DNA from: Myxococcota bacterium
Lineage (GTDB): Bacteria > Myxococcota_A > SURF-8
Direction of reading: 5' to 3'
DNA: 64,000 nucleotides
Assembly: GCA_963674735.2 (NCBI GenBank)
Contig: CAXXQS010000003.1
Span: 64,001 to 128,000, forward strand
Part shown: piece after piece, positions 1 to 64,000 of the stretch
Layout of the letters: each line of letters begins with the position of its first letter
Numbering within the stretch: position 1 is the first letter of the stretch
Position numbers and translations under genes: made by a program
Notes under the pieces: model-generated
The model's input: the letters and a program-made list of their open reading frames with translations, nothing else
What the model was told of the DNA's origin: nothing
Database searches by the model: none

Positions 1-890
1 TCCCCGATGATTCCCATGGCGAAGAGCGAAACGCCGAAGAAGAAAAGCAGCAATAACACTAAGGTTGTCCAGCCTTGTATCGCGATACCGCCGAAGAGAT
101 ATTCGCAAAAATAGTAGATACCGAGAATGGTGCTGAGAACGAAACAACCCAATCCGAGAAAGCTGACCAGCTGCAGGGGTAAAGCCGAGTTTCCAAGAAT
201 GTTGTCAAGGCCGTTGGAAACGAGTCGGCGCAAGCTGTAACCGGACTGATCGTACTTGCGGGGATGATGTTCTACCTGAACGTTTTTCACCTGGGTGGTA
301 ATCTGCATAAGCAACAATCCGATGCGTGGACTGAAGTTGCGGTATTCCAACAGGTGACGGGCGATTGTGCGTCGCATTACGCGAAAACTGGTGAGTTTGA
401 GATTCGGATCGGTTTGTAGCATGTAGCAGGTCAAACGTTCGATCGTTTTGGTCGCCAGATTACGTATTGGGTGGTGTTGTTTGGTCTCGTAGGAACCCAC
501 CACTGCATCCATGGATTCGTCTTCCCGAATGGCTGTAACGAGCTTGGGGATCTCTTCGGGCGGATGCTGCAGGTCATCGTCCATGGTGATGATCAATTCC
601 CCGCGAGTGTGAGCGATTCCGGAGAGGATGGTGTTGTGCTGGCCGAAATTTCGGGTGTGTTGCAAGAGTTTGATCTGTGGATAAGTCTTCCGAATTTCCT
701 TCATCAGTGTCCACGAGTTGTCTCGACTACCATCATCGACGAGCAAAATCTCGTATTCCTCACCGATGGCATCGAATACCCGAGTCAGTCTTTCACACAA
801 TTCTCCAAGGCTTTTCGATGAGTTGTAAATAGGTACCACAACACTAAAGGCCAACGTGGCGGGATTGTGGATGCTGAGTCCTTCAGGCAT
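1..890 (-). CDS. Glycosyltransferase family 2 (polyprenyl-phosphate glycosyltransferase, ArnC/GtrB-like); 3' end runs off the window
   Basis: Not in ORF track (no stop in window). Manual translation from ATG at 890: MPEGLSIHNPATLAFSVVVPIYNS...EILLVDDGSRDNSW...ELIITMDDDLQHPPEEIP, typical GT2 motifs, followed by hydrophobic C-terminal helices. Confidence 0.9.
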   Translation of the reverse strand, partial: MPEGLSIHNPATLAFSVVVPIYNSSKSLGELCERLTRVFDAIGEEYEILLVDDGSRDNSWTLMKEIRKTYPQIKLLQHTRNFGQHNTILSGIAHTRGELIITMDDDLQHPPEEIPKLVTAIREDESMDAVVGSYETKQHHPIRNLATKTIERLTCYMLQTDPNLKLTSFRVMRRTIARHLLEYRNFSPRIGLLLMQITTQVKNVQVEHHPRKYDQSGYSLRRLVSNGLDNILGNSALPLQLVSFLGLGCFVLSTILGIYYFCEYLFGGIAIQGWTTLVLLLLFFFGVSLFAMGIIG

Positions 891-1044
891 GGGGACGTCC
901 CTATCACGGCGCTTGGAAAACAGCCAGTCATTTACGGATCAATGCTTTGCCGGATAAAACGCAGACGCGTTTGGTCGGCGAAGCTTCACGGATGCGTAAC
1001 TTAGATTGAAATATACGCCTGAAGCTATTGGAAATCAAGGAGAA

Positions 1045-1064
1045 TTCTGTGTTGCAACACTGAA
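1045..1064. promoter_or_regulatory. Near-perfect 20-bp palindrome, candidate enhancer-binding-protein site
   Basis: TTCTGTGTTGCAACACTGAA, one mismatched pair; about 150 bp upstream of the sigma54-like motif at 1216. Confidence 0.4.
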
Positions 1065-1215
1065 GGAATCTGACGAAGGAAAGTTTGAAAAACGAGTTTT
1101 TTCCTACGCCCTTCTTTCCGATAACCAGTCCGAGATCCGGATTCCGGTCCAGTTACCGAACGGCCACCGGCTGGTTGATTGTCTCTAAGTTGTAGAAATA
1201 ACACCAAAAATTGTT

Positions 1216-1231
1216 TGGTACAAAAATTGCT
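1216..1231 (+). promoter_or_regulatory. Putative sigma54 (-24/-12) promoter
   Basis: TGGTAC-AAAAA-TTGCT matches TGGCAC-N5-TTGCW with correct spacing, 48 bp upstream of ATG 1280. Confidence 0.65.
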
Positions 1232-1279
1232 GTTTAAGCTGGGTGAAGTTGAAATCCGCCTTTAGACGGAGGAACTCTC

Positions 1280-2020
1280 ATGCCGGTACCGGAATTCGTT
1301 TCGCTTGCGCGGTTGGCGGGCCGTTATTTACGGCAATTGTTGGATGAGCTGGAGGAGCCCATGCAAGAGAATGGATCCAATGACCACTTCCGGCGATCGC
1401 GTCGATTGCCGTCAGGTTTTAAAAAACTAGATGATGCGCTTGGGTTAGGCGGCGTTCCCGAAGGGGCGACTGTCGAGCTTTGGAGCGCGTTTTCCCGTGA
1501 GTTGTTCTGGTTTTCGTCTCACTGGGTGGATGTGTTGCATTTACGTGGGCGCAATATTGTGTTGGTGGATCCTTTCTCTGAGTTTGATCCGACTCAGTTC
1601 CGTTGTAACCGTTCGGATTCCGGGCAAATTATGGTGGTCAACGTTGTGGAACGGGATGCATTGACTCGTCTTGTTAGTCGCTTGATGGAAGAAAAAAATA
1701 CTGATTTGGTAGTGCTGCCGCCAGGGATTATGGCTCAGCAGTATCTCAGCTATGGAGCGATCACCAGTGACGCAACCAAGCCGATCGAAGCCGCTTTCGA
1801 GCAGGCCATTCAACACTTGGCTTGGCTCGGACGACGTACCGGCGTCAGCTTGCTGCTGATGCGTCACGTATCGGAGGATCGCTATCCTCCTTCGCTGGCT
1901 TCGGCACAGGTGCATTTACGGATTTTGGAGCGCTCCCCCTATAGTGGACGCCGTTTGCGAATCGAGCATAATGTGTTGGCTCCCGAAACGATGGGCAAAC
2001 TCATCACGTTGCCTGACTGA
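1280..2020 (+). CDS. RecA-fold protein lacking Walker A (ImuA-like)
   Basis: LPSGFKKLDDALGLGGVPEGATVEL is the RecA/RadA N-terminal signature; GxxxxGKT replaced by WSAFSRELF; IVLVDP..FDP strand; GGAGG RBS before ATG 1280 (alternative start 1361). Confidence 0.7.
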   Translation: MPVPEFVSLARLAGRYLRQLLDELEEPMQENGSNDHFRRSRRLPSGFKKLDDALGLGGVPEGATVELWSAFSRELFWFSSHWVDVLHLRGRNIVLVDPFSEFDPTQFRCNRSDSGQIMVVNVVERDALTRLVSRLMEEKNTDLVVLPPGIMAQQYLSYGAITSDATKPIEAAFEQAIQHLAWLGRRTGVSLLLMRHVSEDRYPPSLASAQVHLRILERSPYSGRRLRIEHNVLAPETMGKLITLPD

Positions 2021-2089
2021 TTGTTTGGCGATCTCGTCCTTCCCCATTGAAATGCTGTGGATATAAGGATAAGTTTCGAAAATTCCACA

Positions 2090-2129
2090 TAAAAAACAGA
2101 CCGCCCCGTGAGGAACGGGGCGGCTGTTT
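2090..2129 (-). terminator. Rho-independent terminator of acs
   Basis: Stem CCGCCCCG/CGGGGCGG with A-run on + strand (U-tail on -), just downstream of acs stop. Confidence 0.8.
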
Positions 2130-2147
2130 GGGGATGCTGAACCGAGC

Positions 2148-4115
<1,968 letters not shown>

Positions 4116-4237
4116 GCTTACCTCCTGGTCATGCGGCATTGGGGTTGGTATTGCCTATCGTAAATAAAAAACCTAGCCTGTTATTCTCGATTCATTTTTC
4201 AACGTGTCGCGATGATGCAAAGCGTGATGTGATCCGG

Positions 4238-4267
4238 AGTATAGAGAAGGGCCTCCGTGTCTGTCAA
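4238..4267 (-). promoter_or_regulatory. Putative sigma70 promoter of acs
   Basis: TTGACA-N18-TATACT on minus strand with AT-rich UP-like tract upstream. Confidence 0.65.
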
Positions 4268-4329
4268 GGAAAAATTTTACAAAAACACAAATATAATTTT
4301 AAAACATATTGAAAAATCTGTAAGTACAT

Positions 4330-4359
4330 AAAAATAAAGGGGTAATACTTTGTTACCCC
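4330..4359 (-). terminator. Probable weak terminator after GNAT gene
   Basis: GGGGTAA/TTACCCC stem followed by TTTATTTTT on minus strand. Confidence 0.5.
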
Positions 4360-4398
4360 GAAAGTGAAGGCCATCTGTAAAGCTGTAAAGTTGTGAAA

Positions 4399-4851
4399 CT
4401 AGGCAGGGAGTTGTACTTGTTTACGCAGCTTGATTTGGTAGGTTTCGAAACCAGCCGATTCGAAAAAAGACAACAATTCCTTATTGGTAACATCCACGTC
4501 GACCACCACCCAGTCGACTCCGTTACCGGCAAACCAAAAACCGGCGCTTTCGATTAGGCGTGAGGCGATTTGTCGGCGTTGAAATTCAGGATCTATATAC
4601 AACGTGTGAATCACCCCGCGGTCGATACCGCCGGTAAGGATGTTGTATTGCAAAATGGAGCATTCCACGAGTCCGATCGCCCGACTACCTGCTTTGGCCA
4701 GCAGCATCAGGTGGCGGTTTGAATCAATGCGTTCTTCGAGTAACTTGAATGTTTTGATTTCATTGATATCAAGCACGTTTTTTAGCAAGTCCACTACTTG
4801 GCGGATTTGCTTGGTTCCAACTTTTTGAATTTGAACGGCTTCGTTTGACAC
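4399..4851 (-). CDS. GNAT family N-acetyltransferase
   Basis: LYIDPEFQRRQIAS (motif A) and N...FFESAGF (motif B). Confidence 0.85.
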   Translation of the reverse strand: MSNEAVQIQKVGTKQIRQVVDLLKNVLDINEIKTFKLLEERIDSNRHLMLLAKAGSRAIGLVECSILQYNILTGGIDRGVIHTLYIDPEFQRRQIASRLIESAGFWFAGNGVDWVVVDVDVTNKELLSFFESAGFETYQIKLRKQVQLPA

Positions 4852-4868
4852 CAGAGTTCTCCTCTAAA

Positions 4869-6089
4869 TTATGTAGGGGCGAAAAAATCATCATGCAAAG
4901 TTTGCGCGGCTTTTTGGAGAGAAGGCCGAAGCATGCGAAACGTGATCCGGTCGCGTGTCATCAGCAGATCTTGCCAAGCCAATCCCTGACTTGCCAACCT
5001 GGTGGTTGCCTGATGCAAGGTTTGTGGACTGTTGGCCAGTCCGGCCCCTACCAAACTGATCGAGCCCAAGTTTGCGTGAAAAGATGCCGCGTCGCCGATT
5101 TCTTTATACAGGTTTTTTTGCAAGGATAACCAGTCTTCGATACCATCGGCGTTCATTGTTAGAAAGCCGCTTCCCCGTTCCGATCCTTCCATGCGCATGT
5201 CGATCACCGGCACGTCGTATTTTTCTAAAAAACGCAACAATGATAGGAGCGTGTTCGGTGAATCGTAAGAGACGTGAATGTGGTATTCTTCATGTCGCAG
5301 CACGACGGCACGGACTTGCCCGTGGACGGGGACTTCTTCCGGTTTAAGCAGCAGGGTGCCTTGACCGTCCTTGAAGGTCGATGTGAGCATCACTTTAAGT
5401 CCATGTGATCGGGCAAAATCGATCGCGTCCGGATTGAGGACCTTCGCTCCCGCCGCACCCATTTCCTGCATTTCGTCGTAACTAAGGGCTTCGATCGGAA
5501 TGGTGCCGTCGATCTCATGCGGATCCGAAGAATACACGCCCGCTACATCCGAGCAGATTTCGCAATAACGTGCGTTTAGGGTTGCAGCCAAGGCGACCGC
5601 CGTCGTATCGCTCCCCCCACGTCCCAGTGTGGTGATTTCGCGCTTGTAACTCATTCCCTGAAAACCGGCCACGATGACAATTCGATCCCGCTCCAGTTCA
5701 TCCTGAATCCGGATCGGTCTGACATCGATGATGCGGGCACGCGAGTGGCTGTCCGAAGTGATGATGCCGCACTGGCTGCCGGTGAAACTGATGGCGTCGA
5801 GACCGAGATCCTGAATGGCCATCGTTAAAAGCGACATGGCCATGCGTTCTCCGGTTGTCAACAGCATGTCCATTTCACGTTTTTGTGGGGCTTTGCTTAC
5901 CTCATGGGCCATTTTCAGCAGACTATCGGTAGAGGACCCCATCGCTGAGACAACCGCTACGACGTGATAGCCTTTCTTTTTTGTGGCCACGATACGTTGT
6001 GCCACCTGCCGGATTTTGCCAGCATCGGCCACCGACGATCCGCCATATTTCTGTACCACGATGGGAAGCATGTTCGGTTTCCTGCTCAT
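4869..6089 (-). CDS. lysC: Aspartate kinase
   Basis: [39 protein letters not shown] motifs; divergent C-terminal ACT region. Confidence 0.95.
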
Positions 6090-6184
6090 TGTAAGATAGC
6101 CTCAATTTCTATCCGGGCATCGGAGGAAAGTCAAGTCTGCAGGGCTTGGTCCGTCAGAATAAGACCTCTCGATCCAGATTCAGT

Positions 6185-6610
6185 TCAAGGCGCTTTGTTC
6201 GATGGAGTAAGAACGAGATACCGGCGTAGACGTGTTACGAGTTTCGGTCCGATGCCGGAGACACGCTCCAGATCTTCCACCCGTCGGAAGGGTCCGCCGG
6301 TCTCGCGTTCAGTCACGATGCGCTTGGCCAAGACCGGTCCTACTCCGGGTAGGGTTGTCAACGTCGCGACATCGGCTGAATTGGGATCGATCAGCGAAAC
6401 GGGAGAGTCGGGCGGAGGTGGCTTCGTGTCGATGGTTGTCAAGTCGGGTAATGGATTTGTTACTTCCGTTAATGTTGTTACAGCCGGAGGATCAGGCGAG
6501 GTAAGTTGACGGCTCCCTTGCATGAGGCCCAAGAAGTACGCGCCCACCCCAACACAGATAATGAGCAACAACCATAGACGGTCATGCATGTCGGTTCTGC
6601 TTTTCCACAT
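6185..6610 (-). CDS. ComEA-family helix-hairpin-helix DNA-binding protein
   Basis: N-terminal TM helix, Pro-rich linker, LPGVGPVLAKRIV and VSGIGPK HhH motifs; true start may be ATG 6589. Confidence 0.9.
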   Translation of the reverse strand: MWKSRTDMHDRLWLLLIICVGVGAYFLGLMQGSRQLTSPDPPAVTTLTEVTNPLPDLTTIDTKPPPPDSPVSLIDPNSADVATLTTLPGVGPVLAKRIVTERETGGPFRRVEDLERVSGIGPKLVTRLRRYLVLTPSNKAP

Positions 6611-7082
6611 CCATGGGCTGGACGCGTTTCCAACCGTTCAAACGATCTTGCCAGCGAAGCCCCTGGGGACTGAACTGAAGTTCGCGACCACTTGGGGTTT
6701 CATGGATCGTCAGCTGCAGGTAGTCGCGTGGGTGGGCTTCCGTGAACAGGTCGAACCATTCCACCACGCACACACCTTCCTCCCCGCGAGCCGCGTCTTC
6801 ATAGCCCGTTTCCTCTAATTCGTCCGCACTCGACAGACGATAGAAATCGAAGTGGGTCAAGTGGGGGGTGGTGGGGTAATCGTTGACAATGGTGAAAGTG
6901 GGAGAGTTGACGTATACGCCTGCCGGCAAGCCCAGCCCATCGGCCAAGCCCTGGATGAAGGTCGTTTTCCCGGCACCCAAATCGCCAACCAGGCCGATGA
7001 CGTCGCCCGGAACAAGAAAGGCCGCCAGTTCGTATCCCAAACGTCGGGTAGTAGTGGCACTCGCGCTCTTACACGACCACAT
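6582..7082 (-). CDS. tsaE: tRNA threonylcarbamoyladenosine biosynthesis ATPase
   Basis: GDLGAGKTT, SPTFTIVN, HFDFYRL, VVEW motifs; adjacent to nnr. Confidence 0.95.
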   Translation of the reverse strand: MWSCKSASATTTRRLGYELAAFLVPGDVIGLVGDLGAGKTTFIQGLADGLGLPAGVYVNSPTFTIVNDYPTTPHLTHFDFYRLSSADELEETGYEDAARGEEGVCVVEWFDLFTEAHPRDYLQLTIHETPSGRELQFSPQGLRWQDRLNGWKRVQPMDVEKQNRHA

Positions 7083-8643
7083 CTAGATTTTGCTCCCATG
7101 CTTGCCATACATTCCCGATGGCAACGGCCGCATCTCCGGCGGTTAGTCCATGCTGGCCATATTGCGTGGCGGCCAGGTCACCCGCCAGTCCATGTGAGGA
7201 AACCCCACACAAGAGTGCTTCCGTTGTATTCAACCGCATCGCAAGAAGTCCGCCGAGCAGGCCGGTGAGGACATCTCCCATGCCGCCTGTCGCCATGCCC
7301 GGATTGCCGAAGGGGCAAACGTACAAGAAACCGGCCGGGCTTTTAATGAGACTACGAGCCCCTTTCAAGACCACATGGGCGTCGGTTTCTTTGGCTAGCT
7401 TTCGTGCTGCCGCCGGACGATTGGCCTGTACGTCGGCCGTTTCACAATTCAACAGCCGAGCCGCTTCACCCGGATGAGGGGTGAGGATCGTCACCCCCCC
7501 CGCTTTGGCTCGGGTTTTCAATGCTTTCAGTCCCAGTTGCGCGACCAGCGTCAAAGCGTCGGCGTCGAGCAGCATGGGCAGGTCGGGACGCGCGTCGAGC
7601 AGGTGTTGCAGGATTTCGGTCTGTTCGTCACCCAATCCCCAGCCGGGTCCGATGGCCAAGGCGGTTTTTCCCTTTGTTATTTCCAGGAGTTGTTCCGTCT
7701 TGCCGTTCATGGTTTCTGCATCGAGTACGGCGCTCATAGCTTCTGGATGTTGGGACAACATCGCTAATCGTGTCGCCGGGTCTGTAACGCAGGTAATCAG
7801 TCCGACCCCTGAGCGCAACGCCCCATGAGCGGCCAATACGGCCGCCCCACCTTTGCCGGGTGCACCTGCGACGAGCAACAGGTGGCCATAGGTTCCTTTG
7901 TGCGTGTCGTTGACGCGTGGAGAGAGGCTCTGGCGTGCGCGTGACTGCGTCAGCCATTCCCCCGCCGCACCGACGCGTTCGACGGTTTCGGCCCGGATAC
8001 CGATATCTATCCGATGTAGTTCGCCGCACAGTTCCGTTCCCGGATGGATCACCTGGCCGATTTTGCGCAAACCATAGGTGTAGGTGTGATGAGCGCGGAA
8101 GGCCGTACCCAAAATTTGTCCGGTATCGGATGAAAGACCCGAGGGAATATCGAGGGCGATCCGTAGCGCTTGAGCTGTATTGCAGGCCCGGATGAGTTCG
8201 GCGTAGAGGCCGGTTACGTCGCGTTGCAGGCCCGTGCCGAGTAAACCGTCCACCAACGTGTCGGCTCCGGCAATGACGGCAAGGGCGGGGCTCGTCTCCT
8301 GCTGATCCGCCCGGGTGATATCGATTCCGTTGGGCAAACGGTCAAAGTTCGTCTTTGCGTCGCCCCTTAGTTTGTCGGGGGAAATCGTCAAAACGACACC
8401 CACCGATAATCCCGCACGTCGCAGATGCCGGGCGACGACAAACCCGTCGCCGCCATTGTTGCCCGGACCGCACAAAATCGCGACTCGATTGAGGGGCTGG
8501 GGCAGCTTTTGCATGGCGCAAGCGGTCCCGGTTCCGGCAGCTTCCATCAGGTGCAAACCCGGAACGCCATCTTCCTCGATCGTGATCCGATCCATCTCGC
8601 GCATCTGGACGGCTTCGACCAGTAATCGCGAGTTGCCAGCCAT
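7069..8643 (-). CDS. nnr: Bifunctional NAD(P)H-hydrate epimerase/dehydratase
   Basis: CGPGNNGGDG, DGLLGTG, DIPSG, HKGTYG, DADAL, TPHPGEA, GGMGDVLTG; start at ATG 8643 overlapping pdxJ stop (TGATG), not 8838. Confidence 0.95.
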   Translation of the reverse strand: MAGNSRLLVEAVQMREMDRITIEEDGVPGLHLMEAAGTGTACAMQKLPQPLNRVAILCGPGNNGGDGFVVARHLRRAGLSVGVVLTISPDKLRGDAKTNFDRLPNGIDITRADQQETSPALAVIAGADTLVDGLLGTGLQRDVTGLYAELIRACNTAQALRIALDIPSGLSSDTGQILGTAFRAHHTYTYGLRKIGQVIHPGTELCGELHRIDIGIRAETVERVGAAGEWLTQSRARQSLSPRVNDTHKGTYGHLLLVAGAPGKGGAAVLAAHGALRSGVGLITCVTDPATRLAMLSQHPEAMSAVLDAETMNGKTEQLLEITKGKTALAIGPGWGLGDEQTEILQHLLDARPDLPMLLDADALTLVAQLGLKALKTRAKAGGVTILTPHPGEAARLLNCETADVQANRPAAARKLAKETDAHVVLKGARSLIKSPAGFLYVCPFGNPGMATGGMGDVLTGLLGGLLAMRLNTTEALLCGVSSHGLAGDLAATQYGQHGLTAGDAAVAIGNVWQAWEQNLDVVV

Positions 8644-9359
8644 CAGGCCTCCTTTCCCATCGCCGCGATCAAATCGCGCACCGCTTTGGCCATGCCCACC
8701 ATCACCGCACGTGCAACCACGGCGTGGCCAACGTGGATGGAAGAGATGTTCAACTGGGCAATCTGAGAGACGTTTCTGTAGCCGAGACCGCCGCCGGCAT
8801 GAATATCCATGTTGAGTTTGCGTCCCAAGCGTACGCAATCCTGCAAGGTCTGGAACAAATCATGTTTTTCTTTGGTGGTTTTGGCGAGAGCGAAAGAACT
8901 GGTGTCCAGCATCAGGATGTCGGGACCGATACGACCGGCCCAGCGGACGGAATCGATAGACGGTTTGACGAGAAGCGAGGAGAGGATGTCGCCGTCTTTG
9001 AGGGGTTCGATGAAGGTGCTGATGGGGTCGCGATCACCCATGTCCAGCGGCCAGCGGTCAGCCCGTACATCCATCGGTTCCTTGATCAGTGTGATGCTGT
9101 CGGGACGCAGATCGAGGGCATGTTGCCGATTTTTCATGGATGGGGTCAGTTCGAGATTCAACGGGACCGAGAGGGTTTCTTTGAGAACCTGAATGTCTCG
9201 CAGGTGTACCGTGGAGCGGTCGGAGTGCAGATGGATAGTGATGCCACCCACCCCTTCCAATTCAGCCAGGCTGGCGGCCACGGCCGGTTCGGGTTCGCGC
9301 CCGCCTCCGGCCGATCGCAAACCGGCGATATGATCGAGTTTCAAGTAGAGTTGCGTCAT
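8643..9359 (-). CDS. pdxJ: Pyridoxine 5'-phosphate synthase homolog with many active-site substitutions
   Basis: DHIAGLR, GITIHL, LNLE, HAGGGL.Y.NV, VGHAVVARAV match the PdxJ family over full length; usual position upstream of nnr-tsaE. Confidence 0.85.
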   Translation of the reverse strand: MTQLYLKLDHIAGLRSAGGGREPEPAVAASLAELEGVGGITIHLHSDRSTVHLRDIQVLKETLSVPLNLELTPSMKNRQHALDLRPDSITLIKEPMDVRADRWPLDMGDRDPISTFIEPLKDGDILSSLLVKPSIDSVRWAGRIGPDILMLDTSSFALAKTTKEKHDLFQTLQDCVRLGRKLNMDIHAGGGLGYRNVSQIAQLNISSIHVGHAVVARAVMVGMAKAVRDLIAAMGKEA

Positions 9360-9431
9360 GGCATTCCTTTTCTAATCCACGAATTATTCGCCAGCAAGCG
9401 AATATCATATTTTCCCGAATCTATTCAAGTA

Positions 9432-10610
9432 TCAGCAGCGGATGACGCCGTTTTTTTGCAGCTCGGCAATCTCTTGTTCGTTCAAACCAAGTTCTCTGAG
9501 TATTTCCTGGCTATGTTCACCTAAAGAGGCTGCGGGTTTGAGATCGGGGGCGCGATCCGGTGCAAAGGGCGCAGTCGGGACCATCGGGATTCGCAACCCC
9601 TCTCCAATCTCGAGTGGGAAAAACAGTTTGCGGGCGATGAACATTTCCCGGCTGGGTGCTTCGGCGGGGCTAATCACCGGTTCACAGCAGGCATCGACAT
9701 CTTTCAGCAAGTCTATCCATTCCGCCTGAGTACGCGATTTAAACAGTTCACACATGGCAAGATAGGGTTCGCTGTTCTCCGAAACCTCGGTGAAATGGTA
9801 TTCCATCATTTCCGGCCGGTTCACGGCTTCGCAGAACGCCTGGAAAAATTTGGGCTCCAGAGCGGCAAAGCTCATGCTGCGGCCGTCTGCCGTTTCGTAG
9901 ATATGATAGCAGAGATAGCGTCCCGATAACACCGTTTCACCACGGGTCGGATGTCCGTCGGCGGCGAGCTCGGCCCAAATAAAAGGCTGTAATGACAGTA
10001 GATTATCACACATCGAAATGTCGAGTTGTGCTCCTTCGCCGGTGCGCACACGCTGAAATACGGCTGCGAGTATGGCATTAACCGCCATCAGTGAGCCCGC
10101 CAGATCGGCCATTTGAGCGCCCGGCATGCCCGGCTGTTCATGTCTTCGGCCGGTCATTTCCACGATTCCGGCCAGCGCCTGGTAGTTGAGATCGTGTCCG
10201 GCACGCAGTCGATAGGGTCCGCTTTGACCGTAGCCGCTGATCGAGCACAGAATCACTCCCGGGTTGGCGGCTTTCAGGGTTTCATAATCCAGTCCCAGTT
10301 TGTCGAGTGTTCCCGGGCGGAAACCTTCCAGCACGATATCGTAGCATTTGACGAGGTCCAGTAGGATTTGTCTTCCGCGTTCGTCTTTGAGGTTGATCGA
10401 CAAATTGCGTTTACCCCGGTTGAGCATGGTGTACACCACCCCCATTTCATTCACCACCGGGGGCAGCGTGCGCATGCTATCGCCGATTCCCGTATCTTCA
10501 ACCTTAACGACCTCGGCACCCATCTCCGCCAGCATCAGCGAGGCGTAGGGACCAGGTAAAAGTCGTGAGAGATCGAGGACGCGTAAGCCTTTGAGGTATC
10601 CGCGTTGCAT
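9432..10610 (-). CDS. CaiB/BaiF family (class III) CoA-transferase / alpha-methylacyl-CoA racemase-like
   Basis: LRVLDLSRLLPGP, LNRGKR, EGFRPG, SGYGQSGP, GHDLNY, QMADLAG. Confidence 0.92.
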   Translation of the reverse strand: MQRGYLKGLRVLDLSRLLPGPYASLMLAEMGAEVVKVEDTGIGDSMRTLPPVVNEMGVVYTMLNRGKRNLSINLKDERGRQILLDLVKCYDIVLEGFRPGTLDKLGLDYETLKAANPGVILCSISGYGQSGPYRLRAGHDLNYQALAGIVEMTGRRHEQPGMPGAQMADLAGSLMAVNAILAAVFQRVRTGEGAQLDISMCDNLLSLQPFIWAELAADGHPTRGETVLSGRYLCYHIYETADGRSMSFAALEPKFFQAFCEAVNRPEMMEYHFTEVSENSEPYLAMCELFKSRTQAEWIDLLKDVDACCEPVISPAEAPSREMFIARKLFFPLEIGEGLRIPMVPTAPFAPDRAPDLKPAASLGEHSQEILRELGLNEQEIAELQKNGVIRC

Positions 10611-10644
10611 GGAATTTCCTTTCGTTCCAAATAAGACCGATCCG

Positions 10645-12522
10645 CTAATTGTGCGCTTCGGCTGTTTCGGTTTGTCGTGGCGACCAGGCAGAGTTGGTCT
10701 TAACCGCCGCTTGAATCAGTCGTTGCATGGCCGTCAATTTGGTATCGCGGGGTGGACGATACGACGTGACCCCTTGATAGCCATTCAGCAGATCTCCCCC
10801 TTTATATTCGAACGTTCGGGTTTTCCCGAATAATTGATTGGGGGTTCGCAACCACATATCTTGCAACGATGACCAGACCGCTTCGCCTCCATTGGGTCCG
10901 AACAGGTCGTGACCCAGGAAACTATTCGGGGTTTTCAACTTGAGCAGGTTCAGCAGAGTCGGGGCGATGTCGATCTGAGATACGATTTTATCGTAGCGCC
11001 CGGCCGGAATCAAGCCCGGTGCGTAAATTACCAAAGGAACACGGTTGTGTTGGTCGTGAAAATCGCCCAGCGTGGCCGGTTTTTTGTCGAAAAGATCGTG
11101 TCCGTGATCGCCGGTTATCACGAAAATGGTATTCGAAAACCAGGCTTCTCCACGGATGGCCTCGAAGAATTCACCCAGTGCTTTATCCGAATATGTTACC
11201 GCTTGTCGGTAGCGTCCGATAGCCGTTTCGGCGCGCTTAGCTTCTTCGGGTGGCACATTAAACGGGAAATGGCTGCTGAGCGTCATAATGTGTGCGAAAA
11301 ACGGTTCCGGCTTGCGATTCAGGATCTCGTGCACTTTCGCATAGAGGACAAAATCGTTGGCTCCGTAGATGGAGATATCGTCGGGAGGACCGAAGGTTTC
11401 GAGATCGTAAAAATGCCGGATACCGTGGACACTCTGAAAATCGAAGGTGCCTTGGAAGGTCTTTTTCGTTCCGCACATCCAATTGGTGTTGTAACCCGCG
11501 TCCGCCAAAATGGAAGGTAAGCAGCGTAAAGGTAAGTCGGCATGTTCCATGTAAATGGACGGTCCGGGGGGTTCGATAAACGAGCATAAGCTTGAAAATT
11601 CACCGAAAACGGTTTGGGAACCCGAGGCGTAGGTGTTTGTGAACAAGGCTCCGTTTTGGGCGAGTCGGGCCAGATTGGGAGCATAGCTCTTATTGCCGAG
11701 TAGCCCGCTTTCAAGCATTCGGAATGATTCGAGAAAGAGCGTAACCACGTTGTATCTCAGCGGTTTGTCGGGGGTGTTGACCGCTTCCGGAATCATGCGA
11801 AAGATGGAGCCCGGCTGCGGGTCGCGTTGCCATCCTTTGTCGACGGGACCGAACAGTCGTGTGAGGTGATCGTTACAGCGGTCGGAGTGGAACGATTGGG
11901 GATCGTTACCGAGTCCGCAGTCGATCAGGGCTTGTTCGCCACTATCGCCGTGTCCGACATCTTCGATCAAACGGGCGTTGGCGGAAAGTCCCAAAGTCGG
12001 AAAAATAATCCAGAACAAGCCGAAAGTCATCCAGAGCGAAATCAACGGCGGACGGGGGAAAGCGATCCCCTCGCGCCTGATGATATAGCACAGCACGCCC
12101 AAAGCCAGTGGGACGCCAAAGGCCAATCCCAGAGCGGCCGGTTCAACCAAGGTGATAGCGGATCCGGCAAATTCGGTGGCGTCGGACGCATAGGCCAGGA
12201 TCAGGCGGAGGTCGAGATGGTGGCCATAGAACGTGTAAAAGGCTTCGTCGGAGAAAAAGAGAATCGCTGATAGGAGTGTGAGCAGAATCAGCAGACCGTT
12301 TCCGAGCCGTTTCACCCCATATTCTAAAACCCACGCGCCGGTTATAGCCAAGGCTATCCACAATAACCAGTTTTGCAGGGCTCCGAGATGGGCGGCGGCT
12401 TCCGACCATTCGCTTCGAAAGGCACTCACAAACACGAGCAGTCCGATCTGGTGCAGAATGAACGCCGGGTAAAACCAAAGATCGGGCTTTGGACGAGGGG
12501 GGGTCAGGGCTGTGTTCGCCAT
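10645..12522 (-). CDS. LTA synthase (LtaS/MdoB)-family membrane phosphotransferase
   Basis: About 5 N-terminal TM helices; LESF, QTVFGE (Thr nucleophile), TLSSHFPF, TGDHG, SQIDIAPTLL motifs. Confidence 0.85.
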   Translation of the reverse strand: MANTALTPPRPKPDLWFYPAFILHQIGLLVFVSAFRSEWSEAAAHLGALQNWLLWIALAITGAWVLEYGVKRLGNGLLILLTLLSAILFFSDEAFYTFYGHHLDLRLILAYASDATEFAGSAITLVEPAALGLAFGVPLALGVLCYIIRREGIAFPRPPLISLWMTFGLFWIIFPTLGLSANARLIEDVGHGDSGEQALIDCGLGNDPQSFHSDRCNDHLTRLFGPVDKGWQRDPQPGSIFRMIPEAVNTPDKPLRYNVVTLFLESFRMLESGLLGNKSYAPNLARLAQNGALFTNTYASGSQTVFGEFSSLCSFIEPPGPSIYMEHADLPLRCLPSILADAGYNTNWMCGTKKTFQGTFDFQSVHGIRHFYDLETFGPPDDISIYGANDFVLYAKVHEILNRKPEPFFAHIMTLSSHFPFNVPPEEAKRAETAIGRYRQAVTYSDKALGEFFEAIRGEAWFSNTIFVITGDHGHDLFDKKPATLGDFHDQHNRVPLVIYAPGLIPAGRYDKIVSQIDIAPTLLNLLKLKTPNSFLGHDLFGPNGGEAVWSSLQDMWLRTPNQLFGKTRTFEYKGGDLLNGYQGVTSYRPPRDTKLTAMQRLIQAAVKTNSAWSPRQTETAEAHN

Positions 12523-13445
12523 GCCTGCTCCAATTCCATACCATAGGACGGATCGTCGAAAAGGACGGCCGATAGAATACCGGCTTTGACCATGCGCCGA
12601 AGCTGGTCGAGGTTTTGTTCGCGGGATTCCACCGTATAGGCAACTACCTGCAAAGTGGAACCTTTCAACAAATTGATGAGGGCTGTTGTTTTTTCGGGTG
12701 TCAGGCGACGAAAATCAACCATTGATACAGGCAGTTCGAGGTCGAGTGCCCGTTTAATCGCATAGAAATTGAAAGAATCGAACGTGGCTGGAATTCCACG
12801 TGAAATCAGTGCCTCAACGACCGGGATGCGGTAGCTGGTGTAAATGAGATTGGGAGGGCGGGGTAAATCTTTGATTGCATTCAAGATTAGATCGATTGGG
12901 ATGGCCGTTTTGATTTCGGCCATCACGAATCCATAGGCTGCACTCACCTCATTGATGAAGGCCTCGTCATACAGGGCGATTGGGTGCCCGCTTTTGAGGC
13001 GGCAACGGGTGTGCAACTCATGCCAATTGAGTGATAAGGGAGCCCAGTCGTCATCATCGTTGTGTTGGTTGCATGTGCTGACGCGGCTAAGATTCGTGTC
13101 GTGTAAGAGGACGAAACGGCCGTCTTTTGTTAAGGTCAGATCGAACTCGGCTCCCTTGGCGAAGCGAGCGGCGGCCAAAATCCCCTCTCGAGAGTTTTCT
13201 GTGTAGGGCTCGCCCGGCAATACTCCCCGGTGGCTGACCACCTGAAAGAGACGTTCTCCTTTTTCGATAGAGAAAACAAAAGGCTTGACGACAATGTCAG
13301 ACTCTTTGTTGAGGGGACGGTGTCGAAAACGGGGAAGGTCATTTGTGTTGCTACCCTTTTCACAGCTACTCAGCATAAGGATACAAAGCAGGATCACGGC
13401 GATCAGGTTTTGTGTCGATTCAGCTTGTTTTGCAGATCCTGTCAC
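12504..13445 (-). CDS. Glycerophosphodiester phosphodiesterase family lipoprotein
   Basis: Lipobox LSSC; SHRG, ENS, EFDLTLTKDG..VLLHD, EIK motifs; overlaps next gene by 19 nt. Confidence 0.85.
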   Translation of the reverse strand: MTGSAKQAESTQNLIAVILLCILMLSSCEKGSNTNDLPRFRHRPLNKESDIVVKPFVFSIEKGERLFQVVSHRGVLPGEPYTENSREGILAAARFAKGAEFDLTLTKDGRFVLLHDTNLSRVSTCNQHNDDDDWAPLSLNWHELHTRCRLKSGHPIALYDEAFINEVSAAYGFVMAEIKTAIPIDLILNAIKDLPRPPNLIYTSYRIPVVEALISRGIPATFDSFNFYAIKRALDLELPVSMVDFRRLTPEKTTALINLLKGSTLQVVAYTVESREQNLDQLRRMVKAGILSAVLFDDPSYGMELEQAWRTQP

Positions 13446-13496
13446 GCTTGTAGCCTCTCGGAAATCAACTTGGCGAGTATAGTCAAAAGCTCGGAT

Positions 13497-14960
13497 TTAT
13501 TCCAGTTTTTCTTGTTGCTGTGGTGCCGGACATCCTAGGCGGCTGCGAGTTTGTCTAATAAGCTGTTTTACGGCTGCCGGTGGCAAGCGCATCCAGAACA
13601 AGGGGGGAGGCGTATCGAAAACCGCATTCTCGGGCCATTCCAATTGAATGGCGCCAGCCACCGGGCTTACCCAGCGGGCGGTGGCTTCGAAGGAACTGTC
13701 CGGCAGGTCGGGGATGGCAAGGGTGAAAACGGCACGACCACCCGGATTCAACTCGACAGCCGAGATACGGAATTCCGTTTCCACCTCGCCCAGTTGCAGG
13801 AATAATGTTTCATCAGATCTGAATTGCAATTCAGCCGGGATTTGGTTGCAGGGTAGCCGGGTCAAAACTGGGGCGACTTGCGTGATCGGTCCGCTATTGG
13901 GGTTGACATAGGGAACCGGATACCAGGATCCGGCGAGGTAATCATTGACCGCTTCCTTATCCATCAGCAATTGCTCGATCGGAGTGATGGAATTAAACTC
14001 CGCGGCCAGGAGGTACAAGCTGATTTCCTGGCTTTTCAGGAAACCGTATAGCTTTTTGAGGGTGTTTTTACGAAGTATTGAATTCTTTTTAGAGGTTACG
14101 TCCAGGTCTGTTTCTACTTGAGGACGATCGGTATAGAAAGGAATCAGCAGTCGCTTTTTCGGGTGGATCAGCCAGATATCGGCGAGTTTTTTATCCCCAG
14201 GCAGATTGTTGTACAGCATGCCCGCCGATTTGTTTTCGATGTATGCCCAGCCCGGATCCACTCCGACCATGATGTGTCTGGCGCTGATCCAGCCGCTATG
14301 CTGACCGGCGTCGACGAGGTATTGAGTTTCTTCGGCTTGTCCACGTCGGTCCAAAACGTCGAGGACCTGCCAGGGATGGACTTCATAGGAGGACAGGTCC
14401 GAATTGGAGGGATTTTTCGATATGAGTTGCGTTTTCTGCAGAACCACACCTAGATCGGGTGTCTTCTTCCAGATTTTCATACAGGCCGAATAAACACCGC
14501 GGGCTTGCTGAACGTCTTTGGCGGAAAGGTGCCCCATTCCGCGTTTGCGATCGAAGGCAAGGAGCCCGAAATTGGTGGCGCAGGAATCGATTTCCCCGAC
14601 GATTCCCTGTTTGATGCGAACGATCAATTTATCCCCACGCGTGCGAAGAATATTCAGCTTTTCGCCGAGCTTCAGTGTGAGCTTTTTTTTGTTTTCGACA
14701 TTTTCCGTTTCCAGTGTTGCTTTGGAGGTCCACACTCGCACCGTCATACCGTATGTGTCGGGGCGTGTGATCGGCAGGCCAAGACGTAAGGGTTCCTCCT
14801 TGACTTCCGGAGTATCGGACACTTCTGGGTTGGGGATGAGTAGCGTAGGCTTTTCCGGTTGTTTGTCCGATGAGCAGCGTGAACACGACACGATCCCGAT
14901 CGTCGTAAGAAGTACAAACACGGCGGCGAGGATCGGCATGTGGAAGTAAGAGCGAATCAT
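13497..14960 (-). CDS. Hypothetical lipoprotein with two SH3b-like segments
   Basis: Signal peptide with IVSC lipobox from ATG 14960 (AAGGAG RBS); LKLGEKLNIL...GEID and QVLDVL...GWISARHI resemble SH3b. Confidence 0.6.
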   Translation of the reverse strand: MIRSYFHMPILAAVFVLLTTIGIVSCSRCSSDKQPEKPTLLIPNPEVSDTPEVKEEPLRLGLPITRPDTYGMTVRVWTSKATLETENVENKKKLTLKLGEKLNILRTRGDKLIVRIKQGIVGEIDSCATNFGLLAFDRKRGMGHLSAKDVQQARGVYSACMKIWKKTPDLGVVLQKTQLISKNPSNSDLSSYEVHPWQVLDVLDRRGQAEETQYLVDAGQHSGWISARHIMVGVDPGWAYIENKSAGMLYNNLPGDKKLADIWLIHPKKRLLIPFYTDRPQVETDLDVTSKKNSILRKNTLKKLYGFLKSQEISLYLLAAEFNSITPIEQLLMDKEAVNDYLAGSWYPVPYVNPNSGPITQVAPVLTRLPCNQIPAELQFRSDETLFLQLGEVETEFRISAVELNPGGRAVFTLAIPDLPDSSFEATARWVSPVAGAIQLEWPENAVFDTPPPLFWMRLPPAAVKQLIRQTRSRLGCPAPQQQEKLE

Positions 14961-15097
14961 GAGTTTCTTTTCTCCTTCCCAAATGGGTATCCCCCATGAT
15001 AAAAAGCCTTTCGACACAAGTCAAACACCGCTTTTAAATCCGCATGCCGATTCGGGGGCGGAAACGTGACCAAGCAGGCCGTACAAGGATGGATGTC

Positions 15098-16684
15098 ATG
15101 ACAGCCGATGGGACCAGAAGTGGTCTTGTAAAGGCCGTTGCGGTTATGGGGGGACTGACCATCGTCAGCCGCGTATTGGGGCTGATACGGGAGATTGTGC
15201 GCGCGCATTTTCTTGGCACCAGTATCATGGCCGACGCCTTTACCGTCGCCTTTATGATTCCGAACTTGTTCCGCCGTCTGGTGGGCGAAGGGGCGATGAC
15301 GGTCGCGGCGGTGCCGGTGCTGGTTGAGGAACAACGGCGCGGTGGCGCTCAACGTCTGCGCGAAGTGGCGAATAGTTTCTTTACTCTGTTCACCTTTATC
15401 CTCACAACCTTTGCGGTTATTTTCATCGCTTTTGCCGGTATTTTAGTCGAAGAGGTCTTTGCTCGTGGTTTTGCTGACAACCCGGAAAAGTTGGCACTGA
15501 CTGTCGAGTTGACCCGCTACATGTTCTTTTATATCGCCTTTATCGGGCTGGCGGCCGTTTGTCAGGCTATTTTAAACAGTGGGAAGGTGTTTGGGCCCTC
15601 CGCATTCACTCCCATTCTATTGAACCTGAGTGTTATTCTAAGCGCCCTGTTTTTATCGCGCTATTTCGATCTTCCGGTTTACGCATTTGCCGTGGGTGTT
15701 TTACTGGGCGGCTTTTTGCAACTGATTTTTCAAATCCCCTATTTGCGCAAAGTCGGCGTTTCCCTGACCCCGGCCTTCAATTGGCGTGATCCAGCCGTGC
15801 AGCGCATTCTGAAACTGATGCTTCCCGGTATTGTCGGGGCGGGTGTTTATCAGATCAACGTGTTGATTTCACAAATGATCGCAACCTATCTTGCAGACGG
15901 CGCGGTGTCGTCTCTGCAATACTCGGCCCGGTTGACCGAATTCACCTTGGGTGTATTTATCGTATCGGTTAGTACCGCAATTTTACCCACGTTATCAGCT
16001 TTTTTCAGTGATAACAAGATGGATGAGTTTCGCTCGACTTTACGGTTTGCACTTCGACTGGTGGCTTTTGTTACGATCCCCGCCATGGTCGGGATGATCG
16101 TCATTCGTTATCCGCTCATCAATCTGCTTTTTCGTAGCGGCCGTTTCGACCAGGTTTCCACGGATTTGACCGCCTACGCGTTCTTTTTTCACATTCTGGG
16201 ACTGTATTTCATCGGGGCTGAACGGATGCTGGCTCCGGTGTTCTTTTCCATGAAAGATACGGTGACTCCGGTCAAGGCGGCTGCCGTTTCCACCGTTGCG
16301 AACATCGTCGCCTGTTTGGTTTTGGCCGGACCGCTTTCCCAAGGTGGCATTGCGTTGGCTAACAGCATTTCGGCTTTGGTGCAGGCTGCTGTGCTGGCCT
16401 ATTACCTGCGGTCGCGAATCGGACCATTGGGGTGGAGTAAGTTGTTTCGATCGTTGTTGCGTGTTGTCCTTGCGGCGCTCCTTATGGGGGTGGGCTGTTG
16501 GTGGCTGACCGACAAACTCAACCTTGTTGAAACCACCTCGCGTGTGGTTTTATTGCCGGGCTTGTTACTGGTTATCGGGGTTTCCACTGTGTTGTTTGCC
16601 TTGTTTGCCTGGCTTTTACGTTGTGATGAATTTCAAGAGTTGTGGGGCCTTCTGCGCCGACGCTTCTCGGGACGGTCCGGGTAG
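15098..16684 (+). CDS. murJ: Lipid II flippase
   Basis: SRVLGLIRE, ADAF..AF.IPN.FRRL.GEGA, LQYSARL.E..LG motifs; multi-TM; exact start uncertain (15044/15089/15098). Confidence 0.95.
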   Translation: MTADGTRSGLVKAVAVMGGLTIVSRVLGLIREIVRAHFLGTSIMADAFTVAFMIPNLFRRLVGEGAMTVAAVPVLVEEQRRGGAQRLREVANSFFTLFTFILTTFAVIFIAFAGILVEEVFARGFADNPEKLALTVELTRYMFFYIAFIGLAAVCQAILNSGKVFGPSAFTPILLNLSVILSALFLSRYFDLPVYAFAVGVLLGGFLQLIFQIPYLRKVGVSLTPAFNWRDPAVQRILKLMLPGIVGAGVYQINVLISQMIATYLADGAVSSLQYSARLTEFTLGVFIVSVSTAILPTLSAFFSDNKMDEFRSTLRFALRLVAFVTIPAMVGMIVIRYPLINLLFRSGRFDQVSTDLTAYAFFFHILGLYFIGAERMLAPVFFSMKDTVTPVKAAAVSTVANIVACLVLAGPLSQGGIALANSISALVQAAVLAYYLRSRIGPLGWSKLFRSLLRVVLAALLMGVGCWWLTDKLNLVETTSRVVLLPGLLLVIGVSTVLFALFAWLLRCDEFQELWGLLRRRFSGRSG

Positions 16685-16788
16685 GTCGGTTGGGAAGGTC
16701 TAAAAGCGGGAAAATGCTTTACATTTCAATGCTCATGGTGTATTGAAATGAGGCCATTAGACGTTAGCGATACCCTAGGGATGGAGGC

Positions 16789-18741
16789 GTGATGTTGCGT
16801 GCTGGAGCCCATCGTTTGGTCGTTTTGATGGTGCTGCTGGCGCTTCTGGGATGGAGCGTATCGGCAAGCGCCCAGAGCCGGGAGTTTGATATAAGCCAGT
16901 TTTCACCTCCGGTGGATAATTATGGTTTGATCACTCTGGACACCAGCCAAATTTACCATACCTATCGTCTGGGCACCGCTCTTTCATTTAGTTATTACCA
17001 CCATCCCCTGGAGATGGACGTCCTGGCCGCTGACGGCTCGCGTGACAGTGTGGCCCTGGTCAGTGATCGGCTGAAGATGGATCTCGATTTCGCGATTGCT
17101 CTCTGTCCGTATTACGAGATCGGCTTCGACCTTCCGTTTTTGCTTTACGATGATAGCATCAGCTTGATTACCGGAGTTGGATCCACGGGCGCGGCCGTGG
17201 GGGATATTCGCATTCACAACAAAATCCGGGCACTTGATCGCGAGGAATGGCCGGTGGGTTTGGGTGTGATCGCTACCGTGGTGGCTCCCTCCGGCGATAC
17301 TACGCGTTATTTCGGTAATGACGGTGTCGGGGCCGAATTCAAACTGGTGCTCGACGCCGAATTGGGGCCTGTCGTGCTGGCGACCAATTTGGGATATCGT
17401 TTGCGACCGTCGCTGGATGTCTTTGTGATTCGAGATCCGGCGGGCGACGTTGCCTTTACCCAGACGATCGATGATGAGTTGCTTTTCGGATTGGGTGTGC
17501 AGGTCAACACGCCTGTAGACGGTTTGTCTGTTTTGTCCGAAATTCGGGGTGTTACCCAGGCCGAGAATCCGTTCGATCAGCGTTTCAATACACCCGTGAT
17601 GGCAGCGGCTGCGGTGAAATACCTGCTTCCGCTCGGGTTCCTCATTCAAGCCGGTATCGAAGTGGGAATCAGCCCCGGCTATGGCGTTCCGCCCGCATCC
17701 GGTTTTATGACGATTGGCTACACCTGGGATCAGAAAGACCAAGATCGAGATGGCTTGCCGGATGAAGACGATCAATGTCCCGAAGCTGTAGAAGATGAGG
17801 ACGGCTTTGAGGATGAGGATGGTTGTCCGGACCCGGACAACGATCAAGATGGTGTGCTCGATGTCGCGGATGAGTGTCCCGATGATCCCGAGGATGTGGA
17901 CGACTATCGTGAGGAAGACGGTTGTCCCGACCCGGATAACGATCAGGACGGCATTTTGGATGGCGAGGACCAGTGTCCTTTGGCGGCTGAAGATATGGAC
18001 GAAGATCGCGACCAGGACGGCTGTCCGGACTTGGATACCGATCGTGATGGATTCGACGATCTCGACGATAAATGTCCGACCGAGCCAGAAGACAAAGACG
18101 GCTTTGAGGATGAGGATGGTTGCCCGGAACCCGACAACGACCAAGATGGTGTGCTGGACGCGTCTGATCGCTGTCCACTCGATCCCGAAGATCGTGATAA
18201 TTTCAAGGATGAGGATGGCTGTCCCGATCCCGATAATGATCGTGATGGCGTACTGGATAGCCTCGATAATTGTCCGACAACCCCCGAGACGATCAACGGC
18301 AACGCGGACGCCGATGGATGTCCGGACGCCGGTGAAGTGCTCGTTATCGATCGCGGAAATCGGTTGGAACTGAAACAGGACGTCAAGTTCGAAGCCAAGG
18401 CGGCCTTGCTGAAACGCAGCAGCTTCAGTTTGCTGAATCAAGTGGCTCAGACGATCCGGGCGCGTGGTGACCGGTCGCGGGTGTTGATCGAAGTCCACAC
18501 GGCTGCCCAGGGGCGATCGGTAGAAGAAAAAGACCTGGCCCGCTCACGTGGACGCATGATTCGCACCTATCTCGAAAACCGAGGAATTGATAAAGAACGA
18601 TTGGAAATTCGTGCGATTGGCGGCTCCCAGCCGATTGCGAGCAATAAGACGAAAGTGGGGCGCGAAAAGAACGAGCGCATCGAATTCAAGTTGTTGCCTG
18701 AACCCCAAAATAAGGGGTCGGTTTCGAAACCAGGAAAGTAA
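16789..18741 (+). CDS. Outer-membrane barrel + thrombospondin type 3 repeats + OmpA-like C-terminal domain protein
   Basis: Signal peptide (ASA-Q), amphipathic beta region, DxDxDG..D..D.CP repeats, C-terminal F......L...S...L..VA, IEVHT, NERIEF. Confidence 0.9.
   Translation: MMLRAGAHRLVVLMVLLALLGWSVSASAQSREFDISQFSPPVDNYGLITLDTSQIYHTYRLGTALSFSYYHHPLEMDVLAADGSRDSVALVSDRLKMDLDFAIALCPYYEIGFDLPFLLYDDSISLITGVGSTGAAVGDIRIHNKIRALDREEWPVGLGVIATVVAPSGDTTRYFGNDGVGAEFKLVLDAELGPVVLATNLGYRLRPSLDVFVIRDPAGDVAFTQTIDDELLFGLGVQVNTPVDGLSVLSEIRGVTQAENPFDQRFNTPVMAAAAVKYLLPLGFLIQAGIEVGISPGYGVPPASGFMTIGYTWDQKDQDRDGLPDEDDQCPEAVEDEDGFEDEDGCPDPDNDQDGVLDVADECPDDPEDVDDYREEDGCPDPDNDQDGILDGEDQCPLAAEDMDEDRDQDGCPDLDTDRDGFDDLDDKCPTEPEDKDGFEDEDGCPEPDNDQDGVLDASDRCPLDPEDRDNFKDEDGCPDPDNDRDGVLDSLDNCPTTPETINGNADADGCPDAGEVLVIDRGNRLELKQDVKFEAKAALLKRSSFSLLNQVAQTIRARGDRSRVLIEVHTAAQGRSVEEKDLARSRGRMIRTYLENRGIDKERLEIRAIGGSQPIASNKTKVGREKNERIEFKLLPEPQNKGSVSKPGK
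17737..18327 (+). repeat. Coding tandem repeat: six ~33-aa (~99-nt) TSP3-type Ca-binding units
   Basis: Twelve CP motifs in alternating DxDxDG..D..DxCP / EDxDGxxDxDGCP pattern. Confidence 0.9.
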
Positions 18742-18822
18742 GATTTTCATCCGCTTCTTGACGAATTCCGGGGATTTTGCTAGGTTCGCGGTATCTCCGG
18801 TGAAACCCGTATAGCAATCGAG

Positions 18823-19722
18823 GTGCTGATGATTCGCAAAGGCGTTTTTTGGATGGCCCTGATGGGCGTCTGGTTGTGTTTCATCCCGGACAGCTATGCA
18901 GCCAAGTACGATCTTACGCTCTGGCGTTTCTGTGAGCGTGGTCAGGATGGTTGGTGCCTCCCGGATCCGTCCAATAGCACCCAGGTGCTGCCCGACAACG
19001 AGAAATTCAAGTCTTTCGCCAAGCAGTTCGCGGCGGTGCTGGCACCTAAATTCCATGCTCCCGCCGAAACCTTGGGTTGGAACGGTTGGAATCTAGACTT
19101 CGAATTTTCGCTCAATTCCATTCCAGGCGGCGATCACTGGGACGACGCACTTCAGGGAGTCGAACGTATCAATGCCCTTGATGCGCAAAACCAGAAAAGC
19201 AGCTCTTCACCCGGCTTGCTCAATACCGTGCAGTTTCAAGCCCGTAAGGGTCTTCCGTATTCCCTCGAACTCGGCTTGGTCGTGACGTATCTGCTGAGTT
19301 CGGAAATGGTCATGACGGGGGTGGAGGCCAAGTTCGCTTTCGTGGAAGGACTTACTTACGTGCCGGACATGGCCGTGCATATGAACTACAACCATCTGTT
19401 CGGTTCGCCGGATATGGATTTGGATGTTTGGAACTGGGATCTGAGCCTTTCCTACAATTGGGGTGTGGGTGGTTTCATCATGTTTGCGCCGTACACGGGG
19501 TATTCGTTGGTGTACGCGATAGCCGCCCCACATGCCGTGAATTCCAGTTTCGATCCCGATAACAATGATCGCTATCTTATGCTGGATACTCAGCGGCCTC
19601 TGATTCACCGCTGGTTTTTAGGGCTTCGTATGATTGCGGCCCATATCAATTTCACCCCGGAAATTATCATCAGCAGCGCAAAAGTCTATACCTATAGCTT
19701 CAGTTTGGGTGCGAATTTCTAG
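18823..19722 (+). CDS. Putative outer-membrane beta-barrel protein (myxobacterial-type uncharacterised family)
   Basis: Signal peptide (SYA-A), PAETLG and RKGLPYSLELG motifs, alternating beta strands, C-terminal YSFSLGANF beta-signal. Confidence 0.7.
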   Translation: MLMIRKGVFWMALMGVWLCFIPDSYAAKYDLTLWRFCERGQDGWCLPDPSNSTQVLPDNEKFKSFAKQFAAVLAPKFHAPAETLGWNGWNLDFEFSLNSIPGGDHWDDALQGVERINALDAQNQKSSSSPGLLNTVQFQARKGLPYSLELGLVVTYLLSSEMVMTGVEAKFAFVEGLTYVPDMAVHMNYNHLFGSPDMDLDVWNWDLSLSYNWGVGGFIMFAPYTGYSLVYAIAAPHAVNSSFDPDNNDRYLMLDTQRPLIHRWFLGLRMIAAHINFTPEIIISSAKVYTYSFSLGANF

Positions 19723-19761
19723 AGTCTTGCCTGTCGGCGAATAAAGATCCGGAAAGGGTTC

Positions 19762-19790
19762 TTGACAAGTCGCTGAAAACAGGACATAGT
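19762..19790 (+). promoter_or_regulatory. Putative sigma70 promoter of infA
   Basis: TTGACA-N17-CATAGT. Confidence 0.6.
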
Positions 19791-19844
19791 TCAGACCGTT
19801 TTAGACCTCAGCCTGTTGAAAATGATAGACAAGGTTCGATACAC

Positions 19845-20117
19845 ATGGCGCGTGACGACTTAATTCAGTTGGAAGGAACGGTGAGTGAAGTTCTGACAGA
19901 TGGGAACTTCCGCATCGAAACCGAAACCGGGCAGTCTCTTTTGGCACGCCTGGCCGGTAAACTCCGCAAATTCCGTATTCGTGTGATTCTGGGAGACCGG
20001 GTCACCGTTGGAGTTTCACCCTACGATCCTTCGCATGGACTCATTCTCCATCGTCATCGGGATGATTCTCGCGGATTCGGTCCCAATCCGAGGCGGGGCG
20101 GTGGCAGACGCCGCTAG
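19845..20117 (+). CDS. infA: Translation initiation factor IF-1
   Basis: LEGTVSEVL...FRI, GKLRKFRIRVILGDRV.V..SPYD; Arg/Gly-rich tail. Confidence 0.95.
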   Translation: MARDDLIQLEGTVSEVLTDGNFRIETETGQSLLARLAGKLRKFRIRVILGDRVTVGVSPYDPSHGLILHRHRDDSRGFGPNPRRGGGRRR

Positions 20118-20159
20118 CTTCTTTTCTCGACAAAATCCCCTTGTAGCTTGCTCTTGCCC

Positions 20160-22421
20160 TTACTGGGCCATGGTGGCCATTTGGTACCAGCCGGTATCGT
20201 GCGTCAGTGTGTGCAACCTGAAGGTTGAGAGCTGCATTTGCATCTGAGCGGTCTTTTCCGGCAATTGATCCGACAAGTCGCGTTTTTCTCCCGGGTCGTT
20301 TTCCAGGTCATATAGCTCGAAACGTTGTTCGTTGGCGAATTGGATCAATTTCCAGCGGCCATCGACCAGGGCCTGCAACGACCAGGGGAAAGTCGGAGCC
20401 TTGAGCTTTTCGATATAAACCGGTCCATGTTCCCAGCCATTCAAAATCATCGGCAATAGCGATTGACCTTGCATTGAGTCACGCCCGGATTTTTCTCCGA
20501 CGAGGTCGAGCAGAGTGGGGGCGATATCCACTAGAGCGACGGGATCCGATATCCGTTGCGGCGGCAACATGGAACTGTGGATGATAAGGGGCACGCGAAC
20601 GGATTCTTCATAAATCTGGCTACCGTGGTATTTGCGGCCATGTTCTTTGAATTCTTCCCCATGATCGGCCGTTATGACGATTACGCTGTTTTCGTAAAAC
20701 GGGGTTGTTTTTAGATAATCGATGAATCGTCCAACCTCACGGCTCGATACCCGCACTTCGCCGTCATAAAGATCGATTTGCCGATGTCCGAAATCGGCAT
20801 CTGAGTGACGCAAGTAGAGAAAATGTGGATCGAAATAGTGTAACCACATGAAAAGCGGTTTAGTGGTCTGGTCGAGTTGCTCCAGATGTTCGATGGCGAA
20901 ATCAGTCACCAGGTCGCTTGTCATGTGGCTTTCGGCGTGGCCGCGCTGGCGGAAGGCGCGGTTATCCCACCAATCGGCATTGCGTTGCAGATTGCGTTTT
21001 CTGAAATACCAGTAAGAGAAAATCCCCGCGACATGATAGTCACGGCCTTTGAGATGATCCATAACCGTTGGTGTGCGGGATTTGATTTTTGGGAAGTTGG
21101 CATAGCTACCCCAATGAATTTGGCTGGGGTACAGGCCTGTGATTAGAGATGGAATCGACTGCGGAGTGTTAGGGGCTTGAGCGTAAGTGCTTGTAAAAAC
21201 AACGCTTTGTGTGGCCAGCTCGTCGAGCTCCGGTGTCGTGGGACGTTCATATCCAAGATCTCCCACATGATCGGCACGCAGGGCGTCGATGGTGATCAGG
21301 AAAATGTTGTAAGGTTGGCGAATACTCTCGATACGTAAGGCCAGCATCGGGTCTTTTTCTTGTCGGATTGTCAACGGACGCGCGGAATCGCCACCCATAC
21401 AGTCGTCGTCGATGCCGTTCTCGGGAATTTCCTGGGCCATTGGATGAACGAGTGGATTGTCGTCGTTGCAATCTCCCCCCCGCAAAATAGCGGCGAATCC
21501 ATCCCCGTCTTTATCCGCGATTTTCTGTGTCGCGATAATAAGGGGTTTAGAAAAAAGGGAATGATTACGTAGAATTCCCGCTACTCGAGTTTGCGATGGA
21601 TAAGCGGCTAATGTCGTTGCCAGCATAAAACCGACAATCAGTAACCAAGCCCCGGCCGAGACAAGATTGCTGGTCATGGCCAACGCTTCCTCGCCGGGGG
21701 GAGTCAGGAAGAAAAAGTATAGGGCAAGCTGTGAGAGGAAAAAGAGACCAACCACCATGAATGGGAAAGGGTCGAGGATCTCGAACAGATAACTATTGGC
21801 CAGAACGAGTTGAACGATGATCCCGCTGAGCGTGGTCAGAACCAACAGCACGGCGAGTGGAAAGAGTCGATTCGGAAGCCAGCGTTCGAGTGGTACGGCC
21901 AATCTGGCGACGGAGCGGCTGACTGCCATATAGACGGCTAGGGCGATGGGGAAGAGAAGAAAGAGACACCCGGTGAACACGAAGGCTGCCAGGGGTTTGT
22001 TGTTGTACGCGGTGGAGAAGTGCAGCTGGAGTACGAAAACGGTTACGGTTCCCGATCCGACGGCTACCAGCGTTCCGATCAACCATGCGGCGAACATGCG
22101 GTCGGCTCGTGCGTCGCGGTGACTTAGATATAACAGGGCCAGCAGACGATCGGACGGTCGCACGAGGGCGACCAGAGCCTGCCAGCATGCGCCACCGGCA
22201 AAGCCATAGAGGGTGACGATAGTCCAAAGGAACGAAGTGGACACAAACAGATTCCATATCCATTCTCCAATATGCTGAAAATAAACCGGTGAGCGCAGGG
22301 CAATACTGGCCTGCTCCCCGAGAATGATCACGATGGACGCGATTAGTGCCGATAAGGCAAACCGCCGCCCAGCGAGGCGACTGGCTTTCATCTTCTTGAT
22401 TCTGTGTTTCATGGTCGCCAC
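20160..22421 (-). CDS. Membrane-anchored sulfatase-like hydrolase/transferase with MopE-like metal-binding repeat
   Basis: About 8 TM helices; DKDGDG...GGDCND...HP.A.EIPENGIDDDC; ITIDALRADH, HYFDPH, TADHGE, ELYDL..DPGE. Confidence 0.85.
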   Translation of the reverse strand: MATMKHRIKKMKASRLAGRRFALSALIASIVIILGEQASIALRSPVYFQHIGEWIWNLFVSTSFLWTIVTLYGFAGGACWQALVALVRPSDRLLALLYLSHRDARADRMFAAWLIGTLVAVGSGTVTVFVLQLHFSTAYNNKPLAAFVFTGCLFLLFPIALAVYMAVSRSVARLAVPLERWLPNRLFPLAVLLVLTTLSGIIVQLVLANSYLFEILDPFPFMVVGLFFLSQLALYFFFLTPPGEEALAMTSNLVSAGAWLLIVGFMLATTLAAYPSQTRVAGILRNHSLFSKPLIIATQKIADKDGDGFAAILRGGDCNDDNPLVHPMAQEIPENGIDDDCMGGDSARPLTIRQEKDPMLALRIESIRQPYNIFLITIDALRADHVGDLGYERPTTPELDELATQSVVFTSTYAQAPNTPQSIPSLITGLYPSQIHWGSYANFPKIKSRTPTVMDHLKGRDYHVAGIFSYWYFRKRNLQRNADWWDNRAFRQRGHAESHMTSDLVTDFAIEHLEQLDQTTKPLFMWLHYFDPHFLYLRHSDADFGHRQIDLYDGEVRVSSREVGRFIDYLKTTPFYENSVIVITADHGEEFKEHGRKYHGSQIYEESVRVPLIIHSSMLPPQRISDPVALVDIAPTLLDLVGEKSGRDSMQGQSLLPMILNGWEHGPVYIEKLKAPTFPWSLQALVDGRWKLIQFANEQRFELYDLENDPGEKRDLSDQLPEKTAQMQMQLSTFRLHTLTHDTGWYQMATMAQ

Positions 22422-22739
22422 ATAATTTTTATAAATTATATTTAATTAATTAAAATTTAGCAAATTAATATTAAAAACAAGTGGTTTGCTGATTCTAAGG
22501 CTCCATTTCTCATTATCCCTAAGGACTTGTTTCATTGTCCATCTCCACAAATCCGGTCTAAATTCCTGAAAATATACATAAATATAGGCTGGAATTGAAA
22601 TCCATATGGTGTGCGCATAACCCTAACCGATGCAGTTTCAACATAAGAGATTTGTTTTTGTTTGATTTGATGGTTCATGATCGGTAAATTGAGTTCATAC
22701 TTTTTTCCCGCGAATTGTTCTTTTGGAAAAGGGGGCACG

Positions 22740-25577
22740 ATGCCGTCATGGAGAGTCACGGGTTGGTTCGGTATGGTTGTCAGCGTGCTGCTAAGCCTAG
22801 GGGCGATTTCCTGCTCCGATGGGGGCCAGGCTGACTCGGCCGATGGCGATCTGCTCGTCGATGGCGACGGCGAAGTGAGCGATCGGGACCAGGATGCTGC
22901 GAGTTACCCCGCAGTCCAGCTCAGACGTGGTAGCGAAGCCGTCGTGACCGCGCTTTTAGGAGAGGAAGCCGGTCCATTTTCGGTTCGCGTACTTACGGAG
23001 GAGGGGGATGCGGTTGTGGACCGGAATGTTGTTTTCGAAATTCTCCGAGGACCGGGACGTTCGAAAGTTACAGGGGCAAGTTTAACGGATAGGCAGGTGC
23101 CGGTGGATTCGACAGGCCTTGCGCAGACCACGCTTCAATTGGAGGCCTCGGGCGAGCCCGGCACGATCGTCATTCAGGCTCGTGACGAGTACAACCTAGC
23201 GACTCCACTCATTTTCCGAGTCATGGCTTTTCGTGAACCCACTCCCGACCGCCGGGCTTTGTGCGTTTTGTCGATCAACGATTTCCACATGCGAATATTG
23301 CCTCAGGAAGGCCCCGGCTTCGATCTGGGGGGCCTGGCTCGCATTGCGGCGCTTTTCAAGTCGATCCGTTCTCAAAACGAGGCGAAAGGGATTGCGACCT
23401 TAATTGTCAATGCGGGTGACGATTTTGAAAACACGCTCTTTCACAATGTTGAGGGAACCATTCCAAAACTATACCAGTTATACGATGCGATGGGCGTGGA
23501 TGTGGTGCAGGTTGGGAATCACGATTATCATTTCGGGGTTCCTTTTTTGGACAAGCAGGTGGCGGAAGCTGAACCGAACTTTACGGGTGACCTTCAAGGA
23601 CATCCGATGGTGTTTTTGTGGGGGAATGTCGATCCGACGACCCTCAAGCCTGAATATGCGGAGTATCGCGACTTATTCGAGCAAGCATTTGATACGGTCG
23701 ATTTCGATGTCAAACGTTACAATCAGACGATTGTCATGGACTTAGATGGCCTGAGCGTGGGGATGCTCGGCGTGACAACCGATGCGTCCATCTATACCCA
23801 GGTAGCGGGCGATCCCACTTTTTATACCTTCGTTGGAGCCCCGACCGAGCATAGTCAGGGAATGACTTTCTTCAATCCGGATCCACGAGAGCATCCCTAC
23901 ATCAATCAAGCCATCGACAGTTTGGATGAAGAGGGTGCCGACTTGATTTTAGTTGCCAGCCACGCCGGATTGGGTTTCGGTGATCGGGTAAATATCCCTC
24001 CGGGAAAAGACGAGCATATTGCGCGCAACGCTCAAGGGATAGAATCCGGCCGTGTCGTGGATGCTATTATCTCGGCGCATTCGCATGTTCAACTTAACCA
24101 CGCGATACAAATCGAAAATCCGGCAGGCGGGATTACTCCGGTTCTACAGGCAGGTGAAGCCGGCCACTATGTTGGTGCCATGATGTTTGAGGTCGATACC
24201 GTTGCCGGTATGGGGGAATGGGTTGACTCCTGCCTGATCCAGGTCGATGCCACCTTACCTGAGGATCCGGAGACGGCCGAGGCGGTAGCTGAGATGACGG
24301 ATGAGGTTGTTTCCACATTCGGTGACGTATTTTCAAATGAAGTGGGTGAGATACCGATCGATCTGGGGAGTCGAGAACGGGCTTTCTGTGCGCTGGGTCA
24401 AGTTGTGGCAGAGAGCTTTTTGTGGAAGCTCGAACAAGATGGGGTTGCCTGTGATGTGGCAATGTCCGTTCCATCAATCTATCGAGCCGATCTGCGCGGA
24501 CCGACTCTCACCGAGAGCGAAATCTATGATGTTGTGCCCTTGCATGTTTTGGATGAGCGCGGGCTAGCCGATGAACCTATTTTGATTCTAGAAATGGTTC
24601 CCGGTATTTACGATTGGTCCGTGTTGAATCTGAGTGCCATGAGCAAAGATCAGGTGAGTGCGGTGGAATTTGTTTTAGAACTGGTGTATTCCATCGAAAT
24701 GCTGGATCAACTCTATCCGTCTGCCAGCACCGAGTTCAATTTGGAAGTCATGCATCTGGCGGGGATGAATTATATGGTCGACTATACCGCTGAACCTTTC
24801 CGGCGGGTTGTGTCGGAATCGTTGCGTATTGCGGATCAACCCATCCAGTTGGATCGCGCTTACCGGCTTGCCATGGTGCATAGCTTGGGGATGAATCTGT
24901 CGTACATTTTCAACTTCCTGGTCACGGCGCGCGACACGGAAGGCAATGCCGTGCAACCGCTGCGGGTATTCGATGTCGAGGGAGAGGAAATCCCGTATCA
25001 AGAGACGACAACTCTTGGCTGGGAAGCGCTGAGAGATTATCTGGAGGCTAAACCGTATGAGATGTTGAATGGTATCCCTGCGGGAGCCGTCGTTCTTGGC
25101 GATTGGTTACGCAGTCGTCAACCGGACCCGGGTTTGAGCCCAAGCGATATTCGCTGGGAGCCGACCAACCCACGTCGGGGTGATTCCGTGGAGATTACGA
25201 TTACCCTTCACAATTTCGGAGAAACGCCTGTCGGATCTGCGGAAGTGGATTTATTCGTGGAATCGACTCCCTGGGATCTGACGGATAATGACGATGCTCA
25301 TCTTTCGGATGAAGGATTTGAAGATAGTTTTTCAGGTTCGCTGATTAACATTGGTAGCCAGACTGTATCACTACCCGCATATCCCGAACTGCGGAATGTG
25401 GTTTTTGGCTGGGAGATTCCGAGTGATTGGCCGCCTTCTGAATATCCGCTGCAGGTACGCATCCATGATGTTGTTGGAGCGGATGAAGATCCCAATACCG
25501 GTGTCTCATATCAAGAGGTGATAACGGGCAATAACGACGGACAGGATCAATCTCGCAGGATTTCAATTAAACCTTGA
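22740..25577 (+). CDS. Bifunctional metallophosphatase/5'-nucleotidase-family lipoprotein with Ig-like and CARDB-like domains
   Basis: Lipobox AISC; NDFH, NAGDDF, GNHDY, SHAG, SAHSH metallophosphoesterase motifs; C-terminal PD.....DI.W.P..P..GD.V.I..T.HN.G. Confidence 0.85.
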   Translation: MPSWRVTGWFGMVVSVLLSLGAISCSDGGQADSADGDLLVDGDGEVSDRDQDAASYPAVQLRRGSEAVVTALLGEEAGPFSVRVLTEEGDAVVDRNVVFEILRGPGRSKVTGASLTDRQVPVDSTGLAQTTLQLEASGEPGTIVIQARDEYNLATPLIFRVMAFREPTPDRRALCVLSINDFHMRILPQEGPGFDLGGLARIAALFKSIRSQNEAKGIATLIVNAGDDFENTLFHNVEGTIPKLYQLYDAMGVDVVQVGNHDYHFGVPFLDKQVAEAEPNFTGDLQGHPMVFLWGNVDPTTLKPEYAEYRDLFEQAFDTVDFDVKRYNQTIVMDLDGLSVGMLGVTTDASIYTQVAGDPTFYTFVGAPTEHSQGMTFFNPDPREHPYINQAIDSLDEEGADLILVASHAGLGFGDRVNIPPGKDEHIARNAQGIESGRVVDAIISAHSHVQLNHAIQIENPAGGITPVLQAGEAGHYVGAMMFEVDTVAGMGEWVDSCLIQVDATLPEDPETAEAVAEMTDEVVSTFGDVFSNEVGEIPIDLGSRERAFCALGQVVAESFLWKLEQDGVACDVAMSVPSIYRADLRGPTLTESEIYDVVPLHVLDERGLADEPILILEMVPGIYDWSVLNLSAMSKDQVSAVEFVLELVYSIEMLDQLYPSASTEFNLEVMHLAGMNYMVDYTAEPFRRVVSESLRIADQPIQLDRAYRLAMVHSLGMNLSYIFNFLVTARDTEGNAVQPLRVFDVEGEEIPYQETTTLGWEALRDYLEAKPYEMLNGIPAGAVVLGDWLRSRQPDPGLSPSDIRWEPTNPRRGDSVEITITLHNFGETPVGSAEVDLFVESTPWDLTDNDDAHLSDEGFEDSFSGSLINIGSQTVSLPAYPELRNVVFGWEIPSDWPPSEYPLQVRIHDVVGADEDPNTGVSYQEVITGNNDGQDQSRRISIKP

Positions 25578-25591
25578 TCTGCGAGTTCAAT

Positions 25592-28500
25592 TCAATCCTG
25601 TTCATCAAGAACGGCGCGGACCTTCTCGGCCAGGCTTTTCGGTGTATAGGGTTTAGCGATGAAGTTCACATTTTCATCCAGAACGCCGTGGTGAGCGATG
25701 GCGTCTTCCGTATAACCGGATGTAAACAGAATTTTCATGTCGGGGAACTGTGGGGACAGACGCTCGGCCAGTTCTCGACCGTTCATTCTCGGCATGACGA
25801 CGTCACTTAGCAGCATATCGATTCCTTCGGGAATCGTTGGGGCTGTTTCAATGGCTGCTGCGGCCGATGCCGCCGGGAATACTTTATATCCCAAGCGCTT
25901 GAGAGCTTTAACTGCTACGTTCCGGACCATATCTTCATCTTCCACCAGCAGAATTGTTTCATGACCGCCCGGATCATTTTGGCGAGAGTGATGTCTCTGT
26001 TTATGGCTAAGAGTTTCTAAAACCATAGGAAGATAAATGTCGAAGGTCGTTCCTTTGTTTTTATGTGACGTGACGGATATCAGACCATTATGTTGCTGAA
26101 TGATCCCGTAAACCATTGACAAACCTAGGCCGGTTCCCTGGCCTTGGGGTTTGGTGGTGAAGAAAGGCTCAAACATGTGCGACTGTATTTCCGGGCTCAT
26201 TCCCGTGCCGCTATCCTTGAGTGATAAGCGAACATAGTTCCCGGGCTGCAATTCCGGGTAAGAATGACAGAAACTTTCCGATAGTTCGACGTTGGCCGTT
26301 ACGATGGATAACACCCCGCCGCCAAGCATGGCATCCCGGGCGTTGATAACCAGATTCAGAATCACCTGCTCAATCTGGCTTTTGTCGGCCTTGATTTTCG
26401 CAAGCTGTTTGTCTAGTGTGACTCGTAACTCGATGTCTTCACCGATTAGGCGTGCAAGCATTTTCTGAAGGGCCTCAACTGTTTCGTTCAAGTTGAGAAC
26501 TCGTGGTGAAATTAATTGTTTCCGGCTGAATGCCAATAATTGACGTGTTAGTCCGGCTGCTCGCTCGGCGGCCTCGTCGATTTCTTTAAGGGTTGCGTAA
26601 AAAGGATGAGAATCGTCGATATCGAGCATGGCAAGTGAAATGTTGCCGGAAATACTGGTGAGCAAATTATTGAAGTCGTGTGCGATACCGCCAGCCAATT
26701 TTCCAATGGCTTCGAGTTTTTGCGACTGGTGAAGCTGTTCTTCCAACATTTCCCGTTCTTTTTCGGCGGCCTTCCTTTCGCTGATGTCACGTATGATGGC
26801 GATAACCATACGTTCTCCCCCGAAAGTCGCGTTTGAAAGTGCGAGCTCGATTGGGAACAGTTCATTGGAGTGACGTACTGCGCTGAGCTCGACTACTTTG
26901 CCGATGGCCGCATTGGGGCGTCCTTGAGAAAAGTAGCTATGAATATTGATACTATGACTCTTGCGGAGGTGACCGGGAATCAATTTTTCGAGTGTATGAT
27001 CGAGCATTTCGGATTTGGAAAATCCAAACATACATTCTGCCGCTTTGTTGAATATGACGATGTTTCCATCGGAATTGATGGCGATGATCGCGTCTTTGCT
27101 GGAGTCGACGACAGTGCGAAATTGTTCCTCACTTTGTTTCAAACTGTTGAGAGCTTCTTTGAGTGCTGAGATATCACGAGAGGAACTCACAACTGCCGAA
27201 ACTTGTCCATCGGGTCCGAACTCAGGAAAAAGCAGCCAATCGATCCAGATCCCACTCGGTAGCTGGAACTCGATTCGATTGCCTTTCTTCGTCAGGAAAA
27301 CCTTCTCGATCGCCTCTTCCCATAAGTCGCACAGATTCGATGGGAAACCAAGATCGCGGTGGGACTTTCCAATGATGTCTTCCGGATCGATGTTGATTAC
27401 CGATTTTACGACTGGATTAACATACAAATGATGATGGGAATGATTGAATCTCATGATCACATCAGGTGAATTTTCGGTTAGTGCTCGGAAGTGTTCTTTA
27501 CTTTCCCGCAAGCTCTTTTCAGTTTCTTCTCTTCGCTGGATATCTTTTTCCAGGTTATCGAGAGATTGTTTCAGACGCTGCGTGAGATTGTTGAATGTAG
27601 AGGCCAACTGCTCGATTTCATCTCCGTCAACCGTGGTCGTGATGAAGTCGGAACCGCCAGGGAAACTTCCTCGGACTGTTTGTGTGAGTCGCTCGATCGG
27701 CCGGATGATATTGTGGTATACGATCAATAGCGAGAATGCGAATAGCGAAAGAATGACGGCCAACCCACCGAAGATGAAATGAGTTTGGAAACTGGGTAAC
27801 TCTTGTAAAATTTCCTTTTTGGGCACTGCAATTGCGAAGTACCAGTTCAGTATTTCTAATTTTTGCGTAACCAGAATGTAGGCTGTTCCATTTTCTTCAA
27901 ATTCCATTTGGTGAAAGGGAACCGAATTCTTATTCGATTTAATGATTTGATCGAGTTGGTTTTTCAGGGGAGAATCGGGAATTTCGGTCGAGCCGAGTGT
28001 GAGGCCCATTTCAGCATCCCGGGGTAGTTTATGCTTGAAATTGGGATGGATGATTAGATGTTTGGAAGAGTCGAAGATGAAGCCGTACCCAGTTATAAAA
28101 TAAGCGGTGTTCAGGATTCTGTTGTAAATTTCATCCAGAATAACATCGTGCCCGATAATGCCGCAAAATCGGTTTTCAACATATACCGGAGTGATGATGC
28201 TTGTCATCCAGTGTTTCCAAATCGAATCGTAATAGGGTGGTGTCCAGACCGGACGGCGGTTTGGGTTCGCAGATGGAGTCGCGATCGAATAGAAAATATC
28301 TTGCGAAAAATCATGGTTCGGTTCAACGCCTAAAGCCCAGTCCTTGGGAAAAATACGAATGAACTGATCTTGGCTGATGAAGTATGTGTTAAAGACAAGC
28401 GAACTGACACCCTGAGCATAATCATCGAATCCTTTGGCGGAAACAAGGAGACGTTCTCGAATGCTGTCTGTCAGGGGTTGGCGGCTGGAAAGGAAGGCTC

Positions 28501-28840
28501 CGGATTTATTGGTGTTATTGCCGGAATAAAGCCGACTGCGCCACGCACCGTCCACCCTTTCAAACTGTTTGTCGAACTCTTCTTGTGAATGGGAATCGAT
28601 AGATTGTTGAAGACGCATAGTCATAAAGTCTGCAGATTGACTTCCAATGCGGACCAAGGAATCGAAATGATCGGAAATACGCTTGCTTTCGCTTTTGACG
28701 AGTTCATTCAGTGATTTTTCTGCATTTAAAACTAAGTGCTCCTTAATATGAAACTGGTAAAAAAAACCGAGAATGGCAAAGATAAGAAGAAATGCCAGTG
28801 TTAATTGGCCTACGGTCTTTTTTAAGAGGTTCAGTCGCAT
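25592..28840 (-). CDS. Hybrid sensor histidine kinase (Cache-HAMP-PAS-PAS-HisKA-HATPase-REC)
   Basis: WTPPYYD (dCache), DEIEQL (HAMP), two PAS, GGIAHDFNNLL, NLVINARDAM, FEPFFTTK, GTGLGL, ILLVEDE/DVVMP/KP. Confidence 0.95.
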   Translation of the reverse strand: MRLNLLKKTVGQLTLAFLLIFAILGFFYQFHIKEHLVLNAEKSLNELVKSESKRISDHFDSLVRIGSQSADFMTMRLQQSIDSHSQEEFDKQFERVDGAWRSRLYSGNNTNKSGAFLSSRQPLTDSIRERLLVSAKGFDDYAQGVSSLVFNTYFISQDQFIRIFPKDWALGVEPNHDFSQDIFYSIATPSANPNRRPVWTPPYYDSIWKHWMTSIITPVYVENRFCGIIGHDVILDEIYNRILNTAYFITGYGFIFDSSKHLIIHPNFKHKLPRDAEMGLTLGSTEIPDSPLKNQLDQIIKSNKNSVPFHQMEFEENGTAYILVTQKLEILNWYFAIAVPKKEILQELPSFQTHFIFGGLAVILSLFAFSLLIVYHNIIRPIERLTQTVRGSFPGGSDFITTTVDGDEIEQLASTFNNLTQRLKQSLDNLEKDIQRREETEKSLRESKEHFRALTENSPDVIMRFNHSHHHLYVNPVVKSVINIDPEDIIGKSHRDLGFPSNLCDLWEEAIEKVFLTKKGNRIEFQLPSGIWIDWLLFPEFGPDGQVSAVVSSSRDISALKEALNSLKQSEEQFRTVVDSSKDAIIAINSDGNIVIFNKAAECMFGFSKSEMLDHTLEKLIPGHLRKSHSINIHSYFSQGRPNAAIGKVVELSAVRHSNELFPIELALSNATFGGERMVIAIIRDISERKAAEKEREMLEEQLHQSQKLEAIGKLAGGIAHDFNNLLTSISGNISLAMLDIDDSHPFYATLKEIDEAAERAAGLTRQLLAFSRKQLISPRVLNLNETVEALQKMLARLIGEDIELRVTLDKQLAKIKADKSQIEQVILNLVINARDAMLGGGVLSIVTANVELSESFCHSYPELQPGNYVRLSLKDSGTGMSPEIQSHMFEPFFTTKPQGQGTGLGLSMVYGIIQQHNGLISVTSHKNKGTTFDIYLPMVLETLSHKQRHHSRQNDPGGHETILLVEDEDMVRNVAVKALKRLGYKVFPAASAAAAIETAPTIPEGIDMLLSDVVMPRMNGRELAERLSPQFPDMKILFTSGYTEDAIAHHGVLDENVNFIAKPYTPKSLAEKVRAVLDEQD

Positions 28841-29137
28841 ATCATGGAAATCCCAGGTGTTTTTACGAGTTTTGGCGGTTTTAATATCGACTCAAAATGA
28901 TTAGCCCATTTCATTACGAATCACGCGAAACCACATTTACAACAACGGCGTGAAGACCGTGGTGGACCGTATATGCCACCACGTAAAATCTATGTGCACT
29001 TTCAACGTGCCTCATATCTATTAATCGGATAATTTTGCCATAAAGTGAGATTTTTCACTGGTCATAAAAGACTGCGACTTAGCTTTGTAAAGTCCTCAGA
29101 CAGACTCGTAGTATTTTTTAAAAACAACCGGTTACCC

Positions 29138-31063
29138 TCATCTTTTTAAGATGAGAGGGAGTAGAACGTGTGAAGCATGGTCGGGTTCCCGATAGAATGT
29201 CAGATCGGGAGGCTCGGGGAGTATGGGGGCAAAGTGGTCAACATCGGCACCAGCGATCGAAATGCGGATGCGGTGGCCTTGCTTGAAAAGGTAAGAAGTC
29301 GGATAAAGGTCGAATATCAATTCGGATTTTTCGCCGGGGACAAGCGGTTCGCCGTCTTTGCGTAGAAAGCTGCGATACGGAACCGGGGTTCGGTAAGGCG
29401 GGGGAGCTTCACTCAGCTTCCGGTGCAGGGCGCGTAACATGCCCTCTGTTACATAGTGAACGCGCCCCTTTTCGTCGATATCTTCTAAGTATACGAAAAC
29501 AGAGGCGTCATCGGCTGAAGAGGCCATGATCAGCTTAACGATGGGGTGTCCGGTAACTTCCATATCAGTTTGCAGAATATCGGACGTATAACATAATAAT
29601 TTTGCATCGGCCTTTTTACGGTGTGGGTATTGGATGGGTTTATGATCGAGGTTGACCAGCGAGACCCAGCGGGATCGGGAACCGGTCGCGGCGCTCGGGT
29701 CCACTGTGTATTTGTCGAATCCGGACTCTTCGGGAGGATTTTGGCTCAGGGTGTTATTGGCACGCAAGTAGAAGGCGGTTGGTTTGGCTTCCGGAGGTGG
29801 CCAGGTATCGGCGGACTTCCAGCGTTCTTCGCCCATGGTAAAGTAGTGGACGGCTTTTTCTTCGGTGATGCCGGTTTCCAATCCTTTCAGATAATGATCG
29901 AAAAATCTTAAGATTTCGCGGCTTTCTTTGAAGAGAGGCTTACGCTTTCGGGCATAAGGGCTGATGTTGGTGTAGTTCCCATGATCCCAGGGACCGATGG
30001 TCAATTTTTTTTGTGGATCGTCGATGTTCATGAAAAGGTGAATTTCCGAACGCACGAATGACGCGTCGAACCAGCCGGTGTAAAAATAGTATGGAAGACC
30101 GGGTTGGTTGAGTTGGGCCAGACGGGTATGAGGGCTGATGGTATCGACGGTCAGTCCTGGAGCATGGGCCGATTCATCGTCCCGATAGACAATGCCGTCG
30201 GCTATGGTGGTGATGTCGCCGTTATGAGCATGCTCCTCGACGGCTTTTTCGAGTTGTTGGTGATTTTTATCGTCATCCACGGGACTTGTGCCGATAATTG
30301 CCAGGGTGGCTTTGGGGCCGACAAATTCTTCCGCACGATTTTTATCGATCGCTTTTGCCAATCTTCCCCATACATCCGATAACCAACTGAGGTGCAGACC
30401 ACCTGGAAATAAAACCTCGGGATAGACATCGAACATCGCATAGCGCGGCATAACTGCTTTGACGGCGGGATGTCCGGTTGTGGCAAGGAAGAGGGCGCTT
30501 CCGCCTGTGTAAGAGTTCCCAAAGGCACCCACACTGCCATCGGACCAAGTTTGCTCGGTGATCCAGTCGACGATCTCGTAGCCGTCTTGAGTTTCTTCTT
30601 TCGAGTAGGGATGGGGGCGTGTTCCAAAGCTAGCTCCGGAGCCGCGAGCATCGACATAAACCCAGGCGTAACCGTGACGGACCACTTCTTGGATCAGTTT
30701 ATGAAAGCGGCCTTTTACCAAGTGGTTGAAGGGCCAACGAAACTGCATGCGGCGGACGTAGCGGGTTTGCATGAGGATCGTCGGAACGTGTTCTCCAGCC
30801 TTCAACCCTTCCGGTAGGTACACATCCACCGCGATTTTAACACCATCGCGCATCGTGATGTAGCGTGAGCTCAGAGTTACGGCCTTGTATTCACGTTTGC
30901 TGCATTGGCACTCGGGATCATTCTGCCACCAGATGCGGTCTCCCTGCCAATGGGCACAAGCCGGGATGAACAGGATCGCCATCAGTAAAAAACCGGCTAG
31001 ATAAGCCGAACCACGATGTTTGGAAACGGCATGGTACATAGAGTGAAGCATGTTGGTTCTCAT
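29138..31063 (-). CDS. CocE/NonD family hydrolase (peptidase S15-like), probable lipoprotein
   Basis: MRDGVKIAVD, VDARGSGASFG, GNSYTG nucleophile, GWFD, GPWDH; IPAC lipobox; ATGA overlap with MFS gene. Confidence 0.92.
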   Translation of the reverse strand: MRTNMLHSMYHAVSKHRGSAYLAGFLLMAILFIPACAHWQGDRIWWQNDPECQCSKREYKAVTLSSRYITMRDGVKIAVDVYLPEGLKAGEHVPTILMQTRYVRRMQFRWPFNHLVKGRFHKLIQEVVRHGYAWVYVDARGSGASFGTRPHPYSKEETQDGYEIVDWITEQTWSDGSVGAFGNSYTGGSALFLATTGHPAVKAVMPRYAMFDVYPEVLFPGGLHLSWLSDVWGRLAKAIDKNRAEEFVGPKATLAIIGTSPVDDDKNHQQLEKAVEEHAHNGDITTIADGIVYRDDESAHAPGLTVDTISPHTRLAQLNQPGLPYYFYTGWFDASFVRSEIHLFMNIDDPQKKLTIGPWDHGNYTNISPYARKRKPLFKESREILRFFDHYLKGLETGITEEKAVHYFTMGEERWKSADTWPPPEAKPTAFYLRANNTLSQNPPEESGFDKYTVDPSAATGSRSRWVSLVNLDHKPIQYPHRKKADAKLLCYTSDILQTDMEVTGHPIVKLIMASSADDASVFVYLEDIDEKGRVHYVTEGMLRALHRKLSEAPPPYRTPVPYRSFLRKDGEPLVPGEKSELIFDLYPTSYLFKQGHRIRISIAGADVDHFAPILPEPPDLTFYREPDHASHVLLPLILKR

Positions 31064-32358
31064 GTTTCTACCTGTAGGTCAATGGCGCAGACTTTGTCGC
31101 AATCCGAGGCGTAAAAACGCGATCCGATCAAAAACAGAAATCCACCGATCAACGAAAAGATGGGAAGGATGGTCAGGGCTGTCTGAAGGTCGCTTGCATC
31201 GGAGATGGCTCCGACAAAAATCGGGCCGATCGAACTGCCCAGTATATGCATGACGATGACGTTCAGGCTGTATGAAGTGGCACGGAGTCCCGGATGGACC
31301 ACATCCTGCGTTACGGCGGCAATGCCGGGAACGAACATGGAGGCGAAAATTCCGGCCAGGAGTGCAACCAGGTATTGCGCGGTCCCGGAGAACAAGGCGA
31401 AGGCGGCGAACAAGAAAAAGCCGGTCAACGCCGAGGTAATGGCTCCGAACACCATGCGAGCATTACGCCGTTTTCGTCCCCAGCGGTCGGCCAGATAACC
31501 TCCCAAGGGCGCTCCGATAATGGCCATAGCCATCACCGCTCCACCTTTGATTCCGGCTTGGCTCATCGGGATGCCTTCTGTACGACAGTAGAAAGTCGGG
31601 AGCCAACTCATAAAGGCAGAGGTGACGAACATGTTGGCGGCGAAACCGAAGTAGGCAAACAGAAGGGAATATGTTCCGAGGAATTGCCGTGCAATTTGTT
31701 TGTAATTGGATTGTGTGCAGCTTCCGGTTGCTTCTGCCTTTTGAACGGGAGCCAACTCTACGGTTTTATAATCGCGAACGAAGAAAAATAGAATGGCAAC
31801 GAGCATGCCGGGGATGGCGACGATCCCGAAAGCGTGGCGCCACCCCCATGTCTCGGCAATAAATCCGCCAAGGGCGATGCCGAGGGCCGAGCCGAGCGGG
31901 ATCGAGGCGTTCCAGAATCCCATGATCTGAGCGCGAGTTTCTTTGGGAAACAAGGCGCTGATCATGGCGGTGCCGCCTGGGGCATAGCCGGCTTCACCTA
32001 TTCCGATGGCGGCGCGGGCAGTAAAGAGTTGTGAAAAGCTTCGCGTATAGGCGCAGGAGGCGGTTGCCAAACTCCAGAGGACCGCCATCAGACCGATACT
32101 GTTTTTTCGGCTCCAGCGGTCGATTAAAATAGAGACGGGAAAAGCAAAAAGCAGGATCGACCAATAAACGGCTGATACCAATGCTCCGCACTGGGTGTCG
32201 GAAAGGCTCCATTCCGCCTTGATGAAAGGGAAGAGCGAAACGACAATCTGACGATCAATATAATCGAACATGTATAAGAGAAACAATAGCCCGAAAACAT
32301 AGTAAGAGTAACCCTTGGAAACCAAATATCCATCTGGATTTCGGGAGTTTGTCGTCAT
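31060..32358 (-). CDS. MFS transporter, Spinster-like
   Basis: FDYIDRQ, DRWSRK, R..IGIGEAGY.P, G.LADR; 12 TM helices. Confidence 0.9.
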   Translation of the reverse strand: MTTNSRNPDGYLVSKGYSYYVFGLLFLLYMFDYIDRQIVVSLFPFIKAEWSLSDTQCGALVSAVYWSILLFAFPVSILIDRWSRKNSIGLMAVLWSLATASCAYTRSFSQLFTARAAIGIGEAGYAPGGTAMISALFPKETRAQIMGFWNASIPLGSALGIALGGFIAETWGWRHAFGIVAIPGMLVAILFFFVRDYKTVELAPVQKAEATGSCTQSNYKQIARQFLGTYSLLFAYFGFAANMFVTSAFMSWLPTFYCRTEGIPMSQAGIKGGAVMAMAIIGAPLGGYLADRWGRKRRNARMVFGAITSALTGFFLFAAFALFSGTAQYLVALLAGIFASMFVPGIAAVTQDVVHPGLRATSYSLNVIVMHILGSSIGPIFVGAISDASDLQTALTILPIFSLIGGFLFLIGSRFYASDCDKVCAIDLQVET

Positions 32359-32493
32359 ACTTCTTTATTCCTGCTCAAACGACGGATCAATTAACGAGTT
32401 CAAGAGTAAAGCGAAAAAGTCTATCTGCAAGGCGACTCCCGGCATCCGGTTCTCCTCCTTTCGAAAAGGAGATCCGCTGTCCGTGGTTAGAAG

Positions 32494-32527
32494 AAAAACG
32501 GGGCGGCAAATGCCGCCCCGAGTTTTT
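32494..32527 (-). terminator. Rho-independent terminator (possibly bidirectional)
   Basis: AAAAA-CGGGGCGGCA-AA-TGCCGCCCCG-AGTTTTT. Confidence 0.8.
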
Positions 32528-32535
32528 GAGAATGA

Positions 32536-34230
32536 TTATTTTCCGTAAGCGCCGACGTTGGCCAAGGCAATCGAGCCCGGACTGACCGTGGTGGGATCGG
32601 TCATTACGTTGATCATGGCCGGTTTTCCGGAGGCGAAAGCCTTTTCCATGGCGGGTTTGATGTCTTCGGGCTTTTCGACATAATAGCCTTCGCAACCGAG
32701 GGCTTCGACCATCTTGTGGTAAGGAACTTCGCCGATCCAGGTGCCGTCGGGAATCGCATGACCCATGCGCAGTTCCTGGCTGTGGCGAATCATACCCCAG
32801 CCGAGATCGTTGCTGACCACGACGACGATCGGCAGTTTTTTACGCAGGGCGGTCTCGAACTCCATGAAGTTGAATCCCAAAGATCCATCGCCGGTAATCA
32901 GGCAGACACGGCTTTCAGGGTGGCGAAGTTTGGCCGCGTTGGCGAAAGGCAGCCCGACGCCCAAACAGCCATAAAGGCCGGAATCGAAGTAGTGGGCCGG
33001 TTTTTGTACGGTGCGAGTCATTCCCATCCAAACCTGGGTGTCGCCTCCATCCGCCACGACGATGTCATTCTCGTTCGACATGAAGTCGTTGACTTCTTTT
33101 GCCAGTCGCAGGGGATGGATGGGAATGTTGTTGCTTTCAAAGTTTTGCTTCTCGATGTCCTTGCCCATCTGGTCGGTTGCAACAAGCTGCTCGACCCAGG
33201 GCTGGAATTTGGTTTTGAAGCCTTCGGCAAGCTTCTTTTCCTCCACTTTGCGATTACAAGCAGCTAAAAGCCCTTGAATATCGGAGAAGATCGGCAGATC
33301 GACCGAACGGTTGCGACCGATCTCATCGGGTTGGATATCGACCTGTACGATTTTGGCATCCTGGCCGATCAGGTTGCCGAACATGTAGAACAAGCTCACG
33401 CGGTTGCCGAGGAAGATGACCAGGTCGGACATCGCCTGCGCCGTCAAAGACGCGCCCGGTCGGGTTGCGATCGAAGACTCGAAGCAAAGCGGATGTTTGT
33501 CGGACATCAAACCACGGCCTAAGCCCATGGTGAAGACCGGTAGGTTGCAGCTTTCGGAGAAGCGAGTCAGTTCGGCTCCGGCATCGGCGTACCAAGCTCC
33601 GTTTCCGGCCAGCAGAATCGGCTGGTTAGCGGATTCGATCAGCTCCAGCAGTTTGTCGGCTCCTTCGAGATCGACCGGATGTGAGTTCAACAGGGTGTTC
33701 GAGTTGTAAACAGAGCCTTCTTCTACGTTGGCATTGAGAACATCGACCGGTAATTCCAGGTAAACCGGGCCCGGACGTCCGGTGCAGGCGGTTCGGTATG
33801 CCATGTCGATAAATTCCGGAATACGTTCTGCCGTATGGCATACGTAAGCTTTTTTAACCATCGGTTCGATGATGGGCGCTTGCGGCATATCTTGCAGATC
33901 GAGCTTTTCGCATGCGCTCACACCCACGCAGCCCGATATGAGCAGCAGGGGCGAATTGGCTTGTTTGGCGTTGGCGACTCCGCTTAGGGCATTGGTGAAT
34001 CCAGGACCGGCGGTTACCATCGCAATGCCGGGTTTGCGAGTCATTCGCCCCCAAGCCTCAGCCATAAAAACCGCGGCCTGTTCGTGACGTGTATCGAAAA
34101 GACGAACACCCGTATCTTCAAGGAATTGATAGATGGGGGTAATGTGGCCACCACTTAGGGTAAAGATCGTTTCAACTTCTTTTTCAAGCAACGCTTTTGC
34201 TACCAACTGAGCGCCCATAACTGTCGTCAT
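32536..34230 (-). CDS. Thiamine-diphosphate-dependent enzyme (IlvB / 2-hydroxyacyl-CoA lyase / oxalyl-CoA decarboxylase-like)
   Basis: FTLSGGHI, RHEQAA, TAGPGFTN, GRPGPVYLELP, GCLGVG, GDGS...N TPP motif; ATG 34230 with GGAGG. Confidence 0.92.
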   Translation of the reverse strand: MTTVMGAQLVAKALLEKEVETIFTLSGGHITPIYQFLEDTGVRLFDTRHEQAAVFMAEAWGRMTRKPGIAMVTAGPGFTNALSGVANAKQANSPLLLISGCVGVSACEKLDLQDMPQAPIIEPMVKKAYVCHTAERIPEFIDMAYRTACTGRPGPVYLELPVDVLNANVEEGSVYNSNTLLNSHPVDLEGADKLLELIESANQPILLAGNGAWYADAGAELTRFSESCNLPVFTMGLGRGLMSDKHPLCFESSIATRPGASLTAQAMSDLVIFLGNRVSLFYMFGNLIGQDAKIVQVDIQPDEIGRNRSVDLPIFSDIQGLLAACNRKVEEKKLAEGFKTKFQPWVEQLVATDQMGKDIEKQNFESNNIPIHPLRLAKEVNDFMSNENDIVVADGGDTQVWMGMTRTVQKPAHYFDSGLYGCLGVGLPFANAAKLRHPESRVCLITGDGSLGFNFMEFETALRKKLPIVVVVSNDLGWGMIRHSQELRMGHAIPDGTWIGEVPYHKMVEALGCEGYYVEKPEDIKPAMEKAFASGKPAMINVMTDPTTVSPGSIALANVGAYGK

Positions 34231-34330
34231 AGCCAACCTCCTGCTATTCGAAAATGATTGATTAACCTTATAAACCGTGAGGATCAGCATTTCAAGTAAA
34301 TATCCGAATTTGCAAAATCGTTTTACGAAA

Positions 34331-34359
34331 TTGACAACCCAAAATATTTGCGATAGATT
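34331..34359 (+). promoter_or_regulatory. Putative sigma70 promoter of C45-like operon
   Basis: TTGACA-N17-TAGATT, about 190 bp upstream of ATG 34546. Confidence 0.6.
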
Positions 34360-34545
34360 GACTTCCGTATCAGGTTTTGCGTCACGTTTCGATGAAATAA
34401 ATTCGGCTCACAGCGGTTGTATGAATTCTAGCCAAGGTGGCGGTTTGCACCCGCGTATTCGATAAATGCTTATAGCGGTGCGCGACGGGTCTATTTGGAT
34501 CTGCCGTGTTTTTTTAAGTCCCTACAAGTGTCAAGAGGAGTCGGT

Positions 34546-37038
34546 ATGCAGTGGCGAATAATGGGGGGGGTCGTTTTTTTATTTGTGCTTGTTTGCGGGA
34601 TAAATGCTTGTGAGGAAACACAGAAGCCGCCCACTGCTCATACCATCGTGTTGAAGGGAAGCGCGTATGACCGCGGATTCGAACATGGCAAAACCTTCAG
34701 CAGTCATATCCACTCCATCTATACGCGCTTGCTTACTTCCTCAATAATTCCTTACCTCAATCGCGAGCAGATGAACATTGCACCCATCCTTAACAAGTAC
34801 AAGGAAGTGCAATTTCTCGATGGCCGCTTCTCCTATCAAATGATGTTGGAGAGCGGCAAACTTATGTATGATTACTACATCCCTGATGAATATCGCGAAG
34901 AGATGCGGGGTATTGCCGATGGCTCGGGCCTCAGCCTGGATGAAGTCATCGTGCTGAATACCTTCTACGATACCATGATGGGCTTTCGTGCTGTGGTGAC
35001 TTTTATCCAGAACATTCAAGAGCCGGTGATCCGGAATCTTGAGGTGACCAATGCGGCCGATACGGATACCATCGACAATAATGGTGATGGCCAAGTGGAC
35101 GAAGCCGATGAGTGGTTAGTTGAACCTTATTTGCCTTCACCCTATGCGACGCTCGTGGAAGTACCCCTTGATGCCGAATTCCGGTTTTTGTTAGACGATC
35201 CGCGTCTAGGCGGCATGACGTACATCGACCCGCGCAACACGGAACCGTTTGGTGAGATGGTTTTCGGAGCAGACTGTATCGACGAAACTTGTCTCAGCCC
35301 GGAATGCAGTAAGCAATCCGGCTATCCTCTCGAATGCCTGGATCCACGTTATCGCGAAGAGGGATGCTATTCTGACGTTTGCTTCGATAATGATTGCGCG
35401 CCCAGGGAAGTGATTCCGGACTGTTATGACGGTCGCTGCCTGAAACGCGAGAAAGACGACTGTGCGTATCTAAGCCATGATTCCGACTGTTACCAGTCAG
35501 GTTGTATGTCGGAGGAATGCATTCCACATATTGTGGAGCCCGACTGTTACTCAGAGGCGTGCTTTGCCGATCAATGCATGCCTTTACGTGATCAGATCGT
35601 TTTGTACCCGCGCCTCAATATCAGTTGTCTTAAAGAATCATGCGTTCAGAATTCGGATCCGGGTTGCGTGAATAAGGATTCGATTCGAATCCGGGTCGAC
35701 CAGACGCAATATACCATCGCCGACGGATCCATTACTACGCGACAACTCGAAGAAGAGCAGGAAGGTGGGCTGATCGATTCCTCGGGCTCGGAATGTAAAG
35801 GGCCTTTGGAGGTGATTTTCCGGCCACCGGGTGGGCTGCCGCCTGCGGCTGAAGTGACCCTCCTTATCCAGGCCAGCGACATGTCGCCCATTTATAGCCC
35901 GGAGCCGTATCACAATCGCAATATGCGTGATGAACGTATTGTCATTACCACCAAAGGCTATGCCGAAAAATACGGTAAAGGCCAGGTTCCCCGCGAAATC
36001 GGAAATCGCGGCGTTTCCGATTCGTCCATGATGCCGCCCTCTATCAGCTTTGCGGCGCGTGGTTCGGCCACCCCCGATGGCGACCCGATTTTAGCCCACC
36101 ATTTTTCCTTGCTCGACAATGACATGATGCATGAGCATTCGTTGCTGCAGATCCATGTTCCGGAAAACGGCACTCCCCATGCCTTTTTAGGGTGGACGGG
36201 GTTGGTGTGGGGCTTCTCGGGTATGAATTCAGAAGGACTGGCTTATGCCGTCAATAACTCCGATTCGCTTGATAATCCACTGGTGGGTCGTACCCTTGAC
36301 GCCATCTTCGAGAATATCGGAGATCTGATCGCCGATCCGAATCTGGAGGGTCTGGCCGAAGCCTTGCAATCGGTAAGACTTCTCGCTTCGGGTACTGCGA
36401 TTGGCTTTGCTGCGCGTGAATTGTTGCAGAACAAAACAACGGTAGATGAGGGCATTCACTATTTGCATAGCATCGCGCACACTTACGGCTGGAACGTTTT
36501 ACTAGCCGATGCCGAGGGAGGGCTTGCTGCCGTTGAAATCGATGCCGGTACGCAGTCCACAACACCCTATGATCCGGACGTGCTCGGCGAACGCGACGGA
36601 TTTTACTATTACACCCCCGACGACAGCAATCCCCAGAATCTCGATGCGCAAGGACAACGTTGGAGTAGCGTCGGACCCGACGACCTGCGCATGGCCAGCC
36701 ACTATCGGAAGAATATTGAGGATATGGAAGAGATTCCTTTGATGCAAATATTCTCTCCGCGCCAGCAATACAAATGGACGGGCTTCTACTTCCGCTCCCT
36801 TCGTTCATACTACATTCTAGGCGATCGCATCGAAGAGAAGTTGGGGTCGATAGATGTTTCAACCGCCATCGATATTCTGCGCACACCGGAATTGGTCGAC
36901 ACGCGTGACTCGATGAGTTCGGTGGTTTTCGAACCGGCCAAGAAGCGTTTTCATTGGGCCATGGGTGATGTGCCGGCGACAGGCCTTCCATATGAACCCT
37001 TCGACTTTAGTACCGACATGGAAGGGGGGACGCCATGA
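34546..37038 (+). CDS. Peptidase C45 / Ntn-hydrolase-like lipoprotein with large Cys-rich insertion
   Basis: INAC lipobox; LKGSAYDRGFEHG, EEMRGIADG...LN (alpha part); SFAARGSATPDG, G..G.FSGMNSEGL, GWNVLLAD, SVVFEP (beta part). Confidence 0.8.
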   Translation: MQWRIMGGVVFLFVLVCGINACEETQKPPTAHTIVLKGSAYDRGFEHGKTFSSHIHSIYTRLLTSSIIPYLNREQMNIAPILNKYKEVQFLDGRFSYQMMLESGKLMYDYYIPDEYREEMRGIADGSGLSLDEVIVLNTFYDTMMGFRAVVTFIQNIQEPVIRNLEVTNAADTDTIDNNGDGQVDEADEWLVEPYLPSPYATLVEVPLDAEFRFLLDDPRLGGMTYIDPRNTEPFGEMVFGADCIDETCLSPECSKQSGYPLECLDPRYREEGCYSDVCFDNDCAPREVIPDCYDGRCLKREKDDCAYLSHDSDCYQSGCMSEECIPHIVEPDCYSEACFADQCMPLRDQIVLYPRLNISCLKESCVQNSDPGCVNKDSIRIRVDQTQYTIADGSITTRQLEEEQEGGLIDSSGSECKGPLEVIFRPPGGLPPAAEVTLLIQASDMSPIYSPEPYHNRNMRDERIVITTKGYAEKYGKGQVPREIGNRGVSDSSMMPPSISFAARGSATPDGDPILAHHFSLLDNDMMHEHSLLQIHVPENGTPHAFLGWTGLVWGFSGMNSEGLAYAVNNSDSLDNPLVGRTLDAIFENIGDLIADPNLEGLAEALQSVRLLASGTAIGFAARELLQNKTTVDEGIHYLHSIAHTYGWNVLLADAEGGLAAVEIDAGTQSTTPYDPDVLGERDGFYYYTPDDSNPQNLDAQGQRWSSVGPDDLRMASHYRKNIEDMEEIPLMQIFSPRQQYKWTGFYFRSLRSYYILGDRIEEKLGSIDVSTAIDILRTPELVDTRDSMSSVVFEPAKKRFHWAMGDVPATGLPYEPFDFSTDMEGGTP
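35275..35667 (+). repeat. Coding Cys-rich repeat, C-x4-C-x4-C units
   Basis: CIDETCLSPEC, CYSDVCFDNDC, CYDGRC, CYQSGCMSEEC, CYSEACFADQC, CLKESC; 19 Cys in 131 aa. Confidence 0.8.
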
Positions 37039-38276
37039 CCGGGAGAAGAAACAACAAATCTTTGAATGTTCGGGCGTTTTGGCTTGCCTTGGTCTTCTGT
37101 CTCCTATGGTCGCCGCAACTGATGGCGGGGTTCACCGAAACCCTGCCCATGAGCACCTTTTTGATCGATGAAGCTTTCACGATCAGTTGGGTCGATAAAC
37201 GCTGGGATAACAACGGCGACGGTGCTGCGTTGGTGGATTCCGTCGAACGCTTCGAGCCGGGAGGCGGTAGACAAGGGGAAATCATTCCCGAACCCAAGGC
37301 GACCTATATGGTTCTCATCAACCGTTTGCAATACGGTATTCTGGATGATCTCACCTTTGGTATTGGGATACCGGTTGTGATCGCGACGGATGTCGATCCC
37401 AACATCAAATGGGAAACGGGTGATTACCAAAGGCAGATCGGGCGCTCCTACAGCGAGGATGACTTCTGGGCCTGGGCCGAGAGCATGGGGCAGCCGCGCA
37501 TTGACTCATGGAGCGGTAACAAAGGGGAGTTGTCCGATATCGTTTTAGGCTTGCGTTTTCGCTGGACGCACCGAATTCCGGTGTTCAAGGAGATCGGCCT
37601 GCAAAGTGCCTTGTCCGTCCTCGGCGTCATTCCCACCGGTAAACATGCCGATCCCGAAGAACTGGTTGCGGTAGGCACCACCATGTGGGATCTGAATTTC
37701 CAGGGTGATCTGGCTTTCCATCTCTCGTTCGACAAATCCTTCGAGGAAGAACTGGATGGACGTCTGCAGATCGGGTTGGACCTTTTTTACGAAACATTCT
37801 TCGACCGTGAGCTTACATCTGCGACCGGTGAGAAAAATCCCTTGATGCGAAATTTCGCTCCGTATATCGGGGAAAACTACACAGTCAATCCCGGTGACTT
37901 CAGCGGCTTCGGTGTGATGATCGATACGGTTCCCTACAAAGGGCCCGCCTGGGCAACTTGGTTAGTGGGGCATGATCCCGAGAAAGCGAAAGCGTTACCC
38001 CCGATTCTCACTTTGTCGGTCGGGTATACGTTCGTACATCTGCAACAATCGGACTGGAGCTCTGAATTTCCCCTCTGGGACTACGATCAAGAGGAACTGT
38101 GGAAACCCGGCTATAAAAACATTCTTTCCGCACAAGTGATGGTCAGCTTCCTGCGGTTGGGTGTGCCGCTACGTGTTTACGTGCAACACCGTAGCCTCTC
38201 GTTGATTCCGGGGAAAAACGCGCGGGCTCCGGAAGTTTTGACTACGGGGATCCAGATTCCGCTGAAGTTCTGGTAG
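37035..38276 (+). CDS. Putative outer-membrane beta-barrel/transporter-like protein
   Basis: Signal peptide; LQYGILDDLTFGIGIP and GELSDIVLGLRFR...PTG motifs as in MetA-pathway-type barrels; C-terminal aromatic residues; ATGA overlap with upstream gene. Confidence 0.6.
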   Translation: MTGRRNNKSLNVRAFWLALVFCLLWSPQLMAGFTETLPMSTFLIDEAFTISWVDKRWDNNGDGAALVDSVERFEPGGGRQGEIIPEPKATYMVLINRLQYGILDDLTFGIGIPVVIATDVDPNIKWETGDYQRQIGRSYSEDDFWAWAESMGQPRIDSWSGNKGELSDIVLGLRFRWTHRIPVFKEIGLQSALSVLGVIPTGKHADPEELVAVGTTMWDLNFQGDLAFHLSFDKSFEEELDGRLQIGLDLFYETFFDRELTSATGEKNPLMRNFAPYIGENYTVNPGDFSGFGVMIDTVPYKGPAWATWLVGHDPEKAKALPPILTLSVGYTFVHLQQSDWSSEFPLWDYDQEELWKPGYKNILSAQVMVSFLRLGVPLRVYVQHRSLSLIPGKNARAPEVLTTGIQIPLKFW

Positions 38277-38302
38277 CCGGTTCGCGCGGGACGGGTTTTG
38301 AG

Positions 38303-38343
38303 AAAAAAACCGCCGAAACCTGTGAGGGTAACGGCGGTTTTTC
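38303..38343. terminator. Bidirectional terminator between convergent genes
   Basis: AAAAAAACCGCCG...CGGCGGTTTTT. Confidence 0.75.
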
Positions 38344-38412
38344 TGTCTTGTACAACCAGTAGAAGGGTGAGGAGTCGACTTTTACCGTGGAAATCCTCCT
38401 CTAGGCCAATTG

Positions 38413-39399
38413 TCAGTTGATATGGCCGTATGTACGCAAGCTGGCAATACTCTCTTTGATTCCGATGTGTGTGGGAGTTTGAGGCATGCCAAGCTCTTGT
38501 ATCGCTTTCTGAGGGCTGTAGTAGGTGCCGCATAGCGACAGCTTTGCCATGGTATAATTCAGGGCAACCGGTTTGTGCGTAATGGCGTGTACTACCGACC
38601 CTACGGCTCCGGCGGCTAAAAGAGCCGCTTTTGGGAGAATGCGTTTGGGGGGTTCGATTCCTGCTTGACGTGCCACCTCCGAGAAAAAGTCGAGGTAAGT
38701 CATGTTTGTGCCGCCGCCGATGTAGCATTCACCGGCGCGACCTTTTTCTACGGCCGCCACCAAGGCGTCGGCAACATCGGGGGCATAGGCGAAATTACGT
38801 CCTCCTGGAGAGGTAACGCTCATTTTTTTCGAAATAAACTGGCGCAGCAACTCACCAGAGCTGGGTCGGAAATCCAGATTGCCGAGCATGAACGTCGGCG
38901 AGACCGTCGTGGCTTCGAGGCCGTCTTCGCGCACCGCTTTGAGGACTTCCTGCATGGCGGCATATTTGGATTCCATATATGGAACCTCTCGATAAGCCTG
39001 TGGGAAGGGGGCGGTTTCGTTTGCTGGACTATCCATGGTGCCATACTGATAGGAACTGGCAGAACCAACGAAAACGAGTTTGTCGACCCCGGCTTTTTTG
39101 ATGGCTTCCAGCACGTGCAGGGTGCCGTCGTAGTTGACTTTCCAGGTAATATCCTTAGGCGCCCAGAAGTTGGTGATGGCGGCGACATGAAAAACAACCT
39201 GACAATCCTGCATGGCTTTCGCTAGAAACTCCGGTCCATCCAGCAAATCGCCATCCATTTTCTCGATAGGTAGATCATCCAGGGTTGGGGAGTCGCTGTT
39301 GGGCTGTACCAACACCCGGACGTTGTATGACGCATTGAGAAGCTTTCTTACCAAATGACTTCCCAGAAGTCCGTCACCACCGATAATAAGCGCGCGCAT
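38413..39399 (-). CDS. NAD-dependent epimerase/dehydratase (extended SDR, HpnA/dihydroflavonol reductase-like)
   Basis: GGDGLLG, VFHVAA, YMESK (YxxxK), G..GECYI. Confidence 0.9.
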   Translation of the reverse strand: MRALIIGGDGLLGSHLVRKLLNASYNVRVLVQPNSDSPTLDDLPIEKMDGDLLDGPEFLAKAMQDCQVVFHVAAITNFWAPKDITWKVNYDGTLHVLEAIKKAGVDKLVFVGSASSYQYGTMDSPANETAPFPQAYREVPYMESKYAAMQEVLKAVREDGLEATTVSPTFMLGNLDFRPSSGELLRQFISKKMSVTSPGGRNFAYAPDVADALVAAVEKGRAGECYIGGGTNMTYLDFFSEVARQAGIEPPKRILPKAALLAAGAVGSVVHAITHKPVALNYTMAKLSLCGTYYSPQKAIQELGMPQTPTHIGIKESIASLRTYGHIN

Positions 39400-39616
39400 C
39401 TCTTCTCCTTCCATCAGCCCAAGTGATTCGTTACCTCAAATTCGATGATAAATTTCTGCAGGGGTCGCAAATTCTGAGTGAGACCGAAAGCATCATAGCG
39501 CACAAGGTTTGAATTGCAAAATTCTTATGCTCAAACCACTCGTCCTTGATTGGACAAAGTATATATAGTAAGGTAAATAGTTATATTCTCGATGATTAAT
39601 CGCGAGGTTGTATCCC

Positions 39617-42112
39617 ATGAGCATTCATCCGGTCAACGCACGTTTGAAGGATTTGATCCTGACTGCGCCCTACGAAATTTGTATCGAACGTGCACGCTAC
39701 GTGACGGAGTCTTATCGCCGTCATGAGGGTCAAGCCGCGGCTATGAAAGCGGCGTACGCCTTTTCCAATACTTTATCCCAAATGAGTGTGTATCTGCTTG
39801 ATGACGAACTCGTGATCGGAAATCGTTCGAGCAAATTGGTGGGCTCGGTTATTCCAATCGAGCGCGGTGACATCAATACGGTGCTCGATCTTGAACTTGA
39901 CCGGCTAACCCGCCGTGAGCGTCAGCCCTACCACATCGATGCCGCAGACCGGCTGGAGTTGCAGGAGGATATCCTGCCCTACTGGCGTGGGAAAACCTTG
40001 CGCGATCATAAAAACACCTTGTGGAAAGCAAACGACCTGGTGATGCGTCCGGCCTTCAATCCGGTAAGTCTTTTTCGGCGATGGCGCAGCTTGGACATTG
40101 GTCGAATGAAGGATATTCTGGCTGTGCCGAATCCGACACCACGCTATATGATGCGGGGGCTGCGGGAGTTGTTTTACAATAACCCGGCTTTTATCATGAA
40201 CGTCTTCGACGTACAGGGCCATCTTATCGTTGGCCATAAGCATGTGTTAAGCAAGGGTTTTTCCGGTATCGAAGCCGAAACGGCCGAGCGGCTGGTTCGG
40301 GCGCGCCGGGAACGTGATTCGGAGGGGATCGCGTTTTGCGAAGCGGTGATGATCTCTTGCCGAGCCGTCAAACATTTCGGAGAACGACTGGCTAACGAGG
40401 CGGAACGTGAGGCCCGGAACAGTTCCGACGAGAATCGCCGGCGTGAACTCTTGGCCATGGCGAAGCGCTGCCGCAAGGTGCCGTATCAACCTCCGGAAAC
40501 CTTCCATGAAGCCGTTCAGGCACTGTGGTTGACGCAGGTGGGGGCTTTGGTGGCTCACGGTATGCCCGCCATTTTCGCCATCGGACGCTTCGACCAATAC
40601 CTTGAGCCGTTCTACCGGCAGGACAAAGCCGCCGGGCGTTTGACCGATGCACATGCCCTGCGTTTGTTGGAAGAACTGCTTGTCAAGCTGAGCAGCAATC
40701 TATTGCTTATACCTTTTGCTGGAAAGGCGACGGGAAACGAGTTGGGGGCCGACAGTTGCGTGCCGACCATCGGGGGCGTGACGCCGGAGGGAGAGGATGC
40801 CGTCAACGATTTATCCTATCTGATCCTCGATGCTTATCGGAACGTGCGGTCTATGGGAAATAGTTTCAGCATCCGTTTGTCCGATAAAACACCAGAGCGT
40901 TTTTGGCGAAAAACGATGGCGACTTATCGCGAAACGTCCGGCGCGGCGTTGTTTTATGACGAAAAGACCATCGGGGCTCTTGAAAACTGTGGTGTCAGCG
41001 AAGCCGATGCCCGCGACTACGGGATTATCGGTTGCGTGGAACCCACCAGCGATGGCAATACCTTTGGGTGTACATCCGGGAATGATATTTCCTTCAACGC
41101 AGCGCTGGAAATGGCGTTGCATGATGGTGTTCTGCATATCATGGGACGGCGTGTCGGGCTCTCTACCGGCGACCCGTCCAGTTTTCGTTCTTTCGAGGAA
41201 TTGTTCAACGTCTTTAAACGGCAAGTCGAATTTATGGTCGACTTTGTGGCGCGCGCGGTAAATCTGAAGGATCAGGCCTATCGCGATCACCTCCCGTGTC
41301 CCTTCGTGTCGGCGACCTTGCGGGGCTGCGTCGAAAACGGACGCGATATGACGGCGGGAGGGGCGGATTACAATTTCAGTTCCATCAGCGCTCGTGGATT
41401 GGGGACGGTGGTCGACTCACTGTGTGCCATTCGTCAAGCGGTGTTTGAAGATGACTATGTGAGTCTGACGCGGCTGGTGCGTGCGATGGACCACAACTAC
41501 TCGGATGAAGAGGTTTTACAAGCCTACCTGAAAAATCGCTGTCCGGTATATGGCTCGGACGACAACCGTGCCGATGTTTTGGCGCAGGAAATCGTCGAAC
41601 ACTTCTGCAAGACGGTTTTGGCACAGTCCACCGTTCGGGGAGGATGTTTCCGTCCGGGATTTTTCTCTTATGGGATGCATGTTTTGGAAGGTCTGTTCCT
41701 TGGAGCCTCGGCGAATGGTCGTCTGGCGGGCGAGCCGGTCAGCAACAGCTTTTCGCCGGCCAACGGTTCCGAGCGTAACGGTCCCACGGCCGTGATGCGT
41801 TCCGTCGGGAAAAACGATCATACGCTTATCTCGAATGGCTGTGCCCTGAATATCAAGCTTTCCCCGGCGATGTTCGAAGGCGAGGAACGCCTCGATAAAA
41901 TGGTGGCTTTGGTTAAGGGCTATTTTAAACAGGGTGGAATGGAATTATCGCCGAATGTGATTTCGAGCGATACGCTGCGTGCCGCCCAAAAAGATCCCGA
42001 GGCCTATCGTGATTTGGTGGTGCGTGTCTCGGGCTATTCGGCGCTTTTTGCCGATTTAGGTAAACCGTTACAGGATGAAATCATCCAGCGCACCGAATTC
42101 GGACATCTCTAA
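39617..42112 (+). CDS. Glycyl radical enzyme (PFL-like, eliminase-type), substrate unknown
   Basis: IERAR, ELVIGN, GRFDQYL, Cys loop IIGCVEP, Gly loop LVVRVSGYSA. Confidence 0.95.
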   Translation: MSIHPVNARLKDLILTAPYEICIERARYVTESYRRHEGQAAAMKAAYAFSNTLSQMSVYLLDDELVIGNRSSKLVGSVIPIERGDINTVLDLELDRLTRRERQPYHIDAADRLELQEDILPYWRGKTLRDHKNTLWKANDLVMRPAFNPVSLFRRWRSLDIGRMKDILAVPNPTPRYMMRGLRELFYNNPAFIMNVFDVQGHLIVGHKHVLSKGFSGIEAETAERLVRARRERDSEGIAFCEAVMISCRAVKHFGERLANEAEREARNSSDENRRRELLAMAKRCRKVPYQPPETFHEAVQALWLTQVGALVAHGMPAIFAIGRFDQYLEPFYRQDKAAGRLTDAHALRLLEELLVKLSSNLLLIPFAGKATGNELGADSCVPTIGGVTPEGEDAVNDLSYLILDAYRNVRSMGNSFSIRLSDKTPERFWRKTMATYRETSGAALFYDEKTIGALENCGVSEADARDYGIIGCVEPTSDGNTFGCTSGNDISFNAALEMALHDGVLHIMGRRVGLSTGDPSSFRSFEELFNVFKRQVEFMVDFVARAVNLKDQAYRDHLPCPFVSATLRGCVENGRDMTAGGADYNFSSISARGLGTVVDSLCAIRQAVFEDDYVSLTRLVRAMDHNYSDEEVLQAYLKNRCPVYGSDDNRADVLAQEIVEHFCKTVLAQSTVRGGCFRPGFFSYGMHVLEGLFLGASANGRLAGEPVSNSFSPANGSERNGPTAVMRSVGKNDHTLISNGCALNIKLSPAMFEGEERLDKMVALVKGYFKQGGMELSPNVISSDTLRAAQKDPEAYRDLVVRVSGYSALFADLGKPLQDEIIQRTEFGHL

Positions 42113-42224
42113 GTCGATGATTCCATTTTTCGCGAAATTCTCATGGAAAAGCATATAAGTTTAAGCTAAAAACGCATATTGAATGCTTCCAGAGTGCTGT
42201 GGCTTGAGCCGGAGGGGATGCGCA

Positions 42225-43664
42225 ATGAAGGGACTGTTTTTGTTATCCTGTTGGGTGATTGTTTTCCTTTTCATGCTGAGTGGATGTGATACCGGTGATG
42301 ATAGCGTGTCGTCTCATTCTCCCGAAACGGATGGTGATAGTGAAAACGGAGTTGGCGAAAGTGCGGAGGACTCCGATTCCGATGAGCTCCACTCGGTAGA
42401 TGGGGATACCGATCGCGATGGCGCGGACGAAGCGGATGTCGAAAAAGATAACGAATCCGGCTGGGTGTTACCGGACGGTTTCGAAGCCTTCGATCCGGCG
42501 GCTTGTCAACTGGAAGAGCCGATCGATTGGGGCGGAATCGATCCGGCCTACGAACGGGTTCATTCTGGAAATGCGGTTTTGGACAAGAACTTTTATTTGC
42601 TGACCCTTTTAATAGAAGTCGAGGCTTATCGACAGTCCGTCTTGACCGATCCTGCGTTATCTGCCCGAGCGGAAGAGGAAACCGCCGATTTGGCCACCGC
42701 TGCGGCGAATTGTGCGGGGGATGTGGCCTGCGCGGCCGGATATCTGACGTTTGACGAAACGGATCTTGTGGACCTTACCGCGGCCTTTACGTCTGTTTTC
42801 AACAAGGATTCCGCGCCGCACATCATTTCCGAACATCTGCGGCCCTCCGGGATGTTTCACCTCTATTCCGCTGAGATCGATTCACTGTATATTGAGCAGG
42901 TGCTTACCGAAACCTTTAACGGCCTAGCCGGAGCCTTTTCCCGTTTCGGCAACGATCTGGGTGCGACCGGACTGAATGCCATTCTGGTTGACCAGGTCTC
43001 CTCACTATCGGAGGATGTACTCTTTTTCGAACCGCTTTTACAAACAACCTTGGCGGTGATGGCGCAGATTTCGCGTGACGAAGCCGGGCGCTATGAGCCC
43101 ATGGAAGAGGGCGAGAACAAGGCGGCGTTGGACGCGTTATCTTCGATCGACTGGGAGGCTTATCCCTATATCGCGATGTTGCTACCGGGCATGGGGCCCG
43201 ACGATCTGGAAACTCCCCTGGACCTGGCTAGCGCCTTGCGTTGCGATCTGGCCGCCGAACGCTATCGGGCCGGTCTGGTGCCCATCATTATCCCGTCGGG
43301 CGGTCATGTCCATCCCGATCAGACGCCGTATAGCGAAGCGGTTGAGATGAAACGCTATCTGATGGAAACCCATGGAGTGCCCGAAACGGCGATTTTGATC
43401 GATCCACACGCGCGTCATACCACTACCAACCTACGCAATGTTACACGGCTCCTCATCCGCTATGGTTTTCCGGTAGATCGGCCGGTTCTCACCACAACCG
43501 ATCTTTTCCAAAGCGCGTATATCTTGAGTATGGAAGGACGTTGTAACCGGGAACTGGGTTATGTACCCTGGCGGTCAGTCGTCAGACTCGGCGATACCGA
43601 CAACTGCTGGATGGTTCACCCCGCCAGTTTGCATCTGGCTCCCGCGGATCCGTTGGATCCCTAG
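42225..43664 (+). CDS. YdcF/DUF218-family lipoprotein
   Basis: LSGC lipobox, acidic linker, SGGHVHP, EAVEMK, DPHARHTTTNLRN. Confidence 0.85.
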   Translation: MKGLFLLSCWVIVFLFMLSGCDTGDDSVSSHSPETDGDSENGVGESAEDSDSDELHSVDGDTDRDGADEADVEKDNESGWVLPDGFEAFDPAACQLEEPIDWGGIDPAYERVHSGNAVLDKNFYLLTLLIEVEAYRQSVLTDPALSARAEEETADLATAAANCAGDVACAAGYLTFDETDLVDLTAAFTSVFNKDSAPHIISEHLRPSGMFHLYSAEIDSLYIEQVLTETFNGLAGAFSRFGNDLGATGLNAILVDQVSSLSEDVLFFEPLLQTTLAVMAQISRDEAGRYEPMEEGENKAALDALSSIDWEAYPYIAMLLPGMGPDDLETPLDLASALRCDLAAERYRAGLVPIIIPSGGHVHPDQTPYSEAVEMKRYLMETHGVPETAILIDPHARHTTTNLRNVTRLLIRYGFPVDRPVLTTTDLFQSAYILSMEGRCNRELGYVPWRSVVRLGDTDNCWMVHPASLHLAPADPLDP

Positions 43665-43716
43665 AAAGGCTCTGTGATTTCGCGAGACGGTTGTAGCACC
43701 GAATCGTATCGTCGGA

Positions 43717-44154
43717 TCAGGGACGTGCGTCCAGGTCTTCGAGATTGATCTCGACTTTCAGAATCTGGCCGACGGCCTCTACCAGTTTAATCGGTTTGAT
43801 CGGTTTTTCGACGATGACGCGTGGCTTGGTACGTGTATCGAAGGCTGTCAGCTCTTTTACGTCCTTGCTGCCGAATTCATCGCTGGCGTGTGCGGTGATG
43901 ACGATCACAGGGATATCTTTCCATTTGCTTTCGGCCCGCAACTCGCGCATGAATTGAATGCCGGATTTGCGCGGCATCACCATATCGAGCGTAATCAGGT
44001 CCGGTGTGCGGGATTTCACTTTCTCAAGTGCGACTTCGCCGTTTTCGGCCTCGTCGACCTCGAACCCGACGTCTTCCAGCATGGCGGCAAGAAAGGCGCG
44101 CACATCCGGTTCATCGTCAACTACCAGGATGAATTTCTCTTCTGGGCTGGCCAT
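43717..44154 (-). CDS. Stand-alone response regulator (Rrf1-like)
   Basis: ILVVDDE, DLITLDMVMP, VIT, EKP; no output domain. Confidence 0.92.
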   Translation of the reverse strand: MASPEEKFILVVDDEPDVRAFLAAMLEDVGFEVDEAENGEVALEKVKSRTPDLITLDMVMPRKSGIQFMRELRAESKWKDIPVIVITAHASDEFGSKDVKELTAFDTRTKPRVIVEKPIKPIKLVEAVGQILKVEINLEDLDARP

Positions 44155-44372
44155 GGCATTCTCCTTCAAGCATAAACCATTCTTGCGAAAGTGCCTTTAA
44201 GGGTGATACTACCCGTTCAACACTTCGACCCCTGCCTGGTTTCGTTCACGGTTTCACTGTGAACGATGATCACTTCTCTTGCTCGATGCGCGTCTGTCCG
44301 CCCTAAGTGTGTTGCGGACGATTACCCGGGCGGATCCACATTCGCTTTTTCGATGTGACGCCCTTATTTCGT

Positions 44373-44726
44373 TCAGGCCAGAGCTTTCGCGACTTCGGCC
44401 AATAGAACGTCCTTGTCCACCGGTTTATCCACCACCGTCACTCGATTCGAGATCGACCAATTTCGGCCGGATAAGCCACTGACCACGATGATCGGGACGT
44501 CGCTCAGATCCTTTTTCTTCCGCAAGTGTCTGTAGAAACCGACTCCGGTTTCGTTGGGCATCATGATATCTAAGGTAATAAGGTCGGGTTTCTCTTGCAA
44601 AATGGATTCCATGGCTTCGAAGCCATCGGACGCGGTGCGTACCGTGTATTCTGCGTCTTCCAGAATCGCTGTCAGATAATCTCGCACGTCCATTTCATCG
44701 TCGACAACCAATATTGTCTTGCTCAT
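44373..44726 (-). CDS. Stand-alone response regulator (Rrf1-like)
   Basis: ILVVDDE, DLITLDIMMP, VVSG, DKP; no output domain. Confidence 0.92.
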   Translation of the reverse strand: MSKTILVVDDEMDVRDYLTAILEDAEYTVRTASDGFEAMESILQEKPDLITLDIMMPNETGVGFYRHLRKKKDLSDVPIIVVSGLSGRNWSISNRVTVVDKPVDKDVLLAEVAKALA

Positions 44727-44799
44727 ACCTGTTTGCCTTCCTTCTTATGTGCCTGGCCCACTTGTCGGTGATAAGCCGTGTGGGGTTGGCGCAGGTCAA

Positions 44800-44937
44800 T
44801 CAGTCGTGCGTGTCCCGATCGGTAAGAAAGCGCCAGAAAAAGACGAAACTCACCAGAGATAAGATGACGATCGAATACGTGATACCTTCAGAAGTGGTCA
44901 TGAAGTCCTGAAGGGTGTGGAACAAGCTATCGTGCAT
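44800..44937 (-). CDS. hmcD: Small membrane subunit of the Hmc complex (45 aa)
   Basis: Manual translation MHDSLFHTLQDFMTTSEGITYSIVILSLVSFVFFWRFLTDRDTHD; GGAGG RBS; single TM; directly after hmcC. Confidence 0.85.
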   Translation of the reverse strand: MHDSLFHTLQDFMTTSEGITYSIVILSLVSFVFFWRFLTDRDTHD

Positions 44938-44955
44938 TTTCGCCTCCCGGCTCGG

Positions 44956-46137
44956 TTAGTGATCATCCTGTGGAAAATCCGGGTGTTCGAAAAAAATCGG
45001 CATGCGCGTCACAATAAATCGGAAAACAAGCACGGCTACCGTTATGAGGAAAACGGAAATGCCGATTTCCATCCAGTGCGGGACATACCGCAGGTCGTTG
45101 GGCAGATGATAATTAAAAGCCACCAGCGAAACATTCAGCCGATTCACGATGATGCCCAGGACTGTCCATCCAGCGGTGTACTGGATCAGCTTTTTGTTTT
45201 TGTCACGCACCCCTAAAGCGTACAGGAAACAGGGAAGTAAGACAAAACCTAAAATCTCGACTAGAAACCATGCCCCATAACCGGTTGCAAGATACTTCCA
45301 ATTGTGATCGAGAGACACGCCGATAACCTTGATCGCGAAATAGGCGGCGAGAACGACCGATCCCGCTTTCCCGAAACCGAAAACGAGTTGTGCGGAGGCT
45401 TCCTCGTAATGTTTATCCATCTTGTGGTGGAAAAACTTATGGGAGATTGAGGCCTCGAATAGAACCATCGAAATACCGGCGGCAATACTCGACACGAAAA
45501 AGAAGACCGGCATGAAGGAAGAATACCACAGTGGGTGTAGCTTCGAAGGGGCCATCAAATACATGGCTCCGAGGGACGACTGGTGCAGGGTCGAGAGCAC
45601 AACGCCGAAGATGGTTAGAAGAATCGTGAGTTTCGAGATGATGCGCGCGACCTTCTTGATACCCAACCATTCAAGCGGCGCGCTGGAAAATTCGAGGAAC
45701 AACACGGTCAGGTAAAGGGCGACGCAGGCGGCCACTTCGAACATCACGGAGGTGGTGCCCTGCTGTACGAGGAAAGGATAGGGCAGGCGCAAGGGCCGTC
45801 CCACATCGTAGAGCAAAGCCACGACTACCAGGGAGTAACCCAAGAAGCCGGTCAGGATCGCAGGCCGGACGGCGGCGTGGTATTTTTTCATGCCGAACAG
45901 GTAAACGCCTGCGGAGGTGGTGTAGCCACCCGCCGCCAAGGCGACTCCGGCAAGCAGATCGAAGCCGATCCAGAATCCCCACGGGGTGTAGGAATCGAGG
46001 TTGGTGACGGCTCCCAGTCCTTGGGTGAAACGCATGAAGGTCAACACCAGTCCCATGACGATGATGGCCCCCGCGATGACGTTGAACGGTGTCAGCCAGC
46101 CGCGGGCCGGAAGTGCCGCCGTGGTGCCGTTGGACAT
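44956..46137 (-). CDS. hmcC: NrfD/PsrC-family integral membrane subunit
   Basis: GLGAVTNL..YTPWG.WIGFD..GVALAAGG, DVGRP, SVMFEV, LSTLHQSSLG, LHPLWYS. Confidence 0.92.
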   Translation of the reverse strand: MSNGTTAALPARGWLTPFNVIAGAIIVMGLVLTFMRFTQGLGAVTNLDSYTPWGFWIGFDLLAGVALAAGGYTTSAGVYLFGMKKYHAAVRPAILTGFLGYSLVVVALLYDVGRPLRLPYPFLVQQGTTSVMFEVAACVALYLTVLFLEFSSAPLEWLGIKKVARIISKLTILLTIFGVVLSTLHQSSLGAMYLMAPSKLHPLWYSSFMPVFFFVSSIAAGISMVLFEASISHKFFHHKMDKHYEEASAQLVFGFGKAGSVVLAAYFAIKVIGVSLDHNWKYLATGYGAWFLVEILGFVLLPCFLYALGVRDKNKKLIQYTAGWTVLGIIVNRLNVSLVAFNYHLPNDLRYVPHWMEIGISVFLITVAVLVFRFIVTRMPIFFEHPDFPQDDH

Positions 46138-47201
46138 TATGCTTTCTCCTCCGCTTGTTCGCGGGCCTTTTCGGCCTCCGCCAGCGCTTTTTTCACCGCC
46201 TGGTCGATGGCTTTCTCTTTTTGCAACTCGGCTTTTTTCTTGTAGTCATCGAGATCGGCATTGGCCTTCGTCGTGGTCTGGTCGATGGCCGTTTTCACGG
46301 CTTCAGCCTGTTCTTGCGCCGCCACTTTCTCCTTGCGTTTATTGATCGCCCAAACGCCGGTCAGCAGGGCTGGCCAGAGACCCACCACCATCGGGACCGC
46401 TCCCAGTGCACCGGCGGTGAGTTTCGGAGGGGGGGTGACACCGACATGGGTGCTGAGTCCGATTTTGTCGAAGGGGACACCGGAAAGGTACAGCCAGCTT
46501 GTGCCGCTGATTTCTTTTTCACCATAGATGTGGTCGATGTACCGATCGGGATGTTTTTCGATACGGTCACGGGCGATTTTAATCAGGTCGTCGCGTTTTC
46601 CGAAGGTCAAGGCTTCCATCGGGCACGCTTCGACGCAGCCGGGCAGCTTGCCTTCCTTGATCCTGGGATAACACATCGTGCAGCGCACGACCACCGGCGA
46701 GAAGGCGTTGTCGTACTCGTAGCCCGGGAGACTCCACGGGCAGGCCAGCAGACAATAGCGGCACCCGACGCACACGCTGGGATCGTAAACGACGGCCCCT
46801 TCGGGGCTTTTCGTGAAGGCGTGAACGAAACAAACATTGCCGCAGGCCGGTTCCAGGCAATGATTGCATTGCAGCTTGCGATAAACCGGACCGCCGTCTT
46901 TGCCCACGCCGTCGTAGCGGTTGACGACCGTGAAGACGCCGGTTTTAGTGCGACGTTTTTCTTCGAAAACCGATTTGTCGTCGAAGGGCTTGTCGGGTTT
47001 GGGGAGGTTGTTCACCTCATTGCAGGCCGCCTCGCAGGAACGGCAACCCACGCAGCGGGTGGTGTCGTGCAAGACGCCATAGCTGCCTGGGTAGCCATCG
47101 AAATGCTTGTTGGCCGACGCAGCCTGGGCCGGTTGGGCCAAGGCCGTCGTTGCGCCCGCCGCGGCGAATAGTTTCAACAATTTCCGACGGGAACGATCCA
47201 T
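46137..47201 (-). CDS. hmcB: Periplasmic 4x[4Fe-4S] ferredoxin subunit
   Basis: Tat signal SRRKLLK from ATG 47201; CVGCRSCEAAC, CNHCLEPAC..VC, CVGCRYCLLACP, CTMC...GCVEACP; C-terminal TM plus coiled coil. Confidence 0.92.
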   Translation of the reverse strand: MDRSRRKLLKLFAAAGATTALAQPAQAASANKHFDGYPGSYGVLHDTTRCVGCRSCEAACNEVNNLPKPDKPFDDKSVFEEKRRTKTGVFTVVNRYDGVGKDGGPVYRKLQCNHCLEPACGNVCFVHAFTKSPEGAVVYDPSVCVGCRYCLLACPWSLPGYEYDNAFSPVVVRCTMCYPRIKEGKLPGCVEACPMEALTFGKRDDLIKIARDRIEKHPDRYIDHIYGEKEISGTSWLYLSGVPFDKIGLSTHVGVTPPPKLTAGALGAVPMVVGLWPALLTGVWAINKRKEKVAAQEQAEAVKTAIDQTTTKANADLDDYKKKAELQKEKAIDQAVKKALAEAEKAREQAEEKA

Positions 47202-47205
47202 CTTC

Positions 47206-48798
47206 TCACTCCTTGCTGGCGTGGGGCTTGTGGCAGTCGGAACAGCCTTGCAGGTTGTCGAGACCCATTTTTTGGTGGCAGCCCACACATTGCAGGTGAT
47301 ACGCGCCCTTGAGTCCGGGCCGGTTCAGGTTGTTTTCGTCAAACGGTGCGCTATGGCAGCTTGTGCAACTGGGAGGTAGTTGGCCGACCGGGGTGTTGTG
47401 GTGGCAACCCTGGCACAAGGTGTCGTTGGTGCGGTGGAAAACCGCAGCCAGTCGGCTGGCGGCGACACCCGGTTTGCCATCGTAACCTTTGAGCAAAGCA
47501 TCGATAACCTTGCGATGTGGAAACAGGCTGCCTTTGTATTTACTTTCAAGGGAATCGATCAACACCGTTTCCGGGATAGTGCCGGGGGAGAACGAGAAGG
47601 TCTGGGCTGCAATAGCCGTACCCGCTTCGGCTTCCTGAGCGTTTTTCGGTGTGGGAGACCCTTGTTGATCGCCGCCGTGGCAGACCGTACAAGCGCTTTG
47701 CGGAATCTCGTTTTGAGCCATGGGAGCATGGCATCCCGCGCATTCCGGCCGCTTCTTGCTGCCTTCGTGGCAGTTGATGCAGGTGCCGTCGAGCTTGAAA
47801 CTGTGGAAGGCGTTTTCAAGCGTGATCCCGGCACCCTGGTGTTTGCCGTCCAGGGTGTGGCAGGTGCTGCAACTCTGCATGTGTCCGTGATGACAAGCTC
47901 GGCAGGTGTCGGTGTAGCCTTCATGGGCTTTGTGTGGGAAGCGGACCGGCTTCATGCGATGCGCGCCCGGTGCTTGAATCCCGCTTGAGACAATGACATT
48001 GTCGGGCTGGTCGCGGTCGAGGCGCGGTGGATTGGGATCGATTTTCCAAGCCGCCTGCTTAGCTGCATCGTGGCAGCCCGCGCAGCGAGAGGGCCCACTG
48101 CTTTTACCGGCTGCGTCGAGTTGCCGATGGCAATCGAGACAAGCCCAATGGGCCGAACGACTCATCGAGGGGACGTCGCGGCTATCGACTTTCAGGTGGC
48201 AGTCGCGGCAGGAACTGGGCTTGCGCTTCGCTTCTTCGTTTTCTTCATCTTCGGTCAACAATATTTCGTGATGACAGGATTCGCATTTGTTGTGGGTGGC
48301 TGCGATGTGACGGGCGTGCAAAGAATGGTCGAATCCCATCGGTTGCCGATTATCCGTGTATTCCGGATCGCGTCGGTGACAGTCCCCGCAGGTAACCGGA
48401 CCACTTTCCTGGTCGTTGTCCAGACGTCGCTGGTGACAGCCGATACAATTGGAATGATAGACTTCCATCGTGCGCTCATAGTTTTCATCCGCCAAGCGCA
48501 TGAATTTCTGAGACAAGCGGCCGCTTGTCTCGGACAGATGGCAGGTCGAACAGTCCAGTCCATCGGCTTTGATGACATCGGTATGCGTGTCGTGTTTGAA
48601 CTGAACCGGAGCGCGTTCAAGTTCGTGGCGCAATAGCTTCATGCCATCGAGCGTGATCAGATCCGCTCGTCCCGGATCGCCGGGAGCTTCATCGCCGTAC
48701 AAATCGACGGCCATCAGTCCGATAAGCAGCAGGATCAGCAGCCCCGCTGCCTGTGGCCACGTTCTGCGTCTATGTGTTTTCACCATCATGCTTTCCAT
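47206..48798 (-). CDS. hmcA: Hexadecaheme high-molecular-mass cytochrome c
   Basis: 16 CxxCH motifs counted, signal peptide, cytochrome c3-type F.H..H segments, RPGLKGAYH.QC. Confidence 0.95.
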   Translation of the reverse strand: MESMMVKTHRRRTWPQAAGLLILLLIGLMAVDLYGDEAPGDPGRADLITLDGMKLLRHELERAPVQFKHDTHTDVIKADGLDCSTCHLSETSGRLSQKFMRLADENYERTMEVYHSNCIGCHQRRLDNDQESGPVTCGDCHRRDPEYTDNRQPMGFDHSLHARHIAATHNKCESCHHEILLTEDEENEEAKRKPSSCRDCHLKVDSRDVPSMSRSAHWACLDCHRQLDAAGKSSGPSRCAGCHDAAKQAAWKIDPNPPRLDRDQPDNVIVSSGIQAPGAHRMKPVRFPHKAHEGYTDTCRACHHGHMQSCSTCHTLDGKHQGAGITLENAFHSFKLDGTCINCHEGSKKRPECAGCHAPMAQNEIPQSACTVCHGGDQQGSPTPKNAQEAEAGTAIAAQTFSFSPGTIPETVLIDSLESKYKGSLFPHRKVIDALLKGYDGKPGVAASRLAAVFHRTNDTLCQGCHHNTPVGQLPPSCTSCHSAPFDENNLNRPGLKGAYHLQCVGCHQKMGLDNLQGCSDCHKPHASKE

Positions 48799-48821
48799 AC
48801 CCGCCCTTCAATGCCTCGGAG

Positions 48822-50132
48822 TTACCAGTCGACGACGTCCATCAGGATGTCGAGGATGAATTTTGTGTGCATGTGCAGATCGTAGTAGCCGATGATATCG
48901 TCGAGTCCGCTGTGACAATTATGGCAGGGGGACACCACGATTTCGGCTTGAGTGGCTTTGAGTTGCTCGGCTTTGACACGATTGCTTTTCATGCGATGGA
49001 TTTTCCACGGGGGACCGCAATTGATGATGCCACCGCCTGCCGCGCAGCAGTAATTGTGTTCCTTGTTGGGACTGACATCCGTGAATTTCTCACAAGTTTC
49101 GTTGATGATGTAGCGCAGTTTGTCGCCCAACCCCAAGCCGCGAACGGTGTTGCAGGGATCCTGTACCGTGACGTGCGCCTCAAACTTTTTCTTGATACGA
49201 AGTTTTTTGTTTTTGATCAAGTCGTAGTAGAAATCGATGGCATGCACCATCGGGATAGGCGGAAAACGCCAGCCCAGCCAGCGGGGACCGTCGTAGACGG
49301 CTCCGCGATAGGCGTGTCCGCATTCGCCCATCACGATCTTTTTCACTTTCAAACGCATGGCCGTTTCCCAATGCAGCCGCTCCACTCGGCCCATGATTTC
49401 ATAGTCGCCCGAGAACATGGCCATGTTGCTGTTGTCCCAGCCATCGGTGGCGGGCATGGTCCAGTCGATTCCGGCCCGGTGCATGACTTTGGCCATACCG
49501 GCGATGAGATGGGCGGTGATTTTGGGCTCCGGTCCGATAACCGAGTACATGACCTCCGCGCCTTCTTTTTCGAGCGGCAGTCGCAAGTCGGGGTAGTCGA
49601 ACTGGGCTTCCTCTTCCTGCCACATCAAGGTGTCGATCCATTCGTCCTGGTTGACCCACATCTGGTTCATCGTGGCCGAGTGACTGTTGGTCGTATCTTG
49701 CAGATAGGCGGGCACCATGTGCAACAGGTGGCAAATGCGTCGTCCAAGCAGGATCAGGTAGGCGATATCGATACCGAAGGGGCAGTACATGCTGCAACGG
49801 CGGCAGGTGCCGCATTCGGTGTAGACGATACGCGACATATTGCGGATGAATTCCGGTTCCACCAGTCCGTCTCGTTTGACCAGTTCCCAAATGGTGTTGC
49901 GTACCTTCGATACCGGCGCATATTGTGGGTCACGATCGAAAGACAGATAGGTGTGGCAGGCTTCCGCACATAGTCCGCAGCGGACGCAGGTTTCCATGTA
50001 CATCTTGAAGCGCCCGGCCGTTTCCTGAGTGAGCACGCGTTTCACGACTCGTTGGATCTTTTCCGGCGTCAGCCGCTTGATGCCTTCATCGAGGCCGGAA
50101 TCTTTGATCTTGTCATCAACGATGGTTACCAT
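48822..50132 (-). CDS. tmcB: Cytoplasmic Fe-S protein of HdrD/DsrK family, TmcB type
   Basis: CVRCGLCAEAC, CGTCRRCSMYCP, ECGH, DPCN, CCAAGGG, PCHNC; N-terminus D.GL..G...LT.EKI..VV as in TmcB. Confidence 0.88.
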   Translation of the reverse strand: MVTIVDDKIKDSGLDEGIKRLTPEKIQRVVKRVLTQETAGRFKMYMETCVRCGLCAEACHTYLSFDRDPQYAPVSKVRNTIWELVKRDGLVEPEFIRNMSRIVYTECGTCRRCSMYCPFGIDIAYLILLGRRICHLLHMVPAYLQDTTNSHSATMNQMWVNQDEWIDTLMWQEEEAQFDYPDLRLPLEKEGAEVMYSVIGPEPKITAHLIAGMAKVMHRAGIDWTMPATDGWDNSNMAMFSGDYEIMGRVERLHWETAMRLKVKKIVMGECGHAYRGAVYDGPRWLGWRFPPIPMVHAIDFYYDLIKNKKLRIKKKFEAHVTVQDPCNTVRGLGLGDKLRYIINETCEKFTDVSPNKEHNYCCAAGGGIINCGPPWKIHRMKSNRVKAEQLKATQAEIVVSPCHNCHSGLDDIIGYYDLHMHTKFILDILMDVVDW

Positions 50133-50165
50133 TGTTGGTTTGCCCTCCTCGCAGGTCGAATGCGC

Positions 50166-50813
50166 CTACCAGTCTTTTGAATTTCGTACGTAACCGAATT
50201 CGCTACCCATGTAAGCCCGTGACAAGCCGAAATAGATCATGTGTATCAGCCGGGTGAACGGAATGGCGATCAACCAGGCGGCACCGAACATCATGTGGAT
50301 AGTGATCGTCGTTTCGTAGCTTCCCACCTGATAATAGGCCAACATGCCGGAGATGAACGGTCCAAGTACCAGCAACAGCAAAAGATAATCTTTGATCGTG
50401 CTGATGAGCCGCACGGTCGGGTTCGCAATCCGGCGCAGACCGAAAATCAAGCCGAATACGATTAGGATGATCGTCATGGCGTTGGTGAGCCCATCGGGTA
50501 GATGCGGCCAGCCGAAGCCCCAGGATTCACGGATGAGTGCGATGTGACCAAGGGCGAATAATGGTGTGGCGAACAGCAGGAAGTGGAATCCGAACGAAAC
50601 CAGGGTGAAACCGGGTCGCATACGCATGTTGGTGCTGCCAAATGGAATCAGCCAGTGCAGAATCGAGCGCAACCCGTATTTAAAATTGAAATAGGCGTAA
50701 AAGACTTTATCTTTTTTCGCCAGTTTGTGCAGGGTTATCACTTTGTAAAGGCTTCCGACGATGAAAGCGGCGAAAGCGATCCAAACCAGTGGTCCGCGAG
50801 CGAATTCATACAT
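50166..50813 (-). CDS. tmcC: NarI-like membrane cytochrome b, TmcC type
   Basis: GPLVW, SILHWLIPF, FH/GH/IH heme ligands, IPFTRL.HM, C-terminal GSEFG.VR..KDW. Confidence 0.88.
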   Translation of the reverse strand: MYEFARGPLVWIAFAAFIVGSLYKVITLHKLAKKDKVFYAYFNFKYGLRSILHWLIPFGSTNMRMRPGFTLVSFGFHFLLFATPLFALGHIALIRESWGFGWPHLPDGLTNAMTIILIVFGLIFGLRRIANPTVRLISTIKDYLLLLLVLGPFISGMLAYYQVGSYETTITIHMMFGAAWLIAIPFTRLIHMIYFGLSRAYMGSEFGYVRNSKDW

Positions 50814-50870
50814 GGCTGTATCCTTCTGAAAGTCGTCGTATCCGTTTTCCCGTTGCGATCGGGAAACGGA

Positions 50871-52118
50871 TCATAACGCAATGACCTCCCGCACGTACTG
50901 ACCATTGTGAACGTAACGCAAAAGCAGGCTGTCGCCGTCGGGACTGAATGTCGGGTCCCAAAGCTTGTCGAAGCCGTCCGCTACGATACGGCCATCCACA
51001 ACGGCGCAGAAGCGTCCGTCGCGGTCGGCGCGGGTCGCTACCCGATGACCGCTCGGGCTGAATAGCGGTTCGTAAATCATATCAAAGGTTTCGTTCCAGG
51101 TCTGGTCGTCAACCGCGATGCTCCAGCGGTTGTCGGATTTGACTACAGTTGCCAAACGCGCTCCATCGGGGGAGAAAACAGGTGTTTCCACCAGGTCACT
51201 CCAACGCGATTTCCAGGGTTGGTCGTCGATTGCGAGGGTCCAGCGACCGAATTCCGGCGCAACGACGGCGGCCAAGCGCCGACCATCGGGGGACAGCCGT
51301 TGGTTCCACAATTGGGCATAGGAACGTTCCCAGAAAATCTCGCCGTTTTTGGCCATCCACCAGTTTCCTTGTTTACGTACGGGGGCGACTACCGATCCGT
51401 CACTGAGAAACAAGGGTTTCCACACACCGCCGAAAATCTGACTCCAAGCTCGTCCGTTTTTGGCGATGGTGTATTGATCGTTGCTGACGCGCACCTCGGC
51501 AGCCACCGATTCGCTTTTGGCGTCGAACACGGGGTTCCAGGCCCCGACAAAGGTATTGTCCCAAGCCTGATTGTCTACCGCAACGGTCCAGACTCCTTTG
51601 AAAAAACTGTCCAGATCGGCGGGCTTGAGCACTTGGGTTTGTACCGTTGTGGCCGCGTGCTGACCGTCGGGACTGAGGGCGTGATCGCGGATGGCGTCGA
51701 AATGGTTGCCCCAGGCTTCGCCGTTGTGCACGATGCCGAAGTCCATGCCCTCTTTGACCATGAGTAGTGAGGATTCACCATCGGATGAATATAGCGGACT
51801 CCAGGCGAAGGCGTAACGGCCTTCCAATGGCTGGTCGTTGATGGCGACGGTCCATTCATCGTCAATTCGAACAAGGCAAGCCACCTGACTGGGAGAAATG
51901 AAACGCAAACTCCACGTCTTTTCCGATGTGGTTTCCCATGGTAGATCGTTCAGTTGAACGAGGTGGTCGCCGGATTCTTCCCGCACGACCATCGCCAACG
52001 TTTCGCCGTCAGGGCTTGGCACCATTTCCTCGATGGTCCGATTGTCTTGTGTAGCGGAGGCAAGACTAAATACCTGCCTGCGGCCCACCTGCCAATCGAT
52101 TTGTTTGCCACCTGCCAT
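50871..52118 (-). CDS. tmcD: Trp-rich beta-propeller protein, TmcD type
   Basis: Repeated W...F...W.P.FSPDG..LA and W..AVD...W blades; next to tmcC/tmcB. Confidence 0.85.
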   Translation of the reverse strand: MAGGKQIDWQVGRRQVFSLASATQDNRTIEEMVPSPDGETLAMVVREESGDHLVQLNDLPWETTSEKTWSLRFISPSQVACLVRIDDEWTVAINDQPLEGRYAFAWSPLYSSDGESSLLMVKEGMDFGIVHNGEAWGNHFDAIRDHALSPDGQHAATTVQTQVLKPADLDSFFKGVWTVAVDNQAWDNTFVGAWNPVFDAKSESVAAEVRVSNDQYTIAKNGRAWSQIFGGVWKPLFLSDGSVVAPVRKQGNWWMAKNGEIFWERSYAQLWNQRLSPDGRRLAAVVAPEFGRWTLAIDDQPWKSRWSDLVETPVFSPDGARLATVVKSDNRWSIAVDDQTWNETFDMIYEPLFSPSGHRVATRADRDGRFCAVVDGRIVADGFDKLWDPTFSPDGDSLLLRYVHNGQYVREVIAL

Positions 52119-52196
52119 CTCAATGCACTCCCGAGTTGACTAAAGTTGAGATCAAGCGCCTGTTAGCGCATCCGGGACACGAGTATCATACTCAAG

Positions 52197-52631
52197 CTAG
52201 TTCTCGCTGTCTACTTTCGCCCATTGTTTGAAATAGGCACAGTGGCGACAGTCGGGGACTGTGTGCCCGTTGACTTCGCGTTCATGGACCTGTGTCCAAC
52301 AATTCAGCGTGTAATTCCGATGGATTGGACATGTTGTGCAATCGATATTTTGTGGAAGGACCGGAACGGAAACCCGATTGCCGCCCCGGGCTTGTTTCCG
52401 ATATTCCCAGCACATAGGCCGAGTGGCGAAATCCCGATCGAGTTGCTCGATTGTCATTCCACGCTTCAACATGAATGTACGTAAGGAAGCCACCAAGATA
52501 CGGTATTGGCCTCCGGCTGTTTTCTGGGCGGGCAACAAGCCTTTCTTGATCCAGTTGACGATGGTCTCGGCGGTGACAAAACAATAGGACGCTGCTTTTC
52601 CAGTGCTGATTGCCCATTGCTTTTCCGCCAT
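52197..52631 (-). CDS. Excisionase-type (HTH_17) DNA-binding protein with Cys-rich C-terminal domain
   Basis: STGKAASYC.V...TIVNWI.KG.LPA.KT.GGQYRI; then CW, CxxC, CW, CxxC; start 52631 or 52640. Confidence 0.85.
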   Translation of the reverse strand: MAEKQWAISTGKAASYCFVTAETIVNWIKKGLLPAQKTAGGQYRILVASLRTFMLKRGMTIEQLDRDFATRPMCWEYRKQARGGNRVSVPVLPQNIDCTTCPIHRNYTLNCWTQVHEREVNGHTVPDCRHCAYFKQWAKVDSEN

Positions 52632-52671
52632 ATTTTCCAACTCTTAGCGCTGGCTGTTTCAAGTTGCGGGA

Positions 52672-52716
52672 CGCTTGGGTGTTTTGGCGATTGTTGCTGT
52701 TTTAGTGTTTTTGGTA
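52672..52716 (-). repeat. Five imperfect 9-bp direct repeats (candidate operator)
   Basis: + strand cgcttgggt gttttggcg attgttgct gttttagtg tttttggta; T at position 5 and G at position 7 invariant. Confidence 0.5.
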
Positions 52717-52735
52717 CTTCCACCTAACCGATTGA

Positions 52736-52764
52736 AAATTATCCCAGCTAGTGTTGTTTGTCAA
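52736..52764 (-). promoter_or_regulatory. Putative sigma70 promoter of HTH-tmc-hmc operon
   Basis: TTGACA-N17-TAATTT on minus strand. Confidence 0.55.
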
Positions 52765-52923
52765 TGCCTTTTTCTTGTTGCTGTCTTCTTTGAGCCGTTA
52801 TTGTAAACATAGAAAACTTCATTCAAAGTAGTGTTCAGGTCGGTCTACTCGGTAATGGCCGGGTGCCGGTGGCTTGCTGGACCGGTGGATTATGAGGTGT
52901 TGTACGAATGGTTCAAATTGTAC

Positions 52924-52954
52924 TTGACAGTATGCTGACAGTATGTCATAGAAG
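52924..52954 (+). promoter_or_regulatory. Putative MerR-controlled promoter/operator
   Basis: TTGACA at 52924; 11-bp direct repeat TGACAGTATGC/TGACAGTATGT; internal dyad TGACA-GTA-TGTCA; weak -10 TAGAAG at 19-bp spacing. Confidence 0.55.
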
Positions 52955-52982
52955 TATACGAATACTGATACTTGGAGGATGC

Positions 52983-53729
52983 ATGGCACACCGTCCTGTT
53001 TTCACGCTTGAAGAAGCGGCGGCTCATTTTCATATGGAGGTTGGACCGCTGCTTGACTGGTTGGAGCACCGTCTGATTTCCCCGTCGTTTGTGGCCGATG
53101 ATCAGCAGCCGCTGTTCGACGATAACGACTTGGCGCATTTGGAAGGATTGGTCGAACTGTACCGGATCGGCTATGCGACTGCCGATATTCGGAAAATCAC
53201 CCGGAAAGTCGGTCTTCCAAAAGTGTCGCGGCGTGGGAAGGGAAAGGTTCTGCGACGCTATCTGACGGTCGGAGAGTTGGCCTCGCGCTGCGGCTTGAAT
53301 CCCCGAACCATCAAGTACTGGGAAGAACGCGGCATCATTGCTCCTACCACTCGTAGTAGCGGTGGTTTCCGGCTGTACGACGAAGAATATGTCACGTTTT
53401 GTCGGCTCATTCAGGATTTGCAACTTTTCGGTTATACGCTGGAGGAGATTAAAGGCGTCGCCGGTCGTTTCAAAGTCTATTCCGAATTGCGGATGGATCG
53501 TTTTTCGGGAAACGAGAGCGAGGCACAGGCGCAGTTGGATGACATGTTGCAGGCCCTTGATTCGCTGAGCGTCCGTATGGATGAATTGACGAAAGGAGTC
53601 CAGCGATGGCGAAAACTGATCAAAGACAAACGATCGGAGGTTCTGGGATTTCGTCGGCGATACGGGAAATCCGCCGAGAAACCGGCCGAAGCCATACCGG
53701 AAGGCGGCGAAAACCCAAGCTCGTCATGA
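52983..53729 (+). CDS. MerR-family regulator with two HTH domains
   Basis: Degenerate first HTH (FTLEEAA...WLEHRLISP), canonical second (LTVGELA..CGLNPRTIKYWEERGII...GGFRLY), coiled coil; ATG 52983 with GGAGG. Confidence 0.9.
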   Translation: MAHRPVFTLEEAAAHFHMEVGPLLDWLEHRLISPSFVADDQQPLFDDNDLAHLEGLVELYRIGYATADIRKITRKVGLPKVSRRGKGKVLRRYLTVGELASRCGLNPRTIKYWEERGIIAPTTRSSGGFRLYDEEYVTFCRLIQDLQLFGYTLEEIKGVAGRFKVYSELRMDRFSGNESEAQAQLDDMLQALDSLSVRMDELTKGVQRWRKLIKDKRSEVLGFRRRYGKSAEKPAEAIPEGGENPSSS

Positions 53730-55225
53730 TCGAACCTCAGCCGCCCGGACGCCATGTGTTCAGTCGGCTGAAATTGCCCCGCTTGGGCGCGGTGCTGCTG
53801 GCGACCCTGGCCCGGAACCTAGGCTGGTCGGCTCAGGTCTATGTGGAAGATATCGCGCCGATCGATTACCAGGACGCGCTGACGGCCGACTTGGTGGGTA
53901 TCTCCACGATTACGTCCACGGCGCCGCGTGCCTATGCCATTGCCGACAGCCTGCGAGAGTTTGGTGTGCCGGTAGTGATGGGTGGACCCCACGTGAGTTT
54001 TTGCGAAGAAGAAGCGCTTGCGCATGCGGATTGGGTCGTACGGGGCGAGGGAGAAAAACCATTTATCGCCTTGCTTGATGCCTTGAAAGAGGAGGGGGAC
54101 ATGGAAGCGGTGCCCAGCTTGTCCTATCGTGGGCAAGACGGACAACTGCGGCATAACCCGCCCGCCGAACCTCTGGAGGATCTCGATAGCCTGCCGCATC
54201 CCGATTTCACGCTGATTTCCGGATGGCAGGCGGCGCGCAGTTTTTACAACCTGCCCATGATCCCCATTCAAATGACGCGTGGCTGTCCTTACAACTGTCG
54301 GTTTTGTTCGGTGGTACGTATGTTCGGGCGAAAGCTGCGTCGACGTTCGGCCGATCACATCATGGAGGAGCTCTCTCAGTATCGCGAGCAGATGATCTCC
54401 GCCTTTGTTTACGACGACAATTTTACGGCCGATCGTGCTTGGGCCAAGCAAATCCTTTCGCGTATGGTGGATGAGAAAATTTGCCCGCAAAACTGGTCGG
54501 CCCAAGTGCGGGTGGATGCGGCGCGAGACCCTGAGTTGTTGGAACTGATGCGGGCGGCCGGATGCAAAACGGTCTGCATCGGATTCGAATCGGCGAATCC
54601 CGAGTCGCTCAAAGAGATGAAAAAAGGGCAGACTCTGGAAGAAATGGTGCTGGCCGTGAGAGAATTCAAGCAGGCGAGCCTCGATGTGCATGGCATGTTC
54701 ATTTTCGGTTTCGATCACGACACGAAAGAAAGCCTGCGTGAGACGGTGCGTTTTGCTAAACGTCTGAGAATCTTGTCGGCCCAGTTCCTCCAGCTGACGC
54801 CCCTTCCGGGTACGCCCACCTATGATGAATTGAAAAACCAGGGACGTCTGATCATTCATGATTGGGCGCAGTACGACGGCGGCCATGTGACGTTTACGCC
54901 GAGCAATCTATCCCGGCGCGAGTTGCAATTGGAACAGATTCGTGCGCATGCCGTTTTCTATTCCCATGGACGCGCTCTGAAACAATTACTGGGCGGTTAC
55001 GTGACCGGTAGTCTGATTTATTTATATGCCCGGAAATTGAACCGGGAATGGGTGAAAGGCAATCGGGTTTATCTAAAGGCGCTCGAGTTATCGGAAAAGG
55101 CACGTCATTTCAACGTCAGCTTTGATTTCGAACTCGACTTGTCGGAAGTACGCGAGCAGATTGCACAGGCGGCAATGCGCTTGGTGTATGCCTGGCAGCC
55201 GAACAAAGAGCTGCCTGTGACCTGA
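53606..55225 (+). CDS. Cobalamin-binding-domain radical SAM protein
   Basis: LPRLG...LAT, DLVGIS, VVMGGPHVS, VRGEGE, RGCPYNCRFC, DDNF, IGFES, FIFGFD, TPLPGT; start 53606 or 53726. Confidence 0.92.
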   Translation: MAKTDQRQTIGGSGISSAIREIRRETGRSHTGRRRKPKLVMIEPQPPGRHVFSRLKLPRLGAVLLATLARNLGWSAQVYVEDIAPIDYQDALTADLVGISTITSTAPRAYAIADSLREFGVPVVMGGPHVSFCEEEALAHADWVVRGEGEKPFIALLDALKEEGDMEAVPSLSYRGQDGQLRHNPPAEPLEDLDSLPHPDFTLISGWQAARSFYNLPMIPIQMTRGCPYNCRFCSVVRMFGRKLRRRSADHIMEELSQYREQMISAFVYDDNFTADRAWAKQILSRMVDEKICPQNWSAQVRVDAARDPELLELMRAAGCKTVCIGFESANPESLKEMKKGQTLEEMVLAVREFKQASLDVHGMFIFGFDHDTKESLRETVRFAKRLRILSAQFLQLTPLPGTPTYDELKNQGRLIIHDWAQYDGGHVTFTPSNLSRRELQLEQIRAHAVFYSHGRALKQLLGGYVTGSLIYLYARKLNREWVKGNRVYLKALELSEKARHFNVSFDFELDLSEVREQIAQAAMRLVYAWQPNKELPVT

Positions 55226-55265
55226 GACGGTCTTGGATGCGTTCATTCGTCTGTATTATCTAAAT

Positions 55266-55298
55266 AAAAAAGCCCCCGCGACGATTGGCGGGGGCTTT
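55266..55298. terminator. Rho-independent terminator between convergent genes
   Basis: AAAAAAGCCCCCGC...GCGGGGGCTTT. Confidence 0.8.
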
Positions 55299-55318
55299 GC
55301 TTTAAATCCCAACCGTAT

Positions 55319-58300
55319 TTACAGCTTGGCCAATTCTTCGAGAGTCTCCGGGCTTGGCTGACGTGTGAAGCGCTGCAGCAGCGAGAAAAAGACCGGAACC
55401 ACGAACAGGGTGATGCAGGTGGAGAACAGCAAGCCACCCATGATCGCGAAACCCATGGAATGCTTGATTTCGGCTGCATTGGCGGTGGAGAGGACAACCG
55501 GAGTCATTCCGACCAACGTACCGCCGGCCGTCATCAGAATGGGGCGCAGACGGGTACGGCTCGATTCGACCAGCGCGGGAACCGTTTCCATGCCGCCGCG
55601 AGTCAATTGCAGGGCATAGTCGACCAGCAAAATCGAATTCTTGGTGACGATACCCATCAACATGATGATGCCGATGAAGCTCATGACGGACAAAGTCTGA
55701 TTAAACGTGTACAGACTGGCGACTGCGCCGGTGAAGGCAAAGGGCAGGGCCGTCATGATGGTGAAAGGGTGGATGAAGCTGTTGAACTGGGATGACAACA
55801 CGATGTAAATCAGGAAGATGGCGGCTAGCAGGGATAACGACAGGCTGGTGAATGATTCCTTCATGTGTTCGGCATCGCCTGCCATTTTAAGTTCCACTCC
55901 CGGAGGGAAATTTTGTGCCGCGAAGTTTTCCAGTTTTTCAGCTTGGAAACCGATCGTATAGCCGGGAGCAAGGCCGGATTTCACGCCGATTTTCCGGCTA
56001 CGGTCGATCCGGTTGATCTCGACCAGTTTATTGCCGTAGGTGATTTCAGCCACATCCGCCAGCCTGACCATCTGACCGCCGGTTCCCCTCATGGGTAGGC
56101 TGCGCAGGTAATCGAGTTGCTGGTAAGCGTCGTCGAGATAGGCCTTGATTTCGATTTCTTCACCGGTTTCATCGTTGATGCCGCTGATCTTTTCTCCGTC
56201 GATCAGGGAGCGCACCGCCAATCCGGTCTGAGCCGGATTGATACCGAGATCGGTCATTTTGTCGTGGTTGAATTGGATACGAATTTCTTTTTTATAACCC
56301 TTATCCGATTCAATGATATCGGTAAACCCGCCGTCCGCTTCCATGAAGGCGATCATCTGGGTTGAGGCTTGTTTGAGATCGGTGAAATTGGTGCCGACCA
56401 GGTTGAGCTGCACCGGGGCGGTTTCCATCCCTTCGGCCTTGACATAGCTGATGGAGACTTTGGCGTCGTATTTTTTCATCACAGGAGCCAGGCGTTCACG
56501 CACCAGTGTCATCGCTTCTTCCTGGTTGATGGAACGGGTTTCCTTAGGCTTCATCATCACCCGCATCCGGGCGAGATGCTTTTCTTTCCGGGTGCCGCCG
56601 CCAATGGTTGTAAAGGCGAAGCTTTCCCAGTCATATTTCGATAATATTTCGACGATTTCGCTACTGACAGCCTGGCTTCTATCGATGGAACTTTCACTAT
56701 CGAGCTCGACCACCACGTCGAATTCGCCTCGGTCGACATTGGGAAAGAAGGCCGAAGGCAAAAGCCCGGCAATCTGAAGACCGCCGACGAATAAAAGAAT
56801 CGCGATCACGATAACCATTGCGCGGTGGCCGAGCGCCCAGCTGACCCCGCTTGCGTACTTATTCTCAAGCCAAACCAGGAATCGGTCCATGATGCGGTAG
56901 AACAGGAGGTCTTTCTTTTCTTCTTTGAGAATCCGGCTGGCCAGAAGCGGGGCAACCGTGAAACTGACCGTCATCGAGATGATAATGGCGGCTACGACGG
57001 TAAGACCGAAATCATGAAAGAACGTACCCGCCATACCCGACATGACCGCAGTGGGACTGAACACGCAGATCAAGGCCAATTCCGCGCTGACGACCGCCAG
57101 CCCAACTTCGTTGGTTGCGTCGATAACCGCCCGAATCTTATTTTTCCCTTTTTTAATATGTCGGAAGATGGCCTCGATAACCACGATGGCATCGTCGGTC
57201 AGAATACCGACGGAAATCGATAATGCCAAAGTTGTCATGATGTTGAGGCTCAAGCCCGCCACTTTGACGAATAAAAAGGTTCCGATGATCGAAGTGGGGA
57301 GTGAAACGGCCACGATAAGAGCCGCGCGAGTGTTCATCAAAAAGGCGTAGATGATCAGCATCGCCATCAGGGCTCCGATGAACACGTCTCCAACCGAGCT
57401 TTCAACCGCTGCGCGGGTGAAGGGGGCCTGATCGCCGATGATTTCGATGCTGTATCCTTCAGGCAACTGCGCTTCGATTTTGGCGATCTCCGCTTTGATT
57501 TCTTCAGACATGGTTACCTGATTTACGGAGCCTTGTTTTTTCACCTTCAAAGCCACGGCGGGGGTGAGATCGAGAAACGAGGCGCTCTCTTCTTCTTCAA
57601 GGCCGTCTTCCACACGAGCGACATCCTTCAGACGCAAGGTGTTCGGGCCCACGGCGATAAGTGGCATTTGATTGATTTCGGGGAGGGTTTCCACCTCGCC
57701 AATACTGCGCACCGATAATTCCAGCGAATTATCAAGTACTTTTATGCTGCCTGCCGGAATATCCACAGACTTGCTTTTCATCAGTTGCACGACGTCAAGT
57801 GGTGACAGGTTGAGTTGATTCAGCTTGAACGGATCCAGCAGAACGCGGATTTCGCGTTCGCGTCCACCGTAGATATCGACGCTTCCGACACCGGAAATGG
57901 ACTGCAGCCGGGTCTTGATGCGTTTATCCGCCAGTCGGGTGACCTCGCTGAGTTTGATGCCTGAAGGAGCTTTGAGGAGCAACGACATCACGGCCTGCGC
58001 GTTGATGTCGAATTGTTCGATGATGGAATCGTCGGCATCGTCAGGCAGATCGCTTTTTACAGTGGCTACTTTATCGCGCACGTTTTGGGTGGCGATCGGA
58101 CCCTCCACATAGTCTTGGAAGGTGACGATGATAATGCCGACGTTATCGATGGCCGTGCTGTCGATATGCTTGATATCATTCAAGGTTCCGATTGAGTCTT
58201 CAAGTTTTTTTACGATATCTTCTTCAATCGTGCGCGCATTGGCCCCGGGATATATGGTCGTCACCGTGATGACCGGGAAATCCATGGTTGGCAGCAGTTC

Positions 58301-58402
58301 GACGCTCAGGGTTTTTACCGCGACCAGACCGAAGATGATAATCGCCAGAGTCAGCATGGTGATCATGACGGGATTACGCAGGGATAGCCGGGACAGAAAC
58401 AT
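55319..58402 (-). CDS. RND efflux transporter permease (AcrB/AcrD/AcrF family)
   Basis: 1027 aa; YPGA....IE..I...LE, GILTDDAIVVIE, KNSILLVD, RLRPILMT. Confidence 0.96.
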   Translation of the reverse strand: MFLSRLSLRNPVMITMLTLAIIIFGLVAVKTLSVELLPTMDFPVITVTTIYPGANARTIEEDIVKKLEDSIGTLNDIKHIDSTAIDNVGIIIVTFQDYVEGPIATQNVRDKVATVKSDLPDDADDSIIEQFDINAQAVMSLLLKAPSGIKLSEVTRLADKRIKTRLQSISGVGSVDIYGGREREIRVLLDPFKLNQLNLSPLDVVQLMKSKSVDIPAGSIKVLDNSLELSVRSIGEVETLPEINQMPLIAVGPNTLRLKDVARVEDGLEEEESASFLDLTPAVALKVKKQGSVNQVTMSEEIKAEIAKIEAQLPEGYSIEIIGDQAPFTRAAVESSVGDVFIGALMAMLIIYAFLMNTRAALIVAVSLPTSIIGTFLFVKVAGLSLNIMTTLALSISVGILTDDAIVVIEAIFRHIKKGKNKIRAVIDATNEVGLAVVSAELALICVFSPTAVMSGMAGTFFHDFGLTVVAAIIISMTVSFTVAPLLASRILKEEKKDLLFYRIMDRFLVWLENKYASGVSWALGHRAMVIVIAILLFVGGLQIAGLLPSAFFPNVDRGEFDVVVELDSESSIDRSQAVSSEIVEILSKYDWESFAFTTIGGGTRKEKHLARMRVMMKPKETRSINQEEAMTLVRERLAPVMKKYDAKVSISYVKAEGMETAPVQLNLVGTNFTDLKQASTQMIAFMEADGGFTDIIESDKGYKKEIRIQFNHDKMTDLGINPAQTGLAVRSLIDGEKISGINDETGEEIEIKAYLDDAYQQLDYLRSLPMRGTGGQMVRLADVAEITYGNKLVEINRIDRSRKIGVKSGLAPGYTIGFQAEKLENFAAQNFPPGVELKMAGDAEHMKESFTSLSLSLLAAIFLIYIVLSSQFNSFIHPFTIMTALPFAFTGAVASLYTFNQTLSVMSFIGIIMLMGIVTKNSILLVDYALQLTRGGMETVPALVESSRTRLRPILMTAGGTLVGMTPVVLSTANAAEIKHSMGFAIMGGLLFSTCITLFVVPVFFSLLQRFTRQPSPETLEELAKL

Positions 58403-58451
58403 CGCTTTCTCCTCGAGTCAAGCGTTTAGTGTTTGGATTGTGTGTTTGTGT

Positions 58452-59555
58452 TTAGGCTTCCACCGCTTCCACGGCTTCTCCGGACTTGATGCTGGAAATA
58501 TCTTTGATGACGAGGGACGGGATATCGCCGATGACCTCCAGACCCTCCTCAAACGTGAAGCCGATGGACACGGCGCGAGGGGTTACGATACCGTTTTCGA
58601 TGGTGAAAACCTGCCCCATGCGATTGCCGGTGGTCAACACGGCCGTTGAAGGGACGATCACGCGCGGGCGCTCGGGGGTGTGGATCGTGGCCATGGCGAA
58701 AACGCCGGCGGGAATGTTGCCTTCGGTGTTATCGATATAAGCGATCAGGCTGAATGTTTTCATGGCGCTGATGCTTTTACCCTTGGAGTCGATGGCCGCC
58801 TTGACCCGGCGGTTCAAGGTCGGAATGTAGAATTCCACGGCATCTCCCTGCTTGATTTCGCCGAAAAACATCTCCGAAATTGCGAACGAAGCCTTGAGAC
58901 GGTCGATTTTTTCGATGGTGGCGATATCGCCGCCGCCGGGCATGGTGCTCATGACATATTTGCCGAGCGGAGCCAGTTTGCCTGTGATGACGCCATTGAA
59001 CGGTGCGCGAACGGTTGCTTTGGCGAGCTTGCGTTGCAGCATTTTTACGTTATCTTTGGCCGCCTCAACCTGCTTTTCCAGGGCGGTTTTCTGGGCCTGA
59101 ATGCCATCGAACTGGCTCTGCGGAATGCTGCCGCTTTTCAGAAGAGCCTGCATACGTCCGAAGTCCTTCTCGACACTCACATATTGAGCCTCAAGCGCCG
59201 CCAAACCGGAATTGGCCTGTGCCAGGCTGATGCGGTAGTCGATGGGGTCCAGGGTGGCGATCGGGTCACCGGCCTTGACCAGCTGGTTTTCATTGACATG
59301 CCACTTGACCAGTTGGGCCGTCACTTCGGATGTGATGACACCTTTTTCTTCCGGCGACAGGGTGACGCCTTCGGTAATCGTCAAACCCAATGATTTCGTT
59401 GAAGGTGCGATGACGAGTACTTCCTTGATCACCTCTTTTGGGGTCGTTTGTTCAGCTTCGGCCCCCGCGGTAGACCGGCAACCTACCGATGTGGAAACGA
59501 GGATGGCCATGAATACGGCGATTGCCAACCAGGATGTGTGTGATTTGACGGTCAT
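58452..59555 (-). CDS. RND periplasmic adaptor (membrane fusion protein)
   Basis: SVGC lipobox, VKAGD.IA.LD lipoyl half, coiled-coil hairpin, VRAPFNGVI, VP..AV. Confidence 0.93.
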   Translation of the reverse strand: MTVKSHTSWLAIAVFMAILVSTSVGCRSTAGAEAEQTTPKEVIKEVLVIAPSTKSLGLTITEGVTLSPEEKGVITSEVTAQLVKWHVNENQLVKAGDPIATLDPIDYRISLAQANSGLAALEAQYVSVEKDFGRMQALLKSGSIPQSQFDGIQAQKTALEKQVEAAKDNVKMLQRKLAKATVRAPFNGVITGKLAPLGKYVMSTMPGGGDIATIEKIDRLKASFAISEMFFGEIKQGDAVEFYIPTLNRRVKAAIDSKGKSISAMKTFSLIAYIDNTEGNIPAGVFAMATIHTPERPRVIVPSTAVLTTGNRMGQVFTIENGIVTPRAVSIGFTFEEGLEVIGDIPSLVIKDISSIKSGEAVEAVEA

Positions 59556-59586
59556 ACCTAATTCTCCTATATACGAAAAATCCGTG

Positions 59587-60984
59587 CTAAAAAAGTTTGA
59601 TGGAGTCGAGGGGTTCGCCGATGGCCTTCAAGAAAGTCGCTTTGGCGATGAAACATTGATGGACGGCCGCGCTGTGGTTGTTCCGGGCCTTTGCCAAGGC
59701 GGCCTCGGAGTCGAGCGTATCCGCAATGGTTCCCATCCCCTGGGCCAGGTTCTGAGCTTCGATCTGGAAAGATTCCTCCGCTTCGGTCAGAGCGGCCTCG
59801 GTTACTTCCAAGGTTTGAAAGGCCGTTTGAACATCGATGCGTGCTTTGCGGATCTCCAACCCGATCATGCGCTCGGCATGCTGGCGCAGATGTTCGAGTT
59901 GGCGTTGTGTTTGGCGGGCTTTCTCGATTCCGTAAAATGTCGATCCCCATTCCCAGGCCGTCCATTCCAGGGTCAATCCGCCGAAGAAAGCATCCGCCTT
60001 CCCCATTTTGATGCCTTCGGTGTGTTTGTAGGCGCCGACCAGCGCGAGGTTGGGGAACATATCGGCAATCGCGACCTTGCGTCCGCGGTCGGCCTGCTCG
60101 TCGCGCAGACGAAGCTCGGCCAGTTCCTGGCGTTCGGCCAGTCCCTGCTCGATGGCTTGGGGTAGTGAGCGACTTGGAGGGGCTGGTCGCAAATCGGCGG
60201 TTGCAGCCGGCTGATAGTCGGCGTCCATGTCGACACCCATCACGGCTACCAGATTGGTACGAGCCAGGTCGAGCTGAGATCTGGCTAGAATCAAGCGGCG
60301 GTCGGCGTCGGCAAGCGCGACACGCACCTTCAGCTGGTCGTTTCGAGCCAACAGGCCCTGGTCGACGAATGATTTCACGACACGTGCTTGCTCGTTCAGA
60401 CTATCGACCGATTTCTGGGCTGTGTCCAACTGGGCCTGAGCTTGCAGAACTTGGAAATAAGCCGATACAACCTGCAGAATGGTGTTTTGCCGGGTGGACT
60501 GCGATTGCGTTTGGGCTACGTCGCGATTCAGAGAGGCCACCTTGTAACCTTGATGAATTTGATAGAGTTGGTTAAGTGGCATGGCCACGGTAACTTGTGT
60601 TTCGCTGGTTACCTGATCCTGAATTTTCGTCGGTTCCGAGAGTTGTTCCATCACATCGACGAAGGCCATTTCATAGGGCGTCGCCGGAGCGGGTAGGGCG
60701 GAGAGATCGCCCGAGCCGTCACTGAGCGACAAAGCCGAAGCTTCGTCGAAAACCATGACGTTGCTGCTGACGCTGAGCGTTGGTCCGTAGTGGCCGCGTG
60801 CTTGCTTACGAGCCGCATCGGCGGATTTGACGGCGTTTTTGGAGGCCATCAACTCGGGATTGTTTTCGAGAGTGAGGCGAATGGCTTCATCGAGGGTCAA
60901 TTCGACGTTGCTCGACCATCCGATGGATGGGAGCATTAAACCGAAAAACAGAACGAAAATAAACACATTGCGGTGCCCAATCAT
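59587..60984 (-). CDS. TolC-family outer-membrane efflux protein
   Basis: LTLDEAI..TLENNP.L, V..AYF.VL, GL....D.L, R.EL..L repeats; start 60984 or 61017. Confidence 0.93.
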   Translation of the reverse strand: MIGHRNVFIFVLFFGLMLPSIGWSSNVELTLDEAIRLTLENNPELMASKNAVKSADAARKQARGHYGPTLSVSSNVMVFDEASALSLSDGSGDLSALPAPATPYEMAFVDVMEQLSEPTKIQDQVTSETQVTVAMPLNQLYQIHQGYKVASLNRDVAQTQSQSTRQNTILQVVSAYFQVLQAQAQLDTAQKSVDSLNEQARVVKSFVDQGLLARNDQLKVRVALADADRRLILARSQLDLARTNLVAVMGVDMDADYQPAATADLRPAPPSRSLPQAIEQGLAERQELAELRLRDEQADRGRKVAIADMFPNLALVGAYKHTEGIKMGKADAFFGGLTLEWTAWEWGSTFYGIEKARQTQRQLEHLRQHAERMIGLEIRKARIDVQTAFQTLEVTEAALTEAEESFQIEAQNLAQGMGTIADTLDSEAALAKARNNHSAAVHQCFIAKATFLKAIGEPLDSIKLF

Positions 60985-61101
60985 GCGTGGTCCCTTTACC
61001 TTATTGTTGTGCGTCAATCCAAATCCGGGTCGGCGAGTATCGCGAGCAATCCGGTGAGTTATGGTCGATAATGTATCATATCAAGGTGCGAATTTCCTAC
61101 T

Positions 61102-61404
61102 TCAGTTTGTTGGGTTGCAGTGGATTTCATGTAGATTCCAAATCGAATGGTCGATCATTCCATCGCTGGAAAGTCGGTCGCTCAGCAGAAACCCAAGCTT
61201 GCTTTTTGACGGGGTATTATTACTTTGCCAGATCAATACCACCGCCAAGTTGGACTTAAAAACGGAATTATGCATGAGCTGGATATCTACTAGGTTTTCC
61301 TGCTCGGCTTCCATCGTGGCTTCCAATTCCTTGGGGAGGGTTTGTAAAAGCCGTTTGATACGTTCTTCCGATGCCAGTATGTGAATAATTTCGTTCCATT
61401 TCAT
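61102..61404 (-). CDS. Small hypothetical protein leading the efflux operon
   Basis: 100-aa ORF MKWNEII...KSKLG..L...L...G.IDHSIW; start set at ATG 61404 because 61461 lies inside the sigma54 motif. Confidence 0.65.
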   Translation of the reverse strand: MKWNEIIHILASEERIKRLLQTLPKELEATMEAEQENLVDIQLMHNSVFKSNLAVVLIWQSNNTPSKSKLGFLLSDRLSSDGMIDHSIWNLHEIHCNPTN

Positions 61405-61456
61405 GGCTTTACCCTCAGCTAAATTATCGCCATGGGGGCGCTCTTGCAATGTAATT

Positions 61457-61472
61457 TGCAAAACCGGTGCCA
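61457..61472 (-). promoter_or_regulatory. Sigma54 (-24/-12) promoter
   Basis: TGGCAC-CGGTT-TTGCA, perfect consensus on minus strand. Confidence 0.85.
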
Positions 61473-61529
61473 GATGCTGAATGGGAAAAGTGCTGTAAAC
61501 TTAGTAGGTTTAGGCGGGGCGGGCGAAGG

Positions 61530-61568
61530 CTGTCATATGAGACAGGACGTGGCTGTTTTATATGGCGG
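61530..61568. promoter_or_regulatory. Candidate tandem upstream activator sites
   Basis: Dyad CTGTC-ATATGA-GACAG (61530-61545) and related CTGTTTTATATGGCGG (61553-61568), 60-95 bp upstream of the -24 box. Confidence 0.5.
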
Positions 61569-61575
61569 AATGCTG

Positions 61576-62046
61576 TTAATAGTGGTGGATTGCGAGTTGA
61601 TTTCCTGAACGATCATCCGTCAATTCGACGAGTGCTGCCAGTAGATCGGATTTTGTGTAGGGGGTCGTGAGGATCGCGCTTCGTTGGTCGATCAGACCGC
61701 CGTAGATGTGGATTGGCGCTTCGGCTGAAAGCAGAAACAGAAAGCGCGAGTGGGGATAGGTTTCACGGAGTCTTTTCAGTGATTCCGCGACGGAACGTCC
61801 GAGCGGTAATCGATCTCGGATGACAAGCTGTTCGCAAGTGTCTGTTGATGGTGGTGTGTCGGGTATGTGGTGTCTTGGCAAGGGCCAGGTAACGGGAAAG
61901 CGTTGCCGGATCAGCCAATGGGTCAAGCTTAGAGCCCGGTCGGAGTCGTCCAAGTCGATCAGGATGGGCAAACCGAGGCAACCCTCCGACGACGCTGGGG
62001 TGGCGGATATCGGAACGGGGTCGGTTTCAAACGAAATCGTTTGCAT
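61576..62046 (-). CDS. Hypothetical protein, possibly degenerate receiver-like fold
   Basis: ILIDLDD, LVIRD.LP, FLFLLS, LTTPY...DL pattern follows REC secondary structure but lacks the conserved Lys. Confidence 0.5.
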   Translation of the reverse strand: MQTISFETDPVPISATPASSEGCLGLPILIDLDDSDRALSLTHWLIRQRFPVTWPLPRHHIPDTPPSTDTCEQLVIRDRLPLGRSVAESLKRLRETYPHSRFLFLLSAEAPIHIYGGLIDQRSAILTTPYTKSDLLAALVELTDDRSGNQLAIHHY

Positions 62047-62082
62047 GGTTTCCCTGCTTCAGCTGCCGACATTCCGGGATCG

Positions 62083-63327
62083 TCAGGCCGCTTCCTGGAC
62101 GTGACGCGCCGGGGCCGGACGCTGTTTGGCTTTGCCGGGGGCGGCGTTTTGAACGTTTAGCCGCGATTCGGCGTTTAGACTATAGCTGCGTCCACGCCAT
62201 TCCACTTCACGTTTGAACAGAATCGATGCGTAGATGACAGGCGAAATCAGCATCAGGACTATCGGCATGATGAGATGTTGCAAGGGTAATCGTGCACCGC
62301 CGTGACTGTGGTGCAGTCGGGTGACACTCAGGGCCACGCCGAGCGGAGCCAGCAGAAAAAGGACGGTGGCCGTCAAGCTTCCCAGAGTTGCGGAGACGAT
62401 GGTGCCAACGACACCCAGCCAGAAAAGGATGCCCGTTTCCCAACCGAAACGCTTGAACGACCAGCCCGGAAGACCGGAACGCGAAAAAGCGATCCAGCGA
62501 ATATATAAGCGCCAGAAGGCCGGCCAACTCATGCCCTCCTGAATGATGCTGACCGGGTGGGGGGACATCTGGTTACGCAATTTGGCCTGGTGAACTTGTG
62601 CGCCGATGTACATATCGTCCACCAGCTGCCCACTCGCCACCTCAAGACCGCCGATGCGTCGGATGGCGTAGCGGGTCATGACCATGAACTGTCCCATGAT
62701 GAACGGGAGGCTGCCGTCGTTGTCGGCGGCGACGCTGCGGGCGGCCGGACCGTACATGCCGTTAAGAAGCAAGGCGTAACCGGCGTCTCCGGCCGTGCGG
62801 GTGGGCAAGCTGACTTCCACCGGGGCGAAAGCCGAACCGGCGGCGTTGACGACCAGTGTTTCGACTAGTCGAGTCAGCGCGTCACGGTCGGCGCGCACGT
62901 CGGAATCGACAAAGGCGATGAGTTCGTTGTTCGCTTCACCGTAAGCTTTGATCATGGCGTTCAATTTGCCGGTCTGGTTGGCGGGCGGTTGACCGCAAAA
63001 CAGGATGTCGCCCTTAATTTCACGTCCGGCGGCTCTCAGCTTCGCGATTTCGTCGCGCACCACCGGAACGCCCGGTTCCCGTTCGTCGTCAAAAACAAAC
63101 AACGTTTCGGTTTCTCCGGGGTAGTCGAAGTCGAACGCGGCACGAACATTTTCCGCCAGGCCGGGGTCGAGCCCTTTGATCGGGCGGATAATGGAAACCG
63201 AGGGATAAGCCAGCAGGGGCTGCGTTGCGGATTTTCTTCGGCGACCCCTTTCGAGGTTTCGATGAAGCGCGAACAAGGCAACGGCCGAGGCAATGGCACT
63301 CACGATGAGGAAAAAGCTAGTTGGCAT
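62083..63327 (-). CDS. GT21-like glycosyltransferase (ceramide glucosyltransferase / HpnI family)
   Basis: N-terminal TM, SIIRPIKGLD, KLN, FVDSD, MGQFM...R..I..IGG, LVDD, RW, V.WRG..Y; ATG 63327 with GGAGG. Confidence 0.88.
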   Translation of the reverse strand: MPTSFFLIVSAIASAVALFALHRNLERGRRRKSATQPLLAYPSVSIIRPIKGLDPGLAENVRAAFDFDYPGETETLFVFDDEREPGVPVVRDEIAKLRAAGREIKGDILFCGQPPANQTGKLNAMIKAYGEANNELIAFVDSDVRADRDALTRLVETLVVNAAGSAFAPVEVSLPTRTAGDAGYALLLNGMYGPAARSVAADNDGSLPFIMGQFMVMTRYAIRRIGGLEVASGQLVDDMYIGAQVHQAKLRNQMSPHPVSIIQEGMSWPAFWRLYIRWIAFSRSGLPGWSFKRFGWETGILFWLGVVGTIVSATLGSLTATVLFLLAPLGVALSVTRLHHSHGGARLPLQHLIMPIVLMLISPVIYASILFKREVEWRGRSYSLNAESRLNVQNAAPGKAKQRPAPARHVQEAA

Positions 63328-63350
63328 AGCACACCTCCCTGCTTGGTCGG

Positions 63351-63965
63351 TCAATTCAGCATATCGCGTAGGTTTTCATATAGCTGGGGGAGTTCGGAGG
63401 CGGTCCCGGGACGAACCAGCCAATATGGCAACAGGCCACCCATGTCGACCATGGTCTGGAAGCGAACTTCGGTTCCCTTTCCATCGGCCAGGGGAGTCAG
63501 TTGCCAGAGTCCCCAGTTGGTCGTGACGCGCACCAGGCCCTCTTTCGGGCGCGGACCTTTATCGGTGACGGCTTTATAGGCGATCGAGGTGGTCCCGTTT
63601 TTTCGGCTCCACTTGACGAGCAGGACGTAGTCGCGATCATCGATCACGGGTAGATTCAAGTGCTGATAGACCAGCATCCAGTTGTCGCCGCGTTTGAGAA
63701 TCCGGCTGTCGCTGACGCGCTTGATGCTTTCCACTTGGGATTCATAATCCAATAACGCCTCTGTAATGCGCTCGGGAGTGGCTTCGATGACTCCCCGGGC
63801 GGCAACGTGGACGATCTGTTTGGATTCCTTGTAATAGATGTCGACGCCTTTGGCTTTGTCGATCCACTCATATCCCGCTTCGACCATGGAGGTGGTGGGT
63901 CCGGTGAATTTGGGTTGCGCATAGGCGCTGGAGGAAAGAAAAAGCAACATCACCAGCGCCGACAT
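63351..63965 (-). CDS. Secreted START/SRPBCC-domain lipid-binding protein (start may lie beyond window end)
   Basis: Signal peptide (AYA-Q), W.....GV.IY, LPVIDDRDYV, VRV....G.W.L.P, DMGG.LP.WLV; frame stays open to 64000. Confidence 0.85.
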   Translation of the reverse strand: MSALVMLLFLSSSAYAQPKFTGPTTSMVEAGYEWIDKAKGVDIYYKESKQIVHVAARGVIEATPERITEALLDYESQVESIKRVSDSRILKRGDNWMLVYQHLNLPVIDDRDYVLLVKWSRKNGTTSIAYKAVTDKGPRPKEGLVRVTTNWGLWQLTPLADGKGTEVRFQTMVDMGGLLPYWLVRPGTASELPQLYENLRDMLN

Positions 63966-64000
63966 CGTAAAAGAGGTGACAGGATAGCGGAGTATTTTGG

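Follow-up and report, generated by a model that had tools for sequence, protein, structure and literature searches.

A candidate two-gene envelope module of Myxococcota that pairs a probable Ntn-hydrolase pseudo-enzyme with a predicted outer-membrane channel

Genes A and B of the window (the whole 64,000-nucleotide stretch of Myxococcota DNA analysed here) point to an undescribed envelope module, present in a single group of bacteria from soil and sediment, in which a lipoprotein of the A type is always encoded beside a channel; our search of the literature found no paper on this gene pair. The gene A product has an Ntn-hydrolase fold in which all of the canonical catalytic residues have been lost, the residue at its nucleophile position is labile among relatives, and gene A is strictly linked to gene B. 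The probable role of the module is the capture and passage of fatty amide-like compounds. The features of the region, with their evidence in brackets, are:

29138..31063, minus strand: CocE/NonD-family hydrolase with a lipobox-like N-terminus (…FIPAC), a possible third partner (profile matches, neighbourhood)
34291..34545, no strand: intergenic region from which a TPP-enzyme gene (minus strand) and gene A diverge (sequence; includes the GAGGAG ribosome binding site before ATG 34546)
34546..37038, plus strand: gene A, 830 aa, putative lipoprotein of C45/Ntn-hydrolase fold, a probable pseudo-acylase (Pfam, NCBIfam, AlphaFold, structure alignment)
34546..34611, plus strand: signal peptide and lipobox (…LVCGINAC, Cys22) (sequence; Cys22 conservation)
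34636..35025, plus strand: alpha-subunit-equivalent region, residues 31-160, with LNTFYDT at its end (NCBIfam match, PDB profile search, model helices)
35026..36039, plus strand: insert of 338 residues, about 161-498 (profile gap, AlphaFold model, sequence)
36040..36042, plus strand: Ser499 codon TCT, the Ntn nucleophile position (profile alignment, structure alignment)
36040..37035, plus strand: beta-subunit-equivalent region, residues 499-830 (hhalign probability 100%, E 8.4e-49; structure alignment)
37035..37038, plus strand: ATGA overlap of the gene A stop and gene B start (sequence; GGAAGGGGGG just 5')
37035..38276, plus strand: gene B, 413 aa, predicted outer-membrane barrel with signal peptide (AlphaFold, Foldseek)

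Fold, insert and nucleophile position of the gene A product

The gene A reading frame opens at a TTG (34495), and its likelier start is the ATG at 34546, which has GAGGAG 7 nt 5' of it. A sigma-70-like match upstream (34331-34359, plus strand) is a match to consensus only, one having been found against 4.3 expected in shuffled sequences, and is not taken as evidence. The protein so predicted begins with MQWRIMGGVVFLFVLVCGINAC, the last residue of which is the lipobox-like Cys22. This Cys is kept in 192 of 196 family members, the remaining four having gaps there, and a signal peptide that ends in a lipobox Cys (…GINAC22) is characteristic of bacterial lipoproteins; we infer from these sequence features that the protein is lipidated. 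The gene has remained under selection, with 56 alignment columns at least 95% identical across the 196 sequences.

The protein matches the Pfam AAT family (PF03417; E 1.4e-11, 44.9 bits, cut-off 23.2) and the NCBIfam C45_proenzyme model (NF040521; 110.6 bits, cut-off 85), the latter in three stretches, such that model positions 1-84 lie at 34654-34977 and positions 92-165 resume at 36046. Its AlphaFold model (pLDDT 82.8) aligns over residues 31-828 with isopenicillin-N acyltransferase (2x1e_C) at a VIA-align Z of 37.4 and an rmsd of 2.6 Å (332/350 residues aligned), and with the NAAA precursor and acid ceramidase at Z of 30.8 and 28.2, respectively; in the structure alignment the alpha-beta-beta-alpha Ntn fold is present with both its alpha and beta parts. 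In a PDB profile search the alpha region, which is helical in the model at residues 40-157, also pairs with its counterparts in AAT, acid ceramidase and NAAA. A previous sequence-only reading of this DNA had the alpha-subunit motifs ending near 34970 and those of the beta subunit beginning at 36040 after some 350 residues, and this is borne out by the NTFYDT motif at 34957-34974 and by the 338-residue insert. Gene A thus most likely descends from a C45 self-cleaving acyl-amide hydrolase, the body of which has been retained as one uncut chain.

The insert splits the fold at the former cleavage position. All of the elements that had been read in it were located: the acidic loop DNNGDGQVDE (residues 177-186, 35074-35103), a Cys-rich stretch with 19 Cys between residues 244 and 374 in C-x4-C-x4-C triads, and a beta region, modelled as a block of eight strands at residues 381-469. 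These are followed by a conserved linker with MRDER at 35923-35937 and Pro-Pro at its end. The insert matches no Pfam family at E values up to 10, and its Cys-rich part, in which AlphaFold confidence is low (residues 284-334), is missing from most homologues.

Residue equivalences in the beta region were taken from a profile-profile alignment of the gene A family with 43 canonical relatives (probability 100%, E 8.4e-49). In it Ser499, within PPSISFAARG (residues 497-506), pairs with the Cys of the canonical relatives (41/43), AHHFS (residues 517-521, 36094-36108) pairs with G-R-N-L-D at the GRNxD position, and ASH (inside MASHY, 36691-36705) stands at the TNH position; profile and structure alignments agree with the earlier placement of PPSISFAA, with its TCT at 36040, at the nucleophile, and the profile alignment with that of AHHFS at GRNxD. 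The mature beta subunits of penicillin V acylase (Cys1), NAAA, acid ceramidase (Cys143), PvdQ and penicillin G acylase (Ser1) all align from model residue 499. Two public sequencing runs on one sample, possibly the window's own source, gave contigs with zero differences over 35900-37200, so the TCT, which it had been suggested to check against TGT, is not an evident sequencing error.

Conservation of the Ser and of HHFS is uneven. Among the 196 family members position 499 is Ser in 127, Ala in 31 (close relatives of the window's protein included), Pro in 30, Thr in four and Gly in three, with one gap, and is Cys in none; on a 194-tip tree with Ser as its parsimony root state it has changed at least 32 times. 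The canonical Arg (36/43) at position 518 is replaced by His (147) or Gln (43), the Asn (39/43) at 519 by His (186) or Asn itself in only nine, the Asp (40/43) at 521 by Ala (140) or Ser (41), and the oxyanion-type TNH Asn (39/43) at 718 by Ser (142), Ala (17), Cys (10) and others; Arg, Asp and Asn are outside the six commonest family residues at 518, 521 and 718, respectively. The catalytic roles of these canonical residues are those described for NAAA, acid ceramidase and BSH. Since position 499 is labile and never Cys, and other residues stand in for the canonical Arg, Asn, Asp and TNH Asn, the gene A product, as judged from its family alignment, is most likely a pseudo-enzyme that lacks Ntn catalysis. 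Known Ntn precursors mostly have Gly at P1, and here position 498 is Pro in 148 of the 196; this Pro and the labile 499 would argue against autoproteolysis.

Four His and Asp residues beside the old nucleophile are invariant or nearly so (D524 196/196, H531 193/196, H529 190/196 and H519 186/196) and lie on two adjoining strands. That they may form a new catalytic site counts against the model proposed below.

The barrel gene, its linkage to gene A and the neighbouring hydrolases

The gene B product is most likely an outer-membrane channel with 12 strands, of the same structural type as COG4313 channels and FapF, to judge from its AlphaFold model (pLDDT 87), in which 12 strands of at least eight residues were counted from the DSSP list. 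Its best Foldseek E values are to FapF entries (5.4e-15 to 3e-13, TM 0.63-0.71 over target), including 5o67 (E 5.8e-15, TM 0.70), and the COG4313 channel Pput2725 (4rl8) is found at E 3.4e-14 with a TM of 0.75 over target. The mature N-terminus GFTETLP (from 37128) is conserved, with T34 and P38 invariant, the C-terminus is KFW, and the long loops carry the invariant motifs RYEPGGGxQG, GDYQ…DFWxWA and PTG, the last at 37632-37640. PF13557 matches 2 of 29 gene B homologues weakly (best E 3.2e-4), and the window's own protein has no match in a PDB profile search and reaches no Pfam family at E values up to 10; the latter counts against the model below, as does the fact that FapF is a secretion channel, which bears on the direction of transport. 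There are no fap-like genes near gene B in the window flanks or in the neighbour scans.

The ATGA overlap and the barrel nature of the next gene had both been noticed from the sequence, and the notion of a two-gene envelope system has held up well. Of 80 related loci, 74 have a barrel homologue immediately downstream of that of gene A, the 4-nt overlap recurring in most, and five of the other six end within 250 nt of gene A. When 301 genomes of the phylum were sampled, all 37 that carry A also carry B, with the genes adjacent; a second A-B pair is present in the genome under study, and no gene families other than A and B are shared across the loci. These counts support A and B as a real unit, a two-gene envelope module. 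What had been named in advance as speaking against the original reading was close homologues that have Cys at the nucleophile position and are unlinked to the barrel gene; Cys occurs in none of the 196 family members, and the genes are linked.

A real lipoprotein hydrolase is often the third partner of the pair, which is a new observation. A lipoprotein of the S45 Penicil_amidase family is encoded directly after B in 27 of the 63 loci with enough downstream DNA and also in the second A-B operon of this genome. The other 36 lack an S45 acylase at that position, and the window's own pair is followed by a convergent gene, with no acylase gene after B; both facts count against the model below. In the window's clade a lipoprotein-like CocE/NonD hydrolase lies near the pair. 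In the window its gene shares 4 nt with that of an MFS transporter upstream of it (31060-32358). Its homologues, found in 8 of 80 related loci, immediately precede A in the same orientation in L004, L007, L010 and L011. It may be functionally tied to A and B, and that the tie is based on eight of 80 loci likewise counts against the model below. The same clusters include DUF819 membrane proteins (17/80 loci) and PLP decarboxylases (19/80).

A working model and its alternatives

We propose, at about even confidence, that A is a binding lipoprotein and B a channel, and that they act with an acylase on hydrophobic acyl-amides. A would have lost both Ntn self-cleavage and substrate cleavage and gained a domain where the cut used to be. 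The old substrate pocket of A would bind a hydrophobic compound, an acyl-amide or an ester, B would pass this compound, or part of it, across the outer membrane, and the chemistry would be left to a separate lipoprotein hydrolase, namely the S45 acylase in many relatives and at this genome's second copy, and perhaps the nearby CocE/NonD hydrolase at the window's copy. The sequence-only reading had offered either a Ser-nucleophile autoproteolytic enzyme or a catalytically dead substrate-capture lipoprotein that feeds a dedicated channel. The second fits better, given the loss of catalysis and the linkage to B, and that much of it stands; ligand binding, contact between A and B, surface exposure, the direction of transport and the substrate class are parts of the model that we infer.

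An active Ntn enzyme that cleaves itself between Pro498 and Ser499 and then hydrolyses an amide, with Ser499 as nucleophile, is very improbable. Ser does serve as an Ntn nucleophile elsewhere, as in penicillin G acylase and PvdQ, whose beta subunits begin with Ser and align from 499, and it is both the commonest residue and the root state at that position; but Ala, Pro, Thr or Gly in 68 of 196 members, close relatives included, the many changes on the tree, the Pro at P1 and the replacement of every canonical catalytic residue all disfavour it. That A is an enzyme with a new, non-Ntn site built from H518, H519, D524, H529 and H531, for example a metal site on the old scaffold, strikes us as rather unlikely. 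The near-invariance of D524, H519, H529 and H531 on two strands beside the old nucleophile favours such a site, and canonical catalytic residues have been exchanged for His and not for arbitrary residues. Against this, H529 and H531 are not a new invention, because they are shared with the closest canonical relatives (P0184 and P0196, which have HEH), H518 is Gln in 43 of the 196, and a second enzyme is less needed where a real hydrolase gene is so often next door.

Strict linkage and translational coupling suggest a 1:1 stoichiometry, as would suit a structural pair in which B anchors A or translocates it to the surface, or in which A plugs B or takes part in its assembly, as in barrel-lipoprotein pairs such as LptD-LptE. 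B's long loops with their invariant motifs could dock a partner, its closest structures include the polypeptide secretion channel FapF, and the Cys-rich, acidic-loop insert of A may be of a kind typical of exported proteins. We think this reading unlikely: passage of A through a 12-strand barrel is improbable because A is large and folded. The idea is otherwise compatible with the preferred one, a binding lipoprotein docked at the surface being in keeping with either. It is also quite improbable that the module serves export or maturation, with A holding an acylated precursor made by the cell (a lipopeptide or siderophore-like compound), the S45 acylase deacylating it as PvdQ does for pyoverdine, and B releasing it. 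The neighbouring acylases do match the NCBIfam PvdQ model weakly and FapF-type barrels do export, but the matches (70.8 and 73.5 bits) are far below the cut-off of 950, neither the window flanks nor a scan of 34 proteins that flank the pair in 11 loci showed NRPS or other biosynthetic genes, and the recurrent partners (membrane protein, PLP decarboxylase) fit breakdown better.

The model of a binding lipoprotein with a channel can be carried further, more doubtfully, to a lipid-amide "utilisome" in the outer membrane of some Myxococcota families, in which the dead acylase, retained for its pocket alone and given an added docking domain, would rest on the conserved loops of a COG4313-type channel of enlarged size and form its substrate-binding lid, and an S45 or CocE/NonD lipoprotein acylase would trim the captured compound. 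If this were true, these predatory or scavenging bacteria could draw on acyl-homoserine lactones, lipopeptides, N-acyl amino acids or ceramide-like lipids in their environment, and the module would be the first example both of a small barrel capped by a lipoprotein for hydrophobic amides and of an Ntn-hydrolase pseudo-enzyme that takes part in transport.

Comparison with known systems

Isopenicillin-N acyltransferase and the other C45 peptidases (PF03417, NF040521) share with A both halves of the alpha-beta-beta-alpha Ntn fold and the motifs GIADG…LNT, GMNxxGL and the laD strand. Unlike them, A is without the Cys nucleophile, has H-H-x-A/S in place of R-N-x-D and Ser in place of the TNH Asn, and has in addition the 338-residue insert, a lipoprotein signal and obligate linkage to a barrel gene. 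Acid ceramidase and NAAA resemble A in fold (Z 28-31 to their uncleaved precursors) and, weakly, in the sequence of the last helix of the alpha subunit, but they are eukaryotic, soluble, lysosomal and active enzymes with a Cys nucleophile and neither insert nor barrel partner. Their substrates are long-chain lipid amides, a type that would suit a COG4313-type channel, and a similar substrate for A may be suggested by analogy.

[quoted passage not shown] They resemble B in that 4rl8 is among its closest solved structures, in the 12 long strands, in a short conserved N-terminal segment before strand 1, and in an invariant P-T-G in a long loop; the last equivalence is by motif only, Pro119-Thr120-Gly121 being listed in that text among 17 residues identical in three members. 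The N-terminal GFTETLP of B is compatible with the lumen-located N-terminal segment of this family. B differs in its mature length of ~380 aa, against 270-320 aa given for the family in the same portion of PMC4493636, the extra length being in the conserved loops, and the accessible parts of the literature mention no COG4313 channel with a lipoprotein partner. According to the abstract of PMC5557850, FapF is trimeric, and its helical plug is connected to a coiled coil in the periplasm; B, with ~10 residues between its predicted signal cleavage site (…LMA/GFTE) and strand 1 (residue 42), is without the plug and coiled coil so described.

In organization the nearest parallel to A-B may be the SusCD utilisomes of Bacteroidota, in which a barrel is likewise encoded together with a binding lipoprotein that is not catalytic and with a lipoprotein hydrolase (compare 10.1101/2022.08.15.503959). 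This likeness is one of analogy, as A-B has neither a TonB-dependent transporter nor a SusD fold, and combines a small 12-strand barrel with a different phylum and a likely different substrate class.

The gene A product and its insert

The two genes lie on the same strand, with opposite-strand genes on both sides:
34546–37038 (+): gene A, C45/Ntn-hydrolase-like protein
37035–38276 (+): gene B, putative outer-membrane barrel protein, 413 aa

The gene A reading frame is open from a TTG at 34495, and we place its start at the ATG at 34546, giving 830 residues, because of the homologues and a GAGGAG site. The protein begins with a signal peptide whose last residues are …GINAC, and the lipobox-like Cys is kept in 192 of the 196 family members, the remaining four having gaps there (the family set consists of the non-identical members from the first protein search, which gave 144 matches, and from 80 genomic loci). 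The gene A product is therefore most likely a lipoprotein, its lipidation being predicted from these sequence features. A promoter and terminator scan of the locus gave one promoter-like and two terminator-like sites, fewer than shuffled sequences gave, and was uninformative.

Gene A matches the Pfam AAT family (E 1.4e-11) and the NCBIfam C45_proenzyme model (110.6 bits, cut-off 85), the latter in three stretches:
34654–34977 (+): C45_proenzyme model 1–84, first stretch
36046–36276 (+): C45_proenzyme model 92–165, second stretch
36349–36567 (+): C45_proenzyme model 152–228, third stretch

Its AlphaFold model (23 sequences in the alignment; pLDDT 82.8, pTM 0.82) aligns over residues 31–828 with isopenicillin-N acyltransferase (VIA-align Z 37.4, rmsd 2.6 Å, 332 residues), and gives Z 30.8 with the NAAA precursor and Z 28.2 with acid ceramidase; Foldseek is concordant. 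PDB sequence searches with gene A matched AAT, acid ceramidase and NAAA in the alpha-subunit helix and nowhere else, and an ESM Atlas search with the homologous protein P0009 led back to its own AAT-labelled cluster of Myxococcota proteins and to no other. Gene A is homologous to the C45/Ntn hydrolases and interrupted by an insert: residues ~161–498 are extra relative to the C45 fold and the NCBIfam matches lie on either side of them, as the sequence-only reading had claimed. The insert contains the following features (all +, residues of the gene A product):
177–186: acidic DNNGDGQVDE loop, from the sequence
244–374 (window 35275–35667): Cys-rich stretch, 19 Cys, C-x4-C-x4-C triads
381–469: eight-strand block, from the AlphaFold model
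Insert end, up to Pro-Pro: conserved linker …H-x-R-x-MRDER…, from the homologue alignment

Most gene A homologues (600–700 aa) do not have the Cys-rich part, which looks like a clade-specific expansion within the insert; the model is poor at residues 284–334 within it. This stretch is longest in the window protein and in the homologue P0003, shorter in 750-aa forms and absent from 600–650-aa forms. Part of the insert had also been called Ig-like. A Pfam search with the insert alone (residues 151–498, E up to 10) found no family, so the label derives entirely from the model's strand pattern.

The nucleophile position

Ser499 (codon TCT, 36040–36042) falls at the Ntn nucleophile position by three kinds of evidence: comparison with paralogues, profile-profile alignment and structure alignment. 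The window's genome also encodes canonical C45 paralogues, and one of these (L081) reads GPGCTQVFTSGDATPDGRLYHARNLDW versus PPSISFAARGSATPDGDPILAHHFSLLD in gene A. A search of the library with residues 480–830 gave 200 proteins (E up to 0.001), of which 43 weaker matches of 300–520 aa were taken as the canonical set; the profile-profile alignment of the gene A family with these 43 has a probability of 100% and an E of 8.4e-49. Many Ntn hydrolases of solved structure have mature beta subunits that open with the nucleophile, and the alignments of these subunits with the gene A model start at residue 499.

Residue equivalences between the gene A product and 43 canonical relatives (profile-profile alignment)
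Gene A product; canonical residue; canonical relatives with that residue
S499; Cys; 41/43
H518; Arg; 36/43
H519; Asn; 39/43
S521; Asp; 40/43
S718; Asn of T-N-H; 39/43

We take the canonical counterparts of these five positions to be catalytic or oxyanion residues, as in NAAA, acid ceramidase and bile-salt hydrolase. The earlier observation that Ser stands in place of the nucleophile Cys is thus confirmed by the alignments. A sequencing error in the TCT codon at 36040 is not evident, as no difference from the window was seen over 35900–37200 in the contigs of two runs, both from one sample that may be where the window itself comes from (contigs of three DNA-or-unknown runs of one study were compared; the run X3 spans only parts of this stretch). 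Among the public runs that contain this DNA, none is listed as RNA.

None of the 196 family members, close homologues included, has Cys at position 499, which is Ser in 127, Ala in 31, Pro in 30, Thr in four and Gly in three, with one gap. The members with Ala include close relatives of the window's gene A (loci L007 and L011; proteins P0005, P0008 and P0012), and on a FastTree phylogeny of 194 beta-domain sequences the residue at 499 must have changed 32 times or more under Fitch parsimony. The preceding residue is Pro in 148 of the 196. The canonical residues are likewise absent from the six commonest at 518, 521 and 718, and at 519 Asn occurs in nine members; D524, by contrast, never varies, and identity reaches 95% or more in 56 columns. 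Because position 499 is variable and the canonical residues are lost while D524 and these columns are held, the sequences clearly point to a family under selection, though not for an N-terminal nucleophile, and as regards Ntn chemistry the gene A product is very probably a pseudo-enzyme.

Two further C45 paralogues in the window's genome look degenerate by eye. In L082 (G000:C2:472391-473233) the motif where the nucleophile is expected (…GAGGLSLAV…) apparently has no Cys, and L083 (G000:C1:55691-56548) keeps the Cys and is without the R-N-x-D motif (…CSGFTVWGGSTQDGEMISAAIQEY). Judging from these sequences, loss of catalytic residues in the C45 fold may have occurred more than once in this lineage.

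The A-B pair and its neighbours

Gene B starts within the gene A stop codon (ATGA overlap), immediately 3' of a G-rich ribosome-binding site, and this 4-nt overlap is found in most related loci having a clean ORF start. In 74 of the 80 loci, nearly all labelled as Myxococcota or 'Deltaproteobacteria' MAGs, a gene B homologue (34–62% identity over the best segment) lies directly 3' of the gene A homologue, and five of the other six loci end no more than 250 nt from gene A. Among the related loci only L020 continues for over 4 kb 3' of its gene A homologue and yet has no barrel match by tblastn. When ORFs were clustered over the loci, gene A (79 loci) and gene B (73 loci) were the only broadly shared real genes, and the next clusters were shadow frames of these two. 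In a sample of 301 genomes across the phylum, the barrel query gave gene B in 41, from 25 of 209 genera, and gene A was found in 37 (query the shorter paralogue P0077, E up to 1e-50); all 37 were also B-positive, with the genes adjacent, and the four B-only genomes may carry long-insert gene A forms that fall below the threshold. Distribution is patchy between families, for example 19 of 23 in one and none of 27 in another. Genes A and B are one unit and their linkage is obligate; the 74 loci and the 37 genomes bear out the two-gene system of the sequence-only reading, and the homologues are not unlinked from the barrel gene.

The window's genome has a second A-B pair (C1:694821-698011), outside the window. 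It belongs to a three-gene minus-strand operon (G000:C1:692199-698011; L085, L090) encoding P0077, a gene A paralogue of 653 aa that has no Cys-rich stretch, together with a barrel 58% identical to gene B and an 843-aa lipoprotein of the S45 penicillin-amidase family (C1:692199-694730).

Neighbouring genes were surveyed by Pfam on 34 flanking proteins from 11 loci and then by tblastn over all 80. Of the 80 loci, 63 have a complete gene B followed by 1500 nt or more of sequence; in 27 of these, B is directly followed by a same-strand S45 Ntn acylase gene (Penicil_amidase, 820–910 aa), and in the other 36 that position holds none. These acylases have lipobox-like N-termini. No acylase gene follows B in the window's own pair, where an HpnA-like gene comes next in convergent orientation. 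A CocE/NonD hydrolase gene accompanies the pair in the window's clade (8/80 loci), directly upstream of gene A in L004, L007, L010 and L011; the window copy is:
29138–31063 (-): CocE/NonD hydrolase, lipobox-like N-terminus, 4-nt overlap with an MFS transporter gene

A real lipoprotein hydrolase is thus a frequent companion of the A-B pair. The same clusters contain DUF819 membrane proteins (17/80 loci) and PLP decarboxylases (19/80; best NCBIfam models tyrosine and glutamate decarboxylases, below cut-offs), and an NDH-2-like flavoprotein is encoded downstream in 21 loci, all within L050–L077 and mostly labelled Archangium. This flavoprotein (Pyr_redox_2 + NDH2_C; e.g. L050:9082-10395) is on the same strand, after the barrel or acylase, and a YchJ-like SEC-C-motif protein lies farther downstream in 20 loci.

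Divergent from gene A, window 29138–34290 (-) encodes a TPP enzyme, the MFS transporter and the CocE/NonD hydrolase in a row; the TPP enzyme is acetolactate synthase or 2-hydroxyacyl-CoA lyase-like, below all equivalog cut-offs, and the A-B pair of L009 has these TPP and CocE genes on its flanks as well. On the other side, window 39608–43664 encodes a glycyl radical enzyme (PFL2 or hydroxyproline-dehydratase type, 834 aa, below all equivalog cut-offs) and, after it, a DUF218-domain protein of 493 aa. We rejected as parts of the module the MFS, HpnA-like and DUF218 neighbours (0/80 loci), the glycyl radical enzyme (2/80) and the TPP enzyme (5/80).

Proposed function and comparison with known channels

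The gene B product has a signal peptide and a C-terminal KFW. Pfam and NCBIfam searches with the window's own protein found no family, two of 29 homologues reached PF13557 weakly (best E 3.2e-4), and a PDB search with the gene B profile gave nothing meaningful (best matches antibody chains, E 0.17). Its AlphaFold model (29 sequences, pLDDT 87) has 12 strands of eight or more residues, and the top Foldseek match is the amyloid secretion channel FapF (E 5.4e-15, TM 0.63–0.71 over the target), closely followed by the COG4313 channel Pput2725 (E 3.4e-14, TM 0.75), with FadL and porins far behind. Model and Foldseek together uphold the earlier prediction of an outer-membrane barrel.

We propose that the gene A product would act at the gene B barrel, its old acyl-amide pocket binding instead of cutting, that the barrel would let a hydrophobic acyl compound, or a product of it, pass, and that the partner hydrolase would cleave the acyl compound. 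We infer every step of this model of binding lipoprotein, channel and partner hydrolase, and give it about an even chance of being right. The rival explanations partly overlap it. A structural, surface-display or plug role of the A-B pair is unlikely, and rather unlikely too is a new, non-Ntn active site made from the His/Asp cluster of the gene A product; a role in exporting or maturing an acylated product that the cell itself makes is distinctly improbable. A true Ser nucleophile, which would make the gene A product the autoproteolytic enzyme suggested as one option from sequence, is very improbable, being disfavoured by the lability of position 499 and the replacement of the canonical residues. 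The acid-ceramidase-like fold, the SphA-type channel and the Pyridoxal_deC-family PLP enzyme led us to consider sphingolipids; we set this reading aside because the PLP enzyme is best matched by tyrosine/glutamate decarboxylase models and nothing else supported it, so that for the binding-lipoprotein model sphingolipids are one possible substrate class only.

Genes A and B each come from known superfamilies, and databases give the gene A family no more specific name than 'hypothetical protein' or generic acyltransferase-family protein. A search of the non-subscription literature found no paper on the pair; the pseudo-enzyme state, the insert, the enlarged barrel and the A-B(-acylase) arrangement are undescribed in the literature searched. 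There is a fair chance that the arrangement is a new type of envelope machine. If the proposed model is right, this sizeable family would be a clear natural case of an Ntn hydrolase turned non-catalytic, with all four or five catalytic positions lost, and would give the COG4313 channels for hydrophobic molecules, which are poorly understood, a partner protein. With channel, binder and enzyme encoded together, their mechanism would be open to genetics, and there would be a starting point for learning how acylated signals and lipids are taken up or processed in Myxococcota.

According to PMC4493636, COG4313 channels are 12-strand barrels with an N-terminal segment inside the lumen and have a role in the uptake of hydrophobic molecules, sphingosine included; Pro119-Thr120-Gly121 are there listed among their few conserved residues. 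Gene B likewise has an invariant P-T-G (200–202) and a conserved mature N-terminus (GFTETLP) in the homologue alignment, which may correspond to the published motifs. It differs in being ~60–110 residues longer than the 270–320 aa stated for the family, and the extra length sits in strongly conserved loops. Unlike FapF as PMC5557850 describes it, gene B is without a long periplasmic extension.
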